This document shows positions 1 through 64,000 of a DNA stretch of 64,000 bases, piece after piece. The notes under the pieces were generated by a model. That model was not told the DNA's origin and made no database searches. It was given only the letters and a program-made list of their open reading frames with translations. The first letter of the stretch is position 1. Every line of letters starts with the position of its first letter. Where the stretch lies: NCBI GenBank assembly GCA_017514235.1, contig JAFWKK010000001.1, positions 10,770 to 74,769 of the forward strand, in the 5' to 3' direction. This stretch comes from Kiritimatiellia bacterium. Lineage in GTDB: Bacteria > Verrucomicrobiota > Kiritimatiellia > RFP12 > UBA1067. The position numbers and the translations under genes are program-made.

Positions 1-2
1 GT

Positions 3-1448
3 TCCGTCCATGACATGGTTACGCTCTTCCTTTCCGTGCGGCACCAGGGCAAGTCGATCGGCTCCGTGATCGAGGACGTGCTCGGCCGCCCCGGCAAGAT
101 GATCTTCCTCATGTTCTGCTTCGCTGCGCTGGTGCTGGTGATGTCCGTCTTCACCGGACAGGTCGCCGACGCGTTCGTGTCCCACCCGGAGGTCGCCACC
201 TCGTCGCTCCTCGGCATATTCGAGGCTGCTCTTTTCGGTGTGTGCGTATATAGGTTCCGCTGGAACGTGTTCTCTGCGAGCTTCGTGTTCGTGCCGCTCC
301 TGTTCCTGCTCGTCTGGATCGGCGTCATTTTTCCGTGCGACCTGATGTCCCTGTTCGGCGTCTCGGAGGCGACGGCGCGCAACATCTGGGTGTTCGTGCT
401 TTTCGTCTACTGCTTCGTTGCGTCCACTCTGCCGGTATGGCTGCTCCTTCAGCCGCGCGACTACCTGAACAGCTATCTTCTCTATGCGATGCTGGCGCTG
501 GGGCTCGTGGGCGTGTTCGTGACATGTCCTCACATCGGCATCGACGCTTTCGCCGGGCTGTCCGTGACGACGCCGGCGAAGGGGACTCAGTACCTGTTCC
601 CGCTCCTGTTCGTGACCGTCGCATGCGGCGCATGCTCCGGCTTCCACGCTCTCGTCGCCTCCGGCACGACGTCCAAGCAGATATCGAGTGAGGCGCATAT
701 CCGTCCGATCGGCTACGGGTGCATGCTCCTCGAGGGCGTCGTAGCCCTGCTGGCGCTCGTGTCGGTCGCGTGCCTTTCGCAGGCGGAGCTGACCAAGGGC
801 CTTGCCGAAACGCCGCCGGTAGTCCTTTTCGCGCGCGGGCTTGCGTCGTTCTGCGCGAAGCTCGGACTGCCGGCCGATACGGCAGAGAGCTTCATGCTGC
901 TTGCCGTGGCGGCGTTCCTTATGACGTCCGTCGACGCCTGCACGCGGCTCGCCAGGTTCGTCTGGCAGGAGCTGTGGTCTACGGCTTCCGCAGCGTCGCC
1001 AGCCGCCGAGAAGCCGCAGTCGCCCGTCGTCAGGCTCAACCGCAACATGTACTTCGCTACGGCAGTCGTAATTGCCATCGGCGTCTACTTGCTGGTGCTG
1101 AACCCGTCGATGGCGGCGAACCTCTGGACGATGTTCGCAAGCGCAAACCAGATGCTGGCGGCGCTCACGCTGCTGACGGCGTCGCTGTGGCTGTTCAAGA
1201 ACAGGCTGAAGTTCCTGATAGTGGCGCTGCCGATGTGCTTCATGATAATCACTTCCGGCACTGCGGTGTTCCAGCTGTTCCTGCAGAACGTCGGCAAGTG
1301 GATGGATCAGGGCTTTGCGGCAGGCGGCGTAACAGCGATCGGCGCGGGCCTGTTGTTCGTCCTGGCGGTCGTGCTGCTGGTCCTTGGCGGAATGAAGATG
1401 CGGCGTCTTCTTCGCATGCGCATCGCGCGGCACATCGCAGGGAAGTGA
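3..1448 (+). CDS. cstA: Carbon starvation protein A family peptide/pyruvate transporter, 5'-truncated by the window edge
   Basis: Open frame from position 3 (SVHDMVTLFLSVRHQGKSIG); CstA motifs LPVWLLLQPRDYLNSY, FVTVACGACSGFHALVASGTTSKQ, IGYGCMLLEG, LWTMFASANQMLAAL; many TM segments. Confidence 0.9.
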   Translation, partial: SVHDMVTLFLSVRHQGKSIGSVIEDVLGRPGKMIFLMFCFAALVLVMSVFTGQVADAFVSHPEVATSSLLGIFEAALFGVCVYRFRWNVFSASFVFVPLLFLLVWIGVIFPCDLMSLFGVSEATARNIWVFVLFVYCFVASTLPVWLLLQPRDYLNSYLLYAMLALGLVGVFVTCPHIGIDAFAGLSVTTPAKGTQYLFPLLFVTVACGACSGFHALVASGTTSKQISSEAHIRPIGYGCMLLEGVVALLALVSVACLSQAELTKGLAETPPVVLFARGLASFCAKLGLPADTAESFMLLAVAAFLMTSVDACTRLARFVWQELWSTASAASPAAEKPQSPVVRLNRNMYFATAVVIAIGVYLLVLNPSMAANLWTMFASANQMLAALTLLTASLWLFKNRLKFLIVALPMCFMIITSGTAVFQLFLQNVGKWMDQGFAAGGVTAIGAGLLFVLAVVLLVLGGMKMRRLLRMRIARHIAGK

Positions 1449-1457
1449 CGGGCCGCC

Positions 1458-2777
1458 GTGAAATGGCTTGCCTACAATCTTCTCTTCGCGGCGGTCTATC
1501 CGTTCCTACTGCCAGGCTTTCTCGTGCGCATGTTTCGCCGCGGAGGCTACGCCAGGCGCTTTGGCGACAGGTTCGCGCTGTATCCCTCAGGACTGTTCGG
1601 CGCGGACCGTCCGCTCTTTGATTCGCACGGCCCGTACCGTCCGGGGCCGGAGGGGTTCGTGTGGATACACGCCGTCAGCGTAGGCGAGGTGCAGGTGGCC
1701 GGACAGCTGATGCGCGAATGGCGTGCCGCCGAGCCGGAAGTGCGCTTCTGTTTCTCCACTACGTCGTCCACCGGCTGGACGACGGCATCGCGCGAAGTGT
1801 CAGAGCGCGACATGCTCGTCTACAATCCGCTCGATTTCCCGTCGTTTGTGAAAAGCGCGCTGCGCACCGTCCGGCCTCGTGCAATCGTGCTGACCGAAAG
1901 CGAGATATGGCCGAACTTCATACGGACGGCCCGACGTTTCGGAATCCCGCTTTTTCTCGTCAACGCGCGCGTTAGCGACAGGAGTGCGCCGCGCTATCGC
2001 CTGGCGCGGTGGTGGTTCGGTGACGTGTTCCGGTGTTTCGCGAAAATTTTCGCGCAGAGCGATCTCGACCGTGACCGCCTTGTAGCCGCCGGCGCCCCGG
2101 GTGACCGCATCGAAGTCACCGGCAGCTTCAAGTTCGACGCGGCGCGCCGCAACGAGGCCAAGGAGGCTGAGATGCGCACGTGGCTTGGCGACGGCAGGGT
2201 TTTGCTTGGAGGGTCTACGTGGCCCGGCGAAGACGAGGCGCTGCTTGCCGCCTATGCGGCGGTGCTTCCGCGGTTCCCCGGCCTGCGGCTCGTGATTGCG
2301 CCGCGTCATTTCGAGAAGGCGGACGCCGTGGAGGAGAATATCCGTCGCGCCGGGTTCGAGTGCGCGCGGCGCAGTCGCGGCGACGCGCCCGGCCCCGGTG
2401 CGGTCTGCCTAGCGGACACGACGGGCGAGCTGATGGGGCTTTACGGTGTCGCCGACGTGGTGTTCGTGGGCAAGTCGCTCTGTGCGCACGGGGCGCAAAA
2501 CATGATAGAGCCGTGCCTTTGCGGCAAGCCGACCGTCGTGGGGCCGTACACGGAGAATTTCCGTCCGGTGATGAGCGATCTTCGGTCTGCGGACGCCATA
2601 GCGGAAGTGAGGGACGCGGCGGAGCTGACGGGCAAGGTTGCGGAGCTGCTGGCGGACGACGGCGGACTCGGCGCACGGGCTGCCGCTGCGGTGGCACGTC
2701 GCCGAGGCGTGGTCGCGGCATGTGTTGGTTCCATGATGAAAACGCTTGAAAAGGGGAGATCAACTGATGAAGCTTGA
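1458..2777 (+). CDS. waaA: 3-deoxy-D-manno-octulosonic acid (Kdo) transferase
   Basis: WIHAVSVGEV, PLDFP, LTESEIWPN, LVNARVSDRS, IAPRHFE, DTTGEL, GAQNMIEP motifs; N-terminal membrane anchor. Confidence 0.93.
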   Translation: MKWLAYNLLFAAVYPFLLPGFLVRMFRRGGYARRFGDRFALYPSGLFGADRPLFDSHGPYRPGPEGFVWIHAVSVGEVQVAGQLMREWRAAEPEVRFCFSTTSSTGWTTASREVSERDMLVYNPLDFPSFVKSALRTVRPRAIVLTESEIWPNFIRTARRFGIPLFLVNARVSDRSAPRYRLARWWFGDVFRCFAKIFAQSDLDRDRLVAAGAPGDRIEVTGSFKFDAARRNEAKEAEMRTWLGDGRVLLGGSTWPGEDEALLAAYAAVLPRFPGLRLVIAPRHFEKADAVEENIRRAGFECARRSRGDAPGPGAVCLADTTGELMGLYGVADVVFVGKSLCAHGAQNMIEPCLCGKPTVVGPYTENFRPVMSDLRSADAIAEVRDAAELTGKVAELLADDGGLGARAAAAVARRRGVVAACVGSMMKTLEKGRSTDEA

Positions 2778-3912
2778 CAGGCGCAGTTTTGTGGAAAACG
2801 TTGGGACGATGGCAGGCGTTGCATGCGTTCCAGGGTGCTTCCGCCCGCGAGACTGGTATTCGGTCGCTGTCCTTGGAGACACTCATTACGACGCCGAACC
2901 TGAAAGCGTGTACCATTCCCACTACGACGAGTCGAACAAGTGGGCCAAGGTGCAGCACGAGGAGTTCCGGCGCAACGGTGAGATGTGGCGAACGCGGTGC
3001 CCGAGGCTTCTCGCCGCAAGTGCGGAGGCGGCTCGCGCATGCGGTGCGCGCTTCGTGCTGCAGCTCGGCGACATAATACAGGGCGACTGCGACGATGTTC
3101 CGACGCACCGGAAGATGCTTGATGACTGCATACGGCTTCTGCGTGCGCCGTACCCGAATGGGCTTCCGTTCCTCACCGTGATTGGCAACCATGATTTCCG
3201 CGGCAAGGGAGCGAGGCCGGCCTATCTTGATTTCATCGAGCCGTTCATGTCGGCCGAGATCGCCAGGCTTACGGGAGCTGCGGATCTTGCGCCGACGAAA
3301 TACCCGGCCTTTTCGTTCCGTTTTGGAGATGACGCCTGGGTGTTTTGCGATTTCGAGACGGACAATCTTCAGCCGATAATCGACAGCATCGATTCCGCTG
3401 CAGACGCGCGGCACGTCTTTCTCGTCACGCACGGCACGTTCTCCACGCCAGATGCAAACTCGTTCCGCTGGCGGCTTGGCGGACGCAAGAAATGCGCCGC
3501 GTTGCGTCCGAAGCTCTACGAAGTCCTTTCGCGCCGCCGCGCCATAGTGCTGTCGGGCCACACCCACACGACGGCCTTCTACCGACACGAGAACAAGTTC
3601 GGCGGCTTCTGCGAGTTTACCGCCAATTCGGTGTGGGCTAAGCCGGAATATGCGACAGGCGAGGCCATAAGCGAATCCGTTGCGGACTACGGGTCAGTAT
3701 GGCTTGCGAAACACGTCGGCGACAAGCTTGCGGACTACAGGTCGGAGCTTGAGTTCTTCAAGCCCGGACTTAGGGAATATTTCTTCAGCAACGGCGCCGG
3801 TCACTACATGCTCGACGTGTCTGGCGAGGAGGTCGTGATGTCGTTCTATCCCGGAGATTCTAGGGCCCCGGCCCGCAAGTTCAATCTGTATCGCAATTCT
3901 CGGCATTCCTAA
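2767..3912 (+). CDS. Calcineurin-like metallophosphoesterase with twin-arginine signal (possible lipoprotein)
   Basis: MKLDRRSFV Tat motif; GDTHYD, LGDIIQG, IGNHD, VTH and SGHTH metal motifs. Start placed at ATG 2767. Confidence 0.8.
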   Translation: MKLDRRSFVENVGTMAGVACVPGCFRPRDWYSVAVLGDTHYDAEPESVYHSHYDESNKWAKVQHEEFRRNGEMWRTRCPRLLAASAEAARACGARFVLQLGDIIQGDCDDVPTHRKMLDDCIRLLRAPYPNGLPFLTVIGNHDFRGKGARPAYLDFIEPFMSAEIARLTGAADLAPTKYPAFSFRFGDDAWVFCDFETDNLQPIIDSIDSAADARHVFLVTHGTFSTPDANSFRWRLGGRKKCAALRPKLYEVLSRRRAIVLSGHTHTTAFYRHENKFGGFCEFTANSVWAKPEYATGEAISESVADYGSVWLAKHVGDKLADYRSELEFFKPGLREYFFSNGAGHYMLDVSGEEVVMSFYPGDSRAPARKFNLYRNSRHS

Positions 3913-3994
3913 ATCAGCGAACAGGGAAGCCAACCATAAAACTACTGAATGCTGCCAGTGCTGACCGTAAAGTAGATTCATGAGGTCTTTTCTT

Positions 3995-4807
3995 ATGGCA
4001 AGAAACATATTGGTGACAGGTTCTTCGCACGGGATTGGCGCAGGGTGCGCGATTGCGTTTGCGCGCGACGAGGGCGCTAACATCGGCATCACGTGCAACA
4101 AGAGTCCCGAGGGGGCGGAGCAGGTCGCGGCGGAGTGCGCCAAGTACGGCGTGAAGACGAAAATCTATGCCGGAGACGTGGGGAGCCACGATCACTGCAA
4201 GGCCATGGTGGAGGACTTCATCGCCACCTTCGGCAAGATCGACGTGCTCGTGAACAACGCAGGCGGCGCATTGCAGATTCCGGGCGGACCGAAGGGCGAG
4301 TTCAAGGACATGCCGATGGAGTATTGGGATTCGCAGATGGCGCTCAATCTCAATGCGGCTGCGTATTTCTCTCGCTACGCCGTAGCGGACATGATCGCGA
4401 AAAAGACCGAAGGGCGCATAGTGAACGTCTCGTCCGTCCACGGGCAGGTCACGTGGGTGCACCGCCGGATGCTTCCGTATTCCGCCGCGAAGGCGGGCCT
4501 AAACATGTTCACGAAGTCGCTCGGCGTGGAGGTCGCCAAGTACGGCATCCGCGTGAATGCGGTTGCGCCGGGTCTCATCTACACGAAGATCATGTCGCGC
4601 TATTCCGATGCGGATGTCAGGGGCTTCAATCACAAGATACCCGTGGGACGCGGCGGGACGGTCGAGGAGATCGTGCCGACGATCCAGTTCCTTGCGGACG
4701 TGGAGAAGACGCGCTTCATCGTCGGGCAAGTCATCTTCGTGGACGGCGGCCAGTCGTGCGACGGGTCGATAGAGTCGATGAATTTCCCCGTGACCTTCTC
4801 TGACTGA
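3995..4807 (+). CDS. Classical short-chain dehydrogenase/reductase (SDR)
   Basis: TGSSHGIG, NNAG, SSVH, YSAAK, IRVNAVAPG, GQVIFVDGG; GAGG upstream of ATG 3995. Confidence 0.9.
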   Translation: MARNILVTGSSHGIGAGCAIAFARDEGANIGITCNKSPEGAEQVAAECAKYGVKTKIYAGDVGSHDHCKAMVEDFIATFGKIDVLVNNAGGALQIPGGPKGEFKDMPMEYWDSQMALNLNAAAYFSRYAVADMIAKKTEGRIVNVSSVHGQVTWVHRRMLPYSAAKAGLNMFTKSLGVEVAKYGIRVNAVAPGLIYTKIMSRYSDADVRGFNHKIPVGRGGTVEEIVPTIQFLADVEKTRFIVGQVIFVDGGQSCDGSIESMNFPVTFSD

Positions 4808-4826
4808 AGTCCACGGGACAAGGGGA

Positions 4827-6533
4827 ATGAAGGATAAGTCAGCGATGAACGGATGCAATGGCGGCTGCGGCCTCAAGCTCCGCAGCAAGTGGGAGTTCGG
4901 CGAGGCGAGCGAATGCCGTCGCGGACTTCTTTGCGGAATGGGGATCTCGCCAGAAGAGCAGTCAAGGCCCCTCATAGGCGTCGTCAACTCGTGGAACGAG
5001 TACAACCCCGGCCACGTCCACCTGAAGGGACTCGCCGAGCGCGTTAAGCAGGGCATCCGCGACGCGGGCGGATATCCCGTAGAGGTGATGACTACGGCCA
5101 TCTGCGATGGCATGGTGCTGAAGGATCCGAAGTATATCGAGATTCCTTCGCGGAACTCCATCGCCGACCAGGTTGAGATCACCGTCGACGGCAACTTCTT
5201 CGACGGCATGGTGATGCTTTCCACCTGCGACTCGATCGTGCCCGGGCATCTCATGGCCGCCGCGCGCCTTGACATCCCGACCGTGATCGTCACGGGCGGC
5301 TACATGCCGCTCGGCACGTTCCGTGGCAAGGAGGTGCTGCACATCCACGCGCAGGACAAGGTCGGCACGATGCAGGACGGCAAGATCGATCCTGACGAAT
5401 ACAATGGGCTCATCGAACACTCGTGGGGAACTTGCGGCGGCTGCACTTCGATGACGACGGCGAATTCCATGTGCATGGTCGCGGAAGCGCTCGGCATGTC
5501 GCTGCCGTACAACTCAACGGTAAGCGCGGTGTCGTCCGAACTTGCCCTCATCGCCTACCGGGCTGGCGGGCGCGTGATGGACCTGTTGCGGAAGGGCATC
5601 ACGGCCCGCAAGGTCATCACGCCGGCCGCGCTACGCAACGCGATAAAGATGGACATCGCCGTCGCTGCGTCCTCGAACCTTATCCTCCACATCCCCGCCA
5701 TCGCGCACGAGGCCGGGTACGACGAGCCGTGGTGGAAGTATTTCGACGAGGCGTCGAACGACATTCCGCTCCTGTCGCATCTCGCGCCGAGCGGCCCGTA
5801 CAACCTGCACGACCTCGACCTTGCTGGCGGTCTCCCTGCCGTGATGAAGGAGCTCCTTCCGAAGATCGACGGAGACGCGCTCACTGTCACAGGCAATACG
5901 ATGGCGGAGAACGTCGAATCGGCGAAGGTCTACAACCGCGACGTCATCCACACGCTCGAAGAGCCGGTAATGAAGAAACCCGGTATCGCCGTACTGTACG
6001 GCTCGCTCGCGCCAGAGGGGGCGATCATCAAGATCGCCGCCGTGCCGGACGCGCTCATGAACAAGTTCAGCGGCCCCGCGCGCGTCTTCAACACCCTCGA
6101 CGAAGGACTGGAGGCTCTCCGCGCCGGAAAGGTCAAGCCCGGCGATGCGTGCGTCCTCCGCTTCCTCGGCCTAAAGGCCCGCTTTGGGACGACTGCGTTC
6201 ATGTTCCAGGAGGAGCTGAAGGGCAGGCCGGAGCTGTACAACTCGTGCGCAGTCATCACCGACGGACGCTTCTCCGGCGGCACGTCCGGACTCTCCGTCG
6301 GCTATGTCTCGCCTGAGGCGGCGCTCTGCGGTCCGCTTGGGCTCGTCAAGGAAGACGACACCATCGAGATCGACATCCCGAACCGCCGCATAGACCTTAT
6401 GATCGACGATACGGAGATGGCGAAACGCAAGGCGGCGTTCAGCTGGAAGTTCGACGAATCGAAGTATCCCCGTTTCCTGAACCTCTTCGTCAAGAACGTC
6501 GGCTCGATGGCGCACGGCGGGATTTGGGAATAG
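4827..6533 (+). CDS. IlvD/Edd-family Fe-S dehydratase, divergent (substrate uncertain)
   Basis: PGHVHL, AICDG, TCDSIVPG, GGCTSMTTANSM, GSLAPEGAIIK, ITDGRFSGGTSG, VSPEAA. Canonical CDK and PGMxEM motifs are altered. Confidence 0.85.
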   Translation: MKDKSAMNGCNGGCGLKLRSKWEFGEASECRRGLLCGMGISPEEQSRPLIGVVNSWNEYNPGHVHLKGLAERVKQGIRDAGGYPVEVMTTAICDGMVLKDPKYIEIPSRNSIADQVEITVDGNFFDGMVMLSTCDSIVPGHLMAAARLDIPTVIVTGGYMPLGTFRGKEVLHIHAQDKVGTMQDGKIDPDEYNGLIEHSWGTCGGCTSMTTANSMCMVAEALGMSLPYNSTVSAVSSELALIAYRAGGRVMDLLRKGITARKVITPAALRNAIKMDIAVAASSNLILHIPAIAHEAGYDEPWWKYFDEASNDIPLLSHLAPSGPYNLHDLDLAGGLPAVMKELLPKIDGDALTVTGNTMAENVESAKVYNRDVIHTLEEPVMKKPGIAVLYGSLAPEGAIIKIAAVPDALMNKFSGPARVFNTLDEGLEALRAGKVKPGDACVLRFLGLKARFGTTAFMFQEELKGRPELYNSCAVITDGRFSGGTSGLSVGYVSPEAALCGPLGLVKEDDTIEIDIPNRRIDLMIDDTEMAKRKAAFSWKFDESKYPRFLNLFVKNVGSMAHGGIWE

Positions 6534-6580
6534 CGGCTGGTGGTTAGAGGGTGGTTGTTGGTTGGTGACCGGTGGGTGGA
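6534..6580. repeat. Degenerate GT-rich heptamer tandem repeat (consensus about GGTTGGT)
   Basis: GGCTGGT GGTTAGA GGGTGGT TGTTGGT TGGTGAC CGGTGGG fills most of the intergenic gap. Confidence 0.5.
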
Positions 6581-6588
6581 GCTCTGAC

Positions 6589-7758
6589 ATGAAAGACGTG
6601 CTGGTGATCGGCGGCGGGCTTGCCGGATGGCGGGCGGCGGAAGCGGCGGTCAAGGCCGGCGCTTCCGTTGCGCTGGCCGCCAACGGAGCAGGCAACTCGC
6701 CCGACATACACGCACTCAACGTGCCGGTCCGCGATGATGACTCTGTGGAACGCTTCATGGACGACACCGTCAAGAGCGGACGCGGCGCGTGCGACCATGC
6801 GCTTGTCGAGACTCTGTGCCGCGGTTCGATCGCTCTCGCCGGCGAGTTCCCGTTCGACCGCAATCCCGACGGATCGTACAAGCTGCTCCAGCCGCTTGGC
6901 TGCAGCGTGCCGCGATGCGTTTCCATCGACCACAAGATCGGCACGTGGGCGCTTACGAAGATCAAGCGCGAGCTGGCAGGTAAAGTCGATGTGATTCAGG
7001 GTCGCGTGACAAATCTGTTCTACAGCTCCCAACCCTCAACTCTCAGCTTTCAACTTGGCGATAGAGACGCTGTTGGCGCTGCCAGAAGCGTCGTCATCGC
7101 CACAGGCGGCTGGTGCGGGAAGTACGCGTTCTCCGACAATCCGCCGGAGCTGCGCGGCGACGGCATCGACATGGCTGTCCGGCTCGGCGCTGCGACGCGC
7201 GACATGGATGCCGTGCAGTACGAGCCGACCGTTGCGCTCGCTCCTGAGAAGCTGCGCGGCATGCCCGTCATCACGACCATGCTTTACGACGGTGCGACGT
7301 TCCGCAACAGGGACGGCGAGGAGTTCCTTGCCGACAAGCACGCCAACAAGGACGAGATATCCCGCGCCATATTTGCGGAAGTCGAAGCGGGACGCGGCGT
7401 TGACGGCGGCGTCTGGCTCGACGCCACTGGTGTTCCGCATGAGATTCTCGAAACGACCTACATTGATACCGTGCGCCGCTATGCCGCAGCGGGCGTTGAC
7501 ATATCAAGCGAACCGATGCTGGTCGCGCCTGCGCCGCACACTTCGCTAGGCGGCCTTGTCATCGACACGCGTTGTCGCGTCCTTCGAGCCGACGGCTTTC
7601 CGATTCCCGGCCTTTTTGCCGCCGGAGAGGTGACCGGCGGCATCCACGGCAAGAACCGCATAGGCGGCAACGCAGGCACCGAGGTGCTCGTCTTTGGCCG
7701 AATCGCCGGCGAATCGTCGGCTGCGTACGCAAACGGAGCGAAACAATGTGCAGTATGA
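6589..7758 (+). CDS. FAD-dependent oxidoreductase, NadB/SdhA/fumarate reductase flavoprotein superfamily, short form
   Basis: DVLVIGGGLAG, VVIATGG, GDGIDMA, PAPHTSLGG, GLFAAGEVTGGIHGKNRIGGNA; 389 aa with no C-terminal helical domain. Confidence 0.8.
   Translation: MKDVLVIGGGLAGWRAAEAAVKAGASVALAANGAGNSPDIHALNVPVRDDDSVERFMDDTVKSGRGACDHALVETLCRGSIALAGEFPFDRNPDGSYKLLQPLGCSVPRCVSIDHKIGTWALTKIKRELAGKVDVIQGRVTNLFYSSQPSTLSFQLGDRDAVGAARSVVIATGGWCGKYAFSDNPPELRGDGIDMAVRLGAATRDMDAVQYEPTVALAPEKLRGMPVITTMLYDGATFRNRDGEEFLADKHANKDEISRAIFAEVEAGRGVDGGVWLDATGVPHEILETTYIDTVRRYAAAGVDISSEPMLVAPAPHTSLGGLVIDTRCRVLRADGFPIPGLFAAGEVTGGIHGKNRIGGNAGTEVLVFGRIAGESSAAYANGAKQCAV
7023..7057 (+). repeat. Heptamer tandem repeat (CARCYYH-like) inside the flavoprotein CDS
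   Basis: CAGCTCC CAACCCT CAACTCT CAGCTTT CAACTTG, encoding SSQPSTLSFQL. Confidence 0.6.
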
Positions 7759-9248
7759 GAGTGACACGGCGGAGTTTCGTCGGGGCAAGCGTGGCGTTTG
7801 CCGGTGGATGTTGCGGTAGATTGACGCAGCCACATGCGGATGTGTGTCCGTCCGCTCCACGCCTTAGGATCGGCATCCTCTCCGACATCCATGTCACTAG
7901 GCGCGAGAACGCCACGACGTTCGAGAAGGCGTTGCGATGGTTTTCTGAGCAAGGTGTTGACGGCGTTCTCATAACCGGAGACCTCGGCACGAAAGGCACG
8001 ATAGACGAAATCGAGGTTGTAGCCGAGACTTGGTACAATGTGTTTCCGAACGACAGGGACGCCAACGGTCGGCACGTGGAACGACTGTTTCTCCTCGGCA
8101 ATCACGATGTCGACGGGTTCGTCGGCAAGTCGTCGTGGCCGAAGGGGCAGATTCCTTCCCGTGAAGTTGCTGAAAAGACGTGCCTGGCGTTTCATCGCGA
8201 AAAGACATGGAAGAGGCTTTTCAACGAGGAATATCGCCAGATTGTCGTCAAGCAGGTGAAGGGGTACACTTTCGTGCTGAACAGCTGGCATTCCCGAGCG
8301 CTGAAGGAGAAGGACGGACTGGAGGATTTCTGGAAGGTTTTCGCTCCGACGATCAACCCGGACATGCCGTTCTTCTACTGCCAGCACCCTCACCCGAAGG
8401 ATACGTGCTCGGCCGGCTATCTGCTTGGCGGAGCCTTCTGGCACGGCGGCTGGGATGACGGAATCTCGACGAGGCTTCTTTCCGAGCACCGGAACTGCAT
8501 CGCGCTTTCGGGGCACTCACATTATCCGATAGACGACGAACGAGCCATCTGGCAGGGCGCTTTCACGAGCGTCAATTGTGGCTGCGCAAGAGGATTTGCG
8601 TTCACGTTCCCCGGGCGGGAGAACGGACATGCCGTATCGGACATGAAGGCTGGCACGACGTTCCAGATGCCGCCGATCGACATCAAGCGCATCAGGCAGG
8701 GAATGCTCATGGAGGTGTTCGGCGACAGCATCGTGTTCCACCGTCGCGAGTTTGTCTATGACCAGTCGCTTGGCCCGGACTGGGTGGTTCCGCTCGGGAA
8801 AGGCGCGGCGCGCCCGTATGAATTCGAACCGCGCCGCCGCGCATCGCGTCCGCCACAGTTCATCGAAGGGTCGTCCGTCGCAGTCGCGGAGCGGCCTGGC
8901 GGCAAGAACCGCAAAGGCGAGCCGTGCGAGCAGGTAGTCGTGACGGTCCCGTCAGCACGAGGAGGGCGCGTGTTCGACTACGAAGTGTCTGCCGAGGTGC
9001 GCATAGCGGACTTCACGCGCACGGTCGCGTCGAAGCGTGTATTTTCGCCAGACGCGTTTCTCGGTGCGGCCCAGGACGGCGGCAAGGTGACGTGCGTTTT
9101 CGCGAAGAGCGAGCTGCCGAAGGCACGTGACATCCGCTTCACGGTTCGCCCGTTCAACTGCTGGGGCAAGGGCGGCGAGCCAATAGCCTCGAAATGGCAG
9201 ATTCTGTCGTCGGACAAGAGGGGTCATCTGCCGGCGGCGTCTGTCTGA
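7755..9248 (+). CDS. Calcineurin-like metallophosphoesterase with twin-arginine signal and C-terminal beta-rich domain
   Basis: MRVTRRSFVG Tat motif; ATGA overlap with the upstream stop; LSDIH, ITGDL, LGNHD, QHPH, SGHSH. Confidence 0.82.
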   Translation: MRVTRRSFVGASVAFAGGCCGRLTQPHADVCPSAPRLRIGILSDIHVTRRENATTFEKALRWFSEQGVDGVLITGDLGTKGTIDEIEVVAETWYNVFPNDRDANGRHVERLFLLGNHDVDGFVGKSSWPKGQIPSREVAEKTCLAFHREKTWKRLFNEEYRQIVVKQVKGYTFVLNSWHSRALKEKDGLEDFWKVFAPTINPDMPFFYCQHPHPKDTCSAGYLLGGAFWHGGWDDGISTRLLSEHRNCIALSGHSHYPIDDERAIWQGAFTSVNCGCARGFAFTFPGRENGHAVSDMKAGTTFQMPPIDIKRIRQGMLMEVFGDSIVFHRREFVYDQSLGPDWVVPLGKGAARPYEFEPRRRASRPPQFIEGSSVAVAERPGGKNRKGEPCEQVVVTVPSARGGRVFDYEVSAEVRIADFTRTVASKRVFSPDAFLGAAQDGGKVTCVFAKSELPKARDIRFTVRPFNCWGKGGEPIASKWQILSSDKRGHLPAASV

Positions 9249-9399
9249 ACAAGATCAGGCTTGCGGTTTAGCCTGACGCCTCTGCGTGAAATAAGAATGT
9301 GCCAAAAGGTGACATGGCCGGAAACGGTTTATATGCGCTTGATCCTGCTGAGGCGGGCGCTGGCAGATTGCCCCCCCCGGTTCGGTTTTCGACACCCCC

Positions 9400-9428
9400 T
9401 TGCGCGGCAGAAGAATTTTTGATATACT
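9400..9428 (+). promoter_or_regulatory. Sigma70-type promoter of the S10 operon
   Basis: TTGCGC (9400-9405), 17-nt spacer, TATACT (9423-9428) with extended -10 TG. Confidence 0.8.
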
Positions 9429-9433
9429 TTACA

Positions 9434-9660
9434 CATTCTTCGCAAGAGAAGATGGTCGCGATACGGGCGAGTAGATCCCGTCGCGTCGTGGCCGCAGGGC
9501 AGCGCCCGCGGTCATGGTGTGATCGCGGGCAGCTTTTTTTACGGGGATGCTGCGAGGGGACACAACCGCGCGCGGAGCGCCTTCCGAAGGGCTTCCGGCG
9601 GCAACTCCGGGTGGAGCCCGCCGAGGGTGCGGTCGTCGAGTCGCAGGGTACGAGAAATAA
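9434..9660 (+). ncRNA. Putative structured cis-regulatory leader RNA of the S10 operon
   Basis: Several hand-identified stems between the promoter and rpsJ: GCAA-loop hairpin, 9454-9461/9486-9493, terminator, and a three-way junction at 9550-9646. Confidence 0.6.
9504..9540 (+). terminator. Intrinsic terminator (attenuator) within the S10 leader
   Basis: 11-bp stem GCCCGCGGTCA/TGATCGCGGGC with a 5-nt loop, then AGC and T7. Confidence 0.75.
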
Positions 9661-9672
9661 GGAAAGAACAAG

Positions 9673-9981
9673 ATGCAACAGCAGAGAGTGCGCATCCGCC
9701 TGCAGGCATACGACCATCGTGTGCTTGACCAGGCCGTCGGTGGGATCATCGACACGGCCAGGGGAACGGGTGCGCAGGTTGTGGGGCCGATTCCGCTGCC
9801 GACGCGCGTCGAGCGGTACACGGTCAACCGTTCGCCCAACGTCGACAAGAAGTCGATGGATCAGTTCGAGATGCGCACGCACAAGCGGCTTCTCGACATC
9901 GTGAACCCGACGGCGCAGACTATCGACGAGCTGAAGAAGCTCAACCTGCCGGCGGGCGTGGACATCACCATCAAGGTCTGA
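9673..9981 (+). CDS. rpsJ: 30S ribosomal protein S10
   Basis: [33 protein letters not shown]. Confidence 0.98.
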
Positions 9982-9993
9982 CGGGAGGGTGTC

Positions 9994-10662
9994 ATGGAAG
10001 GTTTGATCGGCAAAAAGATCGGCATGACCCAGGTGTTCGACGCTGAGGGCCGTCGCATGTGCGTGACGGTGCTCGAGGTCGGTCCCTGTCCGGTCGTGCA
10101 GCTTAAGACTCTCGAGCGCGACGGGTACGTTGCGGCTCAGCTCGGTTTCGGCGAGCAGAAGGCGAAGCGACTGACCAAGGCTGTCTGCGGCCACCAGGAG
10201 AAGACCGGCGGGCTGAAGGACAAGAAGGTGCGTGTGCTGCGCGAGTTCGCGCCTGACGCCGGCGAGGAGGTCAAGGTAGGCGACGTGCTTACGGTGGCTA
10301 ACTTCGAGGGCGTCAAGTTCGTCGACGTGACGGGCGTGACGAAGGGCAAGGGTTTTGCCGGCGTCTTGAAGCGCTACAACTTCGCTGGCGGCAACATGAC
10401 GCACGGCGGCCACTCTAAGCGCCGCACGGGCGGCCTTGCCGCGCGCGACCTGCCGGGTTGGATCGAGAAGGGCAAGAAGATGCCCGGCCACATGGGTGCG
10501 GTCAACCGCAAGGCTGTCAACCTCGAGGTGGTGCAGGTCCGTCCGGACGACAACGCCCTGCTGGTGAAGGGTTCGGTTCCCGGCGCCCGCAACGGCATCG
10601 TGTTCGTCCGCAAGTCCCTCAAGAACAACGTGATCGCCGCGAAGGCGAAGAAGGGGGCGTAA
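9994..10662 (+). CDS. rplC: 50S ribosomal protein L3
   Basis: [45 protein letters not shown]. Confidence 0.98.
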
Positions 10663-10668
10663 GTAGCC

Positions 10669-11262
10669 ATGAAGAAGATCGAGACAGTCTTCGACAAGTC
10701 TGCGCTGACGCTCGACAGGGGCGCGCAGGCGGTCAAGGACGTGGTGACGGCGATCCGCAATGCGCGGCGCGCGGGCACGGCGTCAACCAAGAGCAAGGGC
10801 GAGGTCGCGGGTTCGAACAAGAAGCCTTGGAAGCAGAAGGGCACGGGCAATGCCCGCGCCGGCTTCCGCCAGTCGCCGGTGTGGCGTGGCGGCGGCGTGG
10901 CGCACGGGCCGCATCCGCGCTCGTTCGCGCAGAAGGTGAACAAGAAAGTTGTGGCGCTGGCATTCGCGAGGGCGGTTTCCGACCGTCTTGCGGAGGGCGA
11001 TGTGATTGTCGTGGACAAGTTCGAGTTCGAGGCGCCGAAGACGCGGCTGATGGCGAAGTTCCTGAAGGAGCTAGGCGTCGACCGCACGGCGGTGATCGTG
11101 CAGCGCGACGTCGACGAGACGGTGTTCCTCACGATGCGCAACCTTCCGGGCATCGACTATTCCACGGCCGGATCGCTTGACGTGTACACGGTTCTCGCGA
11201 ACCGCAAGCTGGTCTGCGACAAGGACGGTTTCGACGCGCTCTTGGCGCGCATCACGAAGTGA
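10669..11262 (+). CDS. rplD: 50S ribosomal protein L4
   Basis: RAGTASTKSKGEV, KKPWKQKGTGNARAG, SPVWRGGGVAHGP. Confidence 0.97.
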   Translation: MKKIETVFDKSALTLDRGAQAVKDVVTAIRNARRAGTASTKSKGEVAGSNKKPWKQKGTGNARAGFRQSPVWRGGGVAHGPHPRSFAQKVNKKVVALAFARAVSDRLAEGDVIVVDKFEFEAPKTRLMAKFLKELGVDRTAVIVQRDVDETVFLTMRNLPGIDYSTAGSLDVYTVLANRKLVCDKDGFDALLARITK

Positions 11263-11275
11263 AGGAGCATGCGTC

Positions 11276-11578
11276 ATGACTAAGGCAGAACTCAAGGCCA
11301 AGACCGAGGGCGTCATTCTCGACGTGCTGATCACAGAGAAGGGCTCCCGCATGTCTGCGGAGGGCCGCTACCTGCTGGAGGTCGCGCCCGACGCCCGCAA
11401 GCCGCAGATCGCGGCGGCAGCGGAGAAGGCGTTCGGCGTGCATGTGCTTGCCGTGCGCACGGCGAACATGAAGGGCGGCCTTCGCTTCGTCCGCGGCACG
11501 CGTCGTCAGGTGCGCGAGACCACCTGGAAGAAGGCGATCGTCACCGTCAAGGAGGGCGAGCGCATCGAGCTCGCATAA
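11276..11578 (+). CDS. rplW: 50S ribosomal protein L23
   Basis: LITEK, KPQIAAAAEKAFGV, WKKAIVT; AAGGAG SD before ATG 11276; synteny. Confidence 0.93.
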   Translation: MTKAELKAKTEGVILDVLITEKGSRMSAEGRYLLEVAPDARKPQIAAAAEKAFGVHVLAVRTANMKGGLRFVRGTRRQVRETTWKKAIVTVKEGERIELA

Positions 11579-11596
11579 AGAGGGAGACCGACCAAT

Positions 11597-12421
11597 ATGG
11601 CACTTAAGACCTACAAGCCCCGTTCGAGCGGCATCCGCTTCCGCGAGTCCGCTACGTTCGAGGAGATCACCGAGAAGCGTCCGGTGAAATCGCTTACGAA
11701 GGCGCTCCGCAAGAAGGCGGGCCGCAACAACCAGGGGCGCATCACGGTCCGCCACAGGGGCGGCGGCGCGAAGCAGCGCATCAGGATAGTCGACTTCAAG
11801 CGCCGCAAGTTCGGCGTCGAGGCGACGGTGAAGGACATCGCGTACGATCCCACGCGCAGCGCGTACCTGGCGCTCGTGGAGTACGCAGACGGCGTGAAGA
11901 GCTACATTCTCGCTCCCGACGGCCTGAAGCGGGGCATGAAGGTGATGAGCGGCCCGAAGGCCGAGGCGACGCTGGGCAACTGCCTGCCGCTGTCTCAGAT
12001 TCCACTCGGGCTGGTGGTTCATGCGGTTGAGCTCGTGCCCGGGCAGGGAGCGAAGGTTTGCCGGTCGGCCGGCAACTCCTGCCAGGTGATGGCGCGTGAC
12101 GGTGGCCGCGTGACGCTCAAGATGCCGTCCGGCGAAATCCGCATATTTGACGGACGTTGCCTTGCTTGCGTTGGCTCCGTCGGCAACAAGGACTGGGGTT
12201 CGATCAAGCTTGGCACGGCCGGTCGCAAGCGCCACCTGGGCATTCGTCCGACTGTGCGCGGCGTCGCCATGAACCCTGTCGACCACCCGATGGGCGGCGG
12301 CGAGGGCCGCACGTCCGGCGGTTCGCACCCGTGTTCGCCGTGGGGCAAGCTCGCGAAGGGCGGCAAGACGCGCGCGAAGCGGAAGGCCTCGAACAAGGTG
12401 ATCGTCAAGAGGAGGAAATAA
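11597..12421 (+). CDS. rplB: 50S ribosomal protein L2
   Basis: GRNNQGRITVRHRGGG, RPTVRGVAMNPVDHPMGGGEG. Confidence 0.99.
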   Translation: MALKTYKPRSSGIRFRESATFEEITEKRPVKSLTKALRKKAGRNNQGRITVRHRGGGAKQRIRIVDFKRRKFGVEATVKDIAYDPTRSAYLALVEYADGVKSYILAPDGLKRGMKVMSGPKAEATLGNCLPLSQIPLGLVVHAVELVPGQGAKVCRSAGNSCQVMARDGGRVTLKMPSGEIRIFDGRCLACVGSVGNKDWGSIKLGTAGRKRHLGIRPTVRGVAMNPVDHPMGGGEGRTSGGSHPCSPWGKLAKGGKTRAKRKASNKVIVKRRK

Positions 12422-12424
12422 TCC

Positions 12425-12703
12425 ATGGCACGTTCTCTCAAGAAGGGCCCTTATGTCGAGGAAAGCCTCCTCCGCAGGGTCGAGAAGATGAAAGCGAGCG
12501 GCAAGAAGCAGCCGATCAAGACGTGGAGCCGCCGGTCGATGGTGATTCCTGACTTTGTCGGCCTCACGTTTGCGATCCATAACGGCCGGCAGCACATGCC
12601 GATCTTCATCACGGAAAACATGGTCGGCCACCGGCTCGGCGAGTTCGCCCCGACGCGCACGTTCAAGTCGCACGGCAACAGCGTGGCGAAGGCCGAGAAG
12701 TAA
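12425..12703 (+). CDS. rpsS: 30S ribosomal protein S19
   Basis: [30 protein letters not shown]. Confidence 0.99.
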
Positions 12704-12713
12704 GGAGTAGACA

Positions 12714-13073
12714 ATGGAAGTCATCGCCATTACCCGCAATGCGCGCATGTCGGCCTTCAAGGGCCGGCCGCTCTGCCGCGCGTGCCAGGGCCTCGCGGCC
12801 TCCGAGGCGCTGAAGGTCGTCGAGTTCTCGCCGAAGAAGGCGGCCGAAATCATCCGCAAGACGCTTAAGAGCGCCATGGCGAATGCCGCGAACAACAACG
12901 GCGTCGCCGACGCTGGTGCGCTTACCGTGAAGCTGTGTGTGCTCGACGAGTCGGTGCGGATGCGCCGCTACTGGCCGACGGCCCGCGGCTCCGCGCATCC
13001 GATCGCCCGCCGCATGTGCCACTGCAAGGTCGTTCTTACGGACGAGAAGAAGGTCAAGAAGGAGAAGAAATAA
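12714..13073 (+). CDS. rplV: 50S ribosomal protein L22
   Basis: ARMSAFK, KTLKSAMANA, PTARG; synteny. Confidence 0.95.
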   Translation: MEVIAITRNARMSAFKGRPLCRACQGLAASEALKVVEFSPKKAAEIIRKTLKSAMANAANNNGVADAGALTVKLCVLDESVRMRRYWPTARGSAHPIARRMCHCKVVLTDEKKVKKEKK

Positions 13074-13768
13074 TGGGACAGAAAGTAAATCCCGTCGGTT
13101 TCCGCGTTGGCGTCAACCACGCCTGGGGCAGCCGTTGGTTCGCGCCCAAGAAGTCCTTCGGCGCGTTCCTTGTGGAGGATCAGCGCATCCGCGACCTCTG
13201 CAAGAAGCGGCTTGTCGAGGCCGGCATCTCCCGGATCATGATCGAGCGTTACGCTAACCGCGTGCGCGTCACCCTCTTCAGCGCCCGTCCGGGCGTGATC
13301 ATCGGCCGCAAGGGCGGTGACGTCGAGGCGACGCGTGACGAGCTGTCAAAGATGACCGGCAAGGAGGTCTACCTTGAGGTCAAGGAGGTCCAGGGAGCCG
13401 ATGCAGACGCGCAGCTCGTGGCCGAGTCGATTGCGCTGCAGCTCGAGCGCCGCATCATGCTCAAGAGGGCGATGAAGCGCGCGATGAAGGTTGCGATGGA
13501 CATGGGTGTGGACGGCATCAAGATCCATGCCGGCGGCCGCATCAACGGCGCGGAGATCGCGCGCGTCGAATGGTCCCGCGAGGGCAAGGTGCCGCTTCAC
13601 ACGCTTCGCGCGAACATCGACTACGGTTTCGCGGAGGCCAACACCACGGCCGGCAAGATCGGTCTGAAGGTGTGGATATGCAAGAAGGAAGGGTTCCAGG
13701 CCCGTCCGCCCCGCGGCGATCGCCGCGGCGACCGGCGTGAGCGCGGGGACCGCAAGGAGGGTCGGTAA
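13073..13768 (+). CDS. rpsC: 30S ribosomal protein S3
   Basis: MGQKVNPVGFRVG, ARPGVIIGRKG, GKVPLHTLRANIDYG; TAATG coupling. Confidence 0.98.
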   Translation: MGQKVNPVGFRVGVNHAWGSRWFAPKKSFGAFLVEDQRIRDLCKKRLVEAGISRIMIERYANRVRVTLFSARPGVIIGRKGGDVEATRDELSKMTGKEVYLEVKEVQGADADAQLVAESIALQLERRIMLKRAMKRAMKVAMDMGVDGIKIHAGGRINGAEIARVEWSREGKVPLHTLRANIDYGFAEANTTAGKIGLKVWICKKEGFQARPPRGDRRGDRRERGDRKEGR

Positions 13769-13771
13769 GCC

Positions 13772-14194
13772 ATGCCTTTGATGCCCAAGAGAGTCAAGTA
13801 CCGCAAGGTCTCCAAGGGGAATCGCGCGGGATATGCAACGTCGGGCACGGAGCTCGCATACGGCGAGTTCGGCCTTAAGGCGCTGACGCGCGGTCTCCTG
13901 ACGGCCACGCAGATCGAGGCGTGCCGCGTCGCGATCAACCGTGAGATGAAGCGCAAGGGGAAGCTCTGGATACGCATCTTCCCCGACAAGCCCGTCACGC
14001 GCAAGCCGATAGAGGTGCGCATGGGCGGAGGAAAGGGCAACCCGGAGTTCTGGGCGGCCGTAATCCTCCCAGGGAAGGTCCTCTTCGAGGTCGGGGGCGT
14101 CAGCGAGGAGGTCGCCAAGGAGTGCCTCCGTCTGGCGGCGACCAAGATCGGAATCCACACGAAATTCATCACCCGCGCAGGAGTAAAGATCTGA
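13772..14194 (+). CDS. rplP: 50S ribosomal protein L16
   Basis: [33 protein letters not shown]. Confidence 0.98.
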
Positions 14195-14454
14195 TGAGCA
14201 CGGAAATCAGCAGCCGCGGTGCGCGCAAGGTGCGCAAGGGCGTGGTCGTATCGCGGATGGGCGCGAAGAGCGTCAAGGTCGCGGTCTCGTACCGCGAGCG
14301 TCACCCGATGTACGGCAAGGTCGTCACGCGCACTAAGAACTACCATGTGCACGACGAGGCCGACACGGCCAAGGTCGGGGACACGGTGACCATCATGGAA
14401 ACGCGTCCGATGAGCGCCACGAAGCGTTGGCGCATCGTCGCGGACGCGAAGTAA
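14194..14454 (+). CDS. rpsQ: 30S ribosomal protein S17
   Basis: GVVVSRMGAKSV, HPMYGK, HVHDE, GDTVTIMETRPMSATKRW; TGATG coupling to rplP. Confidence 0.97.
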   Translation: MSTEISSRGARKVRKGVVVSRMGAKSVKVAVSYRERHPMYGKVVTRTKNYHVHDEADTAKVGDTVTIMETRPMSATKRWRIVADAK

Positions 14455-14470
14455 GCAAGGAGAAGCCGAC

Positions 14471-14836
14471 ATGCTTCAGGAACTCTCCAATCTCGTAGTG
14501 GCGGATAACACTGGCGCCAAGCGTGCGATGTGTTTCCGTATTCTCAAGCAGCGCAAGGAGTACGCCCATCTCGGGGACGTGATCCGCGTTGCGATAAAGG
14601 AGGCTTCGCCGACCTCGTCCGTAAAGAAGGGCTCGGTCGCGACCGCCGTCATCATACGCACGGGCCAGCCGATCCGCAGGGAGGACGGCTCGATGGTCCA
14701 CTTCGACCAGAACGCGTGCGTCCTCGTCGACTCGAAGCTCAACCCGATCGGGACCCGCGTGTTCGGGCCGGTCGCCCGCGAGCTCCGCGAGAAGAACTAC
14801 ATGAAGATACTCTCGATGGCCCCGGAAGTGGTCTGA
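14471..14836 (+). CDS. rplN: 50S ribosomal protein L14
   Basis: VADNTGAK, FDQNACV, GTRVFGPVARELR, SMAPEVV. Confidence 0.98.
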   Translation: MLQELSNLVVADNTGAKRAMCFRILKQRKEYAHLGDVIRVAIKEASPTSSVKKGSVATAVIIRTGQPIRREDGSMVHFDQNACVLVDSKLNPIGTRVFGPVARELREKNYMKILSMAPEVV

Positions 14837-14850
14837 GAAGGAGCAACGAA

Positions 14851-15162
14851 ATGTCACTCGCAAGAATCAGGAAGAACGACACCGTGATCGTGACCTGCGG
14901 CAATGACGCGGGCAAGACCGGCACGGTATTGAGCGTGAACGCAAAGAAGGGCACGGCGATAGTGGGCGGCATAAACGTCCACAAGAAGGCGGTGCGCCGT
15001 ACCGAGAAGACCGCTGGCGGCCTCATTGAACGGGAGTTCCCGATCCGCATAAGCAAGCTCATGCCTTACGACGCCGAGAAGAAGGCGGGCACGCGCGTCA
15101 GGGTGGGCGACAAGGAGGGCAAGAAGGCCCGTCTCTCCGTCAAGAGCGGGAAGCCCCTCTAA
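14851..15162 (+). CDS. rplX: 50S ribosomal protein L24
   Basis: KOW motif IRKNDTVIVTCGNDAGKTGTV; AAGGAG SD; synteny. Confidence 0.96.
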   Translation: MSLARIRKNDTVIVTCGNDAGKTGTVLSVNAKKGTAIVGGINVHKKAVRRTEKTAGGLIEREFPIRISKLMPYDAEKKAGTRVRVGDKEGKKARLSVKSGKPL

Positions 15163-15180
15163 GGAAGGAACTAAACTGTC

Positions 15181-15714
15181 ATGGCAAGACTGAAAGACGA
15201 ATACGCGAACCGCATGGTGGCAGAGCTCGAGAAGAAGCTCGGCATCACCAACCGTATGCTCGTTCCGCGCCTCCAGAAGATCGTCATCAACATGGGCTTC
15301 GGCATCGTCTCCAAGGACGAGCAGAAGACGCTAGTGGACGACCTCGCTACCATCACCGGCCAGAAACCGATGCTTTGCCGCGCGAAGAAGTCGATCTCGA
15401 ACTTCAAGCTGCGCGAGGGCATGGTCATCGGCGCGAAGGTCACCCTGCGCGGCATGCGCATGTGGGAGTTCGCCGACCGCCTTATCTCGGCGGCGCTGCC
15501 CCGCATCCGCGACTTCCGCGGGGTTCCCAACCGCGGCTTCGACGGCGCCGGCAACTATACGCTCGGCATCAAGGAGCACACGATCTTCCCGGAGCTCGTG
15601 GATTCCGCAGTTCACTCCGGAATGGACGTCACGTTCGTGACCTCGTCCACCGACAACGCGGCCTGCAGGGAGCTTCTCGTCTCCATGGGCATGCCGTTCG
15701 CAGGAAGGAGCTAA
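15181..15714 (+). CDS. rplE: 50S ribosomal protein L5
   Basis: VPRLQKIVINMG, AKKSISNFKLREG, LPRIRDFRG, FDGAGNYTLG. Confidence 0.98.
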   Translation: MARLKDEYANRMVAELEKKLGITNRMLVPRLQKIVINMGFGIVSKDEQKTLVDDLATITGQKPMLCRAKKSISNFKLREGMVIGAKVTLRGMRMWEFADRLISAALPRIRDFRGVPNRGFDGAGNYTLGIKEHTIFPELVDSAVHSGMDVTFVTSSTDNAACRELLVSMGMPFAGRS

Positions 15715-15717
15715 GTC

Positions 15718-15903
15718 ATGGCCAAGAAGTGCCTCATCGAAAAGCAGAAGCGCACGCCGAAGTTCAAGGTCCGCGCCTACAACCGCTGCCAGCGCTGCGG
15801 GCGGCGTCACGCCTACCTCCGCAAGTTCGGCGTCTGCCGTCTCTGTTTCCGCGAGCTCGCTGTCGCCGGCCTCGTGCCCGGCGTGACAAAGGCATCGTGG
15901 TAA
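15718..15903 (+). CDS. rpsN: 30S ribosomal protein S14 type Z (zinc-binding, 61 aa)
   Basis: RCQRCGR...CRLCFRELA...PGVTKASW. Confidence 0.97.
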
Positions 15904-15928
15904 CGAAAGAAGAAAAGGAGTCCAGCAC

Positions 15929-16321
15929 ATGTCCATAGATCCCATTTCCGACATGCTCACGACGATCCGCAACGGTCTGAAGGCCCGCCTTTTCTCCGTG
16001 GAGACCCCGGCGAGCGGACTGAAGGGCGAAATCGCCCGCGTCATGAAGGAGGCCGGCTACATCGCCGACGCCGTCACGACGTCAGAGTTCCCGAAGCGGC
16101 TCGTGATCACGCTGAAGTACACGGAGCGGGCCATGCCCGCCATAACGGAGCTCAAGCGCATCTCAAAGCCCGGCCTGCGCCGGTTCGTCTCGGTTCCCGA
16201 GATACCGTCCGTCCTCGACGGAATGGGCCTTGCGATCCTCTCCACCTCGAAGGGCGTCATGTCCGGCACTGAGGCGAAGAAGGCCCGCATTGGCGGGGAG
16301 CTCATCTGCACCGTAGCTTAA
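15929..16321 (+). CDS. rpsH: 30S ribosomal protein S8
   Basis: DPISDMLTTIRN, RISKPGLR, ILSTSKGVM, GGELIC. Confidence 0.98.
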   Translation: MSIDPISDMLTTIRNGLKARLFSVETPASGLKGEIARVMKEAGYIADAVTTSEFPKRLVITLKYTERAMPAITELKRISKPGLRRFVSVPEIPSVLDGMGLAILSTSKGVMSGTEAKKARIGGELICTVA

Positions 16322-16340
16322 GTAAGAGGAGTCCAAGACA

Positions 16341-16877
16341 ATGTCTCGAATCGGCAAGGAACCCGTCACGATCGCGGAAGGCGTAACCGTCTCCGTCGAC
16401 GGCCAGAAGGTGACGGTGAAGGGGAAGCTCGGGGAGCTTTCCTATACGATGCATGAAGGCATCACGGCGAAAGCGGAAGACGGCCGTATCGTCGTCTCGT
16501 GCGCAGATGACGCAACGCTCGGCAACTTCCACGGCCTCGCCCGCGCACTGATTCACAACATGGTGGTCGGCGTGTCTGCGGGCTACAAGAAGCAGCTATC
16601 GATCGAAGGAACAGGCTTCAAGGCCGTGCTCAAGGGCAAGGAGCTTGCGCTCTCCCTGGGCTTTGCCTCGCCTAAGATATTTGCGGTGCCGGACGGCATC
16701 ACATGCACCGTCGAGAACGACGGCCTCCAGGTGACGCTGACCGGCGTCGACAAGGCGCTCGTCGGCGAGTCTGCGGCGCGCATCCGCGCGTACTACCCGG
16801 CCGAACCCTACAAGGGCAAGGGCATCAAGTACGTCGGCGAGCACATCCGCCGCAAACAAGGAAAGAAGGTGGCCTAA
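16341..16877 (+). CDS. rplF: 50S ribosomal protein L6
   Basis: MSRIGKEP, GLARALIHNMVVGVS, EPYKGKGIKY. Confidence 0.98.
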   Translation: MSRIGKEPVTIAEGVTVSVDGQKVTVKGKLGELSYTMHEGITAKAEDGRIVVSCADDATLGNFHGLARALIHNMVVGVSAGYKKQLSIEGTGFKAVLKGKELALSLGFASPKIFAVPDGITCTVENDGLQVTLTGVDKALVGESAARIRAYYPAEPYKGKGIKYVGEHIRRKQGKKVA

Positions 16878-17242
16878 TGAGCTTCAACCGCAAGGTACAG
16901 CGCCAGAAGCGGCATCTCCGCCTGCGTCAGCGCATCGTCGGCACGGCAGCGCGTCCACGCCTGTCGATCTGCATCACGAACAAGCACATGTACGTGCAGT
17001 TCATCGACGACGATGCCGGTCGCACTCTCGCTCAGGCGAACAGCCTGAAGGACGAGCACGCCAACCTCGCCACAGCCAAGGCGCTCGGCGCCGCGGCGGC
17101 CGAGGCCGCGAAGTCCGCAGGCATTTCGACCGTTGTCGTCGACCGCGGCGGCAACAAGTATACGGGCCGCGTCGCGGCAATCGTCGAGGCCGTCGTGGAG
17201 GCGGGCCTCTCCATCCGCACCAAGAAAGAGGAGAATCGGTAA
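16877..17242 (+). CDS. rplR: 50S ribosomal protein L18
   Basis: RHLRLR, RPRLS, HMYVQFIDD, VVDRGGNKYTGRV; TAATG coupling. Confidence 0.97.
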   Translation: MSFNRKVQRQKRHLRLRQRIVGTAARPRLSICITNKHMYVQFIDDDAGRTLAQANSLKDEHANLATAKALGAAAAEAAKSAGISTVVVDRGGNKYTGRVAAIVEAVVEAGLSIRTKKEENR

Positions 17243-17244
17243 CA

Positions 17245-17739
17245 ATGGCTTTCAATCGCGACAAGCGTTCCGACGCGGGTGCCGAGGACAACCTCGACGA
17301 GCATACCGTGTTCATCAACAGGTGCGCCAAGACCGTCAAGGGCGGCCGCCGCATGAGCTTCTCCGCCGTCATCGTGGTCGGTGACAAGGCCGGAAAGGTC
17401 GGCGTGGGTTTCGGCAAGGCCAACGAGGTCGCCGACGCAATCCGCAAAGGCGGCGAGGCTGCCCGCAAGGACATGCGCACGGTCACGTTGCGTGGCAAGA
17501 CCATCCCGCACGACGTCGAGGGTGTCTGTGACGGCGGCCGGGTGATTCTCAAGCCCGCGCCGGACGGCACGGGCCTCATCGTCGGCGGCGGCATGCGCCC
17601 CGTTCTCGAGGCCGTCGGCATACGTGACGCTGTCGGCAAGTCGCTCGGATCCAAGAACCGTCTCAACGTGGTCAAGGCCACTATGAACGCGCTCATGAAG
17701 CTCCGCAGCGCCGAGGAGATCGCGGCGATCAGGGCGTAA
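17245..17739 (+). CDS. rpsE: 30S ribosomal protein S5
   Basis: INRCAKTVKGGRRMSFSA, GFGKANEV, PAPDGTGLIVGG, KSLGSKN. Confidence 0.98.
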   Translation: MAFNRDKRSDAGAEDNLDEHTVFINRCAKTVKGGRRMSFSAVIVVGDKAGKVGVGFGKANEVADAIRKGGEAARKDMRTVTLRGKTIPHDVEGVCDGGRVILKPAPDGTGLIVGGGMRPVLEAVGIRDAVGKSLGSKNRLNVVKATMNALMKLRSAEEIAAIRA

Positions 17740-17768
17740 CGGCGAAAGCCTCGAAAGGAGAACTTGAA

Positions 17769-18206
17769 ATGGAACTCAGCAATCTGACAAACACGCCGGG
17801 AGCACGCAGCCGCCGCAAGCGCGTCGGCCGCGGTTGCGGTTCGGGCATGGGCAAGACCTCCACCCGCGGTCACAAGGGTCAGGCCGCGCGCAAGGGCCAC
17901 AAGCATAAGCTTCAGTTTGAAGGCGGCCAGATGCCGCTCGTCCGCAGGCTGCCGAAGCGCGGTTTCAACAATGCCGCTTTCGCCGCCAAGGCGTTCGGCG
18001 TCAACCTTGCAGAACTTGAGAAGCGGTTCGAAGCCGGGGCCGAAATCACCCTCGCTACTCTTGCGAAGGCCGGCCTTACGGACAACAAGCGCCCGAAGGT
18101 CAAGATACTCGGCACCGGCGAACTGACAAAGAAGTTCACAGTGAAGGTTCCTTGCTCGGCTTCCGCCAAGGCGAAGATCGAGAAGGCCGGCGGCACCGTC
18201 GCCTGA
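17769..18206 (+). CDS. rplO: 50S ribosomal protein L15
   Basis: KRVGRGCGSGMGKTSTRGHKGQ, FEGGQMPLVRRLPKRGF, KIEKAGG. Confidence 0.98.
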   Translation: MELSNLTNTPGARSRRKRVGRGCGSGMGKTSTRGHKGQAARKGHKHKLQFEGGQMPLVRRLPKRGFNNAAFAAKAFGVNLAELEKRFEAGAEITLATLAKAGLTDNKRPKVKILGTGELTKKFTVKVPCSASAKAKIEKAGGTVA

Positions 18207-18224
18207 GACGGTCTCCGACCGCGT

Positions 18225-18272
18225 AAGACGCGAGGCTCCCGGACATGCTCGGGCGTCTCGCGTTTCTTTTTT
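18225..18272 (+). terminator. Intrinsic terminator ending the S10-spc operon after rplO
   Basis: Long imperfect stem ACGCGAGG..CCCG/CGGG..TCTCGCGT followed by TTCTTTTTT. Confidence 0.75.
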
Positions 18273-18305
18273 CGTGTCCCGCTGCAAAGCGAAGGGAGAT
18301 GTGAC

Positions 18306-19514
18306 TTGAGGACCTGCGCTTCTAACAACTGCAATGCCTTTACGGCGTCATGCCTCTTGGCGGCGGCGTTGGCGGCGTGTCTGTGCCGCGCCGATCAACC
18401 AGCTGGCGTCAAGGCTGTCCCCATGCGGGACTGCCCGATCGGTGTGTTTGACTCCGGAATAGGCGGGCTCTCCGTGCTTGAACAGATTCTTGCACTAGAC
18501 GCGTTCGACAACGGCACCGGCGCTCCTGGCACGGACGGACGGCCCGACTTCGCGGGAGAGGAGTTCGTCTACTTCGGAGACCAGGCGAACATGCCGTACG
18601 GACGCTATGACGCGGCGGGCAAGGCCGACCTTCTGCGCGAACTGGTCAGGCGAGACGCGCGCTTCCTCCTAGGCAGCGACGGGCATCGTCCGGCAAAGGT
18701 CATAGTCATTGCATGCAACACTGCCACGGCCTATGGTCTTGAAGCCGTCCGTGCCATGCCTCGGTCGCGCGGCGAAAAGGTCATCGGCGTCGTCAATGCA
18801 GGGGTTGAGGCCGCACTTGACGCAATTTCGTCGGCGACAGGTGCCTGCGCCGTCGCGGTCATGGCCACGCCGGCGACGATTTCATCCGGCGTGTACGAGC
18901 GTACGCTAGCCGAGACGGCCCGCGTCCGCGCGCTGTCGTTCCCAGTGTTTGTCGCCAGCCGCGGCGGCATCGGCCTTGCGGAGGCGGTTGAGAACGCCGA
19001 ACCGGGACGTTTCCTGTGCGCACGGACGAATGTGGTGGCCCTCGTCACGGACTATCGGGCGCACGGCGGCAAGGCGCCGATACGCGCGTTCATCCTCGGG
19101 TGCACTCACTATCCTTTCGTTCTGGAAGCCATACGCTCCGCCCTCGACAGTCTTCGTGAGAATCCGGAGTATGCGTCGCTCCTGCCGCGCGACATTGTTT
19201 TCGTAGATCCGGCGGTCTACACGGCCATGGCGTGCTACAAGGCCCTGCGTGAAGATGGGCTTCTCAGGACGTCAGGCGCGGAGAGGCCCCGTCCGCGCGT
19301 TGAAGCGTTCGTGTCGATCGGACGCGACGGACCGCTTGATGATTCCGTCAAGTACGGGCGCAGCGTGTCGGACGCGGACTACGGCACGAAAATTGTGCCG
19401 TTGGCTTGCGGTTCGCTGACGGATGCAACGGCGGAAAGCGTGGCGGCGTCCTTCCCTCTTTCTGCTGCCGCGCTCGGCATCTCCCCGACACATTCCTGCG
19501 ACAAGGACAAGTGA
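18306..19514 (+). CDS. Glutamate racemase (MurI)-family protein with signal-peptide-like N-terminus and insertions
   Basis: PIGVFDSGIGGLSVL, YFGDQANMPYG, VIACNTATA and ILGCTHYP (both catalytic Cys); GGGAG SD 7 nt before TTG 18306. Confidence 0.8.
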   Translation: MRTCASNNCNAFTASCLLAAALAACLCRADQPAGVKAVPMRDCPIGVFDSGIGGLSVLEQILALDAFDNGTGAPGTDGRPDFAGEEFVYFGDQANMPYGRYDAAGKADLLRELVRRDARFLLGSDGHRPAKVIVIACNTATAYGLEAVRAMPRSRGEKVIGVVNAGVEAALDAISSATGACAVAVMATPATISSGVYERTLAETARVRALSFPVFVASRGGIGLAEAVENAEPGRFLCARTNVVALVTDYRAHGGKAPIRAFILGCTHYPFVLEAIRSALDSLRENPEYASLLPRDIVFVDPAVYTAMACYKALREDGLLRTSGAERPRPRVEAFVSIGRDGPLDDSVKYGRSVSDADYGTKIVPLACGSLTDATAESVAASFPLSAAALGISPTHSCDKDK

Positions 19515-19547
19515 CCATGTGGGCGTGAGACGGGAACGGAGAAAGTA

Positions 19548-19556
19548 TGGTATAAT
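19548..19556 (+). promoter_or_regulatory. Extended -10 promoter, probably leaderless transcript
   Basis: TGGTATAAT ending 6 nt before ATG 19563; no SD. Confidence 0.65.
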
Positions 19557-19562
19557 AACGCA

Positions 19563-21104
19563 ATGCGAAACCCGTCACAGCCAGAGCTTGAAGTCCTGAG
19601 GGAGGTCACTACCGCCGTCGTGCGCGAGCGAGACGTGCGCCTTCTCCTTGAGAGGGTTATAGACATACTCGGCCGGCGCATGGGCATGCTGCGCGGCACG
19701 TTCACGATACTCGAGGGCGACGAACTGCGTATCGAGGCGTCGTCACGCGGCCTTAATGCCGAGGAGCGCGCTCTCGGCCACTACCGACTTGGCGAGGGAA
19801 TCACCGGGCTGGTAGCGAAATCGGGGAAGTCGGAGATCGTCCTGGACGTCCGCAGGGACCGCAGGTTTCTGAACCGCACGAAGTCGCGTCGTATTGACGA
19901 GGCGCTTTCTTTCATATGTGTGCCGCTGATACGCAACGGTGACGTCATAGGCACGCTTTCAGCGGACCGCGAGATGCGCGGCGAGACCACTTCGCTCGCT
20001 AAGGACGTCGCGCTCCTGGAGATAATCGCCAACTTGGTGGGCGAGGCGGCGGCTGTCTTGCGTGAGGAGTGCGCGGAGCGCGACGCGCTCAAGGACGAGA
20101 ACCGCCGGCTGCGCGGGCTGATGTCAACCGACAACCCGGGGCACATGATTGGCGAGTGCCTGCAAATGCGTGCTGTATACGAGCAGATACGCCAGGTGGC
20201 GCCGAGCGAGGCCACGGTGCTCGTGCGTGGCGCAAGCGGCACTGGCAAGGAACTGGTGGCGCGTGCGATACAGGTCCTTTCAGCGCGGCGCGACAAGCCT
20301 TTTGTTGCGCTCAACTGCGCGGCTCTGCCGGAGTCGCTGGTGGAGTCGGAGCTTTTCGGCCACGAGAAAGGGGCGTTCACCGACGCGCGCGAGCGCCGGA
20401 TCGGGCGCGCTGAGGCAGCGGATGGCGGTACGCTGTTCCTTGACGAGATAGGGGACCTTTCGCTGGCGGTGCAGGTGAAGCTGCTGCGTTTCCTGCAGGA
20501 ACGCACGTTCTCCCGAGTGGGTTCTAACACGGTACTCCACAGCGACGTGCGGTTCATCGCCGCGACGAGCCGGAATCTCGAGGACCTGATGGCGCGGAAA
20601 CTGTTCCGCGAGGACCTGTACTACCGGCTATCGGTCTTCCCGATAGCTGTGCCGGACCTGAAGGACCGTGGCGGTGACATCGTGCTGCTGGCGCACCACT
20701 ATCTCTCACGCATGAACGTGAAGTACGGGCGTAGCATCGACCGCATTTCCGCACCGGCGCTTAACATGCTGCAGGGCTATGCCTGGCCCGGCAACGTGCG
20801 CGAGCTGGAGAACTGCATGGAGCGCGCGGTGCTGACGGCCAGGGACAATGTGATACGCGGCTATAACCTGCCGCCGGCGATGCAGGATGGCGAACCGGCG
20901 GAAGGCCCGTACGACGAGGACAGGGCGCAGACGCTCGACGAGCAGTTGGCCGATGCCGAGCGGCGGATACTGCGCAACGCGATCTCGCGCCACGGCGGGA
21001 ACCGCGCGGCTGCTGGGCGCGAGCTGGGAGTAAGCTCGCGTATGATGAACTACAAGCTAGGAAAGCTGGGGATGCTGTCCGTCGGCCGAGAGGGCCGTCC
21101 GTGA
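19563..21104 (+). CDS. NifA-like sigma54-dependent activator (GAF-AAA+-Fis HTH)
   Basis: GAF region (YRLGEGITG, FLNRT, SFICVP), Walker A GASGTGKE, ESELFGHEKGAFTDA, LFLDEIG, FREDLYYRL, WPGNVRELEN, C-terminal HTH. Confidence 0.9.
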   Translation: MRNPSQPELEVLREVTTAVVRERDVRLLLERVIDILGRRMGMLRGTFTILEGDELRIEASSRGLNAEERALGHYRLGEGITGLVAKSGKSEIVLDVRRDRRFLNRTKSRRIDEALSFICVPLIRNGDVIGTLSADREMRGETTSLAKDVALLEIIANLVGEAAAVLREECAERDALKDENRRLRGLMSTDNPGHMIGECLQMRAVYEQIRQVAPSEATVLVRGASGTGKELVARAIQVLSARRDKPFVALNCAALPESLVESELFGHEKGAFTDARERRIGRAEAADGGTLFLDEIGDLSLAVQVKLLRFLQERTFSRVGSNTVLHSDVRFIAATSRNLEDLMARKLFREDLYYRLSVFPIAVPDLKDRGGDIVLLAHHYLSRMNVKYGRSIDRISAPALNMLQGYAWPGNVRELENCMERAVLTARDNVIRGYNLPPAMQDGEPAEGPYDEDRAQTLDEQLADAERRILRNAISRHGGNRAAAGRELGVSSRMMNYKLGKLGMLSVGREGRP

Positions 21105-21121
21105 CCGACTGGCCTGGGGCA

Positions 21122-21150
21122 TTGCCTTTCCCGCCTTGAAATGATACAAT
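21122..21150 (+). promoter_or_regulatory. Sigma70 promoter of pyrH, probably leaderless
   Basis: TTGCCT, 17 nt, TACAAT (preceded by TGA); GTG start 7 nt downstream. Confidence 0.65.
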
Positions 21151-21157
21151 TCACGTT

Positions 21158-21895
21158 GTGAAAAAGACTTCTCGCAAGTTGAAGTACCGTCGCGTCCTGC
21201 TGAAGCTCTCCGGCGAGGTGCTGGGGAACCGGGATTCCGGCGAATGTCTCGACCCTGCGCGGCTGGCGTACATGGCGGACCGGGTGCGCCGTCTCCGTGC
21301 TTTGGGCTGCGAGGTAGGCGTTGTGCTCGGCGGCGGCAACATCTTCCGCGGCCTTGCTGGCGCTAGCCGTGGCGTCGACCGCGTGACGGGCGACTCCATG
21401 GGAATGCTGGCGACTGTCATTAACTCGCTTGCGCTGATGAACGCGCTGGAAGCGGCCGGCATGCCGGCCAGTGTCATGACGGCGACCGACATGCCGAAGA
21501 TTGCCGAGCCGTTCGTGGCGCGTCGGGCGCTCCGCTACCTTTCGGAAGGACGCGTAGTGATCTTCGGCGGCGGTACGGGCAACCCGTATTTCTCGACTGA
21601 CTCGGCTGCGGCCCTGAAGGCGTGTGAAATCGGCGCGGACGTTTTGCTCAAGGCGACGAAGGTCGACGGCATCTATACCGCCGACCCGAAGAAGGACCCG
21701 AAGGCGGAGCGCTATCGGTCGCTGACGTACGAGACGGCCTTGGAGCGACGCCTGAAGGTGATGGACGCGGCGGCTTTTGCGCTTTGCCGCGACAATTCGA
21801 TTCCAATCGTCGTGTTTGACTTCTTCGACAGGAACGCGCTCGTCGGCGTGGTCTCCGGCAAGTCGATGGGAACGCTGGTGAGCGAGAAGGGCTGA
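21158..21895 (+). CDS. pyrH: UMP kinase
   Basis: RVLLKLSGE, GGGNIFRG, DSMGMLATVIN, GTGNPYFSTDSAAAL, KATKVDGIY, LKVMD. Confidence 0.97.
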   Translation: MKKTSRKLKYRRVLLKLSGEVLGNRDSGECLDPARLAYMADRVRRLRALGCEVGVVLGGGNIFRGLAGASRGVDRVTGDSMGMLATVINSLALMNALEAAGMPASVMTATDMPKIAEPFVARRALRYLSEGRVVIFGGGTGNPYFSTDSAAALKACEIGADVLLKATKVDGIYTADPKKDPKAERYRSLTYETALERRLKVMDAAAFALCRDNSIPIVVFDFFDRNALVGVVSGKSMGTLVSEKG

Positions 21896-21942
21896 GCGCG
21901 TTAGGCGCATAAGGCAAACGTTTGTAAGGAAAGGCAGACAAG

Positions 21943-22506
21943 ATGGAAACAGTAAGTGAAGTGCTGAACGATGCAACGGCGAAGATCGCCAAGAGCTTCG
22001 ACGCGCTAAAGGCGCAATTCGCCGGCCTTAGGACCGGTAAGGCGTCGCCGGCGATGGTCGATGGCATCAAGGTCGACTACTACGGGTCGCCGACTCCGAT
22101 CAAGAGCCTCGGCACGATCTCGACGCCGGAGCCGCGCCAGATCAAGATCACTCCGTTCGACCCGACGGTGCTGGACGCGATGAACAAGGCGATACTTGCC
22201 GCGAACATCGGCGTGACGCCGCAGACCGACGGCAAGGTGTTGCGCATAACGGTGCCCGAGCTCAACGAGGAGCGCCGCAAGGAAATCGTCAAGGTCGCGA
22301 AGACGCAGGCAGAGGCGCAGAAGGTCGCAATGCGTAACGTCCGCCGCGATGCCAACGAGACGGTGAAGAAGCTGGAGAAGGACAAGAAGATCTCCGAAGA
22401 TGACATGAAGCAGGGCCTTGACCGCATACAGAAGGCGACGGACGACGGCATAGCGAAGATCGACGCCGAGCTGAAAGCCAAGGAAGCCGAAGTAATGGCG
22501 GTCTGA
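21943..22506 (+). CDS. frr: Ribosome recycling factor
   Basis: LRTGKASP, VDYYGSPTP, VPELNEERRKE, VAMRNVRRDAN; follows pyrH. Confidence 0.97.
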   Translation: METVSEVLNDATAKIAKSFDALKAQFAGLRTGKASPAMVDGIKVDYYGSPTPIKSLGTISTPEPRQIKITPFDPTVLDAMNKAILAANIGVTPQTDGKVLRITVPELNEERRKEIVKVAKTQAEAQKVAMRNVRRDANETVKKLEKDKKISEDDMKQGLDRIQKATDDGIAKIDAELKAKEAEVMAV

Positions 22507-22552
22507 GGAGTGTCGTTAAGGATAAATCTTGAATTTCAAGGAGGAGGCAGCA

Positions 22553-23683
22553 ATGGCAGAAGAAGTTGAGATGACACCCGTCGAGGCCGGGGAACCACCC
22601 AAGGCAAATCCGCTGGCAAGGCCCGCATCGCCGATTTCGGCGGCAACGCAGGCGGCACCCGCCATACACAAGCCGGTCATCGGCGCGGCGCCGTCTGCAG
22701 GCGGCCTCAAGCCTGGCTTGAAGCTGCCGCCGAAGCCTGGCGTAGCCGGTGCGGCGTCCGCGAGCGGCGGCATTAAGCCTGGCCTGAAGCTGCCGACACA
22801 GAACGCTCTTAAGCCAGGTGTGAGGCTGCCGCAGAAGCCGGTCATACGCAAGCCAGGCTCGACTGTCCTAGCCGCGCCTTTGCCCAAGCCGATAGTAGGT
22901 GCGGCGAAACCCGTTGCGGTAGACGCTCAGGGCATTGGCAAGCTGCCGACTGTCGAGGCAAAGACCGTTCCTCGCTCCGATGCGGCGCCGGTCGTGAGCG
23001 AGAATCCGAAGCCGTTGGAGGCTCTTAAGAGCGTGACGCAGAAGCTGAAGGGCATCACTCAGGAGATTCCGCAGCAGGCGATTCTCCGCAAGACCGGCAT
23101 CATTGCCGATGGTGCGATGAGCGAGGCCCAGAAGGAGGCCGCCAAGCACAAGACCGCGCGCATTTCGCTGTCCGACGCAATGGGCGTGGCGCCGGTGAAG
23201 AACGAGAATGCGCCGATCAAGACAATCCGCATTAAGCGTCCGGTCGACATTCCGGGCAGCACGAAGCCCCTGAAGCCTCAGCCGCCGCCTGCCGCGGCAG
23301 AGCCTGCGCAAGCTGCGGCAGAGCAGGCCGGGCAGGATGCGACGGCTCCGACGGCGACGCAGCGCAAGACGCTGAAGATCACGCGCCCCGGTGGCGGTGC
23401 GGTTCGTCCGTCGGGCAAGTTCGGCATCAAGCGTCCGGGTTCGGCACCTGCTTCCTCCGCGGCATCGGCTGCAGCGGAGCCGGGCGACGGAGCAGTTGCC
23501 GACATTCCCGAAATCTCCGACATCCCGGACATGTCGGTGGCTCCCGTGCCGGTTCGGGCGACGGCTTCCGACGGTCCGGCATGGCTTTGGACGCTTTCTG
23601 CGATCGTGCAGCTTGCGGCGTGTGCCGTTGTCGGCGCACTTGCATGGTTCCTGTACACGAATACGGCGACCAGCTACTTCTAA
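22553..23683 (+). CDS. Hypothetical Pro/Lys/Ala-rich disordered protein with a C-terminal transmembrane anchor
   Basis: GGAGGAGG SD before ATG 22553; repeats LKPGLKLP/IKPGLKLP/LKPGVRLP; hydrophobic tail WLWTLSAIVQLAACAVVGALAWFLY. Confidence 0.75.
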   Translation: MAEEVEMTPVEAGEPPKANPLARPASPISAATQAAPAIHKPVIGAAPSAGGLKPGLKLPPKPGVAGAASASGGIKPGLKLPTQNALKPGVRLPQKPVIRKPGSTVLAAPLPKPIVGAAKPVAVDAQGIGKLPTVEAKTVPRSDAAPVVSENPKPLEALKSVTQKLKGITQEIPQQAILRKTGIIADGAMSEAQKEAAKHKTARISLSDAMGVAPVKNENAPIKTIRIKRPVDIPGSTKPLKPQPPPAAAEPAQAAAEQAGQDATAPTATQRKTLKITRPGGGAVRPSGKFGIKRPGSAPASSAASAAAEPGDGAVADIPEISDIPDMSVAPVPVRATASDGPAWLWTLSAIVQLAACAVVGALAWFLYTNTATSYF

Positions 23684-23712
23684 GTCGGAGCTTGCGGTCT
23701 GCATCTTGACAG

Positions 23713-24609
23713 ATGAGACGTGTCGGAAGCACGGCTGCGGTAGCGAAAGCGACGGCTCTGGAGATGCTTTCAGAGCCGTTGACTTTGCTTGTGCTTCTAG
23801 CGGCACTGACGCTTGAAGTGTTTGCGCCTGCTTTCCATTACCACCAGTTCGGCGAGGCGACGCGCATGGCGCGGGACGCCGGGCTCTCGGCCCTATTCAC
23901 ATGCGGAAGCGTGTTCGCGGTCTTCGTCACTATCCGTGCGTTCCGCCGCGAGATTGAGTCTGGCACGTTGGAAATGGCTCTTTCGCATCCAGTTTCGCGA
24001 GTGAGATTCTTCCTGTCCAAGACGCTTGGCGCATGCCTCGCCTACCTGTCGTTCGCGTGCGTTCTGGCCTCGACCGCGCTGCTGACAGTCGAAGGCGCGG
24101 AGATCGGCGGCGAAATCGCCAGACGCACGGGCGACATCGCCCGCATCTACGGGCCGTGCTTCGCCGCCGGGGTGGCGGTCATGGTGTTGCCGCTTCTAAT
24201 TGGCGCGGCGCTCAACCGCTTCGCCTGCTGCCGTTTCGTGCTTTCCGCGTTCGTCGTGGCGCTTGCGCTGTCGGTGGCGTCCGCTGCGGTCGCTGCAGTG
24301 CGCGACCCATCATGGGCATGGCGTCTGGCGCCTGCAGTCTTGCTCGTAGTGTTTGCGACGTTCGTGTTGCTCTCCGCGTCCGCCGCGTTCGCGGTGCGGT
24401 TCAGGGCGAACGTCGCGGCTGCGGCCGTTGGGCTGCTCGTGGCGTTGTCGCTCCCAGCCGTCGGCAACTACTACTTGGCGGACGCGCTCTCAAAGGGTGG
24501 TTCGGTGCCGTGGAGCTACGTTGGGCTTGCCGCACTGGCGACCGCATCCGCAGTGGCGTTTTTCTTGCTTCTTGGTGTTAGGTTAATCGAAGGGCGCGAT
24601 GTTGCGTGA
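23713..24609 (+). CDS. ABC-2 type transporter permease
   Basis: Multiple TM helices; REIESGTLEMALSHPVSRVRFFLSK motif. Confidence 0.8.
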   Translation: MRRVGSTAAVAKATALEMLSEPLTLLVLLAALTLEVFAPAFHYHQFGEATRMARDAGLSALFTCGSVFAVFVTIRAFRREIESGTLEMALSHPVSRVRFFLSKTLGACLAYLSFACVLASTALLTVEGAEIGGEIARRTGDIARIYGPCFAAGVAVMVLPLLIGAALNRFACCRFVLSAFVVALALSVASAAVAAVRDPSWAWRLAPAVLLVVFATFVLLSASAAFAVRFRANVAAAAVGLLVALSLPAVGNYYLADALSKGGSVPWSYVGLAALATASAVAFFLLLGVRLIEGRDVA

Positions 24610-25376
24610 AAGGGCTTATGGACGATGACGTTGTTCTGCTGGACGGGGTCGTGAAGACGTTTCGCGACTTTTGGCTTCGTCCGACGGTGAGGGCTGTCGA
24701 CGGACTGTCCCTGCGCGTGAGGCGCGGCGAGGTGTTCGGTCTCTTGGGGCCGAACGGATCGGGCAAGTCAACGACGATCAAGATGATACTCGGGCTTCTC
24801 TCGCCAAGCGGCGGGAAGGTCTCGCTCTTCGGCCTTACGCCGCGCTCTGTAGAGGCGCGTCGTCGGCTTGGCTACCTGCCCGAGCTAAGCTACCTGCATC
24901 CGTTCCTCACCGCGAGGGAAACGTTGCGCTATTACGCCGGGCTTTGCGGACTCTGCCGGCGCGAGGCGTTGATGCGGACGGAGCAACTCCTGAAGATGGT
25001 CGGATTGGAGTCGGTTGCGTCTCGTCCCGTAGGCGGCTTCTCTAAGGGCATGGCGCGGCGGGTCGCCCTGGCAGCATCCCTCATAGGCCGTCCGGAGCTC
25101 CTAGTGCTGGACGAGCCGACGAGCGGGCTGGATCCAGTCTCGACGAAGGAGGTGAAGACTCTGGTCCGTGCGCTTGCGCGCGGCGGCATGACGGTTCTCA
25201 CTACGTCGCATCAGCTTGCGGACGCCGAGGACATCTGCGACCGCGTCATGATCGTGAACCATGGCCGGGCCGTCGCCGAGGGCCGTATTGCGGAACTCGG
25301 CACGAGCCTCGAGGATTTCTTCCTGGCGAAAGTCGGAGACGCTGATGATTTCGTTCTGGCGGATTTTCTGGCTTGA
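24606..25376 (+). CDS. ABC transporter ATP-binding protein
   Basis: GPNGSGKST, FSKGM signature, LVLDEPTSGLDP, TSH. Confidence 0.92.
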   Translation: MKGLMDDDVVLLDGVVKTFRDFWLRPTVRAVDGLSLRVRRGEVFGLLGPNGSGKSTTIKMILGLLSPSGGKVSLFGLTPRSVEARRRLGYLPELSYLHPFLTARETLRYYAGLCGLCRREALMRTEQLLKMVGLESVASRPVGGFSKGMARRVALAASLIGRPELLVLDEPTSGLDPVSTKEVKTLVRALARGGMTVLTTSHQLADAEDICDRVMIVNHGRAVAEGRIAELGTSLEDFFLAKVGDADDFVLADFLA

Positions 25377-26604
25377 GTGCGTGACGCTTGTGCGCACGGG
25401 GACGCTGGCGATGCTGGCGGTCGCCGCCGCAGCGTGGATGATTGCCTTTCCGCACTTTGCGAAGGGCGATGGCACGCCAGAGGGCCTGCGCGAGCTTACC
25501 ATACACTTCTCTCTTGGCGGAGTGTTCGCGCTTCTCGTGGTGGCGCTGTTGGCATCTGCCGCAGGGTCTATCGCGCGCGAACGCGCTGCGAAGAGGTTGC
25601 AGCTCACGCTGGTGCGCCCGGTCCGCTTCGCCGCGGTCGCGCTCGGCAAGATCGCCGCGCATGTCGCCGTCGGGGCCGTCGTACTTGCGTTCGCCTGCGC
25701 GATGCTTGCCGCCAGCACCGACTTGCGCACTCCGTGTCGCCATGTGCTTTCACCGACGCTGCCGTCCCCCCGCGAGGAGGCGAAGGCAATGTACGCTGCC
25801 TACATGGCCGACACCAACACGCCGGTGGAAGTGCGCCGCGCGAAGCGTTCGGTCGTTCTGCGTCTCCTGGAGAACAGGGCCATCGATCATTACCAGACGA
25901 TCCTGACGAACTCCTGCGCGGAATGGAAGTTCGGGGGCTTGGGAAGTCTGGAGGGAATCAAGGGCCTGTCGGTGCGCATGCGCTTCACCAACCAGCTGGA
26001 GATGCGCCAGGAGGTGCAAGGGGTGTTCCGGCTCGGAGGGCTTGAAGGTGTTGTAAGCAACATCACCCAAGCCGTGCTGACTGTGCCGCTCTCCGGAACG
26101 GGGAAGGCGGCGGAACGGCTGACGTTCGAGAACAATGGCCAGAACGCGCTCATGCTGCGGCCGCGGCGCGACCTGAACCTGCTCGTGCCGGCCGATTCAT
26201 TCGGCCGGAACCTGCTGCGGACATTCGTAACGCTGGTATCCGTGCTTGCGCTAGTCGTATCCTTCGGGGTGCTTCTTTCGTCGGGGCTAGGGCGTCCCGT
26301 AGCGCTCTTCGTGGCGTTCGTCACCCTGATCGTAGGCGAAATGAGCCCTAGCGTCATAGAGCAGTATCCTGACGAGCTGGAGACGAACCTGACGGACCGC
26401 ATTGGCCTTGCGATCACTCGCGTCGCCGTGCATGTTACGCGGCCTGTGTCGGCACTTTCGCCTCTCGGAGCGCTTTCCCGCGACGAGTGCGTCGAGCCGC
26501 GCGAGACATGGCAGCTGGCGGTGACAGACCTGTTGGTCCTGCCGATATTGCTGTCGCTGGTCTCAGGCTTTGTCATTCCGCGAAAGCAGGACGACATGGC
26601 ATAG
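25345..26604 (+). CDS. ABC-2 type permease with a large extracytoplasmic loop
   Basis: IARERAAKRLQLTLVRPV...LGK motif; TM helices flanking a soluble domain; GGAG before ATG 25345. Confidence 0.72.
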   Translation: MISFWRIFWLECVTLVRTGTLAMLAVAAAAWMIAFPHFAKGDGTPEGLRELTIHFSLGGVFALLVVALLASAAGSIARERAAKRLQLTLVRPVRFAAVALGKIAAHVAVGAVVLAFACAMLAASTDLRTPCRHVLSPTLPSPREEAKAMYAAYMADTNTPVEVRRAKRSVVLRLLENRAIDHYQTILTNSCAEWKFGGLGSLEGIKGLSVRMRFTNQLEMRQEVQGVFRLGGLEGVVSNITQAVLTVPLSGTGKAAERLTFENNGQNALMLRPRRDLNLLVPADSFGRNLLRTFVTLVSVLALVVSFGVLLSSGLGRPVALFVAFVTLIVGEMSPSVIEQYPDELETNLTDRIGLAITRVAVHVTRPVSALSPLGALSRDECVEPRETWQLAVTDLLVLPILLSLVSGFVIPRKQDDMA

Positions 26605-26639
26605 GCGATATGGTACAATGTTAAGAAAACGGAGATAAG

Positions 26640-27242
26640 ATGAAGATTGTCTGCCTTGATCTAGAGGGAGTGCTGGTGCCCGAGATATGGATCGCCTTTG
26701 CGGAGGCGACGGGCATTCCGGGGTTCCGCCGCACCACTCGCGACGAGCCTGACTACGACAAGTTGATGCGAGGGCGCATCGCTCTTCTGGAGCAGCATGG
26801 CCTCGGACTGCGTGAAATACGGGAGGTGATTTCTCGGATTGACCCTATGCCCGGTGCGCGCAAGTTCCTTGACGCTCTGCGCGAGCGCACCCAGGTGCTG
26901 ATACTTTCCGACACGTTTTACGAGTTCGCAATGCCGCTCATGTGCAAGCTTGGTTACCCGACGCTGATGTGCAACTCGCTCATCGCCGATGCCGCCGGAC
27001 GCATCACCGGCTATCGCTTGCGCTGCCCGCAGTCGAAACTCACGACGGTGAAGGCTCTGCAAGGCTGCGGCATCGAGACGATCGCTGCCGGCGACAGCTT
27101 CAACGACCTAGGAATGATACGGGCATCGAAGGCAGGATTCCTCTTCCGTTCGACCGAAAAGATCAAGGCGGACAACCCTGACCTCCGCTCGTTCGAAGAC
27201 TACGACGCCTTTCTTGGGGGGATCCTCGATGCTCTCGGCTGA
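26640..27242 (+). CDS. thrH: Phosphoserine phosphatase/homoserine phosphotransferase (HAD)
   Basis: CLDLEGVLVPEIWI, TTRDEPDYDKLM, ILSDTFYEFA, AAGDSFNDLGM. Confidence 0.93.
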   Translation: MKIVCLDLEGVLVPEIWIAFAEATGIPGFRRTTRDEPDYDKLMRGRIALLEQHGLGLREIREVISRIDPMPGARKFLDALRERTQVLILSDTFYEFAMPLMCKLGYPTLMCNSLIADAAGRITGYRLRCPQSKLTTVKALQGCGIETIAAGDSFNDLGMIRASKAGFLFRSTEKIKADNPDLRSFEDYDAFLGGILDALG

Positions 27243-28128
27243 GATACGGGACCTGGCCGCCAGGCGCCACGCTGTCATACTCGCCCATAACTACTGCCGT
27301 GGCGAGGTTCAGGATGTCGCCGACTTTACCGGCGATTCGCTAGAACTCGCCCGCAAGGCGGTGGAGGTCAAGGCCGACGTAATCGTATTTTGCGGCGTCT
27401 ATTTCATGGCTGAGACTGCGAAGATTCTTAATCCGTCCAGGATGGTGCTGATACCCGACCCGTCGGCGGGCTGCCCGATGGCCGACATGGTGACTGCGGA
27501 ACAGCTTCGCGAGCTGAAGGCGCGGCACCCAGGTGCCAAGGCCGTCTGCTATGTCAACTCTACGGCGGAGGTCAAGGCGGAGTGTGACATCTGCGTGACG
27601 AGCGGAAACGCCGAAAAGGTGATGGCGACATTCCCATCTGAGCAGGAGATACTGTTTGTGCCCGACCAGCACCTTGGTGGACACATTGCCGGCATGCTCG
27701 GCCGCGAATACACGCTTTGGCCTGGCTATTGCCCGACCCATGCGGCGCTGACGGCAAGGGCGATAGATGAGGCGCGTCGGCTGCATCCGGGCGCACCGGT
27801 GCTCGTGCACCCAGAATGCGCGCGCGACGTGAGAGAGGCGGCGGACGAGCGACTTTCTACCGGCGGCATGTGCCGCTATGCGCGCGAATCGTCCGCGAAG
27901 GAGATAGTCGTCGGGACTGAGACGGGCATTCTGCACCGCCTGCGCAAGGAGAATCCCGGGAAGTCATTTTATCCGGCGTCGGAGCGGCTCGTCTGCCCGA
28001 ACATGAAGAAGAACACTCTGGAGAACCTTCGCGACTCGCTTCGCGAAATGAAGACCGAGGTGGTCGTGCCGGACGCGATCGCCGAGCACGCCCGCCGCGC
28101 CATCTCCGCGATGTTAGCCGTCGGGTGA
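27229..28128 (+). CDS. nadA: Quinolinate synthase
   Basis: ILAHNY, GDSLELA, FCGVYFMAETAKILNP, AGCPMAD, YVNSTAEVKA, VHPEC, CPNMK. Confidence 0.96.
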   Translation: MLSAEIRDLAARRHAVILAHNYCRGEVQDVADFTGDSLELARKAVEVKADVIVFCGVYFMAETAKILNPSRMVLIPDPSAGCPMADMVTAEQLRELKARHPGAKAVCYVNSTAEVKAECDICVTSGNAEKVMATFPSEQEILFVPDQHLGGHIAGMLGREYTLWPGYCPTHAALTARAIDEARRLHPGAPVLVHPECARDVREAADERLSTGGMCRYARESSAKEIVVGTETGILHRLRKENPGKSFYPASERLVCPNMKKNTLENLRDSLREMKTEVVVPDAIAEHARRAISAMLAVG

Positions 28129-28154
28129 CGCGCCAGCATTCAGGCTGCAGACGG

Positions 28155-28183
28155 TTGCCGTAGCGGCGGCAGTTTGGTAAAAT
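28155..28183 (+). promoter_or_regulatory. Sigma70 promoter of galM, probably leaderless
   Basis: TTGCCG, 17 nt, TAAAAT (preceded by TGG); ATG 6 nt downstream. Confidence 0.65.
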
Positions 28184-28189
28184 ACGGGC

Positions 28190-29314
28190 ATGAAACGAAT
28201 GCTTTTCTCTGCTGTTGCAGCGACCGCAGCCTTTGCGGCATCGTCTGCTGATTTCGGAACCCTGTCCGACGGGCGCCGGACGCAAGTCTATCGCCTTGCC
28301 GGTGCCGGCGGTCTGATCCTTGACGTGTCGGACTACGGCGGGCGCGTGGTGCGCGTCTATGCGCCGGACCGCTTCGGCAACCTCGCCGACGTCACGCTCG
28401 GCTGGAACACTGCCGCCGAGTACGAGAAGTTCGGCTTTTCGATGGGCACGCTGATCGGGCGCTACGGCAACAGGATACGCGACGGGCGCTTCTCGCTGGA
28501 CGGCAAGGAATGCCAGCTGCCTGTCAACGAGATCAAGCCAGCACCGCGCCATTGCAACTTGCACGGTGGCCCTAAGGGGTGGGACTCGAAGGTGTGGAAG
28601 GCACGCACATTCCGCGATGGCGACATACCCGGCATTGAGCTCGAGTGCGTCTCGCCGGACGGCGACATGGGCTTCCCCGGGACGGTGACGTGCAAGGTCA
28701 CGTACCGCGTGCGTCCCGATAACACATGGACGATAGACTACGAGGCTACGACCGACAAGCCAACGGTCCTGAACCTCACCCACCACTCCTACTGGAACCT
28801 CGCTGGCGAAGCGAGCGGCAACGTGCTTGCGCAGGAGCTGCAGGTCTTTGCCGACAAGTACACGCAGACCGATGCGGGGCTGATTCCGACGTCGGACGCG
28901 CCAGTGAAGGGAACGGGCTTCGACTTCACTTCGCTTCGTCCGATAGGAGCAGCGGCAGGCTGGATGGCCGCGCAGCCCGCTCTCGCGGCGATGGACAACT
29001 GGTACGACCACAACTTCGTGCTGCGCGGCAAGTTGGGCGAGTTGCATCCAGCAGCGACGATGCGCGATCCCGTTTCGGGGCGTCGCCTTGAGATCTGGAC
29101 TACCGAGCCGTGCATGCAGATGTACGGTGCGCAGAACATGAACGGCACGCTCCCCGCGAAGGCGGCAGGTCGGAAGTATCCGCAGTTTGCCGGGATAGCC
29201 CTTGAGACGCAGCATTACCCCGATTCGCCGAACCGGCCAGACTTCCCGTCGACCGTGCTGCGGCCCGGCGAGACGTTCCGCAGTCGGACCGAGTACCGCT
29301 TCTCCGCCGAATAA
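28190..29314 (+). CDS. galM: Aldose 1-epimerase (mutarotase) with signal peptide
   Basis: GRYGNRI, NLHGG, DGDMGFPG, NLTHHSYWNL, YDHNF, ALETQHYPDSPN; Ala-rich signal peptide. Confidence 0.9.
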   Translation: MKRMLFSAVAATAAFAASSADFGTLSDGRRTQVYRLAGAGGLILDVSDYGGRVVRVYAPDRFGNLADVTLGWNTAAEYEKFGFSMGTLIGRYGNRIRDGRFSLDGKECQLPVNEIKPAPRHCNLHGGPKGWDSKVWKARTFRDGDIPGIELECVSPDGDMGFPGTVTCKVTYRVRPDNTWTIDYEATTDKPTVLNLTHHSYWNLAGEASGNVLAQELQVFADKYTQTDAGLIPTSDAPVKGTGFDFTSLRPIGAAAGWMAAQPALAAMDNWYDHNFVLRGKLGELHPAATMRDPVSGRRLEIWTTEPCMQMYGAQNMNGTLPAKAAGRKYPQFAGIALETQHYPDSPNRPDFPSTVLRPGETFRSRTEYRFSAE

Positions 29315-29316
29315 GA

Positions 29317-30522
29317 ATGGGTTACGCGAAGAGAAAGTCAGCGTCTGTTTCTGCGCTTGCTGCGACTCCGGCCGTGCCGAAGGCCGCAGCCCCGAAGTCC
29401 GCCGCGCCGACCTCCGCACGGAAGGCTCCGGGCGGAGGAGGCTCCATCTGGAACATGCAGATAGGCGGGCCCAAGCAGAAGACCGACATGAAGCGCGTCG
29501 AGGTGCTTCTGTTCGTCTCCGAGCTCGCCGACCTGCTGGAGGCAGGCATGACGCTCGGCCAGGCTCTGCAGGCGCTTGCGAGCCAGGGCGATGAGATGAG
29601 TGCGCAACGTTTCGTCTGCCAGGACCTCTGCGACAGGATCGTGCGAGGCGAGAGTTTCTCTGACGCATGCGCGCACCATCCTAAGACTTTCCCGCCGCTG
29701 TTCTCGAACATGCTCCGCGCTGGCGAGGCTTCGGGCGCGATGGTCGAGGTTTTGCGTCGTCTTGGCGAACACTACGAACGCGACGACAACATGCGCGGCA
29801 AGATCAAGAGTGCGCTAACGTACCCAGTGATCGTGCTCGTGTTCGGCATCGCCGCCGTGATCGGTGCGCTGGTTTGGATCATCCCGAAGTTCCAGAAGGT
29901 GTTCGACTCGATGGGAGCGTCGCTGCCGCTGCCGACCCTGATCCTGATAGGCATGAGCCAAGCCCTGATCGAATACGGGTGGCTCATGGCGATCGGGGTG
30001 GCCCTGGCAGTGATTTGGTTCCGCAAGTGGCGCACGACGCAGTCGGGCATGCGCAGGATCGACACATGGAAGCTCAAGGCGCCGCTCATCAAGGGCATAG
30101 TGGCGTCGGGGGCGTATTCGTCGCTGGCCTATACGCTGAAGACGTTGCTGACGAACGGCGTAAACGTGCTGCAGGCCCTCAAGATATGCGAAGAGACGTG
30201 CGGAAACGCGGTGATCGGCGACGCGCTGAAGACTGCGCGCCAGCGCGTGACCGACGGTACGACGATCTCCGGGCCGCTCGCGTCGTCAGGAGTGTTTCCG
30301 CGCATGATGACGGATATGCTGGCCATCGGCGAACAGGCTGGCGACATGGCATCGTCGCTGGAGCACATCGGCCGCAGGTACCAGAAGGACATGGACCGCA
30401 ACATCGCGGCATTCACGAACGCGCTGGAGCCGATCCTGATCGTGGCCATCGCAGGCGTAGTGGGCTTCGTCGCCATCGCCATCCTGATGGCGGTCTTCAA
30501 GGTTTCGAGTTCGCTTGGCTGA
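29317..30522 (+). CDS. Type IV pilus/T2SS inner-membrane platform protein (PilC/GspF family)
   Basis: GESFSDA, MLRAGEASG, KIKSALTYP, IPKF, MLAIGEQAG, LEPILIV. Confidence 0.92.
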   Translation: MGYAKRKSASVSALAATPAVPKAAAPKSAAPTSARKAPGGGGSIWNMQIGGPKQKTDMKRVEVLLFVSELADLLEAGMTLGQALQALASQGDEMSAQRFVCQDLCDRIVRGESFSDACAHHPKTFPPLFSNMLRAGEASGAMVEVLRRLGEHYERDDNMRGKIKSALTYPVIVLVFGIAAVIGALVWIIPKFQKVFDSMGASLPLPTLILIGMSQALIEYGWLMAIGVALAVIWFRKWRTTQSGMRRIDTWKLKAPLIKGIVASGAYSSLAYTLKTLLTNGVNVLQALKICEETCGNAVIGDALKTARQRVTDGTTISGPLASSGVFPRMMTDMLAIGEQAGDMASSLEHIGRRYQKDMDRNIAAFTNALEPILIVAIAGVVGFVAIAILMAVFKVSSSLG

Positions 30523-30540
30523 CGGCAAGGGGTGAAGGGC

Positions 30541-31680
30541 ATGAAGATAGGGAAATATTCGTTTGGCATAGGCGACAGGTTCGCGCACGAGGGAGTGAAC
30601 CAACTGAAGGCGCTCATCAGAGCCGAGGAGCGCTTCGGCGTACACTTCACTCCTGTCTGGAACAAGTCTAACCGCGAGCATACGATCATCGGCACCGAGC
30701 CGATGTCAACGCGACGTGAGGCGGATGCAGCTGTCACTGCGCTCGGTTACAAGGACGCTTACTTCTGTGACGCCGACCACATCAACTTGTCGAACGTGGA
30801 CAGGTTCATCGACGCCTGCGACTTCTTTACGATCGACGTCGCCGAGTCGATAGGCAAGTCCGGCTCGCCGGCCGAGCGCTACCTGCCCGCCGTGAAGGAG
30901 GCCGGGCGCATCTACCGCCACATCGCCGAGCGCAAGGGGGCTGAGAACTTCGTGACCGAAGTCTCGATGGACGAGGTGGACGTGGCGCAGACGCCATCCG
31001 AGATACGGTACATACTGACTGAGCTTGCCCGCGAGAAGGTCCCGCTCCAGACGTTCGCGCCGAAGTTCACCGGGCGGTTCAACAAGGGCGTGGACTACGT
31101 CGGTGACCTCGCGCAGTTCGAGCGGGAGTTCGATGAGGACCTTCAGGTGCTCGCGTGGGCGGCGACGGAGCTTGACCTGCCGGAGAACCTGAAGCTCTCT
31201 ATCCACTCCGGGTCGGACAAGTTCTCGCTCTATCCGATCATGGGCCGCCTCATCCGCAGGCATGATGCCGGAATCCACGTAAAGACGGCGGGTACGACCT
31301 GGCTTGAGGAGATCATCGGCCTTTCGCTTGCGGATCCGGCGGCCCTCGCTCTCGCAAAGCGAATCTACCGCATCGCGCTCGCCCGCATTGACGAACTGAC
31401 AGTGCCTTACGCTACGGTCGTAGACATTGACCGCGGGAAGCTGCCCGCGCCGGATATGGTTGATGCCTGGGATGCCGACACCTTCGCGAAGACGCTTCGG
31501 CACGACGAGTCGGAACCGCTATACAATCCGTCATTCCGGCAGCTCATACACGTCTCGTTCAAGGTCGCCGCCGAGCTCGCCGACGAATACTACCCCGCGC
31601 TCGACCGCAACATTGACATAATCGGCCGCGAGATTGAGGCCAACATCGGCGAACGCCACGTCAGGCTTCTATTCGCGTGA
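30541..31680 (+). CDS. uxaE: Tagaturonate/fructuronate epimerase family protein
   Basis: KYSFGIGDRF, PVWNKSNREH, DADHI, EVSMDE, APKFTGRFNKGVDY, KLSIHSGSDKF, HVKTAGTTWLE. Confidence 0.85.
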   Translation: MKIGKYSFGIGDRFAHEGVNQLKALIRAEERFGVHFTPVWNKSNREHTIIGTEPMSTRREADAAVTALGYKDAYFCDADHINLSNVDRFIDACDFFTIDVAESIGKSGSPAERYLPAVKEAGRIYRHIAERKGAENFVTEVSMDEVDVAQTPSEIRYILTELAREKVPLQTFAPKFTGRFNKGVDYVGDLAQFEREFDEDLQVLAWAATELDLPENLKLSIHSGSDKFSLYPIMGRLIRRHDAGIHVKTAGTTWLEEIIGLSLADPAALALAKRIYRIALARIDELTVPYATVVDIDRGKLPAPDMVDAWDADTFAKTLRHDESEPLYNPSFRQLIHVSFKVAAELADEYYPALDRNIDIIGREIEANIGERHVRLLFA

Positions 31681-32591
31681 GCCGCACGGTCGAGGAGATA
31701 GGCGCGAAGATGGACGCGCTCGGCCTCTGGGAGACGGTCGCTCCCTACAACTGGGCCGTCAAGCCAAGGGGCACGGCGTTTCCGTATTTCTGCACAATCC
31801 TGGCGGAGGATGAGCCATCACCCGTCAAGATCAGGTTTCTGATGCTGGAAGGCTGGCAAACGCTCCACGACTACGTGCGCATACGCATAGACCGCAACTA
31901 CGGATTCTATTCCTCGCCGATGGAGATGCCTCATTTGGAGCTGGTCATCTGCCGCGACGGCAAGTGCCGCATCTTCCGGCACGACGAAGGCTACTTGCCG
32001 CAGGAGGCAGACGCGCGCCAGCGCTCGCTAGCCGAGAAGATTCTCTGGGAGGCGTTCGGCGTCATGTTGCGCGTTGAATCGGACCGACAGCTGCCGATGC
32101 GCTTCTCGGAGGAGCGGGCGATCTTCGCGCGCGTCGAGTCGGCGGACGGCGCGTGGGCCGATTCGCCGCTGCCTATTCCGGATCCACGCCCTCACGTCGA
32201 GAAAGTGTCTTTCGCAAAAGACGACGTGAAGCGCGCCCAGGACTTGCCGATAGCATCTGGCGAGGCACTTTCGGTAGACTTCCGCATGCTGACCAACGTC
32301 GCCACCGGGGAGCCTCGGCCACGCTGCATATACGCACTTGTCGCCGTAGACCCTGCCACAGGCGAGCAGATTCTCGACTGCCGTGCGACGGTTTCGTCCG
32401 ACGGCGGACTGAAGGGGCTATGGGAAGCGATGCCACCCCAGCTGCTCAAGGCGCTGATCCGGCGCGGACGCATACCCGGCGAGATACGTCTGCGTTCGGG
32501 GCGTGTCTTTCGCCTGCTGCGTCCGCTTTGCGAGGAACTGCCGTTCAAGCTGTCGCTTCACGACGAGCTTCCCGAACTGAAGGAGAAATAG
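31677..32591 (+). CDS. Hypothetical protein
   Basis: 304-aa ORF with GTGA coupling to uxaE and genome-like codon usage; no motif confidently recognised. Confidence 0.7.
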   Translation: MSRTVEEIGAKMDALGLWETVAPYNWAVKPRGTAFPYFCTILAEDEPSPVKIRFLMLEGWQTLHDYVRIRIDRNYGFYSSPMEMPHLELVICRDGKCRIFRHDEGYLPQEADARQRSLAEKILWEAFGVMLRVESDRQLPMRFSEERAIFARVESADGAWADSPLPIPDPRPHVEKVSFAKDDVKRAQDLPIASGEALSVDFRMLTNVATGEPRPRCIYALVAVDPATGEQILDCRATVSSDGGLKGLWEAMPPQLLKALIRRGRIPGEIRLRSGRVFRLLRPLCEELPFKLSLHDELPELKEK

Positions 32592-32594
32592 GAG

Positions 32595-32846
32595 ATGCCG
32601 ATTTACGTCTATGAGGCCAAGAACCCTGCGAAGGGCTGTGCGGCGTGCCGCAAAGGGGTCGAAGTCAGACAGTCAATTTCGGACCCGAAGCTGACTGCGT
32701 GTCCCGTCTGCGGCGCGGAGGTCTTCCGCGTGATTCAGTCGCCGGGCCTCGCCCATTCGAAGACTGATCTTCACTACCGGGCGAAGCGTGCCGGCTTCTC
32801 GTGCCTCAAGAAGGTACAGAAGGGCGAATACGAGAAGATGTACTGA
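32595..32846 (+). CDS. FmdB-family zinc-ribbon protein
   Basis: MPIYVYE...CAAC...QSISD...CPVCG. Confidence 0.85.
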   Translation: MPIYVYEAKNPAKGCAACRKGVEVRQSISDPKLTACPVCGAEVFRVIQSPGLAHSKTDLHYRAKRAGFSCLKKVQKGEYEKMY

Positions 32847-32871
32847 AAGGAAGTTTAGAGGGAAGCAGACG

Positions 32872-33567
32872 ATGGCGGAACTGATAGTAGCGTTGGATGT
32901 CGGAACCAGGCAGGAGGCCGTAGACGCCGCAAGGCGGATTGGCGAGGCCGTAGGGTTCTACAAGATCGGCCTTGAACTTTTCACAGCTGATGGGCCTGAT
33001 GTCGTGAAGGCAGTCAAGGACCTAGGCAAGAAGGTTTTCCTTGACCTAAAGCTTCATGACATTCCGCGGACGGTCGAACGTGCGGTGCGCTCTGCCGGAC
33101 GGTTGGGCGTGGACCTGATGACGATTCATTCTGCCGGCGGCAAGGCGATGATCCGTGCGGCGGCGGATGCGGCGGCGGAGTTCGGCGAAGCCGGGCCGCG
33201 CGTCCTGGCGGTAACGGTTCTCACGTCTCTTGACGAGTCAGACCTTTCCGACATAGGAATAGTCGGGCGCACACCTGCGGAACAGGTTCGGGCTATGGCG
33301 AAGTTTGCGACTGCCAACGGTGCGCACGGTCTAGTCTGTTCGCCGAAGGAGGTGGGCGACCTTTCGCGGACGCTTCCGGCAGGTACGCTGTTCGTCACGC
33401 CAGGAGTACGCCCCGCAGGGTCGTCGGTCGGCGACCAGAAGCGCGTCGCTACGCCTGCAGAGGCAGTGGCGGATGGCGCGACACATCTAGTCGTAGGGCG
33501 GCCGATCATGGCGGCGGCAGATCCGTCAGCGGCGGCACGGGCTATACGTACGGAAATGAACGGCTGA
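32872..33567 (+). CDS. pyrF: Orotidine-5'-phosphate decarboxylase
   Basis: LIVALD, KIGLELF, FLDLKLHDIPRTV, AVTVLTS, VTPGVRP, DQKRVATP, VVGRPI. Confidence 0.97.
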   Translation: MAELIVALDVGTRQEAVDAARRIGEAVGFYKIGLELFTADGPDVVKAVKDLGKKVFLDLKLHDIPRTVERAVRSAGRLGVDLMTIHSAGGKAMIRAAADAAAEFGEAGPRVLAVTVLTSLDESDLSDIGIVGRTPAEQVRAMAKFATANGAHGLVCSPKEVGDLSRTLPAGTLFVTPGVRPAGSSVGDQKRVATPAEAVADGATHLVVGRPIMAAADPSAAARAIRTEMNG

Positions 33568-33601
33568 TATCGCCCCGCCATACAACTAATAGGGCGGGCC
33601 C

Positions 33602-33630
33602 TTGTAGACGGGCACAATATTTGGTATAAT
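33602..33630 (+). promoter_or_regulatory. Sigma70 promoter, near-leaderless
   Basis: TTGTAG, 17 nt, TATAAT (preceded by TGG); ATG 9 nt downstream. Confidence 0.65.
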
Positions 33631-33639
33631 GCCCGCCGT

Positions 33640-34887
33640 ATGAAAAGGTTTCTTCATGCGGTGTTGCCGGCGTTCCTGCTGGCTGTCTCGGTGGGGCAGA
33701 TTTATGCCTTCACCAATTTTTCGGACGAAATCGCCCGTTGTATAGGCGAGTCGCAGAAGGACGTGCAGTTTGCGTTTTCGCTCGGCATATTTTTCCTTGG
33801 CATGGGTGCGGCATTCTTCGGCAAGATAGTCGAGCGCAACATACGCTTGTCGACGATCATAGGTACTGTGCTGTTCGTCTCGGGGCTGTGCGTCACGGCG
33901 GCGGGCGTCGCGGTGAAGTCGCTTGCGCTTGTTTATCTCGGCTACGGGTTTCTCGTAGGCACCGGAACCGGCATAATATACATCTCTCCGGTGAAGACCA
34001 TGATGCTCTGGTTCCCCGAACACAAGGCCATTGCCGCCGCGTTGCCCATCATTTCGTTCGGCCTTGGCTCGACGCTGTCGACGCTCGTCTACAAGGGTTT
34101 CGGCTTCGGAGGACCCGACTCGTTGTTTTCAATGCACTTCCTGGGATTCTTCGATTTCTTCGGCGTGGCGGAAGATCCGGCGGCGATAGGGGCCGTGTTC
34201 AGGGCGTTTGCCGTGTTCTACGTAGTGCCGATGGCGGTGGCGGCGTTTCTCCTAAAGAAACCTAAGATACAGGTCCAGAGCTTTGGTCATGGCATCCCCA
34301 GTCTGGAGTTCCGCTATGCGCAGCTGGCGAAGGACTCGTTCTTCCTTCGCGCTTGGCTGTTCATGTTCCTGAACATCTCGGCCGGCCTGTGCCTTATTCC
34401 GCTTGCAAAGCAGATGATGAAGTCTCCGTCCGTCGGGTATTCCGAGGGGTTGATCACCGCCATCATCGCTCTTTGTGGCATCATGAACGGCGGCGGTCGC
34501 TTCTTCTTCGCCTGGTGGTCCGACCGGCTTGCGCGGCGGATCAACATACTGCTAATCATACTGGCGATTTCCGCCGGTGTCATGACGCTTTCGTTCTGGC
34601 CGCCGATGATAGGTCTCGCGCTGCTGGTGATCAACGCCTGCTACGGAGCCGGGTTCTCGGTGATACCGGCGATCCTCGCCGACCACTACGGCATGACGAA
34701 CATTTCCAAGATTCATGGTGCGGTGCTGTCCGCATGGGGCTTTGCCGGCCTTGCCGGCAACCAGGCCGCGATGTTCGTGAAGGGGCATTTCGGCGGAGAC
34801 GTCGCGGTCGTCGCGATGCTGATCGTGGCATATTCCGTCAACTTTCTCAACGCTGCCATGCTGAGGCGGACGTCGCGTTCCGCATGA
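33640..34887 (+). CDS. MFS transporter, oxalate/formate antiporter (OFA) family
   Basis: About 12 TM helices; YLGYG..GTGTGIIYISPVKT..WFP, FLNISAG, NGGGR, CYGAGFS.IPA, IHG.VLSAW. Confidence 0.85.
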   Translation: MKRFLHAVLPAFLLAVSVGQIYAFTNFSDEIARCIGESQKDVQFAFSLGIFFLGMGAAFFGKIVERNIRLSTIIGTVLFVSGLCVTAAGVAVKSLALVYLGYGFLVGTGTGIIYISPVKTMMLWFPEHKAIAAALPIISFGLGSTLSTLVYKGFGFGGPDSLFSMHFLGFFDFFGVAEDPAAIGAVFRAFAVFYVVPMAVAAFLLKKPKIQVQSFGHGIPSLEFRYAQLAKDSFFLRAWLFMFLNISAGLCLIPLAKQMMKSPSVGYSEGLITAIIALCGIMNGGGRFFFAWWSDRLARRINILLIILAISAGVMTLSFWPPMIGLALLVINACYGAGFSVIPAILADHYGMTNISKIHGAVLSAWGFAGLAGNQAAMFVKGHFGGDVAVVAMLIVAYSVNFLNAAMLRRTSRSA

Positions 34888-35465
34888 GGACGGTTGTCGT
34901 TGCGATGGAGTGCGAGGCAGAGGCGGTGCGGCCGCACCTGCGCGACGGCGACCGCCTTGTCGTCTCAGGCATCGGCAAGGTGAATGCGGCTGCCGCTGCT
35001 CAAAAGGCCATAGACGAGGGTGCGGACGAGATTCTCAACTGCGGCGTCGCCGGTGGACTTGACGCTTCTATGGGCATTGGCGACGTCTATGAGATTTCGC
35101 AGGCTGTCGAATACGACTTCGACCTTGCCGACTTGAACGGCACTGGACTTGGAGTCCATGATGAGAGGACGACCCCTTACTTCGACTGCCGGACTGCGGA
35201 AACGCATCTGTCGCGCATTCTTGCGACCGGCGACAGGTTCACGAACGACGTGAAGGACATAGACGCCGCACTTTCGCTTGGAGCAACGATCAGGGACATG
35301 GAGGGCGCCGCAATCGCCCACGTCTGTGAGAGGAACGGTGTCCCTTGCCGGATGCTCAAGGCCATCAGCGACGTCTGCGGGAAGGGCAAGATGACCGAAC
35401 AGTACAAGGAAAACCTTGGGAAGACGCTTGCCAACCTTGGAGCCGCGCTTGACCTCTGGCTTTGA
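34884..35465 (+). CDS. mtnN: 5'-methylthioadenosine/S-adenosylhomocysteine nucleosidase family (PNP_UDP_1)
   Basis: AMECE, SGIGKVNAA, NCGVAGG, ATGDRF, DMEGAAIAHVC, KAISD; ATGA coupling. Confidence 0.82.
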   Translation: MRTVVVAMECEAEAVRPHLRDGDRLVVSGIGKVNAAAAAQKAIDEGADEILNCGVAGGLDASMGIGDVYEISQAVEYDFDLADLNGTGLGVHDERTTPYFDCRTAETHLSRILATGDRFTNDVKDIDAALSLGATIRDMEGAAIAHVCERNGVPCRMLKAISDVCGKGKMTEQYKENLGKTLANLGAALDLWL

Positions 35466-35593
35466 GGCATGCTGTGTGCCCGGCGGACGTTCGGCCCGTC
35501 ATGAATCGCATTGGCGGTTGCCGTGTCTAGCGGGGATTTGATACAATGTCCGCAACAGGTCAAACGTTACAAGACATCGAGGTGAAAAGAAAG

Positions 35594-37588
35594 ATGAGAG
35601 CAATATCCGGAACAGTCCTTGCGGCTGCGGCTATGGCCGGCTTTGCGGCGTCTGCCGAGCCAGATTCAGCGGCTGGCATCGGAGACGTGCGTCTGAAGGG
35701 TTACCTGGGCGAGCGGCTGGACGCGATGATCGAGCACCATGTCGCGGCCCGCGATGCCGACTACATCACTGCGCCGTTCATGGAGAAGACCGAGACGAAG
35801 GGCTGGTGGCAGACCGAGTTCTGGGGCAAGTGGATGCATGCCGCAGTGCCTTACCTGCGTTATGCGGACAAGGATGTCGCGGCAACACTGGCGGAAAACG
35901 TTGAGCACGGCATCAACCGCATCCTCGCCTCGCAGGAGAGGAGCGGCTACATCGGCAACTATCCCGATGAACTCCGCTGTGGCGAAGGCTGGGACGTGTG
36001 GGGAATGAAGTACACCATGATGGGGCTTCTCCACTACTATGACAGGGCGCAGGTAACGGGTAACGGGGAACGGGCGAAGCTGGCTCTGGATGCCGCAAGG
36101 AAGCTTTGCGACTACGTAATCGCAGAGATCGGTCCCGACGGCAGGCGCGGACGCGAGCTGTGGCAGACCGGCAACTGGTCCGGCTACGCCAGCTCGTCGA
36201 TACTCGAGCCGGTGGTGTGGCTATACAACCGCATCCGCCTTCGTCAGGACTTCGGCGGACAAGCCGGTGCCCGGAAATACCTCGACTTCGCCTCGTACAT
36301 CGTGAAGGGTATGGCGGAGCCGGAGGCTGGGCCGCGGCTCGTTGACTTGGCGCTGAAGGGCGTGTCCGTTGCCGACAGGAACGGCTATGGCAACAAGCCG
36401 GAGAGTCACGGCGGATACGTGATGAAGCACAACCGCTGGAAGTCTTACGAGATGATGAGCTGCTACCAGGGAATGCTTGACTACGTTGAGGCAATGTCCG
36501 ACAGTGCCGACAGTCAGCCAGGAGCCTTGTCGCCCGTTCCGCTCGAAGACCTCCGCAAGGCCGCAATCATGACGGGTGAGGACATCGCAAGGGAGGAGGT
36601 CAACCTTGCAGGTGGCTGTGCGTCGTCCGAGGCCTGGTTCCACGGCGCGAGGAAGCAGCACCTTCCGTACCTGCGCCTTCAAGAGACGTGCGTGACGACG
36701 ACGTGGATGCGCTTTTGCGAGAAGCTGCTGGACGTGACCGGCGATGCTAAGTGGGCGGACGAGATAGAACGCACGTTCTACAACGCATATCTCGCTGCCA
36801 TGAAGTCCGACGGTTCTGAGTTCGCCGGCTACACGCCGCTTTCCGGCAGCCGTTACTACGGCCAGCACCACTGTTACATGCACACTGACTGTTGCACGGC
36901 GAACGGTCCGCGCGGGTTCCTGTGCTTCCTGAAGAAATTCTTCCGCGTGAAGGACGGCGCGGCGGAGTTCAACTTCTACGGGTCCGCGCTCGTCCATGGC
37001 GAGCTTCCGGGCGGACGCAACATAGCGTTCGACATGTACTCGCTCTATCCGAGGACTGGCTATGCACGGATCGTCAGCCACACCGAAGGCCCCGTGCCGC
37101 TCCGCCTTAGGATTCCGGCATGGAGCGCGAACACGTCGGTGAAGCTGAACGGCAGCGTGCTTGACGGTGTTGCGGCAGGCGGCTACTTCACGGTCAACCG
37201 CGAGTGGAAGTTCGGCGACATAGTCGAGGTCTCGTTTGACATGCCGGTAGTCGCGCACGTGATGGAGCACCATGTCGCGTTCACGCGCGGACCTGTGCTG
37301 CTGACTCGCGACAGCCGCTTCGCCGACGGCGACATGGCCGAGCCGTTCCGCAGGGGCACCGTTAAGGACGGACAACACATGCCGACGTTCGCGGCGGTGC
37401 GCACGCCGTCCGACGACATGTGGATGACATTCTCCGCGACGCTGCCCGTCGGTTCCCATGACGAGAACCCGGAGGCGCGGAACCCCGCGACCGTTTTCTT
37501 CTGCGACTACGCCTCTGCGGGCAACCGGTGGCAGCGTGCCGACGCTTACCGAACCTGGTTCCCGGTCGAATACGGGCCGGACGAGTGA
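35594..37588 (+). CDS. Secreted GH127-like beta-L-arabinofuranosidase family glycoside hydrolase
   Basis: Signal peptide; WQTEFWGKW, WDVWGMKY, QETCVTTTW, IERTFYNA, CCTANGPRG, LRLRIPAWS, RGPVLL. Confidence 0.85.
   Translation: MRAISGTVLAAAAMAGFAASAEPDSAAGIGDVRLKGYLGERLDAMIEHHVAARDADYITAPFMEKTETKGWWQTEFWGKWMHAAVPYLRYADKDVAATLAENVEHGINRILASQERSGYIGNYPDELRCGEGWDVWGMKYTMMGLLHYYDRAQVTGNGERAKLALDAARKLCDYVIAEIGPDGRRGRELWQTGNWSGYASSSILEPVVWLYNRIRLRQDFGGQAGARKYLDFASYIVKGMAEPEAGPRLVDLALKGVSVADRNGYGNKPESHGGYVMKHNRWKSYEMMSCYQGMLDYVEAMSDSADSQPGALSPVPLEDLRKAAIMTGEDIAREEVNLAGGCASSEAWFHGARKQHLPYLRLQETCVTTTWMRFCEKLLDVTGDAKWADEIERTFYNAYLAAMKSDGSEFAGYTPLSGSRYYGQHHCYMHTDCCTANGPRGFLCFLKKFFRVKDGAAEFNFYGSALVHGELPGGRNIAFDMYSLYPRTGYARIVSHTEGPVPLRLRIPAWSANTSVKLNGSVLDGVAAGGYFTVNREWKFGDIVEVSFDMPVVAHVMEHHVAFTRGPVLLTRDSRFADGDMAEPFRRGTVKDGQHMPTFAAVRTPSDDMWMTFSATLPVGSHDENPEARNPATVFFCDYASAGNRWQRADAYRTWFPVEYGPDE
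36052..36072 (+). repeat. Three-copy heptamer repeat inserted in frame in the GH127 gene
   Basis: GGTAACG GGTAACG GGGAACG (21 nt), encoding VTGNGER. Confidence 0.7.
36234..36259. repeat. Short palindromic REP-like element inside the GH127 gene
   Basis: TCCGCC-ttcgtcaggacttc-GGCGGA inverted repeat, encoding RLRQDFGG. Confidence 0.55.
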
Positions 37589-39186
37589 TAACGGATCTGC
37601 TAAGGAAGCTTGCTCGGGTCGCGTGGTTCCTCCCGGGTTTTCTCCTGTGGGCGGCGTATCCGCCGATGGGTGAGAAGACCGACGTCCTTTTCGCTCTGGC
37701 ACCGCTCATGTGGCTGTCGCGGCGCGGAGACGCGCGTGAAAGCGCGAAACGCTGGTTCCAGAACGGTGCGTTCTACTGGGTAGCGACGCTTTCGTGGATG
37801 CCGGCGATCGTAAAGAACGGCGGACCGTGGCCGCTCGTGGTGCTGGGTTGGTTCGCGTTAGCTGCCTACTGCGCCGGGTATTTCGCGCTGTTCGGGTGGC
37901 TCTCCGCCAAGGTCTGGCGTTGGACGCGCGACGGCGGCTACGGCAGGCGGCTTTTCGCCGTATTCCTGGCAGAGCCGCTTCTCTGGTGCGGACTTGAGCT
38001 TTTGCGTAGCCGGCTCTTCGGCGGGTTCTCGTGGAACCAGCTTGGCGTCGTGCCGGCCAACGGAGGCTTCGGTGCGCCGGCGGCCATCGGCGGCGTCTAT
38101 CTGTTGTCGGCCGTCGTCATTCTCATAAACGGCACGGTCGCCGGCATCGCCGAGCGCGTGATGCGCCAGGTGCCGCGCCTGGCCGGCATCGAGACGTTGC
38201 TTGCGACATGCTGCGTGTTCGGCGTCTATTGGGCGTCGTCATTCGTATCCTTGCCGGATCCGGCGCATGCGCGGCAAATAAAGGTTGCGCTGGTGCAGAG
38301 AAACTTCCCGTGCGTGTTTAAGGGCCGCGAGGCGAATCCGTACGAGATTTACAGCAAGCTTCTTGAATCAGCCGCTGCGCTGAAGCCAGACCTAGTGATC
38401 CTGCCGGAAAGCGGGCTTTGCGAGTTCGGTCCGGTCGATCAGCAGGGGGCGGTGCGCTTCGCGGACTGGGTGAAGGAGAAGACAGGCGCTTCGCTTCTCA
38501 CGGGCGGCACGCGTTTCTCGGACGGCAGGGAGTACAACAGCGCGGCCTTGTATTCTGGCGGAGACATACGCGTGTACGACAAGGTTCACCTTGTGCCCTT
38601 TGGGGAGTTCATACCCGGAGACAAGTGGATAACCGCGCTTCAGAAGCTGGCTCCCGTAGGCAGCTGTACGCCCGGCGAGCTGAAGACGCTTCCGGTTGAT
38701 CAGAGCGACGACGGCGCCAGGCTGGGCGTTGCAATCTGCTATGAGGATACCGACTCCGCGCAGATGCGCGCGCTTGCGAAGATGGGAGCGGGAATGCTGG
38801 TGTTCATCACGAACGACAGCTGGTTCTCCCGTTCCATCGAGGCGGAACAGCACGCCTGGCAGGCCACGGCCCGTGCAATTGAGACGGGCCTTCCCGTGGT
38901 GCGTGTCGGGAACAACGGCGTAACGGGCACTATCGCGCCGGACGGCAAGGTGTCATGGCTGCCAGGCCCTGACGGGCGGCCGCTCGTGGACGCGCAGGGC
39001 AGCATGCTTGACCGCATCGCCCTTGCCCCTGTGCTTGGCGAAGACAGCGGTTGCCGCGGCGCCCTCACGCCATACGTGGCGTTTGGCGACTGGCCGCTCT
39101 GCGTAACATTTGCACTTCTCATACTGGCGATGATTTTGGTAAAATACGCGCACCGACATGAAAAACGAAGATACCTGTCCATGTAA
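37585..39186 (+). CDS. lnt: Apolipoprotein N-acyltransferase
   Basis: N-terminal TM block, [13 protein letters not shown] triad ([23 protein letters not shown]), ITNDSWF, RAIETG; GTGA coupling. Confidence 0.95.
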
Positions 39187-39664
39187 GTCCGGAAAGACAT
39201 TCGGAGAATGCTGCGGTCCGATCATCGCGGGCGAGGCGAAGGCCGAGACGGCCGAGGCCCTGATGCGCGCGCGCTATGCGTCGTACGTTACCGGCGACGT
39301 CGGCTTCCTTAAAACCAGTGCCACCAAGGAGGTCCAGGCGGAGTTCGACGAGGCGGCGTCAAAGGCGTGGAGCGCGTCGGCCGAATGGCACGGCCTGGAG
39401 ATAATTCGCACCGAGCGCGGCGGCACTGGCGATTCCGACGGCGTTGTGGAGTTCCGTGCGCTCTACACGGCGAACGGCGAGTTCTGCAACCATCACGAGG
39501 TCTCGCAGTTCGTGAGGGAGAAAGACGGCTGGAAGTTCGCCGACGGCGAGCTCGTCGGCGAGAAGCCGATTGTTCGCGAGGAGCCGAAGATAGGTCGCAA
39601 CGACCTATGCCCGTGCGGCAGCGGCAAGAAGTACAAGAAATGCTGCGGACGCGGCAAGAACTGA
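39158..39664 (+). CDS. YchJ-family protein with two SEC-C motifs
   Basis: [57 protein letters not shown]. Confidence 0.92.
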
Positions 39665-39668
39665 CGGC

Positions 39669-40211
39669 GTGAGCAGCAATCCCGATTTCGACAGGTGGTA
39701 CGCCGCAAAGAGCGCCAGGTTCATCGTTGAGCCCAGCCACCGCCTTGAGACGTTCGGCAACACGCTGGTAAACTACCATCTTGTCTCGGAGCTTGCCGAC
39801 AGGCCGGGCAAGGTGCGTATCCGCGAAGGGCGACTGGAGGCTCACCAGCCGCGCGTCATATCGCCGCACTTCGTGCCGCCCGAGATGGAGGGCTTTGGCG
39901 AGGAGGCGCGGGAGTATTTCGAGTTCCTCAGGCAGACGGAGGAGCGGCTGCGCATACTGCAGTACGGATATCACCTCAAGAGCGACAACTTCTCCGAGCA
40001 GATCGTAACCGACCGTATCTCCGCGGTGACGGAGCGCGTCAAGGCCGAGGTCATCGCCTCGCGCGACGTGTTCGCCGCAGTGATCCAGGGCGTGGACGAG
40101 CCGTGGGACGTCGCGCTCATCGAGCTGTGGTTGCGCGAGATACGGCGTAGCGCCGGGAACAACATTCGCGAGCTTGACGAGAAGGGGCTTCTGTATGGAA
40201 AGAACGACTAA
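39669..40211 (+). CDS. Hypothetical protein
   Basis: 180-aa ORF tightly packed in the operon with genome-like codon usage. Confidence 0.7.
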   Translation: MSSNPDFDRWYAAKSARFIVEPSHRLETFGNTLVNYHLVSELADRPGKVRIREGRLEAHQPRVISPHFVPPEMEGFGEEAREYFEFLRQTEERLRILQYGYHLKSDNFSEQIVTDRISAVTERVKAEVIASRDVFAAVIQGVDEPWDVALIELWLREIRRSAGNNIRELDEKGLLYGKND

Positions 40212-41103
40212 GACGATCGCAATCGCCAACCAGAAGGGCGGCGTGGGCAAGACCACGACGGTCGTGAACCTCGCCGCGGCGCTGGCGGCGCGCCACCGCT
40301 CGGTGCTGGTCGTGGACCTGGATCCTCAGGCGCATGCGACGCTCGGCCTCGGCCTTGAGAAGCAGGCGAGCGTGTCGATGTACGCCGTGCTGACGGGAGT
40401 CCGCGACATCGCGGACGTTATCCAGCCGACGAAGTGGAACAACCTCAACGTCATTCCGTCGGAGGTGGATCTCGCCGGCGCGGAGCTCGAGTTCGGCACT
40501 CGTCCAGACCGTCTGGAGATGATACGCAACGCCCTCGCGCCGGTAAAGGCGTCCGGTGCGTTCGACTACATCCTGCTCGATTGTCCGCCGTCCCTTGGCA
40601 TCGTCATGACTGCCGCGCTCGTTGCAACCGACGGCGTGCTCATTCCCATTCAGGCGGAGTTCTTGGCGATGGACGGGCTGGCGTTGATCACGGGCTCGAT
40701 AGATCGCGTCCGGCGCGGACCCAACCCCGTCCTTGAGCTGAACGGCATCGTATTCACCATGGTCAACTTCGTGGCGAAGCTGACGCACGACGTGATGGCG
40801 GAGGTGCGCGGGCATTTCGGTGACCGGGTCTATGAAACGCTGATACCGCGCAACGTGCGAGTGTCGGAGGCGATGTCGATGGGAACGCCGGTCGTCTATC
40901 TCGATCCGCGTTCGAAGGGATCCGAGGCTTACAAGGCGTTCGCATGGGAGTTCATGGCGAAGAATCCGACGCGGTTCTCCGCGCCGAAGCAGACGACGCC
41001 GCTTGCGGCGACCCCGCACGAGGACAAGCCTGATGAGGCTCAGCGCGATAATACCGTCGCGTCCGGCGGAGCCGACGCTCCCGCAGACGCTCCGGTCGCT
41101 TGA
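40195..41103 (+). CDS. parA: ParA/Soj-family ATPase
   Basis: IANQKGGVGKTTT, VDLDPQ, LAGAE, LDCPPSLG, IPIQAEF, IPRNVRVSEA. Confidence 0.9.
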   Translation: MERTTKTIAIANQKGGVGKTTTVVNLAAALAARHRSVLVVDLDPQAHATLGLGLEKQASVSMYAVLTGVRDIADVIQPTKWNNLNVIPSEVDLAGAELEFGTRPDRLEMIRNALAPVKASGAFDYILLDCPPSLGIVMTAALVATDGVLIPIQAEFLAMDGLALITGSIDRVRRGPNPVLELNGIVFTMVNFVAKLTHDVMAEVRGHFGDRVYETLIPRNVRVSEAMSMGTPVVYLDPRSKGSEAYKAFAWEFMAKNPTRFSAPKQTTPLAATPHEDKPDEAQRDNTVASGGADAPADAPVA

Positions 41104-41926
41104 CGTCGCTGCGGCCGGGCTGAACGTCGAGCGCATCGTCGTCACCGACGATGCGCTGCGCGGCCTCTCCTGGGCGCGCAACCGCGGGTTGGATAAGGCG
41201 ACTGGCGACGCCGTGTTCTTCGTCGATGCCGACGACACGGTGCGTCCTGACTTCTTCCGGCGGCTGTCTGCGGCGCTTGAGTCGTCCGGCGCGGACTTCG
41301 TGCTATCCTCGTTCGACTACGCGCCGCTGAAGCGCGACTACTGCCTTTCTGGCAACGAGGTGATCCGTGCGGCGATGCTGCCTGCCTTCTTCGGCTACTC
41401 GTTTGACGACGTGCGCCGCTGGAACGTTGGCGGCGACCTTCACGCACGGCGCGAGCAGGGCGGCGTATGGCGGTGCGCGTTCAGGCGCGATTTTCTCGAA
41501 CGCCACTCGATCCGCTTCGATGAGAGCCTGCGCCTCTACGAGGATTCACCGTTCATAGCGGAATGCGCTGCCCGCGCCGGGAAGGTCGCCTCGATTCCGG
41601 ACGTCCTGTACGACTATTCCCCGGGTCCGCACGGCATACTCGCGACGACGCTCGGCACGGACCGATACTTCGAATACAAGTTTGCAGCACTCGAGAACCG
41701 AAAGGCGATCGCAGGGCGCGTCGGCGGCGGTGCGATGCGGTACTTCGCCGCGAGCGCGGTATTCTCGTCAATGGAACTGCTGAAGGCCCGCCGCGACTGG
41801 CGGCGCTATGTCGCCGACCCGTTCGTCACCGAATCGCTTCGGACCTTTCCATGCGCCCTCCGCCATCCCCTGACGGCCGCGGCGGTCGCGTTCCTGCGTT
41901 GTGCGGGCGCCGGTGTTGTGGTATAA
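41033..41926 (+). CDS. Family 2 glycosyltransferase
   Basis: LSAIIP, GLSWARNRGL..ATGD..FFVDADD, VW...FRRDFL, FDE..LYED. Confidence 0.85.
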   Translation: MRLSAIIPSRPAEPTLPQTLRSLDVAAAGLNVERIVVTDDALRGLSWARNRGLDKATGDAVFFVDADDTVRPDFFRRLSAALESSGADFVLSSFDYAPLKRDYCLSGNEVIRAAMLPAFFGYSFDDVRRWNVGGDLHARREQGGVWRCAFRRDFLERHSIRFDESLRLYEDSPFIAECAARAGKVASIPDVLYDYSPGPHGILATTLGTDRYFEYKFAALENRKAIAGRVGGGAMRYFAASAVFSSMELLKARRDWRRYVADPFVTESLRTFPCALRHPLTAAAVAFLRCAGAGVVV

Positions 41927-41927
41927 T
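41899..41927 (+). promoter_or_regulatory. Sigma70 promoter, probably leaderless
   Basis: TTGTGC, 17 nt, TATAAT (preceded by TGG); ATG 8 nt downstream. Confidence 0.65.
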
Positions 41928-41935
41928 CCGTTGTC

Positions 41936-42814
41936 ATGAGAACGAATGTGCATGCCGTGAGCCTTGTCCATGCCGTGCTGCTGTCGGCTTTCGTAGCGTT
42001 TGGGGAGCCGCAGGCCGATGCCAGCCGCGTCGTAGCCGGCGGAGAGCCGAAGATATCGGTCTTCGCTAACGCCATACACAGAACTGCGAAGGAACGCGGA
42101 GTCTCGCTGGCCGAGGCGGCGGACTTGCTTTATGGCCTTGGCATCCGAGGCTTCGACACTAGCGTGTTCGACGGGAACCTCCAGGCGCTAGCGGCGACTA
42201 AACTGAAGCCTATCAATCTCTATTGCTTTCCGGACATGTATGCGGCCGACAACGGGGCGGAGGAGTGCGCCCGGGTGCTTGACGCGGCGGAGAAGTACGG
42301 CGTGCCGCGCGTCATGGTCGTGCCGTCCAACTTCAGGAAGAACGGCGACAAGGAGGCCGACTTCGCGAAGGTGCTTTCTGGCATGAGGATATTTGTTGAC
42401 GAGGGGAGCAAGCGCGGCATCACTATAACGGTTGAGGATTTCGGAGGCACCGAGAACCCGTGCTCGAGCGCGAGTCGCCTGAAGCGTATGCTGGACGAGA
42501 TTCCCGGCCTTCGCTTTGCGCTTGACAGCGGCAACCTGTATTACGCCGGTCGCGGCGACGACATCGTAGACATGATGAAGTACGCCAAGGGGCGCATCGA
42601 GCACGTGCATCTCAAGGACCAGCTGAAGGAAGACTGCCGCAAGTACGCGACGCTCGGCCTCGGTGCGGTCCCCAATGAGACGATAGTGAAGTCGCTGGCC
42701 GCCGACGGCTACGACGGCTGGTACACGCTTGAGAACCTCGTCGGACCTGCCTACCTGGACGCCGTCCGGCAGGTGGCCGTGCTGAAGGCGTGGCTTGCAG
42801 AGAAGGGAAAATAG
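41936..42814 (+). CDS. Sugar phosphate isomerase/epimerase (xylose isomerase-like TIM barrel) with signal peptide
   Basis: ITVED, ALDSGN, HVHLKD, LGLGAV, YDGWYTLE metal-site motifs. Confidence 0.8.
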   Translation: MRTNVHAVSLVHAVLLSAFVAFGEPQADASRVVAGGEPKISVFANAIHRTAKERGVSLAEAADLLYGLGIRGFDTSVFDGNLQALAATKLKPINLYCFPDMYAADNGAEECARVLDAAEKYGVPRVMVVPSNFRKNGDKEADFAKVLSGMRIFVDEGSKRGITITVEDFGGTENPCSSASRLKRMLDEIPGLRFALDSGNLYYAGRGDDIVDMMKYAKGRIEHVHLKDQLKEDCRKYATLGLGAVPNETIVKSLAADGYDGWYTLENLVGPAYLDAVRQVAVLKAWLAEKGK

Positions 42815-42842
42815 AGAATCCGATCGAAAGGAGTTCCAGACA

Positions 42843-44150
42843 ATGTCAGCATACGGGAAAGAGGAAGTCGTAGCGTTCCACCGCGGAGGCAAGGTCGCGG
42901 TCTCGCTGCCAAAGCCGCTGAGGACGAAGGACGACCTATGCCTTGCCTACACGCCTGGCGTGGCGCATGCGGTGAAGGCGGTTGCTGCAGATCCAAACGC
43001 CGTCTACGACGTGACGGCCAAGCCGAACCTGGTGGCCGTTGTGTCCGATGGCACCGCGATACTCGGTCTGGGCGACCTGGGCGCCGCGGCGTCCATTCCG
43101 GTAATGGAGGGCAAGGCCGTACTCTTCAAGTCGTTCGGCGACGTGGACGCCTGGCCGGTGCCTCTCGACAGGTGTCGCGCCGGCGGACGGAGCGATGGCA
43201 AGACCGATCCGCAGCGCGTCATCGACGCGGTGATGGCCATCGCCCCGCAGTATGGCGGCGTCAACCTCGAGGACATTGCGGCGCCGGCGTGCTTTGAGAT
43301 AGAGGACAAGCTCGATGCCGCGCTTGACATTCCCGTCTTTCACGACGACCAGTGGGGGACGGCGGTCATAGCGCTCTCCGGCGTGATGAACTATGCGAAG
43401 ATTGCAGGCCGTCCGCTGGACTCGCTCAAGGTCGTCATCAACGGGGCCGGGGCGGCCGGCATACGCATCTGCGACATGCTGAAGGCCGCAGGCGCCCGCG
43501 ACGTTACGATGTGCGACAGCAAAGGCACGATACGCAAGGACCGCACCGACCTCAATCCTTTCAAGGCCCGCCACGCCGTCGACACGTGCGCGAAGACGCT
43601 GAAGGAGGCGATTGCCGGAGCCGACGTGTTCATCGGGGTTTCGGCGGCCAACGTGCTTTCTGGCGACGACGTGAAGTCGATGGGCGCATTCCCAGCGATC
43701 TTCGCGATGGCGAATCCCGACCCCGAGATTACACCGGAGGCCGCCACCGCCGCACTCTCCGGCCGCCGTTTCGTGATGGTGACGGGACGGAGCGACTATC
43801 CGAACCAGATCAACAACGTCCTCGGCTTCCCGTACCTGTTCCGCGGGGCGCTTGACGCGCGCGCCACGACGATTAACATGGAGATGAAGGTCGCGGCCGC
43901 GAACGCCCTCGCCGCACTGGCCCAGAAGCCCGTGCCAGACGACGTGAAGGCCCTGTATCCGAGCGAGACGCTGGAGTTCGGCGAAGGTTACCTCATACCG
44001 AAGCCGTTCGACCGCCGCCTGTTCACAGAGGTCTCCTTTGCAGTCGCCGAGGCCGCCGTCAGGTCCGGCGTCGCGCGCACCGCGCTCGACCTCGCCGCAT
44101 ACCGGCAGGATCTCGAACGCCGCAATGAGACTAGACAGGCGAATACTTGA
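42843..44150 (+). CDS. NAD(P)-dependent malic enzyme
   Basis: [83 protein letters not shown]. Confidence 0.95.
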
Positions 44151-45012
44151 GCTGCATCCGGACTTTTCGCGCTCACGTGCGGAGGGACTGATCAAGGCTG
44201 GGCTGGTTGCTGTGAACGGCAAGGCCGCCATAAAGGCCGGTCAGGTCGTGTCCGCAGAGGACGAGATTTCTGTCGAGATTCCGCCGCCGGCGCCTTCCGT
44301 CCCGGAGCCGGAGGACATTTCGCTCCCGGTCGTCTTTGAGGACGACGACCTGATCATCGTGGACAAGCCGCCAGGCATGGTCGTGCATCCGGCGCCAGGC
44401 CATTTCACGGGCACGCTGGTTAATGCGCTGCTTCACCGCTGCCCTAGCCTTGCCAGCATTGGCTGCGCGGCGCGCCCTGGAATCGTCCACCGCCTGGACC
44501 AGGACACTTCGGGGCTGATCGCCGTCGCAAAGACTGCGCGGGCAATGATGTCGCTTGCGCGGGCGTTCGCCAGCCATTCCCAGGTTGAGAAGACTTACCT
44601 TGCCGTCTGCCACGGTCGGCCGCCGCTCGAATCAGGACGTATCGAGAACCTGATCGGGCGCCACCCGGTGGACCGAAAGCGCATGGCGATAGTGGAGCGC
44701 AACGGCAAGGTCGCGATAACGAACTGGCGCGTGCTGACGCCACCGAGCCGTTCCAGCCTTTCTGTCATAGAGTGTCGTATTGAGACAGGCAGGACTCACC
44801 AGATCAGGGTGCACATGGCGTCGCTGAAATGTCCTGTGGCGGGCGACAGGACGTATGGCTCCCCGTCGCGCGACAAGCTTCTGGATCCGCCGCCGCCGCG
44901 TCAGATGCTTCACGCATGGCGCCTAAGCCTGCGCCACCCGGTCACAGGCGAGCCGCTTTCGTTCGAGGCCCCGGTGCCGGCGGACATGTCGCCCTACATA
45001 GATAAGCCCTAG
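44125..45012 (+). CDS. rluD: RluA-family pseudouridine synthase with S4 domain
   Basis: RLD..SRS S4 domain, DKPPGMVVHP, RPGIVHRLDQDTSG, ETGRTHQIRVH, RQMLHA. Confidence 0.88.
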   Translation: MRLDRRILELHPDFSRSRAEGLIKAGLVAVNGKAAIKAGQVVSAEDEISVEIPPPAPSVPEPEDISLPVVFEDDDLIIVDKPPGMVVHPAPGHFTGTLVNALLHRCPSLASIGCAARPGIVHRLDQDTSGLIAVAKTARAMMSLARAFASHSQVEKTYLAVCHGRPPLESGRIENLIGRHPVDRKRMAIVERNGKVAITNWRVLTPPSRSSLSVIECRIETGRTHQIRVHMASLKCPVAGDRTYGSPSRDKLLDPPPPRQMLHAWRLSLRHPVTGEPLSFEAPVPADMSPYIDKP

Positions 45013-46292
45013 CGCTGCGAGCTTAAGGGCAGCGAGGAGAAATCGAGCGTTGCGAAATAGTCGTCGAGTGTCTCGGCGCGGCGTATCTCGCGCACTGAGC
45101 CGTCCTCCTCGAGAAGAAGCTCGGCGCTGCGCAGCTTGCCGTTGTACTGGAAGCCCATCGCGTGGCCGTGCGCTCCCGCGTCGCAGATGACCACGAGGTC
45201 GTCGCGCTCCAGGACAGGCAGTACCCGCTGTATGGCGAACTTGTCGTTGTTCTCGCACAGCGAGCCGGTGACGTCGTAGACAGACGTGTCGCCGCTCGTC
45301 TCCTTGCCCGGCACGACGATCTCATGGTATGCGCCGTAGAGCGCGGGACGCATCAGGTTTGACATGCAGGCATCGAGCCCGGCGTACATGCGGTACGTGT
45401 TCTTGATGTGCCGGACGCGAGAGACGAGGTATCCGTAAGGGCCGGTGATGCAGCGTCCGCACTCCATGAAAAGCCGCAGCGGGGCGAGCCCGCGTTCGGC
45501 GACGATTGCCTTGTAAGCGGCCTCGATGCCCTTGCCGACGCGTTCCAGGTCCATCGCCGCCTGGTCGGGACGGTAGGGAATGCCGATGCCGCCGCCGATG
45601 TTGACGAAGTCGAATGAGATTTCGAGCTGCTGGGAGATGTCGGCCACGAGGTCGAAGAGCATCTTCGCGGTATCGATTATGTATTCCGGGTCAAGCTCGT
45701 TCGAAGCGACCATGGTGTGCAGGCCAAAGCGTGTGGCGCCGGCCTCCTTCAGGCGGCGGTAGCCGTCGAAGAGCTGGTCGCGCGTGAAGCCGTACTTCGC
45801 TTCCTCGGGCTTGCCGATGATGGCGTTGCCGCCCTTGAGAGGCCCGGGGTTGTAGCGGCAGCAGAAAAGGCGGTTTGCGACCGACGCCGCGTCCGCCCCG
45901 ACGGCGTCGAGGCAGTAGCCGATGTGCGTCAGGTCGTCGAAGTTGATGATGGCCCCGAGTTCCCATGCCTTCCTGAATTCCTCTGCCGGCGTGTCGTTCG
46001 ACGTGAACATGATCGACTCCCCGACGTTTCCGACCTTTTCCGCAAGGACGAGTTCGGCCATCGAGGAGCAGTCGGAGCCGAAGTCGAATCCGTCGCGCAG
46101 CAGCTGCATGATGTGGGGGTTCGGCGTTGCCTTGACGGCAAAGTATTCGCGGAAGCCCTTGTTCCACGCAAAAGCCTTCTTCAGCCGCTTGGCGTTCGAC
46201 CTGATGGCCTTGGCGTCGTAGATGTGAAATGGAGTCGGCCACCTGGCCGCGATCTCCTCCAGCTTTGCCTTGTCGAATGGTAGCGTTCTCAT
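45009..46292 (-). CDS. lysA: Diaminopimelate decarboxylase
   Basis: PTPFHIYD, YFAVKATPNP, DCSSMAEL, NIGGGIG, ECGR, MRPALYGAYH, GSLCENND, GAHGHAMG.QYN. Confidence 0.93.
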   Translation of the reverse strand: MRTLPFDKAKLEEIAARWPTPFHIYDAKAIRSNAKRLKKAFAWNKGFREYFAVKATPNPHIMQLLRDGFDFGSDCSSMAELVLAEKVGNVGESIMFTSNDTPAEEFRKAWELGAIINFDDLTHIGYCLDAVGADAASVANRLFCCRYNPGPLKGGNAIIGKPEEAKYGFTRDQLFDGYRRLKEAGATRFGLHTMVASNELDPEYIIDTAKMLFDLVADISQQLEISFDFVNIGGGIGIPYRPDQAAMDLERVGKGIEAAYKAIVAERGLAPLRLFMECGRCITGPYGYLVSRVRHIKNTYRMYAGLDACMSNLMRPALYGAYHEIVVPGKETSGDTSVYDVTGSLCENNDKFAIQRVLPVLERDDLVVICDAGAHGHAMGFQYNGKLRSAELLLEEDGSVREIRRAETLDDYFATLDFSSLPLSSQR

Positions 46293-46337
46293 GGTTGGAT
46301 TGTCTGATATTCTGGAATGTGCGAGTATTATACCAAA

Positions 46338-48098
46338 TCACTTGCGCCTGTCGGCTTGGGTCTCCCGGGGTGCCACGTATTTGAGCGGAGTGCCGCCGAC
46401 CGTCGCCGTCTTGTAGGACTTCGTGCGCGGGTCGTAGTACGGTATTGACAGCTTCGGCGTCATCGGTGCGCCATCGGCGACAAAGAAGCGCCGGTACTCG
46501 ATTTCCTGCACCTGGCCCTCGCGGTTCGCTTGTCGCGACCACTCGAATGCCACGCCGTGCGGAAGGAAGTCAGCCGGCACGTATCCCTTCGGGCGCAGGC
46601 GGTAGGTGATGGTGATGACGTCATTCGTCTCCACCTTCAGAATGTCCGGGAGCTCGAAGACGGCCAGCCCCTCTGAGACGACGCCTGCGAAGTCGGCCGG
46701 CTGGCCCGCCGACGGGAGCGGCAGGATGTTGAGGGTCAGCGGTGCGGTGTCACACCGGAACGAGTTCGAGAACGTGAAGTTCATGCGTCCGCCGCGGCTT
46801 GTCCGCCGTCCGCTGACCATGCCCTCGACCGTGAACGACACCTCTCCGCGGAACGGCACGTCGTAGCGGACCGGCACCGAAAGCCGCTTGACGATGTTGG
46901 TCGGGTTCTTGGACGGAGAGTCGGCAATGTTTTGCGCCGGGCCGGTCACCGTAAGGCCGAACGTCTCGGATGGCGTCATGCGGAGCTGGCCTAAGGACGC
47001 CGAGCTTGGTGCTTCGATGGAAATGATGAATTCGAAAGGCTCGCCGACCCGTACCGTCTTGCGGTCAATCGCGACCGACGCCGTGACCGAGATCGGTTCC
47101 TGCTCCTCCTTCTCTCCGAAGTGGAAGCTGAAGTTGCCGAACGACTGCTGCATCCTTTGATGCATCCGTTGCATCTCCTCCTCCATCTGACGGAAGATGT
47201 CCTGTGCCGGTGATGCAGTCGCCAGCAGGATAGCCGCGACGCACGCCAGCGCCCGGATCCCGCGCCCGACGAGCCAGCCGACCAGTGCGAGCGCAACCAG
47301 TCCGCCGATGACGGTGCCGAGGCGTCCGCGCCAGTCCAGGCGGAGGATCGGGCGCAGCACCTGCCGCCAGACCGGCAGCTCCGCGTGCGGATTGTCGAAT
47401 CGGCGCGCCAGCGCTGCCACGATGCCTCGCTCTATCTCAGGCGTCTGGCCGATGCGCCATTCCAGGCGCGAGTAAATCTTCATGGCCTGCGCCCAGTTGC
47501 CGTCTAAGATCGCGCAGCGTGCCTCGTTCATCTTCGCTTCCGGAAAATCGAACGCGGCGAAGGCTTTCGCCGAGGGGGTCGCGCACGCCTTCCGCCATGC
47601 GAAGCGCATGTCGTCGGTCAGCTCGCACGAGGCGACGTCGGTCGCCAGCGCAGGCGGTTCCGGCAGGCCGTCGGACTGCTCGTCCATTCCTTCGACGACG
47701 ATCTGCGTTCCGTTGCGGGCATGGACGGGAATCTCGTTCGAGCGCACCAGCCGGCGTGCGCCGCTTGCGTCGGAATAGGCGAATTCCAGGGAAGGGAACC
47801 AGATCACGCCTTCGCGCAGGGGGCGGACGCGGTACGTGAGGCGGCGTGCGTCGCGGAACGTGTCGGTCTTCGCGCTTGCGTCGTCGAGGCGCCACGTGCG
47901 GCGGTCGGCGTAACGCGCCAGCGCCGGCGGGTGGAGCGACCGGAAGTCGGCCTCGCCGAGAAAGTCTATGGTGAGAGTCATCGGGTCGCCGACCTTCACG
48001 TTGTTTGCGTCGAAGAACGCACGCGCACGCAGGCCGGTCCCGGTCACCCCAGAAAGCTCAATAGCGCACAGCAGCGCACCGAATAGGCTCGTAATCAT
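46338..48098 (-). CDS. BatD-like exported/membrane protein with two beta-sandwich modules around a helical and TM region
   Basis: Signal peptide; VKVGDPMTLTI and VRVGEPFEFIISI modules; PLPSAGQPADFAGVV and IPYYDPRTKSYKT resemble BatD. Confidence 0.6.
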   Translation of the reverse strand: MITSLFGALLCAIELSGVTGTGLRARAFFDANNVKVGDPMTLTIDFLGEADFRSLHPPALARYADRRTWRLDDASAKTDTFRDARRLTYRVRPLREGVIWFPSLEFAYSDASGARRLVRSNEIPVHARNGTQIVVEGMDEQSDGLPEPPALATDVASCELTDDMRFAWRKACATPSAKAFAAFDFPEAKMNEARCAILDGNWAQAMKIYSRLEWRIGQTPEIERGIVAALARRFDNPHAELPVWRQVLRPILRLDWRGRLGTVIGGLVALALVGWLVGRGIRALACVAAILLATASPAQDIFRQMEEEMQRMHQRMQQSFGNFSFHFGEKEEQEPISVTASVAIDRKTVRVGEPFEFIISIEAPSSASLGQLRMTPSETFGLTVTGPAQNIADSPSKNPTNIVKRLSVPVRYDVPFRGEVSFTVEGMVSGRRTSRGGRMNFTFSNSFRCDTAPLTLNILPLPSAGQPADFAGVVSEGLAVFELPDILKVETNDVITITYRLRPKGYVPADFLPHGVAFEWSRQANREGQVQEIEYRRFFVADGAPMTPKLSIPYYDPRTKSYKTATVGGTPLKYVAPRETQADRRK

Positions 48099-48212
48099 GT
48101 TGTCGGCATATTATACCATAAACTTAACCGTGGCATTGATTTGATTGTCCCCGCACGAAGCGAAATTGTGGTATAATAAAAGGCAACCCCAGAAGGGAGA
48201 CGACATTGAACC

Positions 48213-49493
48213 ATGATTGACATCAAGAAGCTTAGGGAAGAATTCGACGCCACGGCTGCGGCGCTTGCGCGTAGGGGCGTTGAGCTGGAGCGGCTGGAAA
48301 GGGCCCGCGACCTGGACGCGCGCAGGCGCGCCCTGGTCGGCGAGACGGAGTCTCTGAAGGCCAAGCGAAACGCCGCATCGAAGGAGATCGGGAAGATTGC
48401 GAAGGAAGGCGGCGACATTGCGGCGGCCAAGGCCGAGATGCGTGCCGTCGGCGACCGCATCGCCGAGATCGACGGGGAACTGGCTCAGGTCGAGAACGAC
48501 CTGCGCCAGGCGCTGCTCATGATTCCGAACATACCGGCGCCGGAGATTCCGACCGGGCAGGACTCGTCGGCCAATGTCGTAGTGCGCAAGGTCGGCGAGT
48601 GGAAGGATCCCGACTTCAAGGTGCTCGACCACATGACCGTCGGCGAAAAGCTCGGAATCTTCGACTTCCCGCGCGGCGTCAAGCTGACGGGTACGGGCTT
48701 CCCGATCATCCTCGGGCAGGGCGCGAAGCTTCAGCGCGCTCTCATCCAGTACATGCTCGACCTCCATTGCCGCAAGCAGGGCTACACCGAAATGCTGCCG
48801 CCGTTCGTGGTGAACAGCGACTCGATGACGGGAACCGGACAGCTGCCGAAGTTTGCGGAGGACTTGTACCACTGCCAGATCGACGATTTCTGGCTCATAC
48901 CTACGGCCGAGGTTCCGGTTACCAACTATTACCGCGACGACATACTCGACGGCAAGGACCTGCCGATAAAGCTGACGGCTTACACGCCGTGCTTCCGCCG
49001 TGAGGCCGGCTCGGCCGGCAAGATGACGCGCGGCATGTTGCGCGTCCACCAGTTCGACAAGGTGGAGATGGTGAACTTCGTCCACCCCGACACGAGCTTC
49101 GAGCAGCTGGAGACGCTGGTGAAGGAGGCCGAGGAAGTGCTTACGGGCTTGGGTCTCCATTTCCGGGTGCTGATGCTCTCCTCCGGCGACATGGGCTTCT
49201 CTGCGGCGAAGTGCTACGACCTTGAGCTCTGGGCTCCGGGCGAGGGGCAGTGGCTGGAGGTCAGCTCGTGCAGCTGCTTCACCGACTACCAGGCGCGGCG
49301 GCTCAACTGCCGCTTCCGCGACGCCGACGGCAAGACGCGGCTCGTCCACACGCTGAACGGTTCGGGCGTCGCGCTGCCGCGGCTCATGGTCGCGCTCCTG
49401 GAGCAACACCAGAACGCCGACGGGTCCGTGACGATTCCTGAAGTGCTGCGCCCGTACATGAACGGACTGGAGCGGCTGGAGCCGGTGAAGTGA
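48213..49493 (+). CDS. serS: Serine--tRNA ligase
   Basis: MIDIKKLR, GTGQLPKF, LIPTAEVP, CFRREAGS, RVHQFDKVE, EVSSCS, HTLNGSG.A..R. Confidence 0.98.
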   Translation: MIDIKKLREEFDATAAALARRGVELERLERARDLDARRRALVGETESLKAKRNAASKEIGKIAKEGGDIAAAKAEMRAVGDRIAEIDGELAQVENDLRQALLMIPNIPAPEIPTGQDSSANVVVRKVGEWKDPDFKVLDHMTVGEKLGIFDFPRGVKLTGTGFPIILGQGAKLQRALIQYMLDLHCRKQGYTEMLPPFVVNSDSMTGTGQLPKFAEDLYHCQIDDFWLIPTAEVPVTNYYRDDILDGKDLPIKLTAYTPCFRREAGSAGKMTRGMLRVHQFDKVEMVNFVHPDTSFEQLETLVKEAEEVLTGLGLHFRVLMLSSGDMGFSAAKCYDLELWAPGEGQWLEVSSCSCFTDYQARRLNCRFRDADGKTRLVHTLNGSGVALPRLMVALLEQHQNADGSVTIPEVLRPYMNGLERLEPVK

Positions 49494-49534
49494 CGGTTCC
49501 GGGGGTTGGACGGCATCATTAAGGGAGAAGGCGC

Positions 49535-50622
49535 ATGGAAATTCGCATGGACGAGCTGCTGCAGGCCACCATCGACGAGGGCGGCAGCGATTTGCACATC
49601 CGGGCGCTGATGCCGCCGAAGCTGCGTGTGCACGGCGAGCTTCTGCCGCTTTCTGACGAATCTCTTTCCGAGGCGGACGCCGCCGCGCTGGTGCGCGAGA
49701 TATCCAGCCCCGAGCAGATGGCCGAGATTGAGCGCAACGGAGGCGCCGACTTCGCGCTGGCCCATCCCGACGGAACACGCTTCCGTGTGTCGGTCTTCAA
49801 GGAGCGCAGGCGCTACGGCGCGGTTCTTCGCCAGATCCCCAACAAGCTCATGTCCATGGAGCAGCTGGGGCTGCCGCCGGTCGTGAGGGAGATACTCTTC
49901 AGGCCGCGCGGGCTCATCCTCGTGACCGGCCCTACGGGCTCCGGCAAGTCGACGACGCTTGCGTCGATGATCGACGTCATCAACAGGGAGCGCAACGTCC
50001 ACATCGTGACGATCGAGGATCCGATAGAGTTCTACCACACCTCGAAGAACTCGCTCGTCACGCAGCGCGAGATCGGCGACGACGTGCCGAGCTTTGCGGA
50101 GGCGATCAGGCGCGCCCTCCGCCAGGACCCGGACGTCATACTCGTCGGCGAAATGCGCGACCTCGAGACGATCGCCGCGGCGATCACGGCTGCCGAGACG
50201 GGCCACCTCGTTTTCGGCACGCTGCACACGACTGGCGCCGCCGAGACGATCGACCGCATCGTCGACGCGTTCCCGATGAACCAGCAGGCGCAGATCCGCA
50301 CGCAGCTGGCGGCGGGCCTCCAGGCGGTCATATCGCAGATACTTCTGCCGCGCCGCGGGCAGGACGGCAAGGTGCGCGGGCGCGTCGCGGCGTTCGAGAT
50401 CATGACTACGACGGACGCGATCCGCTCGCGCATACGCGACAACAAGACTAACATGATCAAGAGCGACATGCAGACCGGCGCGAAGTTCGGCATGACCACG
50501 CTCGACGCATCGCTTACAACACTCTTCAAGCAGGGGCTCATCACATACCAGGAGCTCATCACAAAGTCGCAGGACCCCGATTCCATCGTCATGAAACTAA
50601 GGAAGGAAGGCTACGGAAGCTG

Positions 50623-50623
<1 letters not shown>
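49535..50623 (+). CDS. pilT: Type IV pilus retraction ATPase
   Basis: GSDLH, GPTGSGKSTT, TIEDPIEF, QREIG, ALRQDPDVILVGEMRD, AETGHLVFGTLHT, AIRSRIRD (AIRNLIRE motif). Confidence 0.93.
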
Positions 50624-52314
<1,691 letters not shown>

Positions 52315-52329
52315 AGCGGCGTGGGGCTG

Positions 52330-52359
52330 TTGCGCATCGGGGCTTATTTTTGGTATACT
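52330..52359 (+). promoter_or_regulatory. Sigma70 promoter of rplM-rpsI
   Basis: TTGCGC, 18 nt, TATACT (preceded by TGG); the same hexamers as the S10 promoter. Confidence 0.7.
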
Positions 52360-52463
52360 ATACAAAATACGTCATCGGGGGCAAACCGGTGGCCTAGGAA
52401 ACAACTGCGGACAAAACCCCGGACAAAGGGCACAAATCCGCGACAAGGAAAGAAGAAAAGAAG

Positions 52464-52895
52464 ATGCAGAAGAGCTACCGTGCTCCGAATCCGGGCGACA
52501 GCCGCCCGTGGTTCCTCATCGACGCGAAGGGCCGTCCGCTCGGGCGCCTCGCAGTCGTAATCGCAAACAAACTCCGTGCGAAGGACCTGCCTACGTTTGA
52601 TCCTTCGGTCGACGCCGGCGCGTTCGTGATCGTCACGAACGCCGCACTGGTCAGGCTCACGGGCAAGAAGGAGGAGCAGAAGGACTACCAGCGCTATTCC
52701 GGCTACCGGAACGGTCTGAAGCACTTCACCGCCGCCGAGATGCGCGCGTCCCATCCGGACCGCATGATCAAGGAGGCTGTGTGGGGCATGCTCCCGAAGA
52801 ACAACATCGCGCGCAAGATGATGACCAGGCTCAAGGTCTTTGCAGGCGAGTCCCATGTCCATGCGGCGCAGAAGCCGGTCGAAATCAAGCTCTAA
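52464..52895 (+). CDS. rplM: 50S ribosomal protein L13
   Basis: WFLIDA.G..LGRLA, YSGYRNGLK, AVWGMLPKN, H.AQKP. Confidence 0.97.
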   Translation: MQKSYRAPNPGDSRPWFLIDAKGRPLGRLAVVIANKLRAKDLPTFDPSVDAGAFVIVTNAALVRLTGKKEEQKDYQRYSGYRNGLKHFTAAEMRASHPDRMIKEAVWGMLPKNNIARKMMTRLKVFAGESHVHAAQKPVEIKL

Positions 52896-52910
52896 GGGAG
52901 GACTAGGAAA

Positions 52911-53312
52911 ATGGCTATCAAGAAGGCTATCTCCGCAGGCACCGGCCGCCGCAAGACGGCGACTGCGCGCGTGACCCTCGTCGAAGGCAGCGGCAAGTGG
53001 ACGGTCAATGGCGTCGCGCTGGAGGCGTACCTGCCCTCCGAGGCGCTTCGCGATTACCTGAAGCAGCCAGTTGCCATCTCCGGCTACGACATGGAGAAGG
53101 TCGACGTGGTCGTTTCCGCAAAGGGCGGCGGCATCGCCGGCCAGGCTGGTGCGATCCGCCACGGCCTGGCCCGTGCGCTTGTCGCGGCCGACGAGACGAC
53201 GCGCGCGTCCCTGAAGAAGGCCGGCTGCATGACTCGCGACAGCCGCATGAAGGAGCGCAAGAAGCCCGGCCAGCCCGGAGCCCGCAAGCGCTTCCAGTTC
53301 TCGAAGCGTTGA
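52911..53312 (+). CDS. rpsI: 30S ribosomal protein S9
   Basis: GTGRRKTATARV, GGGIAGQAGAIRHGLARAL, TRDSRMKERKK, QFSKR. Confidence 0.98.
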   Translation: MAIKKAISAGTGRRKTATARVTLVEGSGKWTVNGVALEAYLPSEALRDYLKQPVAISGYDMEKVDVVVSAKGGGIAGQAGAIRHGLARALVAADETTRASLKKAGCMTRDSRMKERKKPGQPGARKRFQFSKR

Positions 53313-53331
53313 TACTCTCGTGGAGATGCGT

Positions 53332-53359
53332 GGAACGGCGGCGTCATCGCCGCCGTTCC
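53332..53359. other. Perfect 12-bp hairpin between rpsI and the helicase gene (no U-tract)
   Basis: GGAACGGCGGCG-TCAT-CGCCGCCGTTCC. Confidence 0.7.
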
Positions 53360-53394
53360 CGTTCTCACGTCATCATGGCATTTTCGGTTCAGAC

Positions 53395-55332
53395 ATGGCT
53401 TTTGGATTTCTGAAGAAGATAGCCGCCGTGATATCCGGCAAGAAGCAGCCGTCGCAGGAGCAGGGCGGCGGCAAGCAGCCTCACAAACGGGGCGGGCGCG
53501 GCGGCAGCAAGAAGAAGGGCGGTCAGGCGCAGGACGCGCAGCACGGTGGCGGTTCGCAGCAGCGTGGTCAGCAACAGCAGCCCAAGCGCGGCGGCGGCCA
53601 GCAGCGGCAGCAACCGCAGCAACAGCAACGGAAGAGAGGCGGAGAGGGTGCCCGTCCCTCCGGCGACGACGGCAATAGGGGGCGCGACCGCGGTCGCGGC
53701 GGGCGTCGCGGCGACAGGGGGCGTCGCGGTCCGGCGCCGGTCAACACGGCGGACAATCAGGTCCGTCCGGGCGGCGAGGTCTCACAGGCGGAGATGGAGG
53801 CGCGTCGCAAGGCGCATGCCGCCTGGTCCTTGGAAAGCTTTCAGGTGGAGCCCGTTGAGGGCAAGAAGCGCTTTCAGGACTTCGGACTGCCGTCAGAGGT
53901 TATGCACGGCATCGCCGACCTTGGCTTCAGGTATTGCACCGAGATACAGGCGCTTTCGCTCGAGCAGGCGTTGGCGGGCAAGAACATCGCGGGCAAGGCT
54001 CAGACGGGCTCTGGCAAGACTGCGGCGTTTCTGGTAGCGATCCTCACCCGCTACCTGCGCACTCCGGAGAGCCGCGCAAAGGCCGGCGGATGTCCGCGTG
54101 CGCTGGTGATTGCGCCGACTCGCGAACTGGTGATTCAGATCTGCAACGATGCCGATGCGATCGGCAAATACTGCAGCCTCCGTTCGCTGGCCATCTACGG
54201 CGGCATGGACTACGACCGCCAGAAGCGCGAGGTCATGTCCGCCCCGGTGGACCTGCTCGTTGCTACGCCAGGCCGTCTCCTTGACTACGTGAAGAGCCGC
54301 GTCATCGACCTGTCGAAGGTCGATACGCTTGTCATTGACGAGGCCGACCGCATGCTCGACATGGGCTTCATTCCCGACGTGCGCAGGATCATGAGCCGCC
54401 TGCCGCCCAAGGAGAAGCGCACCACGATGCTCTATTCGGCAACGCTTGACGACACGGTCATGCGCCTTGCGATGAACTGGATGGAGAAGCCCTACAAGGC
54501 TGAGGTCGAAAGCGAGACGAACGCGACCGACACCGTAAAACAGGTCGTATACGTGATTCGCGCCGACGACAAGTTCAAGGTCCTGTTCAACCACATCGCG
54601 CTTCATCCTGACGCCAGTACGCTCGTGTTCTGCAACCGCAAGTCGACCACCGAGGACGTCTACGAGTCGCTGAAGGTGCGTGGGGTGTCCGTCGAGATGC
54701 TTTCTGGCGACGTCAACCAAAACAAGCGCCTGAAAGTGCTGGACCAGTTCCGGGACGGTGAGGTGAAGGTCGTGGTGGCGACGGACGTCGCGGGGCGTGG
54801 CATTGACATCAAGGGCCTTGCCTATGTCGTCAACTTCGACTTCCCCTACGAGGCCGAAGACTACGTGCACCGCATTGGCCGCACCGGCCGCGCAGGCTCC
54901 ACTGGGGTGGCTATCTCGTTCGCCGACGAGTTCGAAAGCTGCCAGATTCCCGAGATAGAGAAGTACATCAACGAGCAGCTAAAGTGCACGGTGATTGCGC
55001 CGGACGACCCTCTTTTGCGCGATCTGCCCGCCAGGGGCTCCAGGCTTGGCGCAGTGGATGCGGCGGCCAAGGCCGAGGTGGACGCCCGTGAGGCCGTCGG
55101 CGAGGAGGAAATCGCCGCCGCCGCCGCCGTTACCGGCATCGCCGAAGGACAAGCGAACGCCGTGACGGGGGATGGTTCGCCAGCCCGTCTGCGCGTGGAC
55201 GATACGCCTCCGCGACCCGTCCCCAGCTTCGAGCATGCCCTTGAGCCGAAGCCTCCGGCTCCAGACGAGTCAGACGTTTACTCCAAGCCTGTCGAGCAAA
55301 AGACGAAATTGGAGGAGTTTACAATTTCGTAA
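53395..55332 (+). CDS. rhlB: DEAD-box RNA helicase, RhlB-like, with disordered N- and C-terminal extensions
   Basis: Q motif, AQTGSGKT, PTREL, TPGRL, DEAD, SAT, VATDVAGRGID, YVHRIGRTGRAG; Gly/Gln/Arg-rich N-terminus. Confidence 0.82.
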   Translation: MAFGFLKKIAAVISGKKQPSQEQGGGKQPHKRGGRGGSKKKGGQAQDAQHGGGSQQRGQQQQPKRGGGQQRQQPQQQQRKRGGEGARPSGDDGNRGRDRGRGGRRGDRGRRGPAPVNTADNQVRPGGEVSQAEMEARRKAHAAWSLESFQVEPVEGKKRFQDFGLPSEVMHGIADLGFRYCTEIQALSLEQALAGKNIAGKAQTGSGKTAAFLVAILTRYLRTPESRAKAGGCPRALVIAPTRELVIQICNDADAIGKYCSLRSLAIYGGMDYDRQKREVMSAPVDLLVATPGRLLDYVKSRVIDLSKVDTLVIDEADRMLDMGFIPDVRRIMSRLPPKEKRTTMLYSATLDDTVMRLAMNWMEKPYKAEVESETNATDTVKQVVYVIRADDKFKVLFNHIALHPDASTLVFCNRKSTTEDVYESLKVRGVSVEMLSGDVNQNKRLKVLDQFRDGEVKVVVATDVAGRGIDIKGLAYVVNFDFPYEAEDYVHRIGRTGRAGSTGVAISFADEFESCQIPEIEKYINEQLKCTVIAPDDPLLRDLPARGSRLGAVDAAAKAEVDAREAVGEEEIAAAAAVTGIAEGQANAVTGDGSPARLRVDDTPPRPVPSFEHALEPKPPAPDESDVYSKPVEQKTKLEEFTIS

Positions 55333-55407
55333 CTCGTTCCCTGGCAAGGTTACATCAAGTGTAATTATCTGGCGGGCTGACGTGCGGAAATGCGCAGGTC
55401 AGCCCGT

Positions 55408-55424
55408 TTGGCATGGTTTTTGCT
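55408..55424 (+). promoter_or_regulatory. Sigma54 (-24/-12) promoter upstream of gdhA
   Basis: TTGGCATGGTTTTTGCT: GG 55410-55411, 10 nt, GC 55422-55423; near-consensus. Confidence 0.75.
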
Positions 55425-55491
55425 ATATCTTTTTAAAATGCATTGCGGCAAGTTGCGGTGCATTGGTTTCAAAAAGAAAGGCATACGGAAA

Positions 55492-56865
55492 ATGAACAAG
55501 TACATAAAGAGGGTAATCGAAGACGTCCGTGCGAAGAACGCCGACCAGTCCGAGTTTCTTCAGGCGGTGGAGGAGGTTTTGACGACGCTTGCGCCTGTGT
55601 TGGACAGGAATCCGCAGTACGAGGAGAACGCGATTCTCGAGCGACTTGTGCTCCCGGAGCGCACGATCATCTTCCGCGTGCCGTGGGTGGACGATGCGGG
55701 CAAGGTCCGCGTGAACCGCGGCTACCGCATTCAGTTCAACTCTGCAATCGGCCCTTACAAGGGCGGCCTGAGGTTCGACCCGTCGGTCAACCTTTCGGTG
55801 CTGAAGTTCCTTGCGTTCGAGCAGGTGTTCAAGAATTCGCTCACCACGCTTCCTATGGGCGGTGGCAAGGGCGGCTCCGACTTCAACCCTAAGCAGAGTC
55901 CGCACACGCCCGGCAAGCGTTGCAGCGATGCGGAGGTGATGCGCTTCTGCCAGAGCTTCATGACAGCGCTCTACCATTACATCGGTCCGGACACTGACGT
56001 GCCGGCCGGCGACATGAACGTCGGCGGGCGCGAGATCGGCTATCTCTTCGGCCAGTACAAACGCCTTGCAAACGAATGGACGGGCGTGCTGACTGGCAAG
56101 GGCCTTTCATTCGGCGGCTCTCTGATCCGTCCTGAGGCAACCGGCTATGGCGACGTTTATTTCGCCGAGAACATGCTCGCCAAGCGCGGCGAGGCGCTCG
56201 ATGGCAAGAGGTGCGTCGTGTCCGGATCGGGCAACGTCGCGTCCTTCGCGGCCGAGAAGCTGATCCAGCTTGGCGCAACGGTGCTTACGCTCTCCGACCG
56301 CTCCGGTGCGATCTACGCGAAGGACGGCATTTCTGCTGACATGCTGAAGGACATCATGTACCTCAAGAACGTGCAGCGCGGCGAGTTCGCCGACTTCGCG
56401 AAGAAGACGAAGGGCGTGACGTTCTTCAAGGGCGCGAACAGCTGGCAGCTGGCCGACAAGGTCGACTGTGCCTTCCCGTGCGCGCGCCAGAACGAGCTGA
56501 ACGGCAAGGACGCCGCATATCTCGTCAAGCACGGTTGCACGCTCGTTGGCGAGGGCGCCAACATGCCGTCCACGCCCGAGGCCGTCGAGACGTTCCTGAA
56601 AGCGAAGGTCATGTTCTCGCCCGGCAAGGCGTCCAACGCCGGCGGCGTGGCTACGTCGGGCCTTGAGATGTCGCAGAACTCCGAACGCGTCAGTTGGACG
56701 CGTGACGAGGTCGATGCGAAGCTCAAGAACATCATGAAGGCCATTCATGACAACGCCTGGGAAGCTGCGGCAAAATACGGCAAGAAGGGCAACTACGTCG
56801 TCGGCGCGAACATCGCGGGCTTCACGAAGGTGGCTGACGCGATGGTCGCCCAGGGCATCGTCTGA
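55492..56865 (+). CDS. gdhA: NADP-specific glutamate dehydrogenase
   Basis: EFLQAVEEV, FNSAIGPYKGGLRF, KNSLTTLPMGGGKGGSDF, DVPAGD, RPEATGYG, SGSGNVA, EGANMP, GANIAGF.KVADAM. Confidence 0.97.
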   Translation: MNKYIKRVIEDVRAKNADQSEFLQAVEEVLTTLAPVLDRNPQYEENAILERLVLPERTIIFRVPWVDDAGKVRVNRGYRIQFNSAIGPYKGGLRFDPSVNLSVLKFLAFEQVFKNSLTTLPMGGGKGGSDFNPKQSPHTPGKRCSDAEVMRFCQSFMTALYHYIGPDTDVPAGDMNVGGREIGYLFGQYKRLANEWTGVLTGKGLSFGGSLIRPEATGYGDVYFAENMLAKRGEALDGKRCVVSGSGNVASFAAEKLIQLGATVLTLSDRSGAIYAKDGISADMLKDIMYLKNVQRGEFADFAKKTKGVTFFKGANSWQLADKVDCAFPCARQNELNGKDAAYLVKHGCTLVGEGANMPSTPEAVETFLKAKVMFSPGKASNAGGVATSGLEMSQNSERVSWTRDEVDAKLKNIMKAIHDNAWEAAAKYGKKGNYVVGANIAGFTKVADAMVAQGIV

Positions 56866-56883
56866 CGAATCGTCCGGCCGGTC

Positions 56884-56945
56884 ATGCGTCCGCGCTGCGT
56901 CCCTGTCCGATACTTGCAGGAACCGGTGCGGACGCATGCTGTTTG
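56884..56945 (+). terminator. Long hairpin downstream of gdhA, possible terminator
   Basis: CATGCGTCCGC...GCGGACGCATG inverted repeat followed by a weak U-tract (CTGTTT). Confidence 0.5.
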
Positions 56946-56986
56946 CGGTACTGGATCGGCGAAGCGCCTACTGCGCGGCATTGAAA

Positions 56987-57013
56987 TCTACACGCTCTAC
57001 ACGTTCTGCACGG
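56987..57013. repeat. Three-copy 9-nt tandem repeat
   Basis: TCTACACGC TCTACACGT TCTGCACGG. Confidence 0.65.
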
Positions 57014-57111
57014 CCAATCCCCGCCCGTTGTCTTTGCATGAAAATCCATTGCGCCCAGCGCTAAAGTAAAGTATAATGCGCATCAACCAAAAAGACTCAT
57101 TAAGGAGAAAA

Positions 57112-58282
57112 ATGTATAATAAAGTAGAAATTCTGATGTCCGCGCTGTTCTCGGCGCTTGCGCTCTGCGCCAATGCGGCGGAATATGACGTTGCCGCATA
57201 CGTGTGGCCGGCGTACCAGCCGGAGCCGCGTTGGGCGGAGCTCGGCATCTTCGGTGAGGGAATCGGCGAATGGCAGAACGTCAAGGAGGCGGTGCCGAAG
57301 TGGCCCGGGCACCGCCAGCCGCTCTCTTCCGATCTGGGGATACGAGAACGAGGCCGACCCAAAAGTCGTTGAGAAGAAGATTGACGCGGCAGTCTCGCAC
57401 GGCGTCAACGTCTTCATCTACGACTGGTACTGGTACGGCGGGCGGCCGTTCCTTGAAGACGCTCTCGACAAGGGTTTCCTAGGCGCGGCGAACAACGGGA
57501 AGATGAAGTTCTTCATCATGTGGGCGAACCACCACGTCTGCAAGCTGTGGGACAACAAGGCGGCGGACAAGAAATGGAACGAGCCGATTTGGCGCGCATG
57601 GGTGGATGCGGAAGAGTTTAGGAAGATATCTCGACGCTGGATCGAGATGTACTTTTCGCGTCCGAACTACTACCGCATCGACGGCAAGCCCGTGCTGATG
57701 ATCTACGAGGTCGTGACGTTTATAAGGGGCGTTGGCGGAGTTGACAAGGCGGCGAAGGCGCTCGCTGCGTTCCGGAAGAACTGCGAAGACGCCGGGTTAG
57801 GCGGCGTTCATCTCATGGCTTGCGACTACGGGATGCCAAAGGAAACCGTTGCCGCCCTTGGCATTGACTCGGCGACGATCTATAATTTCGTGCATTGGGC
57901 GAAAGCGCACGGCAACCCTGACTATGCCGAATGGACGAAAAAGGGCGCGGAGCGCTTCGACGCCGCGAAGAAGGAGTTTGGGCTTAAGGCGTACTTCGCT
58001 CATGCGTCTGTCGGCTGGGACACCAATCCGCGTTTCCCTGCCGGTGCCGTGATGCCTACAGTGATGGACTCTACGCCGGCAAAGTTCGAAGTGGCGCTGA
58101 AGCGGGCAAAGGACTGGAGCGACGCGAACACGCCGAAGGGATACCCCAAGCTGATTACGGTGAACTCTTGGAACGAGTGGACCGAGGGATCGTACCTTGA
58201 GCCGGATACGCAATTCGGCTTTGGCTACCTCGACGCCGTCAAGAAGGTTTTCGGAACGAGTGACAAGACGAAGAAGGAATGA
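57112..58282 (+). pseudogene. Secreted GH99-like/WbsX-like glycoside hydrolase split by a frameshift near 57325 (possibly an assembly artefact)
   Basis: Frame 1: signal peptide, VAAYVWPAY, GEW, PKWPGHRQPL. Frame 2 continues LPIWGYENEADP, FIYDWYWY, MWANH, YYRIDGKP, VGWD, NSWNEWTEGSYLEPD. Confidence 0.8.
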
Positions 58283-58323
58283 AGCGCAAGCCGCCGGGGT
58301 CCGGAAGTGGTTTGTGGCGGGGG

Positions 58324-58352
58324 TTGCGGTCTTCGGGGGGTAATGGTATAAT
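58324..58352 (+). promoter_or_regulatory. Sigma70 promoter, probably leaderless
   Basis: TTGCGG, 17 nt, TATAAT (preceded by TGG); ATG 6 nt downstream. Confidence 0.7.
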
Positions 58353-58358
58353 GCTGTC

Positions 58359-59918
58359 ATGAAAACTACAGCATTTTCAGCGCTCGCGATTGCGGCGCTT
58401 CTTTCCGGCTGCGGCACCACTCCGTCGGTGTCCGGCAATCTTCCGTGCCAGCCCCGCAACGCAACCCTTAAGACTGCGGGCGGGCCGCTCGTCCAGGCGC
58501 ACCGCGGCAGCCGCGGCGAGTTCCAGGACAACGGCGCAGGCGGCTTCGCCTGGTGCCTGAAGAAGGGGATACGCGGGTTCGAGACTGACATACGCTTCTC
58601 GAAGGACCACGAGCTGGTGGTCATGCACGACAGCCGCGTGGACCGCACGACGGACGGCAAAGGCATCGTCGAGGAGATGACGCTCGCCGAGCTGCGCAAA
58701 TGCCATCTGCAGAACTGCAGCGAGCCGGTCCCTTCGCTGGAGGACGTGCTTGCGACGATGGCCGGGCGCGACGACGTGTTCATCGAGCTTGAGATGAAGG
58801 CGTATCCGAACGAGTTCTACACGCCGGAGGTCCTGGCGGAGTACTGCCGCAAGCTGAACGCGGCCGCCGAGCGTCTGATGAAGCCCGGGACGTATGCCTT
58901 CACTTGCTTCAACGTGACTACGCTTGAGACTATGCGCCGTGTCGCTCCGAAGGCCCCGCTCGGCTACATCATGGGAGGCGCGCTGACAGACGCGCATCTT
59001 GCGACGGCCGCGCGGCTCGGCTGCTGCAGCGTCGCGCCGTCGCTTCGGGCGACGTCGAAGGAGATGGTCGCGAAGGCGCATGAGGCCGGCCTGACCGTCT
59101 GCCTGTGGATGGCCCAGAACGCCGCCGACTGGTGGGAGGCGCGGTCAAAGGGCGCGGACCGCGTCACGTCCGACTATCCGCATCTCCTTGACCTCGCCCT
59201 GCGCGGCAAGCGCAAGCGCGTCGTTGCAATGGACCTCGACGCCACTCTCTGCCAGCACCGCTCGCCGGTGCCGTGGAAGAACCTGAAGGCGCTTGAGCAG
59301 CTCGGCACCAAGTACAAGTGCGTCATGGTCGGCGCCGGCAACGCGCCGCGCATCTATGGCCAGATGGGCGAGTACCCGATCGACATCGTCGGCAACTACG
59401 GCATGCAGGTGTCCGAGGCGGCCGATGGCAAGTTTCGCATCGTGAAGGCCGTCACGAACGAGGTCGACAGGGCGTTCTTCCGCCGTGAGACTGACAAGCT
59501 GCGCGAGAAGTACGGCTACACGAAATATGCCGGCGAGCCGCTGGAGTTCCACGCTTCCGGCATGGTGACGTTCGGGCTCCTGGGCACCTCGCCGTCCTCC
59601 GAGCAAAAGCTGGCGTTCGACCCTGACCGGAAGAAGCGTCGTGCGATGTACAAGGACGTTTGCGACGTCTTCAAGGATTACTCGGTGTACATCGGCGGAT
59701 CGACGTCGTTCGACTTCGCCGGCCTTGAGTACAACAAGTACGACGCGACGCTCGCATGGGCCAAGGATCACGGGTTCTCGCTGGACGACATCGTCTTTAT
59801 CGGCGACGACTTCGCCGACGGCGGCGGAGACAGCCACGTGCGCATCAAGGGCATGGACCGCATCGTGATAAACGACTACCGGAACTTCGCAAACGCCGTG
59901 GGCGTGCTGCTGAAGTGA
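58359..59918 (+). CDS. Lipoprotein: glycerophosphodiester phosphodiesterase fused to a HAD class IIB (phosphomannomutase-like) domain
   Basis: Lipobox LSGC; GDPD motifs AHRG, FETDI, VMHD..VDRTT, IELEMK, TSDYP; HAD motifs MDLDATL, IGGSTSFD, FIGDDFADGGGD. Confidence 0.82.
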   Translation: MKTTAFSALAIAALLSGCGTTPSVSGNLPCQPRNATLKTAGGPLVQAHRGSRGEFQDNGAGGFAWCLKKGIRGFETDIRFSKDHELVVMHDSRVDRTTDGKGIVEEMTLAELRKCHLQNCSEPVPSLEDVLATMAGRDDVFIELEMKAYPNEFYTPEVLAEYCRKLNAAAERLMKPGTYAFTCFNVTTLETMRRVAPKAPLGYIMGGALTDAHLATAARLGCCSVAPSLRATSKEMVAKAHEAGLTVCLWMAQNAADWWEARSKGADRVTSDYPHLLDLALRGKRKRVVAMDLDATLCQHRSPVPWKNLKALEQLGTKYKCVMVGAGNAPRIYGQMGEYPIDIVGNYGMQVSEAADGKFRIVKAVTNEVDRAFFRRETDKLREKYGYTKYAGEPLEFHASGMVTFGLLGTSPSSEQKLAFDPDRKKRRAMYKDVCDVFKDYSVYIGGSTSFDFAGLEYNKYDATLAWAKDHGFSLDDIVFIGDDFADGGGDSHVRIKGMDRIVINDYRNFANAVGVLLK

Positions 59919-59934
59919 CAGGAGCGGCCTCGAA

Positions 59935-61200
59935 ATGACGAGCGAAGAAGACAAGAAGCGTTTTGGCCGCGCACAGTGGCGGTTCATCATATGCAGCATG
60001 ATCGCGTATGCGTTTTTCTACATAACGCGCAAGAACCTTTCGATGGCTCAGCCCGGCATGCTGGAGGAGAAGGTCATCTCCACCTACGCGCTCGGCACGA
60101 TCATGACGGTGCACGGCGTTCTCTACGGAATGAGCCGTTTTGTGAACGGATTCTGGGCCGACCGGCTGAACGGCCGCATCTTCATGACGATCGGTCTCGC
60201 GCTCTCCGCGCTGATGAACTTCCTCTTCGGCTGCACGTCGCTGACGTTGCTCTTCGCGGCGTTCTGGATACTGAATGGCTGGACTCAGGGCATGGGTTTC
60301 CCGCCGTGCGCGAAGATGCTGACGCACTGGATACATCCGAAGGAGCTGGCGACGAAGATGTCGATCTGGAACACTTCGCACTCCTTCGGCGCTTTCGCGG
60401 CGCTCGGCATCTGCTCGCTGCTGCTTTGGCTGGGTTTCGGCTGGCGGTGGTGCTTCTACGTGCCGGCGGCGCTTGCCGGGCTTGCGGCGATCTTCTGCTT
60501 CTTTTGCGTGAAGGATTCGCCGACGGAGGCTGGCGTGCCGGAACTGGAGATCGAGGGCTCGACGGACAAGCCGTCCTCGCAGATAACCACGGCGGACCGC
60601 CGCCGTCTCGTCTTCGGGAACAAGGTTATCTGGTTTGTGGCAATTGCTAACTTCTTCGTCTATATCGTGAGGTTCGGCTTCCTTGACTGGGGCCCGACGT
60701 TCCTCAAGCAGCACAAGGGCATTCCCGTCGAGAAGGGCGGGCTGATGATCATCGCGTTCGAGCTGGCGGCCGTGGTCGGCACCGTCTTCGCCGGCTGGGT
60801 CACCGACAGGGTGTTTAAGGGCCGCGGCGTCAGGACGTGCGTCATCTGCATGCTCTTCGCGGCGCTCTTTGCGTTCGGGTTCTGGTACCTGCCTGACGGC
60901 GCGTCCAGTCTCTGGGCCACGCTTCTGCTGATGGGGACGGGCTTCTGCATCTACGGTCCGCAGGCGCTCGTAGGCATCGTTGCCGCTAACCAGGCGACGA
61001 AGGAGGCGGCCGCCATGGCCAACGGGTTCACCGGAATCATGGGCTATGCGTCCACGATCGTCTCCGGCCTTGGCATCGCTTTCATCAAGGAGACGTTTGG
61101 CTGGGGCGTCACGCTGGCGTCCATCTCCGGTTTCGCGATCATCGGAATGCTGCTCTTCCTCTGCGCGTGGAACGCCAACGCCACTGGCTATAAGCGTTGA
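59935..61200 (+). CDS. Organophosphate:phosphate antiporter (GlpT/UhpC-family MFS)
   Basis: YAFFYITRKN, YGMSRF, NGWTQGMGFPPC, WNTSH, ANFFVYIVRFG..DWGP, IYGPQAL. Confidence 0.9.
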   Translation: MTSEEDKKRFGRAQWRFIICSMIAYAFFYITRKNLSMAQPGMLEEKVISTYALGTIMTVHGVLYGMSRFVNGFWADRLNGRIFMTIGLALSALMNFLFGCTSLTLLFAAFWILNGWTQGMGFPPCAKMLTHWIHPKELATKMSIWNTSHSFGAFAALGICSLLLWLGFGWRWCFYVPAALAGLAAIFCFFCVKDSPTEAGVPELEIEGSTDKPSSQITTADRRRLVFGNKVIWFVAIANFFVYIVRFGFLDWGPTFLKQHKGIPVEKGGLMIIAFELAAVVGTVFAGWVTDRVFKGRGVRTCVICMLFAALFAFGFWYLPDGASSLWATLLLMGTGFCIYGPQALVGIVAANQATKEAAAMANGFTGIMGYASTIVSGLGIAFIKETFGWGVTLASISGFAIIGMLLFLCAWNANATGYKR

Positions 61201-61490
61201 GCCGCCGGATGCGCAGGGAACTGATCTGCGGCGTTGATGCGGAGGTCGCCGAGACGCTTGCAGAGCGGCTTCGCGGCCTCATCGGGCGCGACGGGCTTGC
61301 GCCGGGCACTGGCATGCTGATAACGCGCTGCAATTGCATTCACACCTGCTTCATGCGCTTTCCGATTGACGCGATGTTTCTCGACAGGCGCGGCGAGGTT
61401 GTCAGGACTGTGCGCAACGTCCGGCCTTGGCGGCTTTTCGTGTGGGGCGGTTTTCGCGCGGTTTCGGTGCTGGAGACTGCGGCGCGGTAA
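61197..61490 (+). CDS. DUF192-family protein
   Basis: VAETLAERLRGLIGR, GMLI, IHTCFMRFPID..FLD, PWR, VLE. Confidence 0.8.
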   Translation: MSRRMRRELICGVDAEVAETLAERLRGLIGRDGLAPGTGMLITRCNCIHTCFMRFPIDAMFLDRRGEVVRTVRNVRPWRLFVWGGFRAVSVLETAAR

Positions 61491-61501
61491 GGTTCGGCTT
61501 T

Positions 61502-62524
61502 TCAGGACATGTGCCGCAGGCGGAGCTGCCCGCAGGCGGCGTCGGCGTCCTTGCCTCGGCTGCGGCGCAGCATCGTCTGCACGCCATGCTTCATCAGGAC
61601 GTCGAGGAACATGAGCAGCGTAGGCTCGTCGGGCGTCTTGAAGTCCGGGCGGTGGCTGACCGGCGAAAGGGGAATGAGGTTTACCTTCGCCATCGGCACG
61701 CGGCGAACCTGGCGCGCCAGTTCCTCGGCGCAGGCGCGGGAATCGTTCACTCCTCCGATGACCGTGTATTCGAACGTGATGATTCTCTTCGTCGCACGGG
61801 TGTAGTCCGCGCAGGCGGAGAGGAGCTCGTCGAGCGGCCAGCGCCGGTTTACCGGCATCAGGCGCGAGCGCAGCTCGTCATTCGGGGCGTGCAGCGACAC
61901 GGAGAGCTCGAACTGGATGCCCTCGGCAGCCAGGCGGGCGAAGCCCGGTACGACGCCGCAAGTCGAGATTGTGATGTGCCGTGCGCCGAGGTTGGGTCCG
62001 CGTCCGGCGTTGATGAGCTTCAGCGCCCGCATCGTGGCGTCGTAGTTAGCGAACGGCTCGCCCATGCCCATGACGACGATGTTGGTTATCTCGCCGAAGG
62101 CGCGTCCAGCCATGTACTCGGCAACAATCTCGTCCGCCGTCAGCGAACGGACGATCCCGTGCGCGCCGCTGGCGCAGAACGCGCAGCCCATCGCGCAGCC
62201 GACTTGCGTCGAGATGCACTGGGTGAAGCGTCCAGACGCGGGAATGAGGACGGTCTCAACGGCGTTTCCGTCGTCAAAGCCGATCAGCAGCTTCCGGGTT
62301 CCGTCGGCGGATTCCGAGACGTCTAGCTGCTTGTATGGCGTAAGCGGGAACTCGGACTTGAGCGTCTCGCGCAGGTCTTTCGGAAGTGTTGTCGCTGCGT
62401 CCCAGTCGGAGATGTAGTCGCGGTAGAGGGACTGAAGGATCTGGTCGGCACGGAAGGTCCGCAGGCCGCGGTCCTTCAGGATCGGCTTCCATTCGTCAGG
62501 TAGTATGCTCCAGGCTCGCGTCAT
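61502..62524 (-). CDS. rlmN: Dual-specificity RNA methyltransferase RlmN (radical SAM)
   Basis: CISTQVGCAMGCAFCASG, MGMGEP, SLHAPNDELR, FEY, VNLIP, AACGQL. Confidence 0.95.
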   Translation of the reverse strand: MTRAWSILPDEWKPILKDRGLRTFRADQILQSLYRDYISDWDAATTLPKDLRETLKSEFPLTPYKQLDVSESADGTRKLLIGFDDGNAVETVLIPASGRFTQCISTQVGCAMGCAFCASGAHGIVRSLTADEIVAEYMAGRAFGEITNIVVMGMGEPFANYDATMRALKLINAGRGPNLGARHITISTCGVVPGFARLAAEGIQFELSVSLHAPNDELRSRLMPVNRRWPLDELLSACADYTRATKRIITFEYTVIGGVNDSRACAEELARQVRRVPMAKVNLIPLSPVSHRPDFKTPDEPTLLMFLDVLMKHGVQTMLRRSRGKDADAACGQLRLRHMS

Positions 62525-62639
62525 GTCAGCGCATATTATACCAAATCACTGCGGATTGGCTGACGTGCCAAGCATCCTTCATCGTTTTTCTTCAATGAAT
62601 AAACCATTCACTCGTTTACCTTTGTCGGACACTTCGTCA

Positions 62640-63239
62640 TTAGGTCAGGGAGCAGGTGACGGTGGAATAGTCGGCGTAGGTCTTCGAGAGGCAGTTGCCT
62701 GTCGCAGCATCGTATGTCCACGTGGTTGTGTCCCAGGTCGTGCCATCGCGTGTGGTGGAAAGCGACGTGCGGCGGCTCTGCGAGTCGTAGGTGTAGCGCA
62801 CGGGATAGGTCGCGCCGTCTTCGGCTATGACGCCACGCACGGTCTCAACGGTCTTGTCGTCGACGGCAGAGGGCGTCTGCGTCCAGTTGAAGTCGTTCAA
62901 GTTGAACACGGGCAGGATATAGTGGTATTCGACGAATGCAATCTTCTCGCTGTCGAAGCAACCGACGAAACGCGGCGGCTCGACGTCGCCCTTCAGCTCG
63001 CCCTTGATGGTGAGAATCAGCTGCGCGAGCATCCTGTGTACGCTCGTCGTATGGTTCTTGGCTTCCGCCCAGAGGATCGGGGCATCGGGGATGAATGTCA
63101 TCTGTCGCGGGTCGTGGCGTTTAGGCGATACGCAGAAATCGATGTTGCCGACAATGCGAGTGCAGTCGAACTTGCCGAAGTACAACGCGGCCACGCGGTT
63201 CTTCAGTTCCTCTTCGCGGATGGTGGATTCTTTCTTCAT
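62640..63239 (-). pseudogene. Chimeric truncated ORF: nuclease-like N-terminus (restriction-modification type) fused to a fragment of RHS/YD repeats
   Basis: N part has E..D..ExK spacing (REEELKN, GNIDF, LWAEAK). C part ATYPVRYTYDSQSRRTSL, TWTYDAATG, KTYAD are YD repeats that decay into a stop. Confidence 0.6.
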
Positions 63240-63277
63240 GGCTGGTGTTTCTGTATGGATATTATGGCAGATTCCAT

Positions 63278-63673
63278 TTATTCTTTCCCCAGGATTCCTG
63301 TATAGGCAAAAAACAACATGATAATATCCGTCAAAACCAAGGTCGCAATAGATGTTATCATGCGAAATCGTAGATTAAACCAAACAAATGGAATCCGCAG
63401 CACAATCAGAACACTATAAATAAACCCAATTGCGATGAGATCGACGAACCATCCAAGCCCCCTCCCCATGCTGTCTTTTCCTGAGAAATACACCCAGATT
63501 GTACAAACTGAAAGAATGGTTAAGACATCTACAAGATTACAAGGGAATCGCCATGTCCCTTTCCTCAATCGATACAGTAACGGAAAGGCAATAAGCGTCG
63601 GAAGTGCGAACCAAATCGCCCCAATGCCGATTAGATACCCGAAAAAAACAATACGATTTATGACGGTTTCCAT
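63278..63673 (-). CDS. Small low-GC four-TM membrane protein, candidate toxin immunity protein
   Basis: 131 aa, about four hydrophobic segments, GAGG SD, 9 nt downstream of the putative toxin ORF. Confidence 0.6.
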   Translation of the reverse strand: METVINRIVFFGYLIGIGAIWFALPTLIAFPLLYRLRKGTWRFPCNLVDVLTILSVCTIWVYFSGKDSMGRGLGWFVDLIAIGFIYSVLIVLRIPFVWFNLRFRMITSIATLVLTDIIMLFFAYTGILGKE

Positions 63674-63682
63674 GATAATACC

Positions 63683-64000
63683 TCACTTCAAGTTGCATTT
63701 GCATCTGATTTTGATGTCTAACAACAGTTTGTAATACTCAGCTCTAAGATCGTCGGCATAATCTTGGCAATTGTACTGTCCTGTGGGCCGCCCCTTCGAA
63801 GTTGCCAAATTGTATGGGCGCGGCTGGACATTCTTGACTGCTTCCCGCATCCCGCAATCATTGTATGCGCCCTTACCCTCTATGGGCACATATTGCGTTT
63901 GGAAGAAAAACTCGTCTTGTCGAGGATTGCTGTCGCCTATCGGCGCGTCAAAGTACCCAATGTTTATCGGCGAACCACCATCTTCAAATATAAGTTGTTC
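63683..64000 (-). CDS. C-terminal part of a putative polymorphic (RHS-type) toxin domain, 5' end outside the window
   Basis: Frame open from 64000: EQLIFEDGGSPINIGYF...PYNLATSKGRPTGQYNCQDYADDLR...CKCNLK; low GC; next to an RHS remnant. Confidence 0.55.
   Translation of the reverse strand, partial: EQLIFEDGGSPINIGYFDAPIGDSNPRQDEFFFQTQYVPIEGKGAYNDCGMREAVKNVQPRPYNLATSKGRPTGQYNCQDYADDLRAEYYKLLLDIKIRCKCNLK

Follow-up and report, generated by a model that had tools for sequence, protein, structure and literature searches.

The stretch of DNA analyzed here (the window, 64,000 nt from a Kiritimatiellia genome that is 92% complete, in 82 contigs) raises the question of whether a large block of ribosomal protein genes is switched by the RNA at its own 5′ end, and to which signal such an RNA would respond. 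The rpsJ gene, encoding S10 (9673..9981, + strand; Pfam Ribosomal_S10, E 2.4e-35), is the first gene of the operon and is separated by a gap of 424 nt from a metallophosphoesterase-like ORF that ends at 9248 (ORF list and Pfam). The initial annotation had placed in this gap an attenuator with three mutually exclusive stems controlling 19 ribosomal protein genes. The size of the operon was borne out, as Pfam recognized 19 such genes from rpsJ to rplO (9673-18206). In this block, the S10 and spc clusters are fused, and it includes rpsH, encoding S8 (15929..16321, + strand; Pfam Ribosomal_S8, E 7.8e-42). Among the ORFs submitted from the S10-spc block, L29 and L30 were not detected, and secY does not follow rplO, the next gene (18306-19511) being Asp/Glu racemase-like. 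The closest relatives of the source genome are recorded as uncultured Kiritimatiellia, some of them filed under Verrucomicrobia or Lentisphaerae, and originate from ruminant, horse, and other gut samples.

The leader contained in the gap is preceded by a predicted promoter at 9400..9428 (+ strand), composed of the −35 element TTGCGC (9400-9405) and the extended −10 element TGATATACT (9420-9428), from which the transcript is predicted to start at approximately 9434-9436. The pattern TTGNNN-N14-16-TGNTANNNT was found in 108 of 113 relatives, 27-35 nt upstream of the conserved core of the leader. With its spacing fixed in this manner, the promoter, which had been called clear from a single sequence, is judged by conservation to be real. 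In one relative, a tRNA gene (L072:394-473, − strand; Rfam tRNA, 53.7 bits) is situated just upstream of the leader promoter on the opposite strand.

Four helices, all on the + strand, make up the part of the leader that ends with the terminator. The first, P0 (9437..9452), is a 5′-terminal hairpin of 5 bp (−5.0 kcal/mol) that is supported by covariation and probably acts as a stabilizer of the 5′ end. It is followed by P1 (9454..9493; −18.5 kcal/mol, also supported by covariation), a long and irregular hairpin regarded here as the sensor and anti-antiterminator, whose outer helix pairs 9454-9461 with 9486-9493. The core of P1 contains the bulged U9462 and A9463, the pairs C9464-G9485 and G9465-C9484, and a bulged G9483, and it leads into an inner helix formed by 9466-9471 and 9477-9482 (G9466-C9482 to G9471-C9477). 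The antiterminator (9487..9516; −21.2 kcal/mol) combines 9487-9495/9508-9516 with 9497-9500/9504-9507, leaves A9496 bulged, and occupies the entire 5′ arm of the terminator. Finally, the intrinsic terminator (9504..9540; −21.1 kcal/mol alone) is composed of the stem 9504-9515/9519-9530 and the U7 tract at 9534-9540; the terminator scan reported the same stem (9504-9530) with 12 pairs, 8 of them G-C, and a loop of 3, followed by AGCTTTTTTT. The predicted fold of 9434-9545 was more stable than all of 200 dinucleotide shuffles (200/200, z −4.24). Its minimum-energy form pairs the A/G-rich 5′ end (AAGAGAAG) with the U-tract and was not accepted as the biological fold, since the same bases belong to the covarying P0 hairpin.

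These assignments agree with the initial annotation in most respects and depart from it in two. The terminator was recovered by the scan, with its U-tract and with covariation in relatives, and the proposed pairing of 9487-9500 with 9504-9516 as antiterminator and of 9454-9461 with 9486-9493 as anti-antiterminator also held (90.5% and 95.7% paired, respectively, in the genus of the window, g1). On the other hand, the hairpin ACGGG/CCCGT that the anti-antiterminator had been thought to enclose gave way to a shifted register (C9464-G9485 and G9465-C9484, with G9483 bulged), which is the one that covaries across genera. The inner registers ACGGG/CCCGT and GCGA/UCGC, which had been tried for this part of P1, fit g1, yet A9461/U9481 is broken in 15 of its 77 leaders. 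The end of the element, formerly placed at 9540, also had to be moved, since P0 (9437-9452) and a second domain (9548-9649) belong to the same leader, which is approximately 240 nt long, compared to the 107 nt first assigned.

Covariation in the rpsJ upstream regions of relatives had been suggested as a means of checking the switch, and it was found in an alignment of 114 homologous leaders (112 distinct) from seven genera, with a g1 subset of 77 leaders (75 distinct). For P1 and the terminator taken together, 85.3% of the cells were paired in the 114 leaders, compared to 77.9% in shuffled alignments and 32-49% with a slid partner; 23 of 28 pairs were changed on both sides, and none of 500 shuffles reached any of these measures. 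The P1 core and inner helix were 92.7% paired among the 112 distinct sequences, with changes on both sides in 5 of 8 pairs. Within g1, the eight pairs of the P1 outer helix included four with changes on both sides; this pair count was equalled by 29 of 500 shuffles, while the number of cells changed on both sides was equalled by none (0/500). Outside g1, the outer helix was weak, with approximately five pairs and a bulge. The antiterminator of g1 comprised 13 pairs, seven of them with changes on both sides, and its paired fraction compares with 25-41% for slid partners. The g1 terminator was 90.6% paired over 12 pairs, with changes on both sides in eight, and in P0 of g1 all five pairs had changed on both sides, with 87.8% of cells paired. 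Related sequences can outscore shuffles without any structure being present, which limits what such tests convey. In this case, an artefact of kinship is unlikely, given the outcome with slid partners and the wide variety of pair types.

The exclusivity of the helices can be followed at individual positions. Position 9506 covaries with 9498 in the antiterminator (AU 46, GC 11, GU 10) and with 9528 in the terminator (UA 48, CG 18, UG 8). Similarly, 9514 covaries with 9489 in the antiterminator (UA 47, UG 14, CG 12) and with 9520 in the terminator (AU 23, GC 18). Since each of these two positions covaries with two partners, they constitute direct comparative evidence for alternative folds. The leader displays the hallmark of an attenuator, namely three mutually exclusive 5′-leader helices, the last of which is an intrinsic terminator with a U-tract, and each of the three stems originally proposed is kept by compensatory change in relatives. 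On these comparative grounds, the four helices, their mutual exclusivity, the promoter, and a nearly invariant S8-like core within P1 can be regarded as established.

Folding predictions indicated which of the alternative structures is preferred while the RNA is being made. Before the 3′ arm of the terminator has been transcribed, the nascent RNA contains the antiterminator in its minimum-energy fold in 76 of the 77 g1 leaders, with a mean advantage of 6.3 kcal/mol for the antiterminator state in g1, and in 35 of the 37 leaders from other genera. Once the full terminator has been made, the terminated fold of the window is the more stable one (−45.7 vs. −32.7 kcal/mol), and the full-length minimum-energy fold contains the terminator in 53 of the 77 g1 leaders. 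Because the antiterminator is preferred at the decision point, the predicted unassisted outcome is read-through, and a factor would be needed for termination; since the terminated fold is the more stable once complete, energies do not translate into a basal level of read-through. According to this folding model, the switch is kinetic, and P1 must be held shut to yield termination.

A promoter downstream of the terminator would change this picture, and the initial annotation had pointed out that a start site after 9540 would turn the element into a stand-alone RNA. In the stretch from the terminator to rpsJ, the extended −10 element was found in none of the 114 leaders, and its loose form in only one (1/114). 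In view of this result, rpsJ must be transcribed through the terminator. This bears on the possibility that the locus produces a stand-alone sRNA of approximately 105 nt, such as a decoy for S8, or that the terminator is constitutive and leaky, with rpsJ left unregulated through the leader. A promoter and a strong terminator do bracket a stable and conserved RNA, as such a reading would predict; however, with no promoter motif from the terminator to rpsJ in the 114 leaders, rpsJ depends on read-through, and a covarying antiterminator would have no purpose ahead of a constitutive terminator. Additionally, contigs from four metatranscriptome runs carry parts of the window (coding parts only in X1 and X2). 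One RNA-library contig from a close relative (12 differences, 6 gaps), which holds no information on transcript ends or levels, spans 9480-9732 and crosses the terminator into rpsJ; another contig covers 9536-9686. These contigs are compatible, if weakly, with read-through transcripts, and we regard an sRNA or an unregulated terminator as very improbable. Ribosome-mediated attenuation through a leader peptide has even less in its favor. In the window, a frame beginning with the ATG at 9452 runs across the leader, as this mechanism would require, but of the 77 g1 rows only those of the window and its nearest relative have the ATG, the others having AGG or AAG, and no conserved short ORF over the alternative helices was seen in the 77-row g1 alignment; the chance that the leader works in this manner is negligible. 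We are highly confident that the leader is a conditional terminator of some kind.

If termination requires a factor, the core of P1 suggests which one. The S8 binding site in helix 21 of 16S rRNA is described as a helix interrupted by seven conserved nucleotides, with the triple (G597-C643)-U641, an invariant A642, a contact to A640, and a further triple that takes the form A595-(A596-U644) in E. coli and G595-(C596-G644) in T. thermophilus (PMC4176348). The same source reports that the strands are permuted in the S8 site of the E. coli spc mRNA, where the 644-like base is located 5′ of the 595/596-like bases. In our leader, 9460-9466/9482-9487 mimics 16S positions 639-645/594-599 when compared with the features given in that source: G9485-C9464 with U9462 corresponds to (G597-C643)-U641, A9463 to the invariant A642, A9461 to A640, and G9483 with C9484-G9465 to G595-(C596-G644), that is, the T. 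thermophilus form, so that all seven internal-loop positions of the S8 site are matched together with the flanking pairs (PMC4176348). In the covarying register, the pairs G9460-C9487 and A9461-U9486 precede the bulge of U9462 and A9463. The core GAUACGG/YGCGUC was present in 104 of the 114 leaders; the deviations consisted of U to A at the 641 equivalent (4), G to A at the 595 equivalent (7), and one row that is probably misaligned. G9460, A9461, G9465, G9466, C9484, G9485, U9486, and C9487 were invariant in the 114 leaders, and U9462, A9463, C9464, and G9483 are also among the most conserved letters of the leader.

The S8-like core is connected to the switch through C9487, the equivalent of C599, which is used by the antiterminator in 68 of the 77 g1 leaders and in 35 of the 37 others. 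As the antiterminator takes the C599 equivalent, S8 binding and antitermination would be mutually exclusive in every genus, including those with short outer helices. Given that the P1 core mimics the S8 site and that rpsH lies in the operon, S8 is the likely effector and the putative binder of the P1 core.

The strength of this match was considered in several ways. When three flanking pairs are required on either side, the S8-like motif is found once in the window, in P1, with no second S8-like site, and approximately once per 128 kb of shuffled window sequence; at that frequency, the S8 match alone is only moderately rare. For the S8 site alone, the chance is approximately 1e-3 per given 100-nt stretch before correction for other candidate proteins. 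The S8 site had been chosen for comparison beforehand, and the match did not emerge from a blind screen of all ribosomal protein sites. A loose pattern (GATACGG-N8-38-GCGTC) searched in the genome of the window gave 45 matches compared to 33 for a reversed control and was discarded as uninformative.

Neither 16S nor 23S genes were present in this genome, and the rRNA of relatives was used for comparison. In four g1 genomes (L230-L233), 16S helix 21 reads GUGUC / GAGACUG, at positions whose numbering depends on our own alignment to the E. coli 16S sequence. The leader core differs from this own-genus site at 3 of 12 positions, with C-G instead of U.U at 596/644 and U instead of G at 641, from which it follows that the leader copies the canonical S8 site, not the organism's own. 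The 16S S8 site of the family itself appears unusual, with U at both 596 and 644 and with G (g1) or A (g17, L229) at 641, in the numbering of our own alignment.

The three-helix attenuator could also respond to a different effector, such as L4, S10, L3, or a non-ribosomal RNA-binding protein, and the likeness to the S8 site would then be coincidental. The S10 leader of E. coli is under the control of L4 (PMC3616713), chance occurrences of the S8-like motif are not very rare, and the difference between the leader core and the own-genus 16S site points in the same direction. In contrast, the internal-loop positions and flanking pairs of the S8 site are matched without exception and are the most conserved letters of the leader, and a comparison of the leader with the 23S and 16S rRNA of a family member revealed no leader motif, only shared 9-10-mers at chance level. 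Overall, the mimicry favors S8 over L4 as the protein effector, and we consider another effector for the same switch rather unlikely.

The distribution of the leader was determined from rpsJ upstream regions of 21 loci of genus g1, 20 from other genera of the family, 8 from other families of the order, and a further 80 loci from g1, g37, and g40. After 11 of these had been set aside (the 8 of other families, L050, L051, and one fragment of 33 nt), the conserved leader core was present in all of the remaining 118 regions (118/118). The leader-bearing genera are g1, g37, g40, g33, g34, g36, and g18, all from one family of uncultured gut and rumen Kiritimatiellia. The leader is absent from genera g17 and g23 and from the other families, in which fusA (EFG_C, EFG_IV) stops 7-10 nt upstream of rpsJ; this arrangement, with fusA adjoining rpsJ, was seen at L022-L030, L050, and L051. 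In the leader-bearing subclade, rpsJ is separated from fusA and sits behind unrelated genes. Because the leader occurs only in the subclade in which rpsJ is detached from fusA, its origin is dated to that rearrangement, and the leader and promoter seem to have arisen together with it.

A covariance model built on the 114 leaders gave the same distribution. Among 151 genomes of the order, matches of at least 49.9 bits were obtained in 25 of 26 g1, 8 of 8 g37, 2 of 2 g40, 1 of 1 g33, and 1 of 1 g34 genomes and in none outside the leader subclade. Among 151 sampled genomes of the phylum, four had such a match, all of them from the same family. The genome of the window contains one copy, and all strong matches sit before rpsJ, with one copy per genome. 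One g1 genome (G137) bears a second, g37-like copy (L145, G137:C50:5700-5830; 60.7 bits) at the end of a 5.8-kb contig, which is probably a mis-binned contig from another genus. Matches of 21-35 bits in other families and phyla were not accepted as homologues after inspection of four alignments: three contained little beyond the terminator half, with P1 deleted in two and six outer pairs in the third, while the fourth was the g37-like copy on the short G137 contig. In one species (L013, G011), approximately 50 nt are inserted immediately 3′ of the leader terminator, before the second domain.

The initial annotation had not recognized this RNA as any known ribosomal leader, and the same outcome was obtained with Rfam, in which no family reached its gathering score across the whole window and no match was found at E up to 10 in 9249-9720 or at E up to 1 in the leaders of nine relatives. 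Among the full-text matches listed, there was no publication on an rpsJ leader in the Kiritimatiellia lineage and none on S8-dependent transcription attenuation. With its stems conserved, no later promoter, no Rfam match, restriction to one subclade, and a 19-gene operon behind it, the element stands as the lineage-specific ribosomal leader or attenuator that had been proposed, while the accompanying description as riboswitch-like is disfavored by the S8-site mimic. The rpsJ leader is a new RNA family and a variant of known ribosomal protein attenuators.

Downstream of the terminator, consensus folding of 113 leaders from seven genera revealed a multi-helix junction, domain 2 (9548..9649, + strand), with 25 consensus pairs, 22 of which have compensatory changes. 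It is closed by a long-range stem (CUG.../...CAG) and further contains another stem of long range as well as two to three hairpins, and its conserved unpaired stretches include GACAC.CAA, GGCAAC, and UCGUCGA. Domain 2 ends approximately 10 nt upstream of the Shine-Dalgarno-like AAGGAAAG (9659..9666, + strand, assigned from sequence). In the predicted fold of 9434-9680, the last 31 nt are unpaired, leaving the ribosome-binding site and the start codon free; in some species, an extra hairpin is located between domain 2 and the ribosome-binding site. No Rfam match to domain 2 was found in the gap (9249-9720) or in the leaders of nine relatives, and no rRNA likeness was found in the 16S/23S of a family member.

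A highly conserved core followed by a classical expression platform, together with a conserved multi-helix junction of typical aptamer size, might suggest a small-molecule riboswitch in which P1, alone or with domain 2, is an aptamer that binds some metabolite related to growth. The aptamers of riboswitches are usually found ahead of several classes of genes; however, this leader occurs in a single copy per genome and before rpsJ only, and was not found ahead of several genes or units for one metabolite. Furthermore, domain 2 lies after the terminator and cannot inform termination, and P1, a simple helix with bulges, corresponds to a known protein site (PMC4176348). The mimicry of the S8 site favors the protein S8 here as well, and a riboswitch is quite improbable.

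As domain 2 is downstream of the terminator and has no say in the termination decision, a tentative extension of the S8 reading is that the leader is a two-sensor device, in which the S8-mimic hairpin gates the terminator and domain 2 independently senses a second ligand. This ligand could be another ribosomal protein of the operon or a small growth-related molecule, and the effect of domain 2, exerted downstream of the terminator, would be on translation, mRNA decay, or elongation. We regard this extension as possible though doubtful; if true, two signals would be integrated at a ribosomal operon of 19 genes by a class of RNA not described before.

Feedback on ribosomal protein operons is described mostly from work on E. 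coli and B. subtilis, and the majority of the E. coli leaders have a narrow distribution (PMC3616713). Among the known systems, the closest in regulatory logic is the B. subtilis rplJL leader, in which L10(L12)4 stabilizes an anti-antiterminator and promotes termination (PMC4538822). Like our leader, it arranges an anti-antiterminator, an antiterminator, and an intrinsic terminator in the 5′ leader of a ribosomal protein operon (PMC4538822). The operon, protein, and RNA are different, the proposed effector here being S8, and here a structured domain follows the terminator. In the B. subtilis infC-rpmI-rplT operon, L20 binds a conserved leader domain that mimics rRNA and provokes termination in the leader (PMC1865079), so the combination of an rRNA-site mimic for a ribosomal protein (in our case presumably S8) with a leader terminator is shared (PMC1865079), whereas the protein, operon, and RNA fold are not. 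Rfam models gave no indication of homology to the described rplJL- or infC-type leaders.

S8 itself exerts feedback on its own operon in E. coli through the spc operator, which is located inside the operon, overlaps the rplE start codon, blocks translation, and is reported to be narrowly distributed, in Gammaproteobacteria (PMC3616713). In both that operator and P1, the S8 site of 16S helix 21 is copied in mRNA, with a conserved loop and permuted strands (PMC3616713, PMC4176348), and the internal loop of the S8 site (595-597/641-644) is found in the P1 core. In contrast to the spc operator, the site described here (9454-9493) does not overlap the rplE start; it heads the fused S10-spc operon from approximately 190 nt upstream of rpsJ, takes the G595-(C596-G644) form, and is joined to a switch between terminator and antiterminator. 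The S10 leader of E. coli likewise is an rpsJ 5′ leader with a leader terminator, at which transcription ends prematurely in response to L4 (PMC3616713), and differs from ours in that the anti-antiterminator/antiterminator pair and the S8-like core are found here. No match to it was obtained with Rfam 15, as far as that release includes the family, and instead of a last hairpin overlapping the S10 start, the fold has an unpaired start codon. Other leaders at this position are the S10 leader motif in Firmicutes (PMC7247131) and the rpsJ motif in Peptostreptococcaceae (PMC11109978); word searches gave no mention of Verrucomicrobia or Lentisphaerae in either source, and none of Kiritimatiellia in PMC11109978.

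Taken together, these results lead us to propose that the leader is an S8-responsive autogenous transcription attenuator of the fused S10-spc operon from rpsJ to rplO, a model to which we assign a probability of roughly 0.6. Transcription would start at approximately 9434-9436, and P1, whose internal loop would be a copy of the S8 binding site of 16S helix 21, would be the first part of the nascent leader to fold. As long as newly made 16S rRNA consumes S8 and little of it is free, 9504-9516 would invade P1 and form the antiterminator with 9487-9500, which would block the terminator and allow RNA polymerase to read on into rpsJ. Excess S8 would bind the P1 core and lock the outer helix as anti-antiterminator, so that 9487-9495 would stay sequestered. 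With P1 locked, the terminator (9504-9530 and U7) would form, and transcription would stop before all of the ribosomal protein genes, including rpsH. Both the direction and the strength of the S8 effect are what we infer within this model.

For this uncultured gut and rumen lineage, the finding means that a single leader heads the whole S10-spc operon and joins a mimic of the S8 site to attenuation logic of the rplJL type. If S8 is confirmed as the effector, one and the same mode of protein-RNA recognition would have been put to use independently in another mechanism and at another position, and the leader would offer a clear natural case of an anti-antiterminator locked by a protein, with abundant covariation. 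It would also support S8 as a common regulator of ribosomal protein operons well outside Gammaproteobacteria.
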